Below the pieces are notes generated by a model. The model searched no databases. It was not told the origin of the DNA and saw only the letters and a list, made by a program, of their open reading frames with translations. Positions 1-64,000 of a stretch of DNA of 64,000 nt are shown here, in pieces. The stretch's first letter is position 1. The number at the start of each line of letters is the position of its first letter. The position numbers and the translations under genes are program-made. Source of the DNA: Bigelowiella natans CCMP2755 (taxonomy: Eukaryota > Protista > Cercozoa); the NCBI GenBank assembly GCA_000320545.1, contig ADNK01003018.1:15119-79118 (forward strand), read 5' to 3'.

Positions 1-203
1 AAGAAATTCACGTATTGATTCCTGATACTTGTGTGTGTGTGTGTGATATTATTTTCTGAAAGAAGAACGCACATGAGCAACAGCAGGAGGAGGAGGAGGA
101 GGAGGAAGCGGATATCATTATCCCGAGCCTCTCAACATCATCTCCAGGCAGCAGCAGCAGCAGCATCCGTCGACTTAGCATAAGAAGGAGGGGAGAATCG
201 ATT

Positions 204-206
204 ATG

Positions 207-239
<33 letters not shown>

Positions 240-1662
240 GTGAAAGAAGAATCATTATGCGATGATAATAATACCAAAGATGGAGGAAACAGTGGTGACA
301 GCGAAAATAGCGAGGATGGTCATGATAAAATTATCATTGGTGGGAGGTGTCGTGATTCCCAGAGGGAAAAATCCTCTGCTGCTGCTGCTACTGCTGCTGC
401 TGCTTCTTCTTCCTCTTCTTCTTCTAGGATGATGATTTTAAGAAAATTTAGACGGATAGTCTGGGGTACTGCAGCTATGATCTTGGTTTTTACGGTATAG
501 TAGGCCTCAACAACGTTACCTCTTAAAAGAAGACAACGGCAGATTCATATACTACCACTACTACACTTGTAGCAGTACACATATTACCATCAAAGTTAGT
601 TACAAAAAACGTTTGAGTTGGTTTTCTATTGCAACACCGAACACACATACAGAATCACGTGTATTCTTCGTGTATTTGTTCTTTGATGAAAGTAGACTTT
701 CCTCGAATCTCGGGCCGATATGTTAGATGAATGGGAAGGACGTTTGAGGAATGATGACTTTGGTACTACCACTATTCCAAGGACTCTAATGATAAACACG
801 ACGACGATTTGTTGAACATCGTTCTTGCCACTACAAATAAATGAATCACTACAAATAAATGAATCTACGAAACCCCCTTGCGGACATAGCAGAATTTAGA
901 CGATGATGATTATGCCTCGTTAGATTGATTATTCCGATGTCACAACTATCTAAAGGAGGAGGGGGAGGGGGTGAAAAGGAGAATAATTCTATTTAGCAGA
1001 CGTACGACGTAACACTTGTTTAAATTAAAGAGTAGTATGTGGGGCATTGTAGTTATTATCTACATCATTTTCACCACCACCACCACCACCAGCACTTCTT
1101 TCACAACTCTTACTATTAGATGTGACGGGACTTAACACGATGACACCTCCATGGGACAAGAACTACTTAATGGATAGCGTGAGTAGCGCATATATACGAC
1201 GACAATAATCCATTACTACAACAATACCAATAACAACAACAACAACACTACAACTACATAATGGATAGCGTGAGTAGCGCATATATACGATGACAATAAT
1301 CCATTACTACAACAATACCAATAACAACAACAACAACTACTACTACTACTACTTCTACTACAGAGTTTCTGCTACCATCACATTAACCCCCAATTTTGTA
1401 TATTGAACACATCTCCCCTATCAGCCCTCCACAATAAGAATTGAGAAGGATAAGTAGTTAGTCTGAACACAACTAACTACAAGTGTGAATAAATAGAACT
1501 TATGATGATGTTCATATGATCATGCCTACTACTAATGTTAATCAGAGTGAGGATGATATTGTGGTTACCAAGGAAAATGGCACTGGAGGGGTGATGATGA
1601 TGATGATGATGATGATGACGAGATATCTGCTGCATGATACATCAACTATTACTATTATTGCC

Positions 1663-1693
<31 letters not shown>

Positions 1694-2186
1694 CTTCTTC
1701 TTCCTTTTTCATCATAACCCTCTCTACATGCCACCAACTACTATATTTTCTTGTCTCTCATGAAAGAAAAATATTATTATTATTATTATTAATATTATTA
1801 TTATCTCTGTTGTATCTTTGGCTGCTGCTATTTTTCTTCTATCCTTAGCGGTGATTATCTGTATTATTAGTACTCTATGCAGTTAAGAGTGCTGCTTAAG
1901 AAAACTCTGGATCTTTAAATAATCTCTAACAATGAATCATGAAACCATCATTATTTCTCACACTACTCTGTGCTCAAAAATATAAGATGGTCATTTTACC
2001 TGATGATCATGGTGCTAGCAGTTAAATAATGGGAGAACTATTATCAAGTTGTCAAATCTTACAATATTTACATAATTTCTAGGAATTCTCATCGGCACCT
2101 GCATCAGAAGATATTGGGTGGGTCTATACAATCTATGAAGATATGGAAGGTGGTAGTAGACTACTTACACAATTAATCAAGATATG

Positions 2187-2222
<36 letters not shown>

Positions 2223-3723
2223 CATCTTTTATTATTTCTGTGGAATGAATAATAATAAATGACAACAACAATAATAATTTAAAATAGGTGATACGTCGAG
2301 TGAGCCAATGGGTTTGACACTTGGTAGTAATACAAATAATACTAAATAATGATAATAATTATAAAATATATCATGTTGATAAATAGATGAGGTTGTAGCA
2401 TGATAATGATACAACAACAAATACTATTACTAGTACTACTGTGGTGCATAATAATAACATGCATGCTGCCGGTGGTGGTAGTAATAATCGTGGAAGTAGT
2501 AGTTCAGCGTACAAATCCAATGAATTATTGACAAAATCCTCTCTTTCTCTTCTTCTTCTTCTTCTTCTTCTTCTTCTTCTCTTCTCCGTTTTGTACCCCC
2601 TCCTACCATTTTCAGGAAACGATAATCAAACACTATACTTTACAGGTTATTGTGTTGGGATGGTGCTGCATATACTTCATGCGCTGCAGCTTTGTACACC
2701 ATTCTTCTTATCGATGATAGATACAACAGCCCTTGCTTATCGTTTTATTACTTCTCACATTGCCATATTCCTCATTTTACCTATCGAGCTTATTTTATAA
2801 TATGCGATTTTAGTTATATTTTCCATTGCATTCGACTACTACACATCCCATAAATAGCAAAATCTGATCTCTTTTCGCTCTCTCATAATTACCAAGAATA
2901 CAATGTGTTAATACTTGTACTACTACATTGTTTGAGTACGTTGTATATTTTGTTGTGAGAGTATCTGTTGTCCAACCCTAATGTTTCTTCTTCTTCTTCT
3001 TCTTCTTCTTCTTCTTCTTCTTTTTCTGACTGCCTCCTCCTCCTCCTCCTCCTCCTTCAAGATCGCATGCGAAATCAAGTTAGAAAGATAATGCCTGATG
3101 GAGGTAGAAGTAGTAGTAGTAGTATTAGTTGTTGTTGTTGTTGTTGTTGCTGCTGTTTCTTGGAATACTTACTGTCTATATATTATGAGAGAGGTGCTGC
3201 TGCTACAGCTAGATATTGATGATGAGGAGGTTTCTTGATAATCATACTGTCATTGATGTGATGACATAATGTGTTATTTATTTATTGTCCCCGTTGATCG
3301 TATACTACTACATGTAGGAGTCTATCTCAATACCGTTGTTTGTTGGTTGTTGTATATTAATTTTCACCGTTGATCGTATACTACATACTTGTAGGAATTC
3401 ATCTTGTGGCCGGACATATCGATGCATTGGTGAGGAGGAGGAGGAGGAAGAAGAAGAAGAAGAAGAAGAAGAAGAAGAGAAGGGGGAGGAGGAATAAGCA
3501 GCAAGCCATCACTTACAGACAAATTGGAAAAGCAGCAGCTCATAACTGCTATTATTGCCATTTATTGACTCATGTTGTTGTAAATATGTTCTCCTATCCA
3601 TTCCAACAGTCACTCCTACAAAACACATAAGAAGATGTATAAGTAAAAATTCATTCATTCTTCACATTTTAGGATGGATATAAGGATGGCACGGCAACAG
3701 GTTTAATAGTTTGATATACAATA

Positions 3724-3758
<35 letters not shown>

Positions 3759-4116
3759 TCTATTTTACATAATTTATGCATACTTAAATTTAAATAATAA
3801 TCACTTTTTAAATGTGTATACTTTTATACTTATACTATGTAATATATGATAAAACCTTATTAGTCTATCGTGTTGATGGTGCCGGTTAAATTTGTACTGG
3901 TGGTAGCAGCGTATTAGTAGTAGTAGTAGTAGTAGTAGAAGTAGTAGTAGAAGTAAGTTGTGGTATAGATCAAATGTGGTAGAGGATGAAACAACTGAAG
4001 AGGGGGTGCTCGTATTCTCCATCATCAACATAACAATACGTTTATTCATGAAAAACAAAAGACTTCAGTACTTTTCGGCTTCTTACAGTTTAAATAAAAT
4101 TTTAAGTTGTACATCT

Positions 4117-4153
<37 letters not shown>

Positions 4154-4678
4154 ATGAGTTTAATTGACTGTGTGCACTGATGACATTATGGGTTCTAGAA
4201 GTAGAAAAATCTCCTCTTCTCCTATTCCTCTTCTTACCCCCCCCCCCCTTCGATGGACATTTAAGTCATCTAGTCGTGATAAGGAGGTGCTGTAGTAGTA
4301 GTATTATGGCGGTGATAGTAGTTTCTTTCGCTTGTTGTAAGTAGCAAGAGTAGTACTAGCACCTCCATCTTGTTGTTGCTTTATATCATTTGTATGGATA
4401 TGTGAGATTATATTTCTTACTACTAATGTCTTCGAAAGATGATGAAAATTAGTAAATGAGTAATTCTTAAGACTCGATTGTTCTAAATTGTTTTTTAATA
4501 TAATCGAATTATTTTAAGACTCAGTTCTTCTTCATTGGTTTTTTAATATTATATTTGTAGATGTGCCATCATCCTTGAAATGAATCATGATTATATATGA
4601 TCGATCTTAAAACAACTAATCCTAATGCACAGCATCATTCTTGTGGTACCCAAATGGAATAACAGTCGATAGCAAAGG

Positions 4679-4713
<35 letters not shown>

Positions 4714-5607
4714 GCAGCAGTATATTATTGTACAAGGTGTGTTATTCCACCGAATACGAGGAATGAGTCAGTATATAATAAACAATAGTAGATTATTGTA
4801 AGTGGAGGAATGAGTCAGTATATAATAAACAATAGTAGATTATTGTAAGTACGTGAGGTCCAAAAGAAGAAGAAATGTGGTGGTGATGATGCTGCTGCTG
4901 CTAACGGTTAAAGATTAGCACATATATATCATAGAAAAAGGAAGAAGAGAAGAGTGAGAAAAATACTTGGACTGGCGCGAGATAGGAATGAGGATGATAT
5001 ATCTTAAAATGATGATCGATTATCAATAATGGCATTCTCTTCATATTCTCTTCATATGCTACTCTACTAAAGTAATGATGAGGATATATATCATCCAGAA
5101 TAGTATTCTCTTCATATACTCTGATGAAGTACTATGTTATCATCTAACCTGCTGATGTTAGACAAATATTACTACTCTTGTAGGTTACATCTATGTATGT
5201 GACGGGTACAATTATGTTGTGAGACGTATATCCTCCGACGAGAAAGTAAGTAAGTAATAATTTATATATATTATGTTCAATGGAGTGTCGCTACGGGTAG
5301 CAGCATTTTACTTCTGTATTTATTCTAGCTTTGTTGTTCTTCCTCCTCCTCCTCCTCCCCCTCATTGCTTCAAGGAGGTGTATGTATGTATGTATGTATG
5401 TATTATTCAAAGGGTTATAGACAATGTCTGCTTTCTTGATAACCCCCCCCTTAATTGTAATCATGTAGCCTTGTGTTAAATTATCTAATCCTTGTGCTAC
5501 TTACTTGTTCTTCTTCTTCATTGGTTGTAGGAAATTATCACCTTCGCTGGATCTGGATTGTATGGGCATAGAGATGGACCTGTAGAGTATATGATGGTAG
5601 AAGAGAC

Positions 5608-5643
<36 letters not shown>

Positions 5644-6200
5644 AATCAGTTATAGTATTCCTATTATTTTCTGATATTATAACTGGTACTACTGGCGCTG
5701 CTGCTACTTACTACTCAGTTTCGGCACCCAATTGACGCTGTTAGTGACAGTAGAGGACAAATATACATTGCAGATCAATTGGTACTAGTACTTACGACCA
5801 CTAAATAATACAGAAGAAGAAGAAGAAGAAGAAGAAGAAAGAAGAAACCTACTTCCTCAACATTTTACAGTTTGAAATAATAGTTTCCTTTTTGGATGAT
5901 GGATCAAGAATTGTGATGGTGAAATGATGATGATAGTCAATGTCAATGATGCTATGTGAAAAGACATACGATATCCGGAGGATTTATAAAGATCGGTTCT
6001 CGGGGTTATGGATAGGAGAAACAATAATGTATGAAAAACAATTGGACCTCGCTATAAAAAAGATTCTCATCATCATTATTATGATCTTTTTATTATCTTT
6101 GGGTAGTGATTAAATAGTCGTATTTTTGACATGTGTGTGCAATGCATTATTTTCATCATAATCCAATAATCGAGCGACGCCTCCCCACCACTTTTTCTTC

Positions 6201-6231
<31 letters not shown>

Positions 6232-6693
6232 ACTACTACTACTACTCCCAAGAGGATCGCCATTAGCTGCAGGGTCAGTAACAACCCAACCGAAAACAAC
6301 AACAATAACAACAACAACAAACTAGAAACAACATCCATCATCATTTTTAAATTTAGCACTGATGGTTGGATATGATATGATATATATGGTATGTGATATA
6401 TGAGATGCAAACTATGGTTGGTGAAGAAATAGGATACGAATTACTGCTAAATTGTTGTGTCTCGGCCCACTATTAACAACTTGATTCCACGCTGCATTGT
6501 AAGGTTCAAAGACGGTTATGGACCAATGTTTCAAGACTTGTAATAATAATAAGATCTCTCTATACATTGGAATAACTGATAATAAGAAAAGAATAATACC
6601 TTGAGATTATAAATGTCATCTGCCGATAGAAAAGAGGAAACCACAACGAATTGTTTTACATTAGATGGTTTTTATAAATATGACATATTTAAC

Positions 6694-6730
<37 letters not shown>

Positions 6731-7958
6731 CCCGTAAAACACAGCAGCACTGCTAATATACAAGCAAGTGCATTTCTCACTACTTACTCTTTCGAATATG
6801 AGTAGGTATTCTCTGATACGCTCACCAATTGATGGTACATTCTATACAAGCTGTAGAAACTATGATAGAAGGTAATACAGCAGCAGCAGCATTAGCAGCA
6901 GATATGATAAGAAAGTCTTTGCAAGACAGCTGACACCGAAGAAGGGTGTAAAAGAAGAAGAAGAAGAAGAAGAAGAAGAAGAGAATATATTGCAGAGCTA
7001 TTGCCAATAAACACCCATTCCCTCCCCTCTTGTGGTAGTACATACCTGTAAAGTACAAGGAACAACTTGCAAGTAGTAGTGAGATTTTGATGAAACGAAT
7101 GATATACGTGATCATCATCATACGTCGCAAAGGATACGTAAGCTTAAGTTCCATTTTCTTCTTCCGGAAAAGTCTCAAGCATGGACGGTTGCAGGTAGTA
7201 GTAGTAGTAGTAGTAGTAGTAATAGTAACATGATGTAATAATCTTGGATTGTTGCTCTTGAATGTTCTCCATCAACCCAAGTGCGTGTGCTTTATCGTCG
7301 TTTTACTGTTTTCCCAACTTTTTGATGTTATAATAACAGAAACATACACACTAGCTACTACTTATATTGATACTACTACTACTACTTTTTGATGTTATAA
7401 TAACAGAAACATACACACTAGCTACTACTTATATTGATACTACTACTACTACTACTACTACTACCTCTTTTGCTACATAATTGATCTTTTTATCGGTAAT
7501 ATTATTCTTATTTCTTCTAGGTCAAAGCTTCCCGTTAGGTCATGTTGATGGGCATGGCCCTTTAGCATTATTTCGATCGGTAGGTACTGCTGCTGCTGCT
7601 GCTTTGATGGTAGTAGTAGTAGTAGTAGTAGTAGTAGTTGTTTCAATCTTCTTCATTTGTCGTGAGGAGGAGGAGGGGGAGGAGGAAAACAATCATCAAC
7701 CATCAGATACATATGAATTTTATATACTTATAAAAACAGCGATTTGGTGTAATAATATGACCCTCCCTCATGCTGCATTTATTCTCCTTTCTGTCTTAGG
7801 TAAGTGGAATGGCAATAGATCATTCTAATAACATTTATCTTTCTGATATTGGAAATAATGTGGTTCGAAGGATTAGCTCTGGTATTATACATGCTCTCAC
7901 ATCCAACTTGATGATATGTCGTTTCTTTGCATTATATACACTCTCACCCTCCCCCCCC

Positions 7959-8052
<94 letters not shown>

Positions 8053-8097
8053 AAATTCTGTAGTAGATAAAAATATGATGGGATTTCTACTGAGACA

Positions 8098-8161
<64 letters not shown>

Positions 8162-8800
8162 GAAAATTTAGAATGCTAGATCAACATTCTTATCCGTTAT
8201 TGTAAGCAGATGGCGAGGTCACGACAGTTGTGGGTGATGGACGTTACATCGACGAATATGCAAATGCAGATTTCTATAAAGTGGAAGGACCTTCACGCAA
8301 GGTATTTAGTTTGTGAAATGGATATGGTTATTGTTTAGAGTCAGTAAATGATAACTATTATGTTATGAAGGTGTTGAAATGCAAGTTAAAATAGTGCTGG
8401 GGAGTAGGGACTACAATGATATCCACATGAATGATAACTGATGATACAATTATGTGTACCAAAGTTTGTATCTCTCTCTACTGCAGCAGCAGCAGCCTTT
8501 TTCAAATATTCGTCTTATCATTCTTCCAGCGACTAGTACTATTTTTATCAAATACATCATTCTACTGAGTTTACTACATTATCTTTCAAGGTGTCACTGT
8601 CAGGTCCCAATGGAATTGCAGTTGGCCCTGATAATAGCTTATATATTGCTGATACGGGGGCTAGGCGAATAATAAAAGTAATAGTGTGTTGAAACGAAAG
8701 GGCACACATGCAAATATCATTTCGTCTTTACGTTTAGAATCCTCCATAACCATCGTGTAAATAACTATAGGTGGTCCCTAATGATGCTGGCTGGGTATAA
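204..8800 (+). CDS. NHL-repeat (beta-propeller) protein, multi-exon, probable N-terminal membrane anchor; start uncertain
   Basis: Short GT-AG exons join into NHL repeats: SFLWYPNGITVDSK-GYIYVCDGYNYVVRRI (~4633-5245), EIITFAGSGLYGHRDG (5531), FRHPIDAVSDSRGQIYIADQ (~5719), VSGMAIDHSNNIYLSDIGNNVVRRIS (~7800), SGPNGIAVGPDNSLYIADTGARRIIK (~8600), last exon VVPNDAGWV* with TAA at 8798-8800. Hydrophobic RRIVWGTAAMILVFT in ORF 204-500. Confidence 0.85.
1168..1337 (+). repeat. ~90-bp tandem duplication that copies a 5' splice site
   Basis: taatggatagc|gtgagtagcgcatatatacga...caataccaataacaacaacaacaac occurs at ~1168 and again at ~1259. Confidence 0.85.
4758..4850 (+). repeat. ~47-bp tandem duplication (intronic)
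   Basis: gaggaatgagtcagtatataataaacaatagtagattattgtaagt twice in tandem. Confidence 0.85.
7316..7452 (+). repeat. ~67-bp tandem duplication (intronic)
   Basis: actttttgatgttataataacagaaacatacacactagctactacttatattgatactactact twice. Confidence 0.85.
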
Positions 8801-8899
8801 GAAGAAGAATTATGGATTTATTGTTTTCATTTCATTATCATAAAGAAACATGAGTAACAATATCAGAGTCTTTTATCATACGAATGTATAGTTGCCCCA

Positions 8900-10050
8900 C
8901 TACTAGCTCGAAATCAATCGTCTAGCATTTTCCACGATGAGGCAATATAGAGCAAGAATGTGGCGACATTGCCGCATATCACATTTTATCTAGGTATCAT
9001 AACATCTACTAGACTTTGAAACAAACTTCCTTGCGCTACTGGGAAAGTCCATCTACGTATTATATCTTGCCTTTTTCTGGCATCAGCTCACTGGCACGAG
9101 TACGTATCTCTGTATCCAAGCATGATCGATGCGTGACAGTATCCAGATGCTATGTGCACATTGCGTTGTTCATGCTGAGTACGGCCATGCTAGCATGTTT
9201 CAATACTTTTATGAGACCTTTGGCGATACGATCCACTGTAGGGTAAGCCGAGTAACATGCAGTCAACCAAATGGTTGGAAACTCCTGCTGCTGATCGAAT
9301 GATGTCACATGCGATGCAGTCAACCAAATACAATGGTTGGACCCCCCTACTGCTGCTGAATGTGGACGGCGTGTGTTGTAGCTAGCTTTATTTGCACAGC
9401 GTAGCAACTACATCAGGATGACCACATCGGTGGGATTTGTAAGACAGGCGTAATGAATCAAATTAAATTTGTTCAATGGTCATCCTCATATCTAGATATG
9501 TAGCTGTGCAATGCAACGGCTTTCTAGCTTTATTTTGGAGCATTCATTTGATTCATTGCTACACATCGATCCGTCTGATACGCTGAATGCAAATCTAGAA
9601 ATGCCCAATATGTAAGTACTAGCTAGTGCAATTGAAAATTTGAAATTCGCATGTACGTGACTACCGCTTACGCAACAAAACCACGGCGATTCACGTGCCA
9701 TGATGCGTGCTATATGCTAGCTAGTATCAATAAGAATGCATGATCGAGAGTATTGTCGTCCCGTGCGTACATGCATCATGCAAGAATAAACAGCTTATTC
9801 GACAAAACATGAACAGCAATGCTTGTGTCGGTCGTATCGCTGTGTAGTTTTACACGCTGGAACAACAGGTCGCACCGCGTTGTGATCATGGCGACGCAAA
9901 GATCCGAGGATGTGAAGAATATCGATGCATAGCAATCGCTCTTCCAGCATATACAATGATCCACTACTAGATTGAATGAATGTACAGTTGAAATGGAACA
10001 TGTGCTATTTTGAGTGTGCCTATTAGCATAGTCCCCACGAAATGACATAT
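8900..10050. other. Palindrome-rich (CTAG/GCATGC/TGCA), microsatellite-free intergenic block A between convergent 3' ends
   Basis: Contains catgctagcatg, actagctagtgca, atgctagctagta, gtacatgcatcatgca; no long simple repeats; lies between the NHL stop (8800) and the kinase 3' end (~10145). Confidence 0.7.
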
Positions 10051-10144
10051 GAGTAACTTCAAAATATACGCTCTATAATGTAGAGTGTGGAGAAATAACA
10101 CCACCACACCCTGCATTTTTTTACATTCTATTGGTAGAATCTAA

Positions 10145-11440
10145 CTAAAGGTTATTTGATGTTATCCGGTTTCGATTGATTTTCTTCAAATTTTGCAACT
10201 GATTTACATTCTAAATAGAGTGATAACAAACAAGAGTAACAAGCAAGATTTAATTACAACCCTTTGAAGGAGAACACCCGTTTTTGAGACAAATTGTTAT
10301 CGTATTCTTCGATAACCACCTTTCGCATGCCATTTGTTCTTGGAGTAGAAAGCTTTCTTGATCCCCACCCTAAATTCAATGCATTAGTCTGTCGTAAGGA
10401 CAACAATACCATCATTTTCTCCCAGTCGTCTCTTTAATCTTAAGGATGATATGTGATAATACAACCTACTGTGCGTGGTGTAACCACTTCAAGTCCGCCA
10501 CTTGAGAATCCCGATGTTGGGGATTTCCATCTTCTCCTAGGTACTACGGCACTACCTACAATTATTCAATCACCTCTTTACTACCCAGCAGCAGCAGTAG
10601 TAGTAGTAGTAGCAGTAGTTGTAGTTGTAGTAGTTGTAGTAGTAGAGCGATCAACTCATAATAAGAACACTTGCTGCTGTTGCTGCTGCTCTCTCCCCCC
10701 TCCCCCCTCTCTCCTATTATTTGCCGTATATTTTCTGCATCCAACAGGAAGAGATAATATTCTTCTTCTTCTTCTTCTTCTTATTATTATTATTCTACGA
10801 GAACCAACTACTTCTACTACTACTATCGTCATCCTCCTGCACCAAAAAAGATGAATAAGCTATTCTAGAGTGAGCCACTAGTACTATCATCAAACATCAT
10901 TATAATTATATTATCACTCTACTACTACTCCTACTACCTCCTGTTGGTGACCGACGATGTTGTGATGATACTACTCTTCGATGAGAACCAGGTCTAGGAG
11001 AACTACCGATTATTACCTAAGGGGGGAAGAGGAAGAAGAGGAGACAATTACTCGGTATATAAATACTACTCGCCACAAATGATATTCATGAATCATCATC
11101 AAGTAATGGTTCTTGTCTATCAAGAAGGCATATATACACCACCACCAATCTTGGTCGTCATTATGACTATCGTATTATCTGGGTTCTTGAGTACTTTTTG
11201 TTGATATTATATTATATTACGTGGTTGTTCTTTTTTGATATTTTTGAGTAAAGTCCCCTCCTATTGACAAGCCTTGCAAGTGAGTCTTCCCCCCCCCCCG
11301 CTATTGCGCCAACATCTTGCACATGGGGATGAAGTCTTGCATGTGGTGACGTGTTAATCCTTGGGGTTGCTAATCCAGCAGCAGCAGCAGCAGCGCGTTG
11401 ATTGGAGGAGTAATTTGTTGTATCGGAGCGACCGCGTACA

Positions 11441-11473
<33 letters not shown>

Positions 11474-12461
11474 GGTCGTAACTTAGAAACTCGCATCTTA
11501 GCCAATCTGAGGAAGGAGTTAGTAGTGGTTATGGTGCTAGTAGTGTTATTGTTCAAAATAATAACAACTACGATATATAAACTATTACGCTGGGAATTCA
11601 TTCAAAATATGCACTGAATAGCTGCCCAAAACAGCAGCGTTTTCTCCATCCATGTGACCCCTTCTAACCCTATCATTATTGTTTTGACCCTCCTCCTCCT
11701 CCTCCTCCTCCTCCTCCTCCTCCTGAAGTTCTTACTTTGTATCAGCATCCCGATGGCATTCCTCCTTGAGCTTTGCTACCTCTGAAAACGTCATCTTCCT
11801 TTTTGTGTCGTTCTTGCATAAGAAGGAAGAGAGAATGGAATCAGCAGCAGCAGCAGCAGCATGAAGTACAACTCATATGTATACAAAATAAACAGGGTTA
11901 CTACTACTGTGATTCTTTACTACCTCTTCTCCCCCTCCTCCCAAGTACTCAGTCATCATTGCCCACGAATGATTTTGAATGCTTTCTAGAGGAAGTCGGT
12001 CTAAAGACTTCACTTCAAGCATACCTAAGACACACCGTTATTGTTCACATCATCATCATATCGATCGTCACCACCAACACCACCACCACCAACAACAACA
12101 ACAACACATTTAAGAACAAGAAAAGAAGATAGAAAAAATTAAGCTTGAAGAAAGGTCCTTCTGAGAACGAGAGTAAGTAATAGCTCTATTTTAGTGGTAA
12201 TAATACTTCGAATTAGGTCCGTAAGTCCCTTTGAGAGAAAAGATGGTATCGTAAAGAAACCGTTGCAAACCTGAATTATTGTCATTGTTGTAAGAGTCAT
12301 CATTACGGTTATTATCATCAACCCCATCATCTTTATTTACAGAAAACGATACTAATATTTTGCGTGAGAACAATTAGATCTATTTGCAATGTAATGATGA
12401 AGATTACTCATCATGTTTCTGCAAAGTAGAAGCGGTAGACGACACTCAGTATTAACAGCAA

Positions 12462-12503
<42 letters not shown>

Positions 12504-14244
12504 ATCTCTATTCCTCCTCCCATGATCATCTTTATCATCATCACCCTTCAACGTTATCGTATACTACTGTACCTTCTGTGATAGATTTTGCAGATTTTTT
12601 GCTGCAAATGGTAAAAAGCCGCAAACCATTGCATACAGTACAACCTGTAGCAGCAAATTAATATACAATAAGCATTGATTGATTAATCAATAAGTGAATC
12701 ATTAATCCTGAAGTCAATTAGTTATTCTCTTCTTCTTCCTCCTCCTCCTTCTCCTCACTTACCCCTAAGCTCCACACGTCGGTTGATCCATCATACTTTT
12801 GCCCTCTCATCAGCTCTGGTGACATATAAAGAGGAGTGCCACAAACAGATTCTAACTTCGCGTCGCCCAACAAACGCTCACTTAAACCGAAATCTACGAT
12901 CTTGATGTTTCCTGGACAAATTAATTAAAAAGACAAACAAGTGATGTGTATTTGGTGCTGATAACAGCCAACATATATAACCATATTATAGACATGATCG
13001 ATCATTACGAGACAATGATCTTTCTCTTCTTCTAAACCATTTCCCTTTGTTTTGTAGTACCCACCTTCAGAATCGAGAAGTATATTCTCTAGCTTGAGAT
13101 CCCGATGTATTACCTACAAAAAACAAACAGACAGACAAACAGACAAACGGACAAATACACGTCAAAAAGGAAGGAAGGAGGGAAGGAGAGGGTGAGGGAG
13201 GATGGCAAAAGAAGAACAGAAGCAAACGCCTTTTATTATATGAGTCGCGTGTGTGCCCAAACAACAACAATAACAATATAAACAACAACGATAGCAACCG
13301 TGTGCAAGTCAAGCATACTCACGACATCGTAGTATAACAACTATGTATTTTTAATAACTTTTTCTATGAGTGGTAGTACACTGTGACACCATTGTACCAC
13401 TATTGCTACCACTACTATTAGAGCTTTCTATCAGTGTATAATGTGTTATTATTATTGGTAGTAGTAGTAGTAGGCTGCTGGAGATGTATCAGTATCAAAT
13501 TTTGATTATGAATAATATCCTCAAACTCTAACTCTAAATTCTAATAATCGAGTTGATCGATTTTCTGTTAATATGTGTTGCTCCTACTACTACTACTACT
13601 ACTACTACCTTTAACCTATGGCAATAAACCAACCCGTCCAATATTTGGGAGAATAGCCTTCAAAATCATCATTTTGTAACAGTAACATAAATAACATGAG
13701 ACAGAAAACAACGACAACAACAACAACTACTACTACTACTACTACTACATCTGTTCCTCCTCTGCAAAGGAAGTGTCGTATTATCATTATCATCATTATC
13801 ATCATCATCTCTTTCAACCTCGAGGCATGGCTTTCGGAAAGATAAAGGTGCTTTTCTATCAGCTTCGATAACTCTCCTCCCTCTGCATACTCCATAACCT
13901 GAGGACAGTAACAACCAACGTCGAGAAAATAGCGGGAGATATCATAGATGTTTGTTTTATGATCATACTATAGAAAAGCTTTGCTTGATGCAGTACATTA
14001 AAGATTTACATATACTATTACCAGTCACTACTTATTCCTACTATTACCACCACCACCACCACCACCACTGACAGCTTTTCTGTATTGCTCTGCTGCTACT
14101 ACTACTACTACTACTACAACTACCAGGATAATGTTGTTGTATTGGTTCACCACGTCATACAGCTGGATCACGTTCTTCAAACACAAAAATCAAAATGCAA
14201 CTAAGTATTATGTTGTAAAGCAATGGGTCTGTGTATGTGTGTGC

Positions 14245-14303
<59 letters not shown>

Positions 14304-17040
14304 GTATATCTACTATGATTCCAAGTGTTGTTGAGCGCCCTGGTATGTAGTTTGTAGAGTACAAACAGCAGCACCAATGAAAAACTACCGACTGTGCTAA
14401 TTTCAGTGCATTCTCTCTCTCTCTCTAACGCTCCTTCCCAAGGATATGAATCGAGCTAGACTCTCGCAGTGATGGATATGTAGAATAAAGTCATCATCAT
14501 TTACTTTGTGGCGAAGGGATGTCAAAATGAACATTTCTCCAAATATCTGATTCACCTGATGATACAATATGGTCATGGAACATCAAAGAATAAACACAAA
14601 TTCCAAGGAAGGTGAGGCCAAGCAATTGTGATATGGGAGAGGAATATATCCATATTCTGAACGCGCACAACATACTACGGACATAGCACACATTTGTTCA
14701 AATAGCAAAAACACAAACCATTGAAAAAATGATGAAGAAGCAAAGATGACATGTCCTACCCATTAGTAAGTACAAATGAAGGAAATAATCACATCGTACA
14801 ATCAATACACCCACCCTTTTAAGATCATCGATGCCTTTCTTTTCCATGATTTTGATGACAAGTCCTTGCCCGCCACTGACTCGTCGCGCAAACTACCAAC
14901 ATGACGCGTTATCGTTAGATATCAACCCCCATCCATGAATCATCTATCGTGTGTATTATCAGATTGGTATCTACATCATCATCGACTAATTGCTGGAGGT
15001 AGTGGTATGGTAGAATATACAATAACAGATTGAGTACTACCTTTACTTTTCCAAATGCTCCTTCCCCAATAGTTCTTCCGACGTTGTACCCTTTCACGTG
15101 AATTCTTGGAGATGATACTCGGCGGGCACTACTACTTTTGATGATCAGCAATAATAATGGAGATGGAAAAGAAGAAGGACAGGGAAAAATAAAAAGTAGT
15201 TGAAGTGAATGATGAAAGACAGACCATGATAGTGTATGATACGACATCAACAACAATTACTAAGACACATTTTTATAATGCTGGCAACTGGAATAGGTAT
15301 CTCTGAATCATCATCATCATCGTATTCCCCAAAATAATCCTTGATCTTCCTTCTATATCTTACGTATTCTTGATCTCTCCTCGCTCTCTTTTCGACGTTG
15401 AATACACGGAGGTAAGCAAGGATCTTAAAATAAGCAGAGCAGCAGCAGCAGCAGCAGCAGGAGGAGGAGGAGGAGTAGCAGACACGGAGCGAGAATGATG
15501 AGCTCAGTTGGATCATCATCAATTGTCACCACAAAAGAAGGGCATAATTTAGTTTGAGGTAAATCATCCTTCATTTAGCATAGTCAAAGCCAGAGGAATA
15601 AAATTTAGGAGGAGGAGGAGGAGGAGGAGGAGGAGGAAAGATATATGGCAGAGAGAAGAAGGGAGAAACAGAGAGAGACAGAGAGACAGAGAGAGAGATA
15701 GTTGCTATGACAGAGAGAGACAGAGAGACAGAGAGAGATAGTTGCTATGACTTTGGTTGATCCTGTTGATCCTGCGAGCACCCCGTTGATGGTATTGTTG
15801 TTGTCCTACTACTACTCAAAGTGCTACTCCTCCTCCGTGTTCCACGTGTAGATGATGATGATGGCCTTGGAGAAGGCTGCTGCGTTGTGGAGACCGTAGT
15901 ACCAGTAGTAGTAGTAGTAGCAGTACCAGTAGCAGTAGCACCGGCAGTGGTCGCAGCATTGATCGTACTACTACTACTACTACTACTAGTAGTAGTAGTA
16001 GTGATGGCAGTAGTACCAACAGCAGCTACGCTACTACCAGATCGTATTGCTGCTTCTGCTGTCCCTGAATCAAGTTCTTTTGATGATGAAAAAGTTTTCT
16101 CACCAAGAGTCCGAACAGATCGAGGAGATGGAGTATGTGGTAACATTGGTTCCGCCTAAGTGTCATTAAGAGATATTCAATAATGTGCTAACATTGAGAC
16201 ATGCAAAAACTCACGGAGTTACATCATTATATATCATCTTGGTTTTAACACCTTCACTCCCCGCAGTATTGAGCCTGACAACGGACGCAACAGATCTATG
16301 CTGCTTATGCATCCTGAAGACCGTACTTTTGTTATGCCTGACGCTGGTGTTTCAACAAGAAGATGATGATCTCTCGGCTGCGATTTGTTAATTCTCGGAA
16401 GCTCAAATGGAGAAGCGCTGTATATTCAAACAAGTCACATGAAGAAATCGCATGTAAGCTATGTATTCGGCCTCATTATATATTATAGATATTTTGTTCT
16501 TTGGGAACAAATTGTTTGAAGACCATTCGTGACTGTAAGCTACAGATTTGTTGTTAAAATTGTACGTAAATCTACATACATACTCTCCCTCTTTCACACA
16601 CACACACACGCACGCACACACATAAACATAAACATCTCCGTGGAAATAAACTTACAATTTATGAGTCGCAGTTTACAACATAATATCTAGCTATATAAAT
16701 ACACGTATATTGTTGTTTTTGTTGTGATAATTTATATGTGTTTACGTTCGAGACGAATTCCGATAGTGCTGATCCCTTCGATGGCTCATGTCTCTTCTGA
16801 GCTTTAGATAGATATATTGAAAAAAAAGAATTAAAAAGATGTTTGATGAGAAGCTGCTATTCACATCGAAATGTAGAGCCCACACATAATTTTCGAAGCG
16901 GTACGTAATAATGCTACTCGAGATAGAAAGAGATTTCATCAACAACCTCCTATTTTCCGGATCCTTCTCCTTTTGTTTGTTCTTCTTCTTAATCTAGTCT
17001 TTTGTTTTCCTGCTGCTGCTTTGTGAGAAGCAGAAGCCAT
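10145..17040 (-). CDS. CAMK-group Ser/Thr kinase (SNF1/AMPK/MARK-like), multi-exon, long low-complexity N-terminus; 3' end approximate
   Basis: Exons read YNVGRTIGEGAFGKVK (~15040-15090), LVIKIMEK (~14850), NVIQLYDV (~14160), VMEYAEGGEL (~13890), VIHRDLKLENILLD (~13090), NIKIVDFGLSERLLGDAKLESVCGTPLYMSPELMRGQKYDGSTDVWSLG (12762-12911), VVLYAMVCGFLPF (~12630). Likely ATG at 17040 (MASASHKAAAGKQKTRLRRR). Confidence 0.9.
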
Positions 17041-17623
17041 TCACAAAGAAACGAGGCTTTACACAAAGCCACCAATTATGAGTCACTACACCACAGGAGG
17101 GGCGAATAACATTAGAAAGATGTTTGCTTTTCTTATATTCAGATATAAATTAGACCGTCACCAAAGTAAATGGAAAAGCGTAATTGAAGCAGAATGTTGA
17201 AATATGTGTTGTCGTATGATGAAATATCCCTATCTTCTCAACACATAGCTGTTCATAATCGATGAGTTATTGAGTGAGTAGATCCAAGGTGTCATGTGAG
17301 GCAACGTTACGCAGCTGCTTTGACAGTTACGACAGCTGCAGGAATAGGAAGAAATGGGATGAAAATCAATCCTACGACAAGACCAATAATTCCTGTTCAA
17401 AGAAATGACTTGGAAATCAATGCTGCGACAAGACCAATGATTCCTACTTTTAAGACAAAAAAACAAAGAAAAACAAGTGGTCAATTCATTCAGGTAGCCG
17501 AGGCGACGGGATGGATGCACACACACACACACACACACACACACACCACAACGAGAGGATAGAGAGAGAGCTGTCCTCCCTTCCCCTCCTCCAGGCACGA
17601 TTCAATTATGCCGATTATGCCCT

Positions 17624-18255
17624 ATGCCCGCCCTTATGCATGCGTCACTGTTTTTTTCAGTGGAATTGGAAGATGTAAAAAGTAACCTGATAACATTGCA
17701 GATAGATGTTCCTGCGGACCCTGCAGAAAAAGCTAGCCGGCTCTCTGGCTTTAAGACGCCCGGGCCAAAACCTTCGTGTTGTCAGATGCATCCCAAAGTT
17801 GCGCCTGTTCAACGAAAAAAAACTGGACCAGGACACTACGGCAGCGAAGTCACTGGTAGCTAATAACATATTTCGCATCCTATTACACATGATATGAGCG
17901 CAATTACTAATTCCAGCCAGAGCACGTAGAACTCGATACACGGAGGAAAAAGGCACTATGGAGGTGTAGGCAGAGAGGATGGGTTGAGATAGATTTGCTA
18001 ATGGGTAACTGGGCATCAGAGGCTATACCGCGCATGAGCTCCGAAGAACTCGATCAACTTGAAGTCATCATTGCTCAGGTGTATGATAGTAATCATCAGC
18101 GAAGAAAGCAGATAGTGGGGACATCTTTGAAAACTACGAAACGATAGTAAATTAATGGTCTGCCTCTGGAACAAAGATGAAAGAAAGAAATACTGTTGTA
18201 TGGTGGATACTTCCTTCGCTATTCAAAAAGGGAGGGTATTGAATACAGAAGCACA

Positions 18256-18294
<39 letters not shown>

Positions 18295-18535
18295 ATCACA
18301 GGAGAATCCAAACCTTTTGAATTGGCTCCTTGGACATGACGATGTCCCAAAGGTGAATAGGAAAGGAAAAGGGGCCGCTACAATTTTTCAATACAATAGT
18401 AGTGGTTGAGGTGGTAGAAGAAGCTAAAATAATCAGTTATTTTTCTATCAGGAACTTGATAATGAAGTCATGAGATCCATGAAAAAATTCGTGACGGATG
18501 GAAGCAAAGACTGGACTGTTGGCGGCAATCAATAA
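17624..18535 (+). CDS. SDHAF2: Succinate dehydrogenase assembly factor 2 (Sdh5/SdhE flavinylation factor), 4 coding exons; start uncertain
   Basis: Spliced sequence RRKKALWRCRQRGWVEIDLLMGNWASEAIPRMSSEELDQLEVIIAQ / ENPNLLNWLLGHDDVPK / ELDNEVMRSMKKF...* contains the RGxxE-x-D signature of the Sdh5/SdhE family; TAA at 18533-18535. Confidence 0.88.
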
Positions 18536-18589
18536 TAGATCTATGCGAGTACGTAGGTAAAACCATATCATCATTTATCCTAATTATAC

Positions 18590-19400
18590 AAGATGGATGC
18601 GCATGCTACTACCGTGCAGAAGTTAACTCGAATAACACGTACCATTTCCCCCCTTATCCCTTCTTTCACTTTCAGTAACATCCACTGCTACCGTGCTAGC
18701 GTGGTTCCAATAGTCGCCACTCCTTGTGCATGCACAAATCCAAAACATGATTAAGCAACTGCGCATCGCACGCTCGCTCCCTGTATTGGTCATGCATGCC
18801 ATGTGTTTTACTAATATTATGCACTGCGAGATGTGTCACAACTGCAGTCTCTCATCTGATCCGCTCGTGGATGGAAGGTTGAATAGGAGCAGCAACTTCG
18901 CGCAAAGAATCGAACGATTTTCAAACAACGCGCTTGCCTGCGGATCGTGCTTGTGCTAGCATAACGCATCGCATTAGCAAGAGCATGCATGCACGCGAAG
19001 CTGCAGTGCTGCAGTACATTACATCGCTGCGTGCATGCTAGCATGCTGCGAACAATGCGAAGATCGTCCTGCTATGTACAGTTGTGCGACACGAGCGTAT
19101 AGCTTTATGATAGACACAGTATAACGCCAGGAATTCCTGTCAATATTATAATTCTTTGACGCCAATGTTGCACATCTGTACATGCATACCTAGCTAGCTA
19201 GACGTACATTCTAGTGCACGATTTGGTAGATCAAGTGGACATAGGCTGGCGGGACAAGTGACGAGATCTCTCAACCTTTCGTCTGCTTGTGATCATCCGC
19301 TCAACAACCTACCTCATCATCCTTGAATAACTCGATCTAGTTTCCACCACATGATGATCATGTGTGCAAATGATCTCAAATGCATGCAAAACTTACACAT
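18590..19400. other. Palindrome-rich intergenic block B between convergent 3' ends
   Basis: gagcatgcatgcacgcg, gtgcatgctagcatgctgcg, cctagctagctagacgtac; lies between the SDHAF2 stop (18535) and the glycosyltransferase stop (19530). Confidence 0.7.
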
Positions 19401-19529
19401 TTGCACTAATTTAATTTAATAATCAAGACACTTGACATGTATCAATTTAATCTCTAACTTTAGTTTCTGAAGTGTCACTTGTCTAAATGTTGTTTTTTTA
19501 ACTCCAGCTTTACAATTAGCATCCATTTG

Positions 19530-22402
19530 CTAGCAAAGGAATTGTGTAGGTGTTAATACGCTTTCAGGGTTATCCCAACCCGCGGGCTCTTCATTTGCAC
19601 AACAATTTCCTGGACTTGGGTTGACCAAGGTAAGAAGACCGTTTACATTGTGTAGGTACTTCTTATGCATTTCGATGTTCCATTTAAGTTCATGCTCCAT
19701 GTAATACTGATATGCCCTCCAAGGCTCCTTCACAAAACGACCTACTTGAACAATCCCGTAGTGCAACATGTCATGATATCCAGAGTTGTGCCCGTAAGTC
19801 CAGCCCGTGAAGTGGAATGTTGCGTTTTTATTGAGGAAAAACTGAACTGTTGAGGATTGTAAGATGAGATCATTCCATCGATTGGTGAATATCTTGCCAG
19901 ATTCATCCACATAATTCAGAAAATTTTGAACGTCAGGCTGCAAGAATCTCTCAATATCAGCTACAAAGAAATTGTTGTAGAAACCGAACTGCTCTCCACA
20001 GTTCTCCCGTGTTAAATCATCTACACTTTCCTTGCTTTCACACAAATCAAGATACCATCCAGTTGTTCCTTCCATATGCTTTTTACTATAATTTCTTAAG
20101 TACGCCGAGTAGTCATCAGGCTTAGGCCATATAAGACCCGTCTCTCTCGCTATGTTACGATAACCATAGCCTATTCCATAATGTTCCATGAAGCCGAAGA
20201 GGTTGTAAGGAATCTCGCTAAGTAAGTAGGAGTCATCATCGAAACGAGAGACCCATCTGTATCCTAGTTTTTTCATCATAGGCCATATTCGAACAGCATA
20301 CAGTCTCATCATTTTCCTGTATCCCATGCCTTCTACACCTGCCCAGTGTTTTCGAGATTCCATGACTTTAGCAGGAGGATCCTTCCAATCTTCACCCTTC
20401 AAATGGTGGAACTTGATCTCAGGACGCCCAGCGATAACAGCTTTCTGAGCTTCGGCATCAAAATCTCCCTCGTGCATAACGATGACATCATCGTGTTCAC
20501 GATCATTATAGTGTTTGAACAACAGTCGCAAAGTATTATTGAGAATCTCCATTCCTGGTCGTCCGTAAGTTTGATGTTTTTTATTTTGTGCTAATATCAC
20601 AAATGCTCCTTTTCCTACAAAAATAATAAATAAGAATATACAAGTACGTAAGAAGAGAATGGAGGAGGACAACAACATAATTATAACAAACTAGGATGAC
20701 TACTACGCATATCATATTAATAAATAGAGTAGAATCTAGCACCTGTTTTAGGTTTTCCGATTTTCAACTTCTTCGCTTCTGCCTCTTTTGCAAACTCCGC
20801 GTTGACATGAGGACAGCACGTAGTGTCCCCAAGTTTGCCCCCACCGTAGTCTGGAAGCGGATCCGTATTACTACATTTGCCCTCTGATGTGGCCAGACTG
20901 TAGGTGTTGGGATCTGCGAATAACATCTTTCTCTTCTCGTCGGCTGATTCTAGATCTGTTATCTCACCATAAGCAGGCAATTCAGGGAAGTCACCACTGC
21001 GGAAGTACACACCGAACTCTGATACCGCAGACCAACACTTGACAAGGCTGTCTGTTTGAGCTAGCATGAGAGAATCCATCAATACATCTTGGCACTTCTG
21101 ATCTTTGGATACAGAATCATTGTAGAGAACGTTCGCATCCTGTCTGTTTGCCTCCAGCACTCCTGTATTATTCAAATATAAGTCACACAATCACGCATCA
21201 TCAGTTTCTATCTCACCGCTACTGATTACTACTACTACTAATACTAATACTTCACAAGGCGTTGAATGAATTTATATTTCTTGTAGAAATTACCAAGGAC
21301 ATCAGGGAATTCTTGCTTCATATCAGAGAGGTAGTTCTTATCATCTGTCGCTAAGAAGACTCTTGAATTCGGGCCGTTGAGCTGAACGTGTTCAGTGGCA
21401 AGTCTAATGTATGATTCAGGGTCTACACGGCCATGCACAAATTTATCCGTTCCACGCATGTGGAGACCAAGAATGGGCTTATTTACTTCTCTATTAAACA
21501 ACTGTGAGTACTTTGACTTAGCCATGTCAAGGAAAGATTTCTTGGCGTGAATGTATTCTTTGACGATCTTTGTTGCCTTCTTGCGGTTGTTATCCAGCCA
21601 CGTGTTTCCACATTCCCATTCACTATCACCAGGATATGGATATGCATGTGTAGCGTTTTTGTCATAGAAGGAGCTCATCAAGGAGTCTTGTGTGAGTTCC
21701 CATACATCCGCATCTTTGACACTTTTAGGATCAACACTAGAGATTGGTTCGAAGTATTTATGCCAGAAATCAGCAGAACTCTGTCCACCCTTAGCCGTAT
21801 CGTTGATGCATGAGTGATAGTGATGAGACTCGGGCATGTAAACAAATGGTGCCTTATCTCCAATTAGGCCCTCCCTCACAGCAAATTCGAGTTGATTGAG
21901 CACCATGTACGGGAACGTGAAGAACCCGCAACCCATCATAAACTTATAGTTGGCTCTGATACGAAAATGCTTGCTCCTGAGCATAGGCCTTAGCTTGTCA
22001 AGGTTCGACCCTACCTTAGTGCTTTCAAATCCTTTGAAACTGAAGTTAAAAGCTTGTGTATCTGCGACATCTAGGCTGTAGCAGTCTCCGGAGGCTTGGC
22101 ATGGTGCCTTAAAATCACAAGATTCTTGTGTTACCATGTCTGCAAGGCCACATTCACCAATACTTCGGCATCCTTTTGAATTGCACACTTTCGTTGGATC
22201 TTCCTTCTCAAAGAGACGTGGAGTAATAGAATATTGCTTGTATTCACGGGTGTCGAAAAGCCACGCCTTCATCATGAAGTTGTTGTACCTTAATAAGTGA
22301 TTTTAGGTTAGACGTAAGTCGAAGGGGCCGCTACATTGATTATTTAATCAGACGAATGACGACGACTGTGCTTCTCTCCATGCAGGAAGAATGCCATTAT
22401 TC

Positions 22403-22435
<33 letters not shown>

Positions 22436-23816
22436 CCTACTCATTAATGTGACAATTGATGAAGATCATATACCTTATCGGCCTGTTGAATAGCGCAACA
22501 GCAGCTCGAGCACCTTCACGACTTAGTAGGTAAGCGTGGGAACATAGCTGATTCTGAGCCTCTACCAACTTATCTTCGCTACCGAGATCCTTCTGCGAAA
22601 CGATGATGATAAACGATGACACCAACACTTGTTAGTCAATGTTCGAATGCATGAGGCGACAACAACACTTAGAAATGGAAGTACTAATAGCAGCAATGAG
22701 AGACAATAATTACACCAAATGCGGTATGTGCTTTGCTGTTCAGAAGACAGCAGTAGCTGCAAATCGTATCGTACCGTAACGTTCTGTCTGAAGCACTCAG
22801 ACATGCATCTGCCAAGATTGATCTCATGGAAATCTTTCGGAGCTGCATCAATCAATTGCTCTAGCTTTGCCATCAATCCTCCGTCTTTGATGCTCTTCTG
22901 TCCATGCGAGGAAAGTTTGATACCATCTTCCAGTACGAGTGCGTATTCTGAGAAAGTAGTTGTCGCATGTTCGGACAAACACCAAAAATGAGTACGGCAG
23001 ACATTCGCTACTCTCAACTATCGTATGTCTTATCACATCAACAGCAGGTTCTCTTCTAACATGAAGAAGTGTGAAATCAATTTTGACCTGAGGTAGAAGC
23101 TAAAAATCTCTGCAGGCCTTCAGCGTGAACTTTCGTCAAAGCTACGTGTGCTGCCATTGCTTTTTTACTTTTCGGGTCTTTGTAGTTTTTGCTCACCTGT
23201 TACACAATGATGACATAAATGATTCAGGTTGAAAGCAGTAAGGTTGTGTGTATTTTCCACTCCCTAGACGTGTGCAAGAAATTTTCAGAAGGTGCTACGT
23301 GGCCATCTCATTACCAGGCCAGTGAATTTAAGATCGTCATTATCAATCGAGTTCGACTGATACTCGCGGAAAGCGCCTGTCACTCCGTAACCTAGATCTT
23401 GATTTTTTCCTGGACCCTTATCTACCACAGCAATGCTGGCGAAGAAGTCTGAAATATCGATCTTTTTGCCTTGGCCCTTAATAGATATCACCGAGAAGCT
23501 GTGTTTTTTCGGTGAACCCATCACAAAGCTGAGCAAATAAAGATGATACAAAGAGTTAGGAATGTAACAGGACTTAATCTTAGATTATGTGCTAAACTTT
23601 ATGATCTCAAATGATAAAGTACGGAGCCACTTTAAGGTATGACAACGACCTTGGATGGTTTCCCGTATCTCTGTCAGCTTTCAACTCGCTGTAATCAATT
23701 GAGAATGAAACATTGACACCCTCCATAGAGCCGTAAGTATTATCCAATTGATACACATGCTTGTGCATCAGCCCACTGGAGGGCAAAGCCCAAAGCAGGA
23801 TGAGGGAGAGAAGCAT
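19530..23816 (-). CDS. Signal-peptide-bearing three-domain glycosyltransferase: GT25-like + NodZ/GT23-like fucosyltransferase + GT15 (Kre2/Mnt1-like) mannosyltransferase, 8 exons, 1102 aa
   Basis: Exons 23816-23623, 23528-23315, 23196-23088, 22947-22775, 22592-22474, 22288-21294, 21162-20743, 20614-19530; all GT-AG with matching phases (3309 nt). Motifs: MLLSLILLWALPSSG (signal); YALVLEDG and CSHAYLLSREGA (GT25-like); LGLHMRGTDK, VFLATDD, DSLMLAQTD..SAVS (NodZ/FUT8-like); GYRKMMRLYA, RFDDDSY, FYNNFFVAD, IFTNRWND (GT15). Confidence 0.88.
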
Positions 23817-24262
23817 GTCGATCAAGTGTGGAAGCTCAACTATGATCACTATCGACCAGCTTTAAGATTCAAGTTTACGAACATGCTCGATATTTCTGCC
23901 TAAAATTATCCTTTTTTGCCACAAAATACTAGGCGCAGCAAGCGATTTTCACCCGTCTGTGCACATTTGAATATGCGACGTGGCGCATGGTCATCTTTTT
24001 CGTTGTTCTTTTTTTGTCAAAATCACCACAGCTTGCCACATTATTCTCTTGAATGGCCTGCGATTAGAAGTATCATCTTCTGATCATTAGCACATTTCTT
24101 TGGGTGGAAACACCTAATATTATTATATTGAATACCGGGTTTTGATCAGGGGCTCGATCTAGATGTTTGCGACGGCTTTCAGTATTTTCTGCAGTATAAG
24201 AAAAAAATATTAGGTAGAATCACCTTTGCTACTGTGGGTTAATACAGCCGAGGTTCTTCGCC

Positions 24263-26269
24263 ATGGGATTCATGATGTTATTGTTGGGCATTTATTGTTA
24301 TTTCACGATTAAACGACAGGGATTACCGGTAATAATCGTAAGAAGGATGAGAGACCCTGAGAGTTACTACAACAATCTCAGCAACAACTCCACAGAGGAT
24401 GTAGGAATTACTACTGAATTATGAGTTTCAGAACTTCTTTGGACGACCTCCCCTCCTCCTGCTTGCAGGGTGAGACGGAAGATGACAATGACAACAAGAA
24501 AGGATGGTAATATGATGAAAAGATAATGAACCATAAGGATGATCACAAGTATTAGTGCTTATCTTTATACTGTGTGGTATGAGGTGGTAAAGGTAAATAA
24601 CACCGAAAATCTGACAGCCTCATCATGTATTATTATTTCAGCCTGCTTCTTCTCGGAGCAAGTGCTCATGCGCTCTCCTCCTCCATCGTATACAAGCTCA
24701 TTCTAATCATCACAAAGAAAGGATGATGAACTCAAATATTCCGAAGGAAATATTCGCAACCACCCTCCGTCGTTTAATGGTTGGTCCTCCTTTGTAACAT
24801 TTTTATCGTAGTAGTAGCAGCAGCAGTAGCAGTAGTCCATGTTCGACAACTCAAGCCTCAACTTAACTCATATGTAGGTCGGACTCATCCTCGCCACGCT
24901 TATCCATCATTTGTCTTATCATTCAGGTTAGATTGATTATTACAATGATTTTAGCCACACAATTTTCACCACCATCCTGTCTATCTATCATCACCGTTTT
25001 ACTACATAATAATCAACGGGCCGGAAGGCCTAACTTTGCATGCAATGAATTTGTTCGGAACCGTTTGCACCTTCTTGATCAGTGATGGACTATAAGAAGA
25101 AGGACGAGGCGTTGGGCTGCTGCTGCAGCAAAAACAACGAATTGGATCATCTACAAAGACTAAGCAGAAGAACAAGTCGAAATGAAGCTCCTCCAATACT
25201 CTTTCTCCATAACCCCAAGTTCTTGCTGATGATCCATAATTTGAAGAGGTTATCTTTCATCCATATTACTACTACCTAGAAACACAATCCTAGTTCACAT
25301 TGACATAGCAGCAGCCAATTCTCTTCCTCTCTCTACACACACGCACGCAGAGAGAGAGGGGGGAGAGAGAGATCATCAGTAACATCACACAAAAGAGATA
25401 CAAAGTTTGATTGATAGATACATACAGTAATAAAGAGATGATCATTTTGATTTCGTGTATGGAAGATTCCAGAGAATAAGATTTTGATGATGATTCCCTA
25501 CTATACCACCTGAGTAGTCTGACTTCTTATGTTTGTGCTAATTATATATTTTATAGATTAAGAGCTGGTAGTGGTGGTGGTGGTGGTAGTCATGATAACA
25601 GTGAGGAGGAGGAGGAAGATCACATGAAGAATATACTCAATAATGATCCAAAAAATATGGAATTCTCAGACCCAAATCCCCCAAGGTATGTATCATTGTT
25701 TCACACATAATAGGTGTACACACAAAGCATACACACACTACTACCCGCACATAATTACGACGATGACAGGGTAAAGGAGGTGGAATGGGTGATGTTTGTA
25801 CAGGATAAAGGAGCTCGACTGGGTGACTCAAAAATTCAAACCTGACCCCAGACTGCCCACACCTTATATCAATGAGTTTCTCAGCGGTAGTAAGTAGTAG
25901 TAGTAGTAGTAGTAGTAGCTATTACACGTATGCTGTATCTGGAAGACATGACCACATTATTTTATCATAATCATCATCATTATCAACATCATCAACAACA
26001 AGAAGAAGAAGAAGAAGAAGAATTTGTCTGTTCGACTATCATCATTTTTATGCAAATGAAGATTAACGCAACCACGCAACACATCTCCACCAGTGATAAA
26101 TAGTAGGAATTGTTTATTCATTCCCTTCCCTAATGTTGTTATTATCACTCACTACGAATTGTTCATTGGAATATATTCATAATTCGAACAGATTCCGATG
26201 TGCCATTTAATTCTCCTTTTTCGCGACAAATCAGTCAAATACTTGACTTGGACCCCGGCCCTGCTGTGC

Positions 26270-26314
<45 letters not shown>

Positions 26315-26990
26315 GATATATAATTGACACGATGATTACTTCTGCATGTTGTATATGTAAAATAGTGTATTCAAGACTTCAGTAATAAACGAAAATTTTC
26401 ATTGAGGATTTATGATGTTCTCTGATAATGATGATGATGAAGCATATTAAGTATTTCAGTTAGCCATCATGTACGTGTTGTGTGTGTGTGTGTGTGTTAG
26501 TTTATGTGTGCGTGTTTGCGAGTGTGTGTGCGTGTTTGTGTTCGTGTTGTGTTGAATATCGTCATCATCATTATCATCATCACATCATCATCCATATATG
26601 TAATCAAACATTCATGTAAGTGTATATATGTTATGATGATGGATTAGCTTTTCTTGGTTCCAATCGATCAAACATTTTGTCTTGTTGTCGTTTATTACAT
26701 GATATCAGATGGAAAATTACGTGAGAATGCAACATCCTACTGTACCGATTCACTTGCACTACATTAAGAGATATCTACTCTCACTAGGTTGTCAATAAAA
26801 GTGAAGATGATAATGATGATGATGACGATGGTGATAGTATGATGTAACAACACGTAATGATGTTCTTTGGTCTTCTTGATGAACGTGAGAAGTAAGTAAG
26901 TGCTGCTGCTGCTGCCGCTGCTATTGCTGAAAGTTTAACATGATGATGATATGATGATGACCATCATCAGCGCCATCTCAACAACTTATA

Positions 26991-27036
<46 letters not shown>

Positions 27037-27186
27037 GTCAAACTCAGGATTTGACGAAGGCATACTTAACAACACGAAATCTTTGGACGTAAGGTTGTTC
27101 TCCCACCTATTTTTGTGCAAGTACTAGTTCATTGCTTATTTGCTGCTTTAGAGTTGTAGAAATAGAGCCCCCCCAGACACAACCAC

Positions 27187-27224
<38 letters not shown>

Positions 27225-27287
27225 GTGTGTGTATAAGTACGTATGCCTTATCGTTCTTAATTTGCTCTGTCGTTGCCCTCTTTCTTA

Positions 27288-27324
<37 letters not shown>

Positions 27325-28173
27325 ATTCATTTATCCCTCCCTCTTCTCGGTGCTGGTTTATGTCTCCTTCCCCCCGCCCCCCGTAGATACCCAGAGAGGC
27401 AAGGCAAACCGTGGGTGCCTGGGTGGGAGATTGAAGGATCTCACACACCAATAGTTCTCCAAATTGGTAAGTACAGGATGATGATGATGACAACGATTAT
27501 GATACACTATTAACAATAATAATAGTAAAAAGCAACGACCACGATGACGAATACGAGCACCTCAGCCTCCACCACCACCACCACGAAGAAGAAGAAGAAG
27601 AAGTTGTTGTTATCAACAACGACGATCATCCTCCTCCTGCTGCTGCTGCTACTACTACTACTACTACTTCTCAGATGATAGAATATTTCGTCATGAACCA
27701 GATGTCACTTGGGATGAGCGGTACTATATAATATACTATAAGTTGTAGTAGTAGTAGTAGTAGCAGCAGCAGCAGTAGGAAGATAATCGTTATCGTTTAT
27801 TAGAACAACAAATTCTTCTTCTTCTTCCAAGTGACGATTGAGTGCATGTGTAATATGGTTTATTTGATCAGTCAAAATAACTTACTGTACTTCCAAAATT
27901 TGTTTAGGATGAAAACATGCATGCATACACACACACACATACATACATACATACATACATACAAGTAGCCGCACAATGAATCAAACACAATGCTCCTTCT
28001 TCTCTACGTATTATCATCCTAAAGTGCTCTCTCCTCCTTATAATATAGATACGGCAAATGCTGCCTTATGATGGTTGATCTCGATGATTCTGAGGGGTAG
28101 GTTAGACAACAATGTATACCCATCATACGTCATTAATTGGGGACGATTTATTAACAATAACGTGGTAGTTGGG

Positions 28174-28208
<35 letters not shown>

Positions 28209-28671
28209 TATGTTATGTTTGGCTGCTTACTCACTTCTTCTCACGACAGAAGAATTATTGTCATCATAATCGTTATCATGTGTGTGTGTGTGTGTGTGTG
28301 TGCGGTGTATATATTCTCACCACTATCTTTTTATCTGAATAATATATTAAAAATAGTTGTCAGTAGTGAGTAGTGAGTCACCAGCCTTATCATGCTGATT
28401 CCTTTATGAAGATTACCATTTGTACTACTACTACTACTAGCAATTTGTTGTTTTTCATCTTCATCCCATCATGATTTCTACTTCATGCTGCTGCTAAATA
28501 TAGATTCGGTAGCACAAAGAGAAAGAGAAAAGCGAAGAAGAAAAACCATCATCATCGTCGTCATCGTCATCATAGTGATCGTCATCAGGATAAGGTTGGA
28601 ATATGGTTAGGGATAAAAGCAGAGTTAGGAGAATCATACTGGTTGTTGTTTAAATTATTGCTACTACTGCA

Positions 28672-28706
<35 letters not shown>

Positions 28707-41815: not shown

Positions 41816-42878
41816 TCATGGCCTCCCTCTCCTTTCACCGATTTACAAAATAATACTAGATACGGTAAAATTCTGGTTTCTGGCGTTATTATCATGCTCA
41901 TGTGGAGTTATATGAATCAAGCAACAGCCGTCAAACAGCAGCAGCAGCAGCAGCAGCAGCAGGTCGAGTGAATTGGTAGAAGGAAGCAGTAATAGTAGTA
42001 GTAGGAGGAGGAGTAGGAGTATGATGAATACAGCAGCAAGAAGAAGAAGAGGAAGAAGAAGAAGAAGATCTATATGATCGTCTGCATCACAATTAACCGT
42101 AGTTTTCTCCCTCCCTGTGTAGGATCATGAATTAGACGATTCAGATTTCCTTTCACATTGGCTAATCTGGCACATGTTTGTCTATTACTGCCTTGAGGTA
42201 ATATATTTCATTTGTTCGATCTGAGGGGGGGGATGGGGGATGTTTCCACAACCATTCATTACACAAACGGAATGATTTTACAATCTTATTGCTCTATTGG
42301 TTGTTATTTATTGATATACCATAATAACTTGACACTATCATCATCATCATTATCATGATCATCATTCAGAAACCGCTTCTGTTTTTGGTATTGCTATGGC
42401 TTGTACAATTGGAGGCCATCGTCCAAGCACCGTAAGATCATGATGATGATGATGATGATGATGATGTGTACTACACATATGATGAGCCCTACATCACCAT
42501 AATCATCATCATTGTCATCATCACATCGGTCATCTTAGAATCAATATTGTTGGTCTATGTTATGATCAATAAATATTTCCCAGATGGCAAAATCTCACCA
42601 TGTTCCTGATGATGCTCTCTCCTAGGATTCCATACATTGCGGTATCATCTTTGATAGAATGCTTAATTTGCAATAATGATTATTTCGGCTGCTGCTGCAA
42701 CATGGAGTATCGTTCACTGCCGCCTTAATTTAAATTTAATCCTGTCGAAAACAACAACTTTTATGATTTTGTTCTACAGATAACTCTCTATAAAAATCTC
42801 AACAATTACATGTTCAACGAAGAGCAACGGCATGAAGAACTATTTCATATCAGAACTCGAGTTGTGTTGCGTGGTTGA
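39302..42878 (+). CDS. C3HC4 RING-finger protein with C-terminal transmembrane segments (membrane E3 ligase, BFAR-like layout)
   Basis: Exon from 39530 reads CPVCKQLLHNPVTLKCGHSLCEDCMMQYLENGTGRCKCPA/GCQTVIPFYLPPINITLRR; later hydrophobic exons FLSHWLIWHMFVYYCLE and KPLLFLVLLWLVQLE; final exon ...RTRVVLRG* with TGA at 42876-42878. Confidence 0.82.
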
Positions 42879-42929
42879 AATCTGATAGTATAGACAATGG
42901 TCATTTTAATAATAATAGAGAATATAAAT

Positions 42930-44060
42930 TCGGACGTATGTGTATATATCCGTTGCAACACGTGTCGCTTTACTTGCATGAAACATTACATTGACAAGCT
43001 AATTTTCGATCACCACCAAAACAAACCTGCACACGATCGCGGGCGATGCAATCGCAGTCGCGGACTCAAATCTGGTTATCATCATCTGCGCACTGCTAGA
43101 CTGGGCCTCGCAATGATGGTTATTATTATTTCATACACAGCGACGAGCATGACGCTCTAGACGCTACCTTCGGTTTGATGCGCGCACATTCTAGCATTGC
43201 TGCGCATGCTGTAGCGCACAACTGTGCAGTGGCGGTCCATGCAGAGACAATAAGACGATGCAAGTTGTTGAGCGCTGTCGTAGCCGCTGCATTGCATAGC
43301 TACATGTGAGGATATGACCATTGAACGAATTTGATTGATCAGTTGCATCCGTCTTGTGCATGCTAGCATGCTAGCATGCATACTAGCATAGCTACATGGC
43401 ATCACGAAGCCATCGCCGCATGATCGCACATCTAGACATGACCACTTGGCGCTAGATGGCAGTAGCCACAACAGGCTAGCAGGCTGGCGCAGGCTGTGCA
43501 GCGCTTTTCCATGCTCACCTTTCCATCTAGCTAGCCATGCAGCGTCGTGCAGTCAGAAGGAAACCCATCTAGACATTGCATGCTAGCATGGTTAAGCCAA
43601 GCTAGTAAGCTAGCACCGTGTTTTTCCGCAACAACAATATGTGCCACGGCATCGGCATCATACCTACACTATGACACAAATGGCGTGCAGTGATAGGGTA
43701 GCGCAGGTGCAACACATTGCGCGCACAGCTGTGTGTCAATAATGCGCACGCTTTGCATGATGTGACACATGTGGCGCAGCAAGCAAACCCGCTCTAGCGC
43801 TTGATGACGAACATGTCTAGATATATGGACATATATGCAAGCTACGATGCGTAAGACAAAGGCAATAAATAAGCTCATGCATAGTACTAGGATGTAGTAC
43901 GTTACATCGTAGACAAGACGAGGGCGTGGTGGAACACACAGTTGATAATAACACATAATAAGCATCACGTTCTCCAAGAGAAAGTAAGCCACACAAACAT
44001 CCACGATTTAGGTGTTGATTGTGCCAGAACATGTCTTGACGGAAATGTTTTCAATATCGA
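42930..44060. other. Palindrome-rich intergenic block E between convergent 3' ends
   Basis: gcatgctagcatgctagcatgcatactagcatagcta (~43358-43394), catctagctagccatgc, gctagtaagctagc; lies between the stops at 42878 (+) and 44068 (-). Confidence 0.75.
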
Positions 44061-44067
44061 TCTAGAC

Positions 44068-45118
44068 TCAGAATTGAAGCTTTGCATGTAAAAATATCTT
44101 GCAGTGTGTGAATGTTTCGTTGCTCCGTATCGAATAGTCTACTTTGCATTCTGTAGATGTTCTGAACCAACCTTTGTCAACGTCAATGCCACGATCACCG
44201 AACATATTCTCAATCCTATCAATAAAGAAGGAGGTATGAATTGTCAGGAAACAACAGTTTTGGTAGTGGTCTCTAGCATCATCCAAAGAATGCAAAGAAG
44301 ACGACTACACATCATATGCTTATCATTAAGATTAAATTCTCCATTCCTCTGCTCATTTACGGTATCATCATTATACAAACAGCAGTGGTCCTCTTACCTC
44401 CTTCCTGATACTACAACACTCACCTTGGTTCGTGGCGGAATATGCGATCATCCTTTGACATCGAATCTCTGTCGTAGCAGCTTAAGCATACTATACCAAA
44501 ACCGTTCTGAGAAGAAATAGAGGGGGGGAGGAGAAGAAGAATGAGCAGAAAGCTAGCTAATAGCAGCTGTATGAATAAATAAACAACTAAATAAATAAAG
44601 CAAATTTGATAAGCATAAGCAGTACCTGAAGGCATGGGTATCGTCTATCCCGTAGTTTTCCATGCATCATACAAGGAACTACCTGTTGTCGTTGTTGTGG
44701 TTACTCAATTTTGATGATTACGATAGATGGAAATAATTGTGCAAGAATGTGTTGTACACTCACAACATACTACTACTGAGGAGGGGGAGAAAAAGGAGGA
44801 GTACAAACTTGAATTGGCTGCTTCTGATTTATCTGGAAATCAATGATGGAAGGGCACGGCATTCCTTTAAAAACCTTGCTAACGAACAATTCCTTTCTCC
44901 TGCAAAGTCAAGAATAATCAGAGGAACAAGCGAGAAACAAGACCAGAAGCAGAATACAAGAAGAAGAACAAGAACAAGAAGGAGAACATAGAGGAGGACT
45001 CAGGAAATAGAATTTAGGTTTTATGATGCCAGAGGATACAGATAGATATTTAAACACACGACGAGAAAGGAGGTACTTGTTCAATAGTTGGATGATGACT
45101 AATTTCTAAGCCAAGATC

Positions 45119-45176
<58 letters not shown>

Positions 45177-46190
45177 TTAATGGCCGCTTTGTAATTGTTC
45201 GTGACATTTTATCATTTGTGTTAGGAGTACTACTTTCTGACGATTGGTCCTCCTATCCGCATGCCAACAGTCCTCTCACCAGCTTGCTCACACACGTTGG
45301 GGGGGGGCACAGATGATGATGATGATGATGATGATGACGATGACGTTGATGATTGAGGAGAAGAACGGACTAACAGCCTAACAATTGTATTGTGTTCCAA
45401 ACCGCGTAACCTGACGACAAGGCAATAGTAATATTATCATCTGAAGAATAAAGAACATGCATCATCATTATCACCATCATCATCACTACTAATACTACTA
45501 TTGCTACTACTGCTACTACCACAACCCCCATAATTAAATGTATTTCTCCGTTTAATCACTTTAACCACTACCAAAGCATCATATCTCCTGCTTTTCCTTT
45601 TCTGAAGTTTGCATAATAGGGTTCAAGGACCTGGGTAGTAGCAGTAAATTAGTAGTAGTAGTAGTAGTGGTGGTGGTGGTGGTGGTGCTGGTGGTGCTCA
45701 TGGTCTTCGAGATGCTCTCAGTGATAAGTAAGTAAGTAAGGAAGTAAAGTGGTATTAGTATTCGCTATATGAATCAACACAATCATTACTTTTACGATAC
45801 GATCTCCAGCCCTAAGGCCTGACTCTGCTGCAGGTGTGTTTGCAATCACTTCCTTCACACTAAGTAGTAATGTTATTGATGCTGATTAGTCATGATCGAT
45901 CATAACAAAAGTAAGTGCTACAAATAAGCATTTTGTTCTTCCTCCTCTTCGTGTTCATATTAGAGGGTTGCGTTGCAATTTTCTTAGAGGTTGTACTAGT
46001 ACGTAAGAAGAAGTAATAACGAATAGCTGCATCTCCATCATCATCATCATCATCATCATCATTATTATTATTACGTTATGGTGCTCGTAGTAGTAGTATC
46101 ATCTTGTAGAAGAAGGCCATGATGACTGGCCATCGTATGCACGCTAGTACTGAATTTCGAGCATTTCTCCCAGTATTCCACAAACACCTG

Positions 46191-46222
<32 letters not shown>

Positions 46223-46355
46223 GTGATAGAAGAAGGGATTAAGGTATTAAATAACATACCTTTAGATACGGATCTGTTTTACCCTGCTTTGCCCTGCCAA
46301 AGATTCCCTACGAATGATGACAACAGAGAGCAAACAACAAAAGGACGATCGACAA

Positions 46356-46387
<32 letters not shown>

Positions 46388-47555
46388 CTTACATGATTCA
46401 TCACTACTTACTTACTTACTTACTTACACAGTGTTTTTTGGTACTAAAGAAAATCATTCGTACCATTGGCTCAATATGGAACAAAAAAAAAAATTAATAA
46501 TAGTAGTAGTAGGAGTAGTAATAGTTACTCAAGTAATACTACTACTACTAGTAGTAGTACTACTACTAGTACTAATAGTAGTAGTAGTACCTGGGTGTCT
46601 GTTGCTGGTATATTTGCTTTGATATTATAAAATAATATCTTATTCACACGGGGGCAGTAAATCCCACAGTACTTCTTTCTATCTTCTGGGCTATCTTTTC
46701 CAATGTCTCCCAGCGTTTGCCAGTACCATCCCGACGATGATGATGATGATGGTGATGATAATGCAGCATCATTTTCACGATGAATCTATTTTATGCAAAA
46801 ACAACGACAACAACAACAACAACAAAATACATCAAAATGAGGAGCAGAGTTGGTGTTCTGAGTTCTCGTATAATAAGTGGAAGCAAACAATGGATTTGTA
46901 ATTTGTTGGCTCTGATTATCATCATCATCATCATCATTATTATTATCATGATTATCAGCAGCATTAGTAGTACCAGACGTGCTAGATATAGCACTTGACG
47001 TGGTTGTTCTTGTTGTTGATGATGATGATCATCCACACAGAATCTAAACTGCTCGGCTCCTAATTCACGAGGATTCTGGTGGTGGTGGTAAGTAACAGCA
47101 GCAGTATTTGAATATTAGATGATGATGATGATGATGATGATGATAGTGGTGGTGATATCATTAACCATCATCCATCAGAAATATTACATTTGATTGGATC
47201 GAACGGCAGTAAATGTCCTTCGCTAGTTTCAACCCGAGTTCTTATTGAGTGGCGAGAGGGAGGAAGGGAGGGGGAGAGAACATCGTGATAATAGCAACAA
47301 AAACAAATACAACAATAACAACAACAACAACAACAAGCTAAGAGGGAAGAGTTCTTCTTTCTCTTCTTCTTCTTCTTCTTCTTCTAATTCTTACATTCAT
47401 TAAATTAAAGGCAAGGATGCTACATAGTTACCACTACTACTACTGCCACTACTACTACTATTGTGCTAGTACTTGATGTTGATTGAAGGGTAATAACAAT
47501 CGATTTCACCCAAGGGGGCATTTGTTTGAAATCAACGAGTAGTAAAGCCTTATCG

Positions 47556-47590
<35 letters not shown>

Positions 47591-47973
47591 GCCACCGCCC
47601 CTTCCTCTCATCATCATCATTTCACCATGAAGACGATGCACGGACAAAGCAGCTTTTTCGGAAGACAATCCATTCACCCTGTTGTTGTTGTTGTTGCTGT
47701 TGTTGTTGTTATCATTGGGCTTGATGATACTACTACAGTGGGATTTCTGCTTCTACTACTACTACTACTACTACTACTACTTATTCTACTACTACACTCG
47801 TCTTGTACTATCTATCTATTTGATGATACTACTGATACTACTACATCTACTACTACTACTACTAAATGCTGCTGCTGCTGCTGCTTCCTGGTTCGCTAAC
47901 TATGTGTGATTCTATGCAATCCATACACCTGCCACTCAGTACTATTCGATCAACAACATCAATTCAAGAAACC

Positions 47974-48027
<54 letters not shown>

Positions 48028-48541
48028 TTATGTATCATCACTTATTTGTTTCTCTGTATTATTTATTATTTCTGCATACTGGAAGAACAGATAATGACAC
48101 GACGTATTAGCTAAAACAATACTCAAGTACAAGGGGCAGTAATTGGCAATCATCATCATCATCATCATCATCATCATATTCCATAATGAAGCTACTACCT
48201 ATCGATGCCAAAAAGCGTATCATTTCTTCCTCCTGGTTTCTTCATGGGGGATAAAGATTTAACTCTCTCCCCATATATATTGAAAACGTGTACTCCTACT
48301 AATACCTTACCCCCACCACCACTATCACCACCAAATAATAACAGCAGCAAGAAACATCGCCAATTATGACACAACAATGATCAGTAGGTGCTAGTAGTAG
48401 ATAATGATGATGCTAATAATAATAATAACAACAACAACAACAACCCAGACAATGGTAACAGTGTGTATTATTATTAAAGAGTAATGATGATGATGATAAT
48501 GCTTCTCTCACAGTATGGATTGAAACAAACAATAGTAGTAA

Positions 48542-48589
<48 letters not shown>

Positions 48590-48939
48590 GTGCAGTAGAT
48601 AATAGTAGCAGTTGTTGGCTAGCACTTATACTTGATGTACTTCAACTTTAAAACAACTACTACTTACTGTGACGCTGCTGCTGCTCCAAAATAGCGGTCA
48701 TATCTCAATCTATTCCAACCAATAATCAGCGTATGATTATAAGCCGTCTCTTCTTCTTCTCTTCTTTCTTGTCTTATCATCCTCTGCTTTATATCATGAG
48801 CATGATCATCTTGTAGGTCGTCATTTTCCTTCTTCTTCTTCTTCTTCTTCTTGTCCTTTTCCTCCGCATCACCAATCAGTAGCAGGGGCACCGTTGTTTT
48901 AGGCTTTAGCAGTGTTGCGACTCTGTATTATTATTGCAT

Positions 48940-48978
<39 letters not shown>

Positions 48979-49838
48979 AGTACTATATAACGGCATTGTT
49001 ATGTGCTAACACTACTACTGCTGCTACTAGTACTGCTACTACTACTACTAGTAGTGGTACTAGTACTATACTACCCATGGGTTTCTCGGACAATCTGCCA
49101 ATTTCCCCCAATTGGGAACATTGCAAGCTCTTGCTTTGGCGAAACATGGTGTTGTGTTTGGTGATGATGATACTCATCACTCTTCTTATCCTCTTCTTCT
49201 TCTTCCTGCCTCCTCCCCTTCACTTTCTTATCGTTTGAGTATAAACTATGCCGGAAGAGTGCTGCGTTGTTGCTGCAGCCGGTGAAAGATTGCTCTAATC
49301 CATTCATGATATCTTCCTGGCTCATCAATTTCTTGATTTGAAGAAGATGATGATGCCCATGATGATGACCATGATGATGACCATGATGATGACGCTTTAG
49401 AGTTGCGGGGTTATATCTGTAGGATCCAGGAAGTGTATGATAATTTCAATATTAGATGACAAAGACGGCCAACGACGATGGCGACGATAATGATAATGAT
49501 GATGATGATGATGATGATGATCTTCACTTACTACTACCCAGATTCGGTTATAGCCTTGATCACAGCTAACACAACCTGCATCATCAATCAATCCATGACC
49601 AAAAATAAATAACCCACAACAACCATCAAATCGTAGTAGTAATAGTAGCAGTAGTAAGTAGTAGCACATATAATGTTAGTATCTGCTACAACCTCAATCC
49701 GATCGAAAGGTGCAATGCACGCATGTAGTGTCAATTTTCCATTCTGAAATCTTTAGATAGATGATGTAGGCATGAATTACTACTAAACAAGTCGATTATA
49801 ATGATGATGATTGAACCCAGTTGGAAACATAGTAGTAA

Positions 49839-49870
<32 letters not shown>

Positions 49871-50873
49871 ACACATACAACAAACTAAAAATGAATTTCC
49901 ATTCGTCATTTATCTTGTCTTCTTCTTATTCTTCTTCTTCTTCCTTCTCTTTCTTCCATATAGGATTGCACGATTGTGATACGAAGTAGCAGCAGTGATA
50001 CTACTACAACTGCCTCAGCTTGGAAGAAGATCGACCAATAGCAGCATAAGACTACTCTTTCTGCTGCTACTACTCCTTAACAACATATCATGATGTTGTT
50101 TTTCACACCGGAAATCGGGGAGAGAGCGTCTTAGCGCTATAACACGGTCTTTCAATGCTTTCAAGCATGCTTCTAAAGCCTGATGATGACGGGTAGTAAA
50201 ATAAATAGCATCATTAGATAGGAACTACGTGGTAGTAGTAGAAGTAGTAGTAGCAGTAGCAGGGGGAGGAGGAATTTCTTGTAGAAATGCAAGAAAAGAA
50301 TTGGTCAAGGTAGTTGTACATAGATAGATAATAAACTAAGTAGAATACTTCATCAGTAATATGATACCACACCGCTACCACCATCTCATACTTAAAGAAG
50401 AGGAAAATTACCAAAGATGGAAAAAATGTATAAGTCTCCAACAACGGAGGAAGGTGTGTAGTAAAGAGTATAAGTGGAAGGGGGCTTTACAGGGACTAAA
50501 TATCTATCCATCTTCTTGCTATTTGATTGGTTGTTACACCACCTCAATCAGCTTTTTGCATCGAAACCCCTCAAGGGTAAGATGAAATGAGGATGAGGTA
50601 GAGGCACTATCACTGCCATTGACAAGTGCCATACGTAACCATCCTCCTTCCACAAGAGGAGATGAAGTGAGCATGTAAGGTGAGGGGAGGTATTTCTCTG
50701 CTTCAGGAGGAGCATCCTTTTTATCGGCATGATGACCGTCATCTATTCGTGGTAGTGACGAGAATTCTGATCCAATGGGGGGGTACTTGACAGGTATTTT
50801 GTTTGCAGAGCAGGTGATGATGCCTAAAGAACAGCAATACGGTGTAAGATAATAGATGGTACTACAATGGTAA

Positions 50874-50904
<31 letters not shown>

Positions 50905-51886
50905 GCATTATTCGACTAGCAAGAACTTACAACAGTTTTTCACCTGCAGCAGCTACAGTGCTTCTAATAGCAGTATGTTTGTGCTTTTCTTCTCCTTCCC
51001 CTCTACTATCAGTAGTAGTAGCGGAAGATAAGTCATTATTGTTGCCATCATCACTTCTTGGCAGCCCCTCTAAACTTGCTCTTAGATAGAGATATCCTTG
51101 ATAGTTATGATAAATAAATTGAGTTGTCTAGGGTTTGTGATCGTGATCGTTGCCTTTTGATATTCTATTATTCCCTTAATCGGTATGTTCCAAGTCAGTG
51201 TATAATCAAAGGGATTCATGTCTAATGTAGTCATCGTTATTATTGTTCTTCACCAGCAATTGACCACTGCGACGATAAGTAGTGACTTGAGCTGATGAAA
51301 CATATAATAATAATACCTTTGTCGCCAAGTTCCGCATTTTGCAATGGTAGTTTTATGAGGTCGTCATTAGGAGAAGATGAAGATGATGATGATGATGAGG
51401 AATTCAGTGCCGAGAGATCTAGATTCTATTTTTTATATCATCCGTCAATTTGCAGTAGGAAAATAGAACATAATTAGTTATGCGGTGTCCAATAATGGTC
51501 TTCTTAGTTATGAAAGTAGTAAATATCTAATAACCAGGAATTGTGTCTCTAACAACACTGCTCACAATGTGGGATTCGCATCATGCCTTTTGGCTACTAT
51601 TGTTCTCTGAATTACCGCTTGACCAATTAGATCATTCGAGGAGAACATATCATAGTCTTGAACCTGCACCGATGATGATGATGCTGGTGATGATGATGAA
51701 TATGATGACTACACACGCAAACGAATTACCAATCATAATCTCATATCAAAATGTAGTATTCGAAAATATAGTGCCTATTATAATAATATATGTAATTTAT
51801 AGAAGTCGAGTCCCTCTTTCCTAATCCTCCCTCACCTTTATGATAATTTTGGTCTTCAAAGAGGCCACCTATGGAATGTGGCACGT

Positions 51887-51917
<31 letters not shown>

Positions 51918-52315
51918 CGCAGGTGGGGGTGTGTTAAAGCACCAACTACTACAATGACAAACCTTTATCTCAAAGCTCTTATTCCATACGGGATTAATAC
52001 TCTTCTTGATGATCTTGGTCTTGTACTGTAAAAGAGGGAGGAGGAGAGAGGAGTAGGAAGAGGGTATTTTTCAAACAGCTGCTGCTGCTTACGAAGCAAA
52101 ATCTTCGATACCTTGGTAGTTTTTCCTCCTTCCAAAACTCTGATACTCACCTACTCGATGATAGCAACAACGTTAGACGATATCATGTGCATATTATAGC
52201 TGCATACATACAATTAAAGATGGAACGACGATTTGATACATACATAGGGATCGGATAGGCCATTGGAATCGCATGCGTGCAAGTCCTCTGCCCTAAGTAC
52301 TGCCAGCTTCAACAT
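44068..52315 (-). CDS. Multi-exon C2-domain protein with N-terminal C2, a second C2-like region and a PDZ-like segment
   Basis: MLKLAVLRAEDLHACDSNGLSDPYV (52315), YKTKIIKKSINPVWNKSFEIK (~52025), VQDYDMFSSNDLIG (~51660) form a Ca-binding C2; GKTDPYLK/VFV (~46300); VKEVIANTPAAESGLRAGDRI (~45855) is PDZ-like; CYDRDSMSKDD (~44470); stop at 44068. Confidence 0.75.
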
Positions 52316-52480
52316 ATTATACGCACGTTCCCCTTTCTTCTTAAGCAGGTGTTCCTCCTTTTCTATTTCCTCCTCCTCCTCCTCCTCCTGCTCAATCTAC
52401 AGTGATGATATCTATCTCAGCGAATCTTGGGGTACGAATAATGGTTCAAGGCAATCATTAATCAATCGCATAATATTACC

Positions 52481-52618
52481 TTGTCGCAGAGGGAAAATCC
52501 ATTCAAATCTCCTCACATCCTCATGTTATCCCTTGTGTCGCAGAGGGAAAACCTCCAAAAGCAAGCAGCTCTCACCGTTGTCGCAGCTTAAAATCTCATC
52601 ATCATTGTCTTGTCGCAG
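52481..52618 (+). repeat. Four copies of TGTCGCAG (two extended as TGTCGCAGAGGGAAAA) in the divergent spacer
   Basis: Copies at 52482, 52536, 52579 and 52611, between the ATGs of the C2 gene (52315, -) and the channel gene (~52685, +). Confidence 0.7.
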
Positions 52619-52684
52619 GAGCGGACTGAATGCCTAATTGGATACCCAAATCTCACCACCACCACATTCCTCTCCACCAACAAC

Positions 52685-54797
52685 ATGCTTCCAAGCACAG
52701 TCCTAACGAGTAGCTCTATGTTCCCCGAGCTAGTTAAACGTACAGATTCTCGATGGGGCTCGGAGTTGGAAAAAGATAAGAAGAGGCGTCGTCGTCTTCG
52801 AAACACTAAAAGTAAAACACTGCAGTCAGATGGCTCTCTTGGACGAATCAGGAGGCATTCTGGGATGGGAATGGCCCTTGTACAATTTACATGATAAAAC
52901 AAAAGTTTCCATAAAATATGCCACGCACACTTACGTATCTACGAAACATAATTGCGTCATAGTGATTTCCTAACTGTACACTAGACGAGACAAGAGGGAG
53001 AAGGGATGGAAGTAAATACTGAAAATATTGTTTGCCGTTAGAATATGTCCAGAATCAGCGAATATGGAGATGAGAAGAAGCAGAAACAATCTTCTGACGA
53101 CGAGAAAGAGCACGAAAATAATGTAATGTAAATGTGTTACCTTGACCTATTTTTCGAACAACACATTACACGTTGTATCACCCTACATGGTATGCGACTA
53201 TCGAATGTAGGTATGGACTTGAATAATTTGTAATGTTGATCTTTTGGGTATCAGCAGCAAAATTTTCAATTTGATTCTTCACGTTTTGAAGAGTTTTGCT
53301 GGGTAAAGGATGAAGAGCACCCAGGATCTTTCTTCTTAATTGTACATCATTTAAGTCCATTTCGCAGGTGCTCGAGAATAAATATTATCAGACGATATTA
53401 TATTTATAATAATCAAATATCTATGATGAAGCAAATTCGATTGCCATCCATAGAATCAAATAGATTTACATGGTATTCAATAATTTATATAATTTGTTAA
53501 AGGTTTTGGGACATAGGGACACTCCTGATGCTCATAGTCCTGGTGATGGTTCTGCCGCTCATTATTGCCTTTGAGATACAGAACATCGGCACACAAATTA
53601 TTTCCTGGTCTCAGACGTCGTGGTTTATTATAGACATTTTCTTAAACTTCATTACGACATACACAGACGAGCAAGGTCTCGTCACATCCCATGCAAAAAT
53701 AGCAATAGAGTACAGCAAATATTGGTTTATCATCGACTTCGTATCAGCTCTGCCAATTGAGGTAGTGCCTTCTTTGTTTTGATAAGCTGTCTAAGGCTTT
53801 TATTTAGCTGCTAATGATCTCCATGATCTCTTGAAACTACTGTCTTCTTCAAGAAATATTCCTACCATTGTTCATTACTTCCATCTCTCAATCATGGTGA
53901 TCACCTGATGACGTATTACTAGGTTATCACAGACGCAAGAAATGCAGCCATTGCAAGGTATAAAGTGGTTATAATACATTGAAAGTGGGTACTGCGAGTG
54001 ATGATGATTATAGAGAGAGGGTGTCCTCAATAATAAGAGGGGATGATGGAGTCGAGGTAAAAGTAGAAGTAATAGTAGTTGTAATCATAATCATAACGAT
54101 TATGCTGCTGCTGCTGCTGCTGCTTCTGGTGGTGGTGATGATGATGATGATAGAACCAGAGCTGATGATGATTCAGAGATCGAGCACTGTTCATGGCTGC
54201 AATCGTATTTATGACGTTTTTTTTGTGCTTTTACTGCTGGTCGCTCCTCTGGCTGCCCTGCTGCAAAATAGAGCCCTGAAACTGCTCAAAATCGTGAAGT
54301 TACTTCGAATTCTAAAACTGGAGAGAAATCAATTGGCGTCAAAGCTGCAAAGGAGATATCAGCTCAAATACAGTACTCTCTCCCTTATCAAGGTGCGTGC
54401 TTAAGAAGTGATAAGATAGACAACGATGTAATGGTCACATTATTATATAGGCATTCACAAAATGATCTTTATCTTCCGCCCTCCTCCTCCGCCTCCTCCT
54501 TATTTACAATTTTTTTCTCTTCTTAGTTCATTGCGATTCTACTGCTAGGAGCACACTGGCTAGGGTGCTTGTTTTACACCGTATCAGTAACTTCTGGATG
54601 CGATCAACCCTACTGCTCTTGGGTTGTAGCCTGGGCTGAAGCACGCCATTTCTCTAGTCCTCTTGATGGGCAGGTAGCAGCTACTACTGCTACTACTATT
54701 ATTACTAATTCATCATTATCATCATTCATTAGTGCTTCATTGCTAGTGGGGAGTGTGCGTACTGGAGTGTTGCATCCCGGTAGTATGAGATAGAGAC

Positions 54798-54839
<42 letters not shown>

Positions 54840-55321
54840 AATAATGATAATAAAGATAATAATGATAATGATAATGACAATAATGAAAACTAGAAAAATA
54901 ATAAGTGGCGATGACAGTAGGCTTGACAGAAATGAATATTTACGACGACCAACCACCTGTTATTTAACAACTTCTTCTTCGCAGTTACGAGAATACTGAT
55001 AATAATAATGATGAGGGTGATGATATTAATAATGGTGGTATATAGGTATCTTACGTGCATATACTGGGCAATGACAACTATGTCTACCATCGGTTATGGA
55101 GATATTACCCCAAGGAACGAGCCTGAGCAGCTGTAAGTTGGAAGTTGGTAGTTGTTGTTGCTATCAATATGTTTTGAGTGATGATTGTGTAGTAATATAA
55201 GAAGGTACGTCTTTCCACTATTAGTCGCTATTTTTGAGTCATCGTCGTAGTTCTATGTCCATTGCAATCACACATATCTCTACTCTTAAATTTCCTTTGC
55301 ATCCTTCTTTGAATCATTACT

Positions 55322-55353
<32 letters not shown>

Positions 55354-55629
55354 ATCAATACTATTGAATTTACTTCTCAGATTCGGTTTGTTCGGAATGC
55401 TATGTGGCTCTGTCGCCTTTGCGTATGGACTGACGAATTTATGCACGATTCTGTTTTACTTCAAAGAATATGAGGTGTCTTACCAGACCAAGATTGATCA
55501 GGTAGTAGTAGTAGGAGGCGTAACATGAAACCATTGTGCTGCTGTTAGGTTGATTACGAGGGCACATGTGATCAGTTATTTGGCTATTTCGAGAGGCATA
55601 ATATTCCACTACCTTTGCGACTCAAGGTG

Positions 55630-55666
<37 letters not shown>

Positions 55667-56719
55667 GTGTGCGTGTGTCAATCATAGCGGAGAAAATCTT
55701 CTATGACATGTTATTTACTTCTCTTCCATCATCTCTTCCTCTTCCCTTTATTTACTACCATAGATACAAGAATATCTAAGTTTCAAATATCGTGAAGAGC
55801 TATGCGAATTCGGAGGGACTGACACTTTAGAACAGTATTCTTCTTACCACTTTTAACCATCACTGACGACGCAATCGCTCTAACCCTCCTCCTATTTTTG
55901 AATAATGTGCTGCAGAATTCTGTCATCGTTATCTGAGCCTTTGAAGGAAGACTTACTTACTGCACAAGCAAACCAAGCTTTCCCACGAAGAAAGAGGAGA
56001 AGCAGAAGTTCCAGTCAAGGCGACAACAATAATAATTCCAACAACAACAACAACAACAACAACAACACCAGCAACACTAAGAGCTACAAGAATGGAGTCT
56101 CAACCAACACTAATTTATTGTTCAATATACTTGGCGATGAGTATCGGTTCAAAGGATTGATTTGCGCAAGAATGAGATGTATGTGTTTTGCTGGGGGAGA
56201 TGTTATTCATTCCTCCATACCAAGCCTGAATCCCATAGGAAATAGTATAGGCTATGTTGCTCGAGGAAATGTCTTATGGAAATCACCTACTCACGCAACG
56301 ATACTATCACGGGGTTATATATCATCTAACATGTAGTATCCTATGTATGTTAATGAAGTGGCAGCCATCACAATCCTACATCTAATTCATCAATTGTCGC
56401 CTTGTCCTTGTTTATAGCAGAAATATTGATGATAATGGTAGATGCTTATCTTGGTTAGAACTGCGAGAAAATCATCATCGCGCAGCCGTCTAACTCAAAT
56501 ATATTCTCCTGAGATTCTTATTCATTCTCACCATCTACATGATGATGATGATGATCATTATTACCATTAGGGGACTCATTTGGCGAGATATCTGGGCTGT
56601 TGGGAGTAGATTCTGGGGTCTTGAGCGTTGTTGCAGAAACTAACGCAACCCTGTTTGTAGTTGCAGCAAGTGACCTCAAGCGGGTAGATAGATATGTGGT
56701 TCATTTGCATAGTTTTGTG

Positions 56720-56762
<43 letters not shown>

Positions 56763-57298
56763 TGTACTGCTACAATTTGTGTGGAAGATAGACAGCACCA
56801 TATTTGCAAGGAAAAAATAGGTGACAGATGAGTAATATCATATTTTTTTCCAGATTCTTTCCGACTGGAAAGTGGTTGAGGTAGTAGTAGTGATGTGATA
56901 TGTGTCATCACTTATGTGCTAATGTATGTAGTAGCAAATAATAAGGAGTTTTCATTTTTTGATTCGTTGTTACTCCTCCTCCTCCTCCTTCTCTCATTAT
57001 CCGAAATGAACTACTACCACCTACTTACTTACAACAGGAGCCACTGCTACAGCTCCTCACAGAAAGAGAACAGAGACACGTCCCTGATTATATTATGCAC
57101 AGTGATCAAGACCTTGTTAAGCTCAGCTCTCAAATCCAGAAAAACATTGGTGTTTACAAAGATAATACAAGCGTTGTGTGCGACGATGAGAAGGATACGA
57201 AGAATGACGTAGCGATCGACGACACTGTTGAAAATGATGTAAATCATCTCAAAAGTCGTAGCATAGATGAAGCTATTGGTCAGGATACAAGCAGATAG
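52685..57298 (+). CDS. Voltage-gated K+ channel of the CNG/KCNH (cyclic-nucleotide-binding domain) superfamily, multi-exon; start uncertain
   Basis: FIIDIFLNFITTY...IAIEYSKYWFIIDFVSALP (S2-S3), RALKLLKIVKLLRILKLER (S4), HWLGCLF (S5), YLTCIYWAMTTMSTIGYGDITP with filter TIGYGD at 55086-55103, FAYGLTNL (S6), C-linker, and GDSFGE (CNBD, ~56571). Confidence 0.92.
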
Positions 57299-57421
57299 CG
57301 TGAGGTAGATGAGGCAGAATTGACTATAATAAATTAAATGAGTCTTCCAAAGTCTAGCTCGGTGTGTAGTACTAGAAGAATAATTCCTAGTAGCATAGCA
57401 CCTCCTAAATATAAGAAGGCG

Positions 57422-57456
<35 letters not shown>

Positions 57457-57479
57457 CACTACTATTTATTTCAATGGGC

Positions 57480-58450
57480 GGATTGCAGCGGAGTAAGTAG
57501 GCCATAGAAGCATGTTGTACAGCAGCTACATACAGTTGGTTGTAAGTAGTACACAATAAACGCAGTGTGCCCGTTGATGATGTCGTCACATAGATGTTGC
57601 TGCTGGTCGTTGAAATCATGCCTTGTATTGCCATGCCCTAACTAGACTTTGCCCACATCTAGACATACTAGCATAGCCGTAGCTAGGTAGATGCAACAAC
57701 CTCAAGCTCTGACTAGCTGTGTGCCTGCATGTGCAGATCGATCATTCTGTCGGTTGCGTTGAAATTGTTTCACTTCCTAACAACAATGGTCAACTAGCCG
57801 CATTCACATGCGTCAACGTGCTTGTCTTGTTGTGAAAAATTGGTGTCGTAGCTTCTCACATCTCGCGCTGACCCCACTGCTTAGACTGATGTCATCTAGC
57901 TAGCTAGACGTCTCTAGCTAGCGCTCACGCACGCTAGCACGTACCAATCTGGCAATTCCAAAATTGTGAGCAATTTGACACAGCATCAGCCACGCACGTC
58001 TGCACGTTTCACAATGCGCATTGTTGTTCCATCGTGAACAACGTGTTCTGGCGTTCCAGTCTGGCAGTGTTGCGGACAAACACCAACGAACACTGGAACG
58101 TGACACTTTGCTGGCTGCACAGCTCCAGACTGGCTGCAGAGCTGCGTGCGTGCACAGTGCGTGCAAGCCAACCTGTCTTGCTTGTTCAGCTGTTGTCATG
58201 TCTGCATCAGGCCGCCAATTTCATCACGAACGATGTGGGTGGGATGTTCTGCTAGGAATGGCGCACTTCGAACTCATTGTCAATGAAACAATGAAACAAC
58301 AATGATGAACCACACTTCCAAAATGTTGCAAGACACTTGCAGTGTGCGAAACGCAGCCTAGCAGTGCCTCGAATGAACCAGCATTGTCACCTTCACATGG
58401 CGTGTGAGGACACTTCAACGTCGTCTGTGTTGCTCACCTGTTGAGGTTAG
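57480..58450. other. Palindrome-rich intergenic block F downstream of the channel gene
   Basis: catctagctagctagacgtctctagctagcgctcacgcacgctagcacgtac (57893-57944), gcgtgcgtgcacagtgcgtgca; no microsatellites. Confidence 0.7.
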
Positions 58451-58899
58451 AATCCTATGTAAATTATGCTGGAAATGGCCTGCATTTTGTTAAATGTGCA
58501 CAATTATCGTCAAAAATGCACGGATTTTGATGGCAATCGTTCATGCGACACATCTAGCCGTTGAAGAAAGTGCAGATATTGATGGAGTTTCTGTTGAACG
58601 ACATGATAATTTCCTCCTTTTATTGAAAAAACAGCTTATTTTCAAAGTTCGAAATTCACTTCCACTGCCCCCACCTGGGAGACATGTCCACCGGTGCTGT
58701 TTTGTTCTGTTGTCCCCCCTCCTTCTTGCGGTGAATCTATGCACATGTCTGTACAGATACACATATCTAATAAATACGCTAAGAGGAAAAACCGATGATT
58801 ATGCATGCTTTCTTACTTAGACGAGCCGAAGCAAGTTAGTAGGCTAAGACCAGGGAGGAAGAAGAACATGAAGAAGAAGAGGCTTTATGCAGAACACAG

Positions 58900-58998
58900 A
58901 ATGCGACGAGGAGGTTTTCTTTCTAAATATACAGAAAATGTGTTGTTGATAATGCGACGAGGAGGTTTTCTTTCTAAACATACAGAAATTGTGTTGAT
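58900..58998 (+). repeat. ~51-bp tandem duplication upstream of the MAP3K-like gene
   Basis: aatgcgacgaggaggttttctttctaaa(t/c)atacagaaa..gtgttg twice. Confidence 0.85.
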
Positions 58999-59022
58999 CA
59001 AATGCCAATTATACCATTGTAG

Positions 59023-59069
<47 letters not shown>

Positions 59070-59246
59070 ATCTCTTTCTGGCCGCCCGACAACAAATTCT
59101 TCAATGAGGATAACCGATGTTCTCAACCCCCCATTAGATTTTTTAATGTATACTAAGTACACCGGCTACCACCACCATCATGTGTAGTATTACAATCGCC
59201 GTAGTAGTAATCAATTTCATTGCTGTGATCATCAGGAAATTCTTCA

Positions 59247-59647
59247 GTGTATGATCTATTCAAGCAACATCCTACCCCATCCCCCATGCTCGACCACAGC
59301 CTAAACGGTAGCAATAGCAGTCTGAATACAAGAAAAAGCAAATGCCCCAGCATTGACCTGTACCAGCCAATCTACGAGCACACAGAGGGAGAGCATGATA
59401 ATGACCAAGAAAACATGCTGCCGGGAAAAAGCAATATAGGTCTCTGCTGTTCGTAGTTGTATAAATGTTGTATATATGGAGAAGATGACGTAGCGGATTG
59501 ATAGTAGATGTGTGAGCTAAATTCTTGAAAAGGCATTTCCTATTCACATTCACTCTCTCTTACTATTGATACCCTTTTTTTTAAAGTCTTTCCCATCTCT
59601 TATTTTTTGGCCATGAACACCTGTATCAATATATGTGTGTATAAGTA

Positions 59648-59683
<36 letters not shown>

Positions 59684-60249
59684 ACATTAAAGCTGTTGCA
59701 TGTTTCCATCAATAACTGACGTAGATTCATCGAGATCATACTCATCCTCTCATAAGAAAATCCCACAAACATCTGTACAAACGCCACGATTCTATCGTCG
59801 CACCCACCACCCTGTGCTTAAGAAAAGGTATACTCCTTTTTTAGCTTTTTCCTCTTAATTGTTGCTTCATCAAAATTCATTGATTGATTGATTCATTGGA
59901 TGATTCACTGCCTTTTCGCGTCGTAGTAGCATAATATTACATGATGATACGTGAAGATAAATTCAAAATATAATGTGAGGGAAAGTCAGTTTCACCCCAA
60001 AATATAGCAGTAGCAAGCATCATCCAATAATACACTAGTACTACTATGTTACCTGATCATTCGAGGTGAAATCATCATGAGTCATCTTTTTAAATCAAAA
60101 CTCTCTCCATTTGGTATCAACCTTTCCAGAAGCAACTTTGCCTATATGCTTATATTTCGGTTTAATAATAATAATAGCAATAATATGTCGTGGTTTCGAT
60201 ACAAATGCCCACAGAAGTTCTTATTACCGGCTGCCATAATTGCTTTGTT

Positions 60250-60284
<35 letters not shown>

Positions 60285-60485
60285 CCTGAAATATCAGCTA
60301 CTCTCTACGTTCAATAGCGAGCACGAAATCGGATAACTTGGACAATATCACCACCACCCCAATCACATCTTCACCATCCTCCCCCTTGGAGAAGGCCAGA
60401 CTACTTGGCCATCATCATCATCATCATCATCGTCACATGCTCTCTGGAGAAAGCACCGCAGACTCCTCTCTCATTTCTTTTCCCC

Positions 60486-60516
<31 letters not shown>

Positions 60517-60896
60517 CCTCAACAACATTGAATCTCCTTCAAAATCAATTCTAATGACTTCTGCAAGAGCAACCCTTGGCGTGTACAGCCCGTCTGATGA
60601 CGACGAGAAGAAGACAGAAAGCTCTTTCACAAGGAGTAGATTCGGTGCGGGTTGACTACAATGATGAAACATAAATGCTGCCTTTAGGCGTGTATGTATT
60701 ATTTTATGGCAATGTGTGCTTACCCTTTATTCTTCTTTCCTTAACACTCCACAGGCTCTAGTTTTAAGCAGCAGGGGCAGCAGCAACATCGTGATAGCGA
60801 AAAGCACGCAGTACCAGCATCTACAATACCAGCAGCAGCACTATGTAAAGAGAAAACAACAGCTGCTCGTAGTGGTGGTGTTTCTACTACTCCTTG

Positions 60897-60928
<32 letters not shown>

Positions 60929-61005
60929 CTTCTTCTATAAGCACCAACAAGCCTCCCTCTTTCGCCCGTTTCAAGAAACCTCTAGGGAGGGGAGCAAACG
61001 GGAGG

Positions 61006-61038
<33 letters not shown>

Positions 61039-61291
61039 ACAGGTAGGAGAAGTAACCAGTAGCAGTAAGGGTAGAAGAAATACCTAGGATTGCTAGAATC
61101 GTCATTCAAATGGCAGCCTCATTACTATTACTGTATTTTATGCTCTCCTTCTTTGAGTGTTAGTGTGTATGGGTGGGTGTGTCTACTGAGAGGAAAGGAT
61201 GGGGATGATAGCAGCAAGAATAGCAGAGGATTTAACTTTACAACACGAAAAAACATGCGGAGCAGCAGCGGCATGTGTCTCACTTTGTTGC

Positions 61292-61350
<59 letters not shown>

Positions 61351-61800
61351 TGTGCATGTGCGTGGCAAAACCTTCGTTATAGGTGTACAAGGCCCTCGAC
61401 AAAACATCTGGAAAATTCATGGCTATTAAGCAAATACCGTGTAAAAGGGAGGATGACTTCAAGGTATTTACCTGCTACTGATGTTCGTCCACATACGATC
61501 ATCATCATCATCATCATCATCACAATAACAATATTGAATACCATAAACAAAGAGCATCTTACGGGAAATAAATGTCATGAAACGCCTGAACCACAAGAAT
61601 ATCATCAAATTTCTTGGCTACAAAAAACGGTAATTGATGGAAAAAATAATAGTCAAGATATGGGCAACGACTACTACTACTACTACAACTACCCTACCTA
61701 CTACCACCTAATCGGTAGTCGTCGCACATACATACCATTTTCAATCAATACATGAAAAAGAAGGAAATTAGTCAAGTTGATATGACTAAATTGTTTGCAT

Positions 61801-61841
<41 letters not shown>

Positions 61842-62239
61842 TATATATACCAGAAAAGAAGACATTCAAATCTTCATGGATCTTGTTGCGGGTGGGCAGT
61901 CGATAAGCTCGGTGCGGATATGATATGATATGCACAAACATACACACACACACGCATAATATAACAAGAAAAAGAATGATGGATAGTCGTGGAAGTACTG
62001 AGTAGGTGTAACGATGATGCACGATTATGGGCTAATTAGTTGTAGAAATGACGTGTTGTTGTCAGACTCGGAATATAGGATTTGTATGTGGTATTGAAAT
62101 AGGAGGAGTAGTACTTACAAAGCATAATGAGGAGAGTAGTAGAAGTAGTAGTAGTGAGTCATCATGATAGTATTTTCTGCCTTCCATCATCATCTATTCC
62201 CTTTTGTCAAGAATAATGGCGAGGAGGAAGTAGTATTTA

Positions 62240-62287
<48 letters not shown>

Positions 62288-62835
62288 TCATCATCCTCTT
62301 GTTGCGTATGAGCGATTAAGGATAATTGATATATTCAGATATCCAAGGAATTAAAGGGAATACCAGAGGAAGCAACAAGTAACTAACACCAGAATGTACT
62401 AGTAGTAGAATTGCAGTAGACGCTTTTACCTCCTCCTCCTCCTCCTCCTCCTTATTTTGTGGATGCATGGATGATGGATGATGGATATATTGTTGTTGTT
62501 CAAGTCTGATAATAATAGTATACAACACATGTGCTTGATTGATTGATTGATTGATTGGTGAACAACGCCGTATTTATTTGTTAATGCAAAATGATACTAC
62601 TACAATTGTTCAGGAAGATACGTTAAGCAAATTGTCCAGGCCCTTGCTTACTGCCATCGTCAAAGTGTGTGATGATCAAGATAAACAACAACAACAACAA
62701 CAACAAGATCCTACTAATTCGAAAAGAGAAAAACATATGATGAATATTTCCTGACCTTCCTCATGTATTTGTTTGATTATTTGCCTTCTTCACTAGATAT
62801 TATCCACCGTGATCTAAAAGGACAGGTAATACATG

Positions 62836-62910
<75 letters not shown>

Positions 62911-63174
62911 GCTACGACAAAAGATTTATGTTTGAGGAATGATCAATAAAATGATTTTGACTATCTATTTGGTGAGTGCTCCAAGAGAGAGAGAGAGAAT
63001 CAAAGGATGAGGTTACATCAAATGGAAAGTTCCTGATAAATTAATGACATGATTCTTTCCTCTTCTCCCTTCCTCCCATCATCACCTTAGAATATTCTCG
63101 TAACGTGTGAAGGGGTGGTAAAGCTATGCGACTTTGGCTCGGCTAAGAAGCACAATGGTGTTACTCATTAGTAA

Positions 63175-63205
<31 letters not shown>

Positions 63206-63361
63206 TATTGTTGTTATTGTTGTTGCTGCTGTTATCAGTGATAATGGTGGTGGTGTGGTGGTGATATCAGAGCAGATTCTGGCCCACTGTATCATCATCA
63301 TCATCATCACCATCACCATCATCATCATCATCGTGGGGTGATATTTTGGATGTTGCGACTG

Positions 63362-63398
<37 letters not shown>

Positions 63399-64000
63399 CG
63401 AAGCCCTTGATGCGAACTATGCCAAAACCGTGTCGTTTCATCATACGCAACTGTGGACTGCTCCTGAGGTAGTAGTAGTAGTAGCAGTACCATGATGATG
63501 ATGATGAAGATAATGAGGAAGTAGCTAGTGATATAACTACTTCTCATCCTCCCCTTCCTCTCACTTTCTCTCTTTCTCTCTTTCTCCCCCCCCCCCCCTC
63601 TCTCTCTCTTGTTGATATCCCGTGTGTGTTCTTAGATTATCTTGGACAAAAGTGAGGAGGAGGAAGTTACCTACACGTCTACAGTCGATACGTGGAGCTT
63701 AGGATGCACCGTTATAGAAGCGATCACTGGTGCTGCCTTGTAAACGACGATTTGTGTGTTGCGTATAATTATTAAGGGATTATGTGCCGTCGTTTATTAT
63801 CGATCTACCAGTACCAGCTTTCACCTCCTCCTCCTCCTCCCTCACCTCCTCCTCATCCTCCTCCTCTTGGTATTCTTCTAACACAGGGAGAGTACCTTGG
63901 GATGAGCAGTTATGTGGTGGTGGTGGGGGTGGTGGTGGGGGGGCTCAAGATGCAGCCTCTGGGCCCGGTATTAATGATGATTATTATGAAAATGATCACC
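59247..64000 (+). CDS. STE11/MAP3K-like Ser/Thr kinase, multi-exon, 3' end beyond the window; start uncertain
   Basis: RFKKPLGRGANGR (~60966), VYKALDKTSGKFMAIKQI (~61383), IIHRDLKGQ (~62798), NILVTCEGVVKLCDFGSAK (63091), LWTAPE (~63451), DTWSLGCTVIEAITG (~63687), PW (~63895). Confidence 0.88.

Follow-up and report, generated by a model that had tools for sequence, protein, structure and literature searches.

The marine alga Bigelowiella natans encodes a single polypeptide in which three glycosyltransferase (GT) folds follow one another, and the first of these, a GT25-like domain, is predicted from its sequence to be catalytically dead. The gene lies on the minus strand of the window, the 64,000-nucleotide stretch of contig ADNK01003018.1 (strain CCMP2755) that was analyzed, and all features described below are given in the coordinates of this stretch and are on that strand. 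The reading we favor, to which we give an even chance, is that of a two-activity secretory enzyme, where domain 2 (FUT8/NodZ-like) and domain 3 (Kre2/GT15-like) would be catalytic and the dead GT25 fold would hold the acceptor glycan. The first-pass annotation had instead proposed a three-step assembly of a Gal/Fuc/Man glycan by channelling, which is at odds with a first domain without both of the residues that COLGALT1 needs, the base being lost in the Lotharella globosa orthologue as well. The B. natans protein likely performs at most two steps and the L. globosa orthologue (P0003) one, since domain 1 is predicted to be dead and the metal motif of domain 3 is also lost in L. globosa.

The gene (19530..23816) comprises eight exons (23816-23650, 23528-23315, 23196-23088, 22947-22775, 22592-22474, 22288-21294, 21162-20743 and 20614-19530), which indeed splice, as first proposed, through seven GT-AG introns with compatible phases into a single ORF, stop-free from the ATG at 23816 to the TAG at 19530. 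The spliced product of 1093 aa is identical to P0009 (B. natans JGI 91145, 1093 aa, 0 mismatches), and L001, a contig of a close relative in which the gene has no introns, aligns with 0-base gaps at all seven exon junctions; the evidence for splicing consists of assembled contigs and protein records. The length of 1102 aa given earlier had to be corrected. Such a form results exactly from a second donor at 23622 in intron 1 (23529..23649, 121 nt), but this donor is unused and the form is excluded by L001 and P0009, both of which follow the donor at 23649. Introns 22473-22289 and 20742-20615, singled out in the first-pass annotation, are found within domains 1 and 3, and the two domain junctions are located inside exon 6 and exon 7. 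Several database proteins in the cluster are partial, beginning at aa 594 (P0012), 754 (P0010) and 266 (P0001). Retention of intron 5 was rejected as the cause of the P0001 start at Met266, as the P0001 contig is intron-free and carries an insertion and a stop upstream. The fusion gene is a genuine single spliced gene. No glycan gene cluster was found around the locus among the 11 neighboring ORFs scanned, where the one match above the cut-off was Sdh5.

The three folds were recovered in the order originally claimed (GT25/COLGALT1-like, FUT8/NodZ-like, Kre2/GT15-like) by both profile and fold searches. A single predicted model maps COLGALT1 to aa 53-292, FUT8 to aa 363-671 and the Kre2 family to aa 705-1093, with a mean pLDDT of 80, a pTM of 0.58 and pLDDT <50 in both linkers; the inter-domain packing of the models is untrustworthy. 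The linker joining domain 2 to domain 3 (aa 669-685, 20885..20935) is a low-confidence segment inside exon 7, with pLDDT <50 over residues 672-697. The cysteine motifs previously taken for linkers are really domain ends: C296-C307 closes the GT25 domain, with a similar motif in five of five single-domain GT25 relatives checked, C318-C330 starts the FucT-like domain (5/5 relatives checked), and the ..CCPH stem starts the GT15-like domain, where a CP motif is present in all five relatives checked and nearly the whole segment in P0158. Pfam scans of exons 1-5 and 7 taken singly gave no GT match, and an NCBIfam scan returned 0 families in 4/4 proteins.

The protein is likely soluble and routed through the secretory pathway. 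A likely cleavable signal peptide covers about aa 1-15 (23772..23816), with cleavage deduced from hydropathy (best 10-residue mean 2.74, at residue 2), and a hydrophobic stretch near the start is also present in the 16 relatives checked (best 10-residue mean 1.8-3.2). No transmembrane segment was detected by hydropathy (no 19-residue segment >1.28), and a KDEL-type end is absent. The secretory location assigned by the first-pass annotation stands, and the signal peptide itself is a hydropathy prediction. A plastid-type bipartite leader appears unlikely because of the acidic residues after the leader, nine sequons and 22 cysteines.

Domain 1 (aa 60-312, 22135..23518) has a GT25/COLGALT1-like GT-A fold. 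Its profile (56 sequences) matches COLGALT1 (E 4.5e-15), the Foldseek E value is 9.9e-11, VIA aligns 209 residues (Z 16.0, rmsd 4.0), and Atlas places it at 0.94-0.95 to GT25 clusters. The domain misses the Pfam PF01755 cut-off (13.2 bits vs 24, E 0.084); the paralogue P0064 clears it (29.2 bits), and 38 of the 43 relatives scanned match Pfam GT25 at E <=0.01. COLGALT1/GLT25D1 is the best structural match, and its EDD and base columns align with those of domain 1. In COLGALT1, D437 (Mn ligand) and D522 (base) are both essential, and the D437A variant is nearly devoid of activity (PMC12987934). The equivalent residues in the B. natans protein are G172 and F265. The former breaks the EDD motif (E170-D171-G172, 22922..22930) at a position that is Asp in 78/79 filled rows of relatives, and the latter (22276..22278) occupies the catalytic-base column, Asp in 78 of 80 filled rows. 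L001 also has Phe at the base position, whereas L. globosa P0003 has Tyr there and E-S-D at the EDD position. No compensating acid is visible in the alignment. The B. natans paralogues 74171 and 73401 retain both the base and the Mn-binding Asp. H151, E170, D171 and R210 are kept in domain 1, and residual donor binding is therefore possible. COLGALT1 also combines a dead and a live GT-A domain, but there the GT25 domain is the active partner, in contrast to the Gly and Phe found at D437 and D522 in B. natans (PMC12987934).

Domain 2 (aa 314-668, 20936..22131) has a FUT8/NodZ-like GT-B fold and carries a cysteine motif of its own at the N-terminus. Its profile matches FUT8 (E 7.6e-8), VIA gives a Z of 16.6 to FUT8 (rmsd 3.4, 249 aligned), 14.3 to NodZ and 14.2 to POFUT2, and the Atlas clusters are FUT8, O-FucT and NodZ at 0.95-0.97. 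The HMRGTDK motif (21442..21462) supplies H537, R539 and K543, corresponding to FUT8 H363, R365 and K369. FUT8 residues H363, R365, D453 and S469 are described as GDP-binding residues common to fucosyltransferases (10.1101/2020.02.14.949818), and all four are kept in domain 2 as H537, R539, D622 and S637, the Ser column having an alignment gap within one residue. The domain is like FUT8/NodZ (GT23) in its fold, its H-x-R-x-T-D-K motif and these four residues, but unlike FUT8 it has no SH3 acceptor domain, scores below the Pfam FUT8_N_cat cut-off (26.1 bits vs 27.6) and is without the Glu373 base (10.1101/2020.02.14.949818). The loop after the motif contains no Glu, the alignment gives H546 or G547 at the E373 column, and only one of 15 family rows has Glu there. 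By its sequence, domain 2 is likely a GDP-fucose transferase, which would transfer fucose in an inverting, metal-free reaction with a base other than that of FUT8, for which H546, E641 and E414 are candidates. The α-1,6 linkage of FUT8/NodZ is not transferable to it.

Domain 3 (aa 686-1093, 19533..20884), a Kre2/GT15-like GT-A fold with the CCPH stem, scores 57 bits against a Pfam GT15 (PF01793) cut-off of 25, and has a profile match to Kre2p at E 8.5e-32 and a VIA Z of 27.0 to the Kre2 family (rmsd 3.2, 307 aligned). The metal motif D858-D859-D860 and H1008 are intact and align with E262-P-N and H411 of Ktr4p, and Y831 and E781 are also retained. Metal ligands and the phosphate-binding Tyr are thus shared with Kre2p/Ktr4p/CmsA (GT15), whereas DDD replaces EPD, Phe replaces Glu329, Gln replaces the guanine-stacking Arg, and the type II anchor is absent (PMC4546622). 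The Phe (F949) is found in 20/20 filled rows of the algal subfamily. Kre2p Glu329 is, we presume, an important residue of the sugar subsite. Domain 3 would transfer a sugar, probably mannose, from a GDP donor in a retaining, Mn2+-dependent reaction. We infer the donors of domains 2 and 3, and these, together with the linkages, are uncertain because domain 2 lacks the FUT8 base and domain 3 the Kre2p Glu329.

The same three domains are present, colinear, in the L. globosa transcriptome protein P0003, with 48% identity over aa 32-1093. In its domain 3, G-F-G-D-S-S replaces R-F-D-D-D-S and the positions of E890, N947 and R978 are also changed, and therefore even two activities are not constant. 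Across the four orthologous sequences, the GDP-binding residues of domain 2 are kept in 4/4 and the metal site of domain 3 in 3/4. UniRef calls P0003 a ‘Protein xylosyltransferase’, for which Pfam gives no support. Among relatives, the GT modules are found singly and in many combinations, intact GT25-FucT pairs recur among the paralogues, and in midpoint-rooted trees of these database proteins the paralogues 91051 (two domains) and 89865 (a GT15-like domain alone) nest with the domains of the triple protein. The GT15-like module likely joined the recurring GT25-FucT pair before the Bigelowiella/Lotharella split. A metagenome scan yielded one locus out of 317 pattern matches. The protein is one of an undescribed set of chlorarachniophyte glycosyltransferases in which one to four domains are shuffled, and the same architecture may also occur outside this group, given that the protein searches for it used an insensitive word index and the sensitive search used domain 1.

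For the two-activity enzyme favored here, domain 1 would likely bind a β-galactoside produced by the intact GT25 paralogues and present it as acceptor to domain 2, by analogy with the dead GT-A domain of B3GLCT. The latter is an additional GT-A domain that acceptor binding still requires despite its vestigial active site, although in B3GLCT the two GT-A domains make up one enzyme (PMC13597200). In the B. natans protein, the dead GT25 fold is placed ahead of two unrelated folds, and we infer acceptor binding.

Domain 1 might alternatively be purely structural, serving in folding, spacing, oligomerization or Golgi retention, while domains 2 and 3 each work on their own, with acceptors that are separate or diffuse freely. 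We regard this as somewhat unlikely. In its favor, the occurrence of modules alone and in many combinations implies that they fold, and probably work, separately, 91051 and 89865 nest with the domains of the triple protein, and in COLGALT1 the inactive GT-A domain at the N-terminus binds UDP-Gal and not the acceptor (PMC12987934). The lesions of L001, one extra base around codon 180 and, at codon 246, a stop, are both confined to domain 1; P0011 terminates at the same stop, and P0002 likewise starts at Met267, so that some strains may do without domain 1, unless the breaks in L001, P0011 and P0002 are read errors. On the other hand, the dN/dS values in the L001 comparison are 0.051, 0.079 and 0.064 for domains 1, 2 and 3, identity is highest in domain 1 (92.4%), and both G172 and F265 are unchanged at a dS of about 0.8. 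Purifying selection acts on domain 1 between close relatives, at a level of conservation exceeding what a plain spacer needs, and the fusion has been retained in two genera. Between the genera, by contrast, domain 1 has nominally diverged faster than in pairs with intact sites (domain 1/domain 2 distance ratio of 1.47 vs 0.77-1.25 in five such pairs), which counts against the favored reading.

Sequential synthesis of a Gal/Fuc/Man glycan by channelling between three active domains is improbable. A multi-step channelling enzyme would combine several GT domains in a single translation product, which is what we find, and all of them catalytic, which is predicted to fail for domain 1 in B. natans and for both domain 1 and domain 3 of L. 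globosa P0003. The strong purifying selection on all three domains and the intact GT25-FucT pairs carried repeatedly by paralogues are in keeping with channelling, but not the missing base Asp and Mn-binding Asp of domain 1, uncompensated in the alignment, or the L. globosa orthologue, without the domain 1 base and with an altered domain 3 motif. A precedent exists in A111/114R of chlorovirus PBCV-1, where three ~300-aa GT domains on one chain, galactosyl-, xylosyl- and fucosyltransferase, are proposed to build one glycan core (PMC7826918). The architecture had been called unfamiliar from characterized proteins; this holds insofar as no earlier description was found by title or start of abstract among the matches listed from largely non-subscription literature, but a chain of three GTs as such is not new (PMC7826918). 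A111/114R is viral and ER-Golgi-independent, with a proposed GalT-XylT-FucT order and all three domains thought to be active (PMC7826918), while the B. natans protein derives from a spliced nuclear gene and has a secretory leader, and its domains, the first of them dead, follow a different order. LARGE1 and K4CP also have two catalytic GT domains per chain acting on one glycan, but they alternate two sugars processively (PMC13411425; PMC12514197), and the B. natans protein bears no sign of polymerization.

Very improbable, in our view, is a secreted glycan-binding protein (an adhesin or decoy) derived from former enzymes and with little catalysis left. The cleavable-type leader, the absence of an anchor and the dead domains (one in B. 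natans, two in L. globosa) would suit such a role, and the fold of domain 1 is shared with the vaccinia envelope protein H3 (Z 13.4). The retention of the domain 2 GDP residues in all four orthologous sequences and of the domain 3 metal site in three argues against it, and so does the scarcity of extracellular nucleotide sugars. A gene-model artefact fusing neighboring genes, as the partial proteins P0012, P0010 and P0001 could suggest, has practically no chance in view of the domain junctions within uninterrupted exons, the lack of introns in L001 from ATG through stop and the full-length L. globosa transcriptome protein.

Bacteria and giant viruses are well known for multi-GT chains, and animals have two-domain examples. 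The chlorarachniophytes would add a family of eukaryotes that acts in the secretory pathway and recombines three or four unrelated GT folds. A bolder proposal, which we consider unlikely, is that of a modular glycan-programming kit, run by chlorarachniophytes in the secretory pathway, of GT25, FucT-like, FUT8-like and GT15-like modules, one to four per chain, where domain order would spell the glycan and point changes would toggle a module between writer and dead reader; the B. natans protein would then be of the reader-writer-writer type, as against reader-writer-reader for the orthologue of L. globosa. Should domain 1 be merely structural, the protein would be an ordinary lineage-specific enzyme fusion with predicted activities. 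Matched live and dead versions of a module in one genome would constitute a natural series on how pseudo-enzyme domains set acceptor specificity, and the same series would probe whether fusion brings channelling. The finding also points to an uncharacterized fucose-containing surface glycan in an algal group that is host to giant viruses.

The triple-domain protein is encoded on the minus strand by a spliced ORF of eight exons (23816-23650, 23528-23315, 23196-23088, 22947-22775, 22592-22474, 22288-21294, 21162-20743 and 20614-19530), which yields a single 1093-aa frame once seven GT-AG introns, each 118-185 nt long, are removed. Frame compatibility is a weak argument for this splice model, since the number of in-frame donor/acceptor pairs within 45 bases ranges from 2 to 15 per intron. 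The gene model is settled by independent records, the evidence on splicing being assembled contigs and protein records: the B. natans protein P0009 (JGI 91145) matches with 0 mismatches; L001, a 3361-nt contig from a close relative, reads from ATG to stop without introns, with 0-base gaps at 7/7 junctions; and P0003, a 1056-aa transcriptome protein from Lotharella globosa, is colinear with residues 32-1093 at 48% identity. The first-pass annotation was thus right in describing one ORF through seven GT-AG introns, but its length of 1102 aa is replaced by the 1093 aa of P0009 and L001. An alternative intron-1 donor at 23622 reproduces the longer form and is unused in both records. Another database protein, P0012 (on a 3726-nt contig), is 100% identical over aa 594-1093 and spans intron 7; its start coincides with the first complete codon of exon 7, as expected of a transcript retaining intron 6 (window 21293-21163).

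Both domain junctions lie within exons: exon 6 holds the domain 1/2 boundary (~aa 313), exon 7 the domain 2/3 linker (aa 669-685). The fusion is therefore independent of any splice call. The two introns that the first-pass annotation had singled out for checking fall inside domains, and its 'Cys-rich linkers' are domain ends, each motif being present in single-domain paralogues (5/5 checked per motif). The three glycosyltransferase (GT) folds it had proposed were all recovered by profile and structure searches. With the full protein, Pfam placed GT15 at residues 726-1009 (57 bits against a cut-off of 25), FUT8_N_cat at 528-637 (26.1 bits against 27.6) and GT25 at 162-257 (E 0.084), while family profiles matched COLGALT1 (E 4.5e-15), FUT8 (E 7.6e-8) and Kre2p (E 8.5e-32). 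A model predicted by AlphaFold from an alignment of 71 sequences (mean pLDDT 80.3, pTM 0.58) aligned with COLGALT1 over 53-292 (Z 16.4, rmsd 3.4, 202 residues), with FUT8 over 363-671 (Z 16.6, rmsd 3.4, 249 residues) and with CmsA/Ktr4 over 705-1093 (Z 27.0, rmsd 3.2, 307 residues). Domain 1 folded in isolation gave the same fold assignment.

COLGALT1 binds Mn2+ through the EDD-motif residue D437 and has D522 as its base; activity is nearly lost in D437A and wholly lost in D522A (available text of PMC12987934). By profile alignment, these residues correspond to G172 and F265 of the triple-domain protein. The GT25-like alignment held 86 domains from 81 proteins; with the four rows of the triple's clade excluded (P0009, P0003 and two P0069 pieces), the remaining 82 rows, which include near-duplicates, have Asp in 78/79 filled rows at position 172 and in 78/80 at position 265. 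The L. globosa orthologue P0003 has E-S-D at the EDD motif and Tyr at the base position; motif and base are intact in the B. natans paralogues 74171 and 73401. Degenerate GT25-like domains cluster together amid intact ones in a quick tree of 31 rows (SH-aLRT 96). By these residues, domain 1 fits a pseudo-enzyme, a conserved fold that has lost its catalytic residues.

Compared with L001, domain 1 has a dN/dS of 0.051 (251 codons, 92.4% identity), against 0.079 in domain 2 and 0.064 in domain 3, from one sequence pair and a simple counting method at dS 0.75-1.14; G172 and F265 are identical in L001. This contig carries a 1-base insertion near codon 180 (nt ~546) and a stop at codon 246 (nt 744-746), both in domain 1, and its downstream frame of 846 codons is intact. 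P0011 (aa 189-245) terminates at the same stop, and P0002 likewise begins at Met267. The breaks may be read errors near the transcript 5' end or real alleles. The ratio of domain 1 to domain 2 divergence between genera is 1.47, versus 0.77-1.25 in five intact-site pairs, and this faster divergence, together with the L001 lesions, is evidence against the pseudo-enzyme reading.

FUT8 H363, R365, D453 and S469 are GDP-binding residues common to all solved fucosyltransferases (10.1101/2020.02.14.949818, available text). Their domain 2 equivalents, H537, R539, D622 and S637, are kept in 15, 14, 13 and 13 of the 15 other rows, and the donor is likely GDP-fucose. The FUT8 base Glu373 is absent, the column being occupied by H546 or G547, and Glu stands there in 1/15 family rows. 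As the base is also missing from single-domain members, its absence is a family trait and suggests an alternative base rather than a dead domain; E414 and E641 are invariant in all 15 other rows. Loop 541-547 is modeled with low confidence; its counterpart in FUT8 is disordered in the absence of GDP. Structural scores for NodZ (Z 14.3) and POFUT2 (Z 14.2) are nearly equal, so an alpha-1,6 linkage cannot be assumed.

In domain 3, D858-D860, H1008, Y831 and E781 align with the residues through which Ktr4p contacts Mn, phosphate and guanine (PMC4546622, available text). Mannose is a plausible donor sugar. Glu329, important in Kre2p, is replaced by Phe in the triple-domain protein and in 20/20 filled rows of its algal subfamily. 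R856, D858 and D860 are each retained in 22/23 other rows, the sole exception being P0003, whose degenerate domain reads G-F-G-D-S-S where R-F-D-D-D-S stands in the triple and is also altered at E890, N947 and R978. Judged by these motifs, the GT15-like domain of P0003 is a second pseudo-enzyme domain. This region (residues 670-1028, broken metal motif) has a branch of 0.28, versus 0.076 for its sister P0002.

The short hydrophobic leader without an anchor, nine sequons and 22 Cys suggest a soluble secretory-pathway protein. We give roughly even chances to a reader-writer-writer arrangement, in which intact GT25 paralogues would make a galactoside, the dead GT25 fold of domain 1 would hold it, domain 2 would add fucose and domain 3 a sugar from a GDP-sugar. 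Dead GT-A domains have precedents in B3GLCT, where the domain is nevertheless required (PMC13597200, available text), and in the inactive N-terminal domain of COLGALT1 (PMC12987934, likewise). The main rival, a purely structural domain 1, is a possible but distinctly less probable reading. Three active steps, the Gal/Fuc/Man line first proposed, are unlikely given G172 and F265 in domain 1 and an L. globosa orthologue stripped in two domains, which does not fit an obligatory three-step line.

Elsewhere in the window, the downstream neighbor at 17911-18147 (+) is an exon of a gene for the succinate dehydrogenase assembly factor Sdh5/SDHAF2 (Pfam, 44.9 bits), unrelated to glycans. Two open frames of 211 codons at 35015-36364 (+) had no Pfam match above cut-off; the second may resemble CmcJ/NvfI-type oxidoreductases. 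A glycine-rich, kinase-like N-terminal motif was seen by eye at 14915-15256 (-), a fragment without a match in a Pfam scan.

Protein searches found the modules singly and in shuffled combinations. B. natans has GT25-FucT-like in 73401, 74171 and 91051; GT25-FucT-like-GT25-FUT8-like in 66156 (P0071/P0148, 1291 aa, gene model and transcriptome record); FucT-like-GT25-FucT-like-FUT8-like in 79635 (P0143, 1415 aa, gene model only); and a lone GT15-like domain in 89865. Lone FucT-like domains were found in L. globosa and Amorphochlora amoebiformis, and further records carry GT25-FucT-like-GT25 (P0072) and GT25-GT25 (P0070). The closest two-domain paralogue, P0069 (91051), shares the E-D-G sequence, and its gene model seems to have been spliced wrongly across the GT25 domain end (residues ~222-305). 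Both GT25 domains of 66156 keep the base Asp, and this four-domain paralogue is a stronger candidate than the triple gene for a genuine assembly line. GT25 domains are also joined to GT47, GT64/GT2-like and GT32-like domains (P0090, P0102, P0130). Members of the same GT15-like subfamily are joined to a methyltransferase domain, Methyltransf_22 (P0013, P0004, P0005 and P0008, from Emiliania huxleyi and other records), a hint of O-methylated glycans.

The trees join the triples' domain 2 to 91051 and to P0055, a fragment (99/99), and their domain 3 to 89865 (100/100). The simplest reading of these midpoint-rooted trees is a single fusion preceding the Bigelowiella/Lotharella split, with later duplication and partial loss. 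An insensitive domain 3 search returned eight matching proteins >630 aa, only three also with domain 2: that of the close relative from which L001 comes, the L. globosa protein and a further record grouping with the latter. The Atlas clusters nearest domain 2, and several nearest domain 1, are mostly viral, a lead on origin rather than evidence of transfer.

Further known cases of multidomain GT chains are Dictyostelium PgtA and bacterial WbdA/WbbB. Like the triple, chlorovirus A111/114R carries three GT domains on one chain (PMC7826918, available text). Among the papers listed in literature searches, titles and abstract openings gave no description of the triple's combination or of the shuffled family, nor do the available portions of PMC13196603 and PMC6260743 contain one. 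Three-GT chains and dead GT-A domains are already known; the combination of domains in the triple and the shuffled chlorarachniophyte family appear to be new.

Follow-up and report, generated by a model that had tools for sequence, protein, structure and literature searches.

What are the six odd blocks of DNA in this 64-kb window (the window being the whole stretch analyzed), and why do they lie where genes end? The sequence-only reading of the window held that the blocks share composition rather than a transposon sequence, and proposed a strand-symmetric signal at convergent gene ends, such as a bidirectional terminator, a cruciform or Z-DNA sink for supercoils, or a target of base modification. 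We examined the composition and position of the blocks, searched them for homology with each other and with known elements, and weighed the processes that might have produced them.

Composition and position of the six blocks

The six blocks (B1 to B6) are indeed compositionally distinct and poor in microsatellites, which occupy 67 of their 5011 bases compared with 13.2% of the rest of the window. Composition scores were computed in 425 sliding windows; 23 passed either score, and all 23 lay inside the blocks. The clearest dinucleotide shifts were a loss of CC/GG (rho 0.55 in the blocks vs. 0.99) and a gain of GpC (1.61 vs. 0.96). TpG/CpA was also enriched (rho 1.52) and CpG was higher in the blocks than outside them (0.94 vs. 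0.73), while TC and CT were not raised and TpA, taken over whole blocks, was close to background (0.86 vs. 0.88) and hence not depleted. The alternating purine-pyrimidine runs noted earlier were borne out (alternation of 0.604 in the blocks vs. 0.495), and the probability that a purine is G was elevated after T, except where G comes next.

The earlier impression that short palindromic words are dense holds for some words and fails for others. CTAG occurred 61 times in the blocks (13.5 ± 3.6 in 300 dinucleotide shuffles), GCTAGC 16 times (1.9 in shuffles) and CATG 72 times (52.8), and a by-eye count of 17 CTAG in 43150-43900 was confirmed; CGCG (15 vs. 20.9), GTAC (21 vs. 17.1) and TGCA (77 vs. 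72.6), however, did not exceed the dinucleotide shuffles. TTAA was rare (4 vs. 15.3 in dinucleotide shuffles) and CCGG was absent from all six blocks. CTAG density ranged from 2.8 to 16.3 per kb, with no regular spacing other than periods of 4 and 8, and B4 is CC-poor and alternating yet has a single CTAG. Tandem 4-mers (75 vs. 24-44) and 8-mers (12 vs. ≤0.4) exceeded Markov nulls, as did perfect palindromes of at least 14 bp (8 vs. about 1 expected), the longest of which is 24 bp. Twenty-six 12-mers were common to at least two blocks (5.1 ± 3.1 in an order-3 Markov null), and no motif of at least 9 bp was common to all six.

Several simple origins were rejected. None of the 47 block ORFs had a Pfam match above cut-off, which disposes of coding relics. 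A structured RNA was rejected because no Rfam match reached the gathering threshold, either in the blocks or in the two metagenome loci described below (L001 and L002), and because folding was no better than that of shuffled sequences. A viral origin was rejected after viral contigs, scanned both for the pattern and for proteins, gave no match; a prokaryote genome scan gave none either. A bacterial promoter and terminator scan of the blocks stayed near shuffle level and is not relevant here. The available text of a giant-virus paper for the chlorarachniophyte group names TGCA as a motif of viral methylation but leaves CTAG unmentioned (PMC13196603), and we draw nothing from it. No published description of the blocks, of the LINE treated below, or of chlorarachniophyte nuclear methylation contexts was found in a literature search whose coverage left out most subscription journals.

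The window has a GC content of 39% and its genes are interrupted by microsatellite-rich introns; genome values of 45% for Bigelowiella natans and 27% for Amorphochlora amoebiformis are given in the available text of PMC12730881. The gene map was built partly by eye, from ORF inspection and Pfam domains, with all terminal exons placed by inspection only, as were both sides of B3 and B4 and the right side of B6. By Pfam, the plus-strand genes to the left of B1, B2, B5 and B6 carry NHL, Sdh5, RING and ion-channel domains, and the minus-strand genes to the right of B1, B2 and B5 carry kinase, GT15 and PDZ/C2 domains. B1 (8900-10050) thus lies between an NHL-repeat gene (stop 8781) and a kinase gene (stop about 10254); B2 (18590-19400), recognized by composition only, between Sdh5 (stop 18535) and a GT15 glycosyltransferase (stop 19530); and B5 (42930-44060) between a RING gene (stop 42878) and a PDZ-domain gene (stop about 44068), with the C2 domain further along the minus strand. 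B3 (31440-32100), also recognized by composition only, and B4 (36365-36650), likewise a compositional block, occupy inferred convergent gaps, with stops at 31280 (plus) and about 32250 (minus) for B3 and at 36364 (plus) and about 36731 (minus) for B4. B6 (57480-58450) follows an ion-channel gene (Ion_trans, stop 57298) and precedes a minus-strand gene that by eye ends at about 58642, with a plus-strand kinase further to the right; if that small minus-strand gene is not real, B6 lies in a tandem gap. The glycosyltransferase exon has its best match in Bigelowiella natans (58%), which makes the window chlorarachniophyte-like though distinct from that sequence. As a side observation, a fucosyltransferase-like domain (a weak FUT8 match) and the GT15 domain seemingly belong to one gene at 19530-22302 on the minus strand.

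All six blocks begin less than 200 bp from a plus-strand stop, as had been claimed, the stops being placed by inspection. The claim that four blocks fill convergent gaps was right in kind and too low in number: the signature is present in six of six convergent gaps, three of them with flanks placed by ORF inspection (both sides of B3 and B4, the right side of B6), and in none of six divergent gaps (Fisher p 0.002, the gene map being in part inferred). Convergent gaps have an alternation of 0.58, CC of 0.59, GpC of 1.56 and 9.7 CTAG per kb, compared with 0.46, 1.10, 0.92 and 1.8 per kb in divergent gaps. The divergent gap chosen first, 15115-15260, probably lies within the kinase gene; 16900-17600 was used in its place and also lacks the signature. 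Gene orientation appears to alternate strictly, so that the 64 kb contain six convergent gaps and no confidently identified tandem gap. Two other divergent gaps deserve mention, one at 34360-35014 with 8.9 CTAG per kb and none of the other block features, and one containing a U6 snRNA gene at 38288-38399 (Rfam RF00026, 94.8 bits).

LINE 3′ ends in the blocks

The sequence-only reading saw no long homology between blocks. An all-vs-all comparison, together with the 12-mers shared in excess, contradicts this: B1 9461-9521 aligns with B5 43336-43282 at 77% over 61 bp (E 2e-7). A search with a 24-nt pattern taken from this alignment led to two metagenome loci, L001 and L002. L001 is a full two-ORF non-LTR retrotransposon with an ORF1 of 489 aa, for which there is no Pfam match, and an ORF2 of 1160 codons that matches PF14529 (Exo_endo_phos_2, 1.1e-17) and PF00078 (RVT_1, 2.4e-16) and ends, by eye, in a Cys/His knuckle (CxxC...HxxxC); zf-RVT falls below cut-off in the relative P0135. 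With endonuclease and reverse transcriptase in ORF2, an ORF1 upstream and a C-terminal knuckle, L001 is an APE-type LINE. Its protein cluster has 12 members, among them Bigna1/68657, a 173-aa C-terminal fragment from B. natans.

The unit common to B1 and B5 (~85 bp) corresponds to the final 18 codons of ORF2 plus some 30 nt of 3′ UTR, and its folding relative to shuffles (z +1.2 to -2.3 over nine strands) is unexceptional. It encodes SAVAAALHSYIRMTI, where a 50%-identical relative has SAVAAIINSYIRSTI; because the peptide is conserved in that relative, the unit is element sequence and not flank. Beyond this core, 188 nt of L001 contain 58 CTAG per kb, the last 700 nt of the LINE hold 13 CTAG, one TTAA and one CCGG, and the tail includes AATAAA. 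Aligned copies diverge about 30 nt past the stop without a common tail, and a search that was not systematic identified no target-site duplications. Among 19 relatives of the ORF2 C-terminus, six have their match confined to its last ~80 residues, the pattern to be expected if these were truncated copies.

In L002, the gap that follows an RCC1 gene on its 3′ side contains three LINE copies, and one of them reaches ~230 nt further into ORF2. When L002 was searched for homology to place its host, the best identities stayed below 40%. Two of its LINE 3′ ends (2128-2610 and 2809-2858) stand back to back and inverted, mimicking terminal inverted repeats, with a third partial copy in addition. A MITE reading of this pair was rejected, as the pair codes for the C-terminus of ORF2 and LINE sequence continues in one copy for the ~230 nt mentioned; the window copies are unpaired and so lack MITE-type inverted termini.

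An nhmmer profile was built from L001 and L002 only, without the window copies (null maximum 11.2 bits). Searched against the 64 kb, it matched B5 (E 7.6e-14) and B1 (E 7.8e-13); the sole further match below E 0.9 was a weak second copy in B1, and the introns of the window had no match to the LINE core. In B5 the core lies on the plus strand at 43269-43357 (47.7 bits; 79% over 75 bp to L001) and comprises the last ORF2 codons, reading LLSAVVAAALHSYM, and the first ~30 nt of the 3′ UTR. A probable colinear continuation into the CTAG-rich tail follows at 43358-43492 on the same strand, with marginal significance (anchored score 43.5; p 0.01 against an order-4 null, 0.02-0.06 against a bootstrap null), and holds a 24-bp palindrome (43357-43380). 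Two plus-strand 14-mers in B5 are identical to the LINE, where null means are 0.07-0.15: 43091-43104 matches the tail (L001 148-135) and is possibly a second old copy, its gapped extension scoring low, and 43707-43720 matches the zinc-knuckle coding region (L001 510-497) without extension. In B1 a second copy of the core, with a ~10-bp palindromic insertion, lies on the minus strand at 9438-9521 (44.5 bits). The word AATAAAGCTAGC of the LINE tail recurs exactly at 9381-9392 (minus strand) and with one mismatch at 9523-9534, and a degenerate, inverted partial core at 9392-9424, within 9381-9424, is weak (E 0.025; 10.8 bits vs. the null maximum of 11.2). Elsewhere in B1, 9257-9362 is a ~50-bp tandem duplication (78%) with a short hairpin in each unit.

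A minus-strand segment of B6, 57854-57955, matches the CTAG-rich 188 nt beyond ORF2 (16.0 bits vs. a null maximum of 6.9; score 63.7, p ≤ 0.005 by bootstrap). This match is driven largely by a 17-mer around (CTAG)3 and exceeds all Markov nulls, whereas the ORF part is not above the null. By homology, then, B1 and B5 contain short LINE 3′ ends, and B6 probably holds a match to the LINE tail. The sequence-only reading had named alignment to a transposon family as evidence against its proposal, and such alignment is what we find for B1 and B5 and probably for B6; its view that the blocks have a composition in common stands, and its view that no transposon sequence underlies them fails for B1 and B5 and probably B6. 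B2, B3 and B4 had no significant DNA or protein match to this LINE family, the best alignment in B3 scoring 87 against a null mean of 65-70. Since these three lack a transposon match, part of the block signature may be of other origin. Firm LINE matches cover 173 of the 5011 block bases and all LINE-like sequence at most 556. An inverted repeat with 25-nt arms, 80% complementary around a 60-nt spacer, was seen in B2 at 19074-19183.

Shared texture and loss of TpA

The blocks resemble the LINE tail beyond what can be aligned. With matches masked, their trinucleotide spectrum correlates with that of the last 700 nt of the LINE at r 0.83, where the 5′ part of the LINE gives 0.13, introns give 0.19 and divergent gaps -0.10; B2 to B4 alone give r 0.73. 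Trained on L001 1-500 together with the gap of L002, and set against the window background, an order-2 model separated 34 block windows from 391 others with an AUC of 0.97. These comparisons rest on one window and two short metagenome loci. In the L002 gap, the DNA outside the LINE copies shares this spectrum (r 0.78-0.83), a likeness that fits older relics and equally fits a regional process.

A process of base change known from this lineage is relevant here. Hypermutation of TpA to TpG/CpA is described for viral inserts of B. natans, and low-TpA coding sequences there include reverse transcriptase and endonuclease domains, according to the available text of a preprint (bioRxiv 10.64898/2026.01.13.699255). 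In B6 the tract 57940-58454 is nearly free of TpA (rho 0.13, with TpG/CpA at 1.85; none at all in 58001-58250) and passes the rho thresholds as given in that text, though it is a 0.5-kb tract where the preprint used 1-kb windows. L001 189-700 passes as well (TpA 0.29, TpG/CpA 1.76), whereas whole convergent gaps do not (0.84 and 1.46). The B6 tract has no LINE ORF2 match, no Pfam match above cut-off and a best Atlas score of 0.75; a by-eye likeness to LINE ORF2 was rejected (BLASTP E 0.18).

In the open ORF2 of the LINE, silent-site TpA is lost only in the last ~420 codons. Codon junctions in this part (L001 219-1480) are T|A in 8 cases vs. C|A in 70, compared with 51 vs. 88 upstream (L001 1480-3698; p 1.5e-5 for the difference), and NTA/NTG codons number 9/41 in the last 420 codons vs. 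24/24 upstream (p 0.001). The pattern looks as if a TpA mutator had tracked how many copies of the truncated ends exist. In two genes of the window the last exon retains its TpA (T|A 22 vs. C|A 26 in one, 15 vs. 9 in the other). The RCC1 gene of L002 has 6 vs. 29 in its last exon and 16 vs. 25 in the preceding one, a weaker loss seen at junctions only. Among five aligned LINE copies, TpA-type changes account for 4 of 34 variable columns, and the terminal dinucleotides of copies show TA/TG/CA triads. The window resembles the preprint's case in lineage and in combining TpA loss with TpG/CpA gain, in B6 57940-58454 and in the 3′ third of the LINE, but the preprint shows the hypermutation for large viral inserts, and its available text describes neither a 5′-3′ gradient in a LINE nor a link to convergent gaps. 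The TpA loss in the 3′ third of the LINE bears on how the B. natans TpA mutator chooses its targets, and it predicts copy-number dependence. Interrupted (TA)n arrays with TG and CA, giving TGCA and TGTACA words, also occur at 61806-61850 and 18251-18292 of the window and at L002 3157-3200.

TpA hypermutation leaves CTAG, the loss of CC and the alternation unexplained. Nearest-neighbor transition models (TpA>TpG plus CC>CT, or a full 12-factor version) predicted 25-50 of 122 CTAG; the 'CTAG trap' of the two-term model was rejected at 25-27, and ad hoc CTAG-specific terms raised the prediction to only 47-63. Since transition models fail on both the CTAG excess and the alternation, imported words and slippage are needed.

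Origin of the blocks

We consider it somewhat more probable than not (roughly 0.55) that the blocks are piles of 5′-truncated LINE ends that accumulated and decayed in convergent gaps. Target-primed reverse transcription would begin at the 3′ end of the RNA and mostly abort early, leaving stubs of 85-300 nt that insert, or persist, in convergent gaps only. The words CTAG, TAGC and CATG would arrive with the tail and then grow in number as 4- and 8-bp units underwent slippage; hypermutation of TpA to TpG/CpA of the kind reported in B. natans would add TG and CA and leave TpA-free tracts; and older copies would lose alignability while retaining the texture. Targeted insertion, whether into termination zones or into older copies, seems likelier than survival alone, because introns have neither copies nor signature.

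Remains of retrotransposon ends are commonplace between genes. Their strict confinement to convergent gaps is less so; with so much intron space available, it hints that the LINE is directed to termination zones. The blocks are a real feature with a partial explanation, and in kind they are mostly ordinary, behaving like 5′-truncated LINE debris; the less usual points are the strict placement and the TpA gradient of the LINE. Truncated APE-type LINE copies elsewhere likewise come from a source with ORF1, endonuclease, reverse transcriptase and a C-terminal Cys/His knuckle, and share a 3′ end while varying in length, but the stubs here are very short and, in the window, limited to convergent gaps. 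The SIDER1 and SIDER2 elements of Leishmania, in the available text of PMC2323293, are also short, degenerate non-LTR relics of a protist, enriched 3′ of coding regions; they are recognized by a 79-bp trypanosomatid signature, and SIDER2 destabilizes mRNA. They provide a precedent for co-option 3′ of genes, and differ in that the window relics keep the 3′ end of ORF2 and are known here from sequence alone. The Zepp LINEs of Coccomyxa and Chlorella, as the available text of PMC3446292 presents them, resemble our case in that copies pile up at restricted sites, and in B1 a tail word is followed directly by a core. Zepp, however, forms clusters of 1.5-42 kb, one per chromosome, whereas the window has six blocks of 0.3-1.2 kb in 64 kb rather than a single large nested cluster; nesting of copies within the blocks is only suggested.

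A regional mutation regime may instead act on all convergent-gap DNA, for example through silencing caused by overlapping read-through RNA, with LINE tails sharing or having captured its texture. We regard this as unlikely, if the best placed of the alternatives. It would account for the signature in all six gaps, with or without a LINE piece, for the non-LINE DNA of the L002 gap and for the drop in T|A junctions in the RCC1 last exon. It also gains from the copies in B1 and L002 (L002a and L002b), which are not colinear into the CTAG-rich 188 nt of L001 (scores of 35, 23 and 23 vs. a null mean of 27); since these copies stop short, the 188 nt may belong to the flank and not to the UTR, and cause and effect may run the other way. 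Yet transition models yield at most 50 of the 122 CTAG, alternation is unaffected by transitions, and the last exons of the two window genes keep their TpA.

It is more doubtful that the blocks are candidate two-way termination or boundary signals, whether LINE ends were co-opted for the role or the LINE evolved a host signal at its own 3′ end. The split of 6/6 convergent vs. 0/6 divergent gaps on the partly inferred map (Fisher p 0.002), the block starts near stops, the strand-symmetric words, the AATAAA in the LINE tail and the like texture of the L002 3′ gap all suit such a signal. Against it, no motif of at least 9 bp recurs in all six blocks, CTAG density varies (2.8-16.3 per kb) and reaches 8.9 per kb in the divergent gap at 34360-35014, CTAG spacing is irregular beyond 4 and 8, and AATAAA is missing from B2 and lacks a symmetrical arrangement. 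The blocks could both stem from a LINE and act as terminators. One speculative combination, to which we give similarly little credence, has the LINE homing to Pol II termination zones and a host A-to-G mutator, resembling RIP in reverse and scaled by copy number, stripping TpA from the multi-copy 3′ third, so that the CTAG/TGCA-rich relics serve as two-way terminators.

Methylation of CpG or CC followed by deamination, turning CCGG into CTAG and CGCG into CATG or TGCA, would fit the absence of CCGG and the CC/GG rho of 0.55, but we think it very improbable, as TC and CT are not raised and a model with CpG and CC terms still gives 26-33 of 122 CTAG; CpG decay as the source of the block words was rejected, CpG being higher in the blocks (0.94 vs. 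0.73 outside). Least credible is the proposed cruciform or Z-DNA sink for supercoils, which the alternation of 0.60 and the eight perfect palindromes would favor, because the longest palindrome is just 24 bp, the common unit folds no better than shuffles, and converging polymerases produce positive supercoils while cruciforms and Z-DNA require negative supercoiling.

Outside the blocks, recent-looking direct duplications of 45-90 bp were observed at 1170-1340, 4760-4850, 7320-7440, 32760-32880 and 58900-58996.
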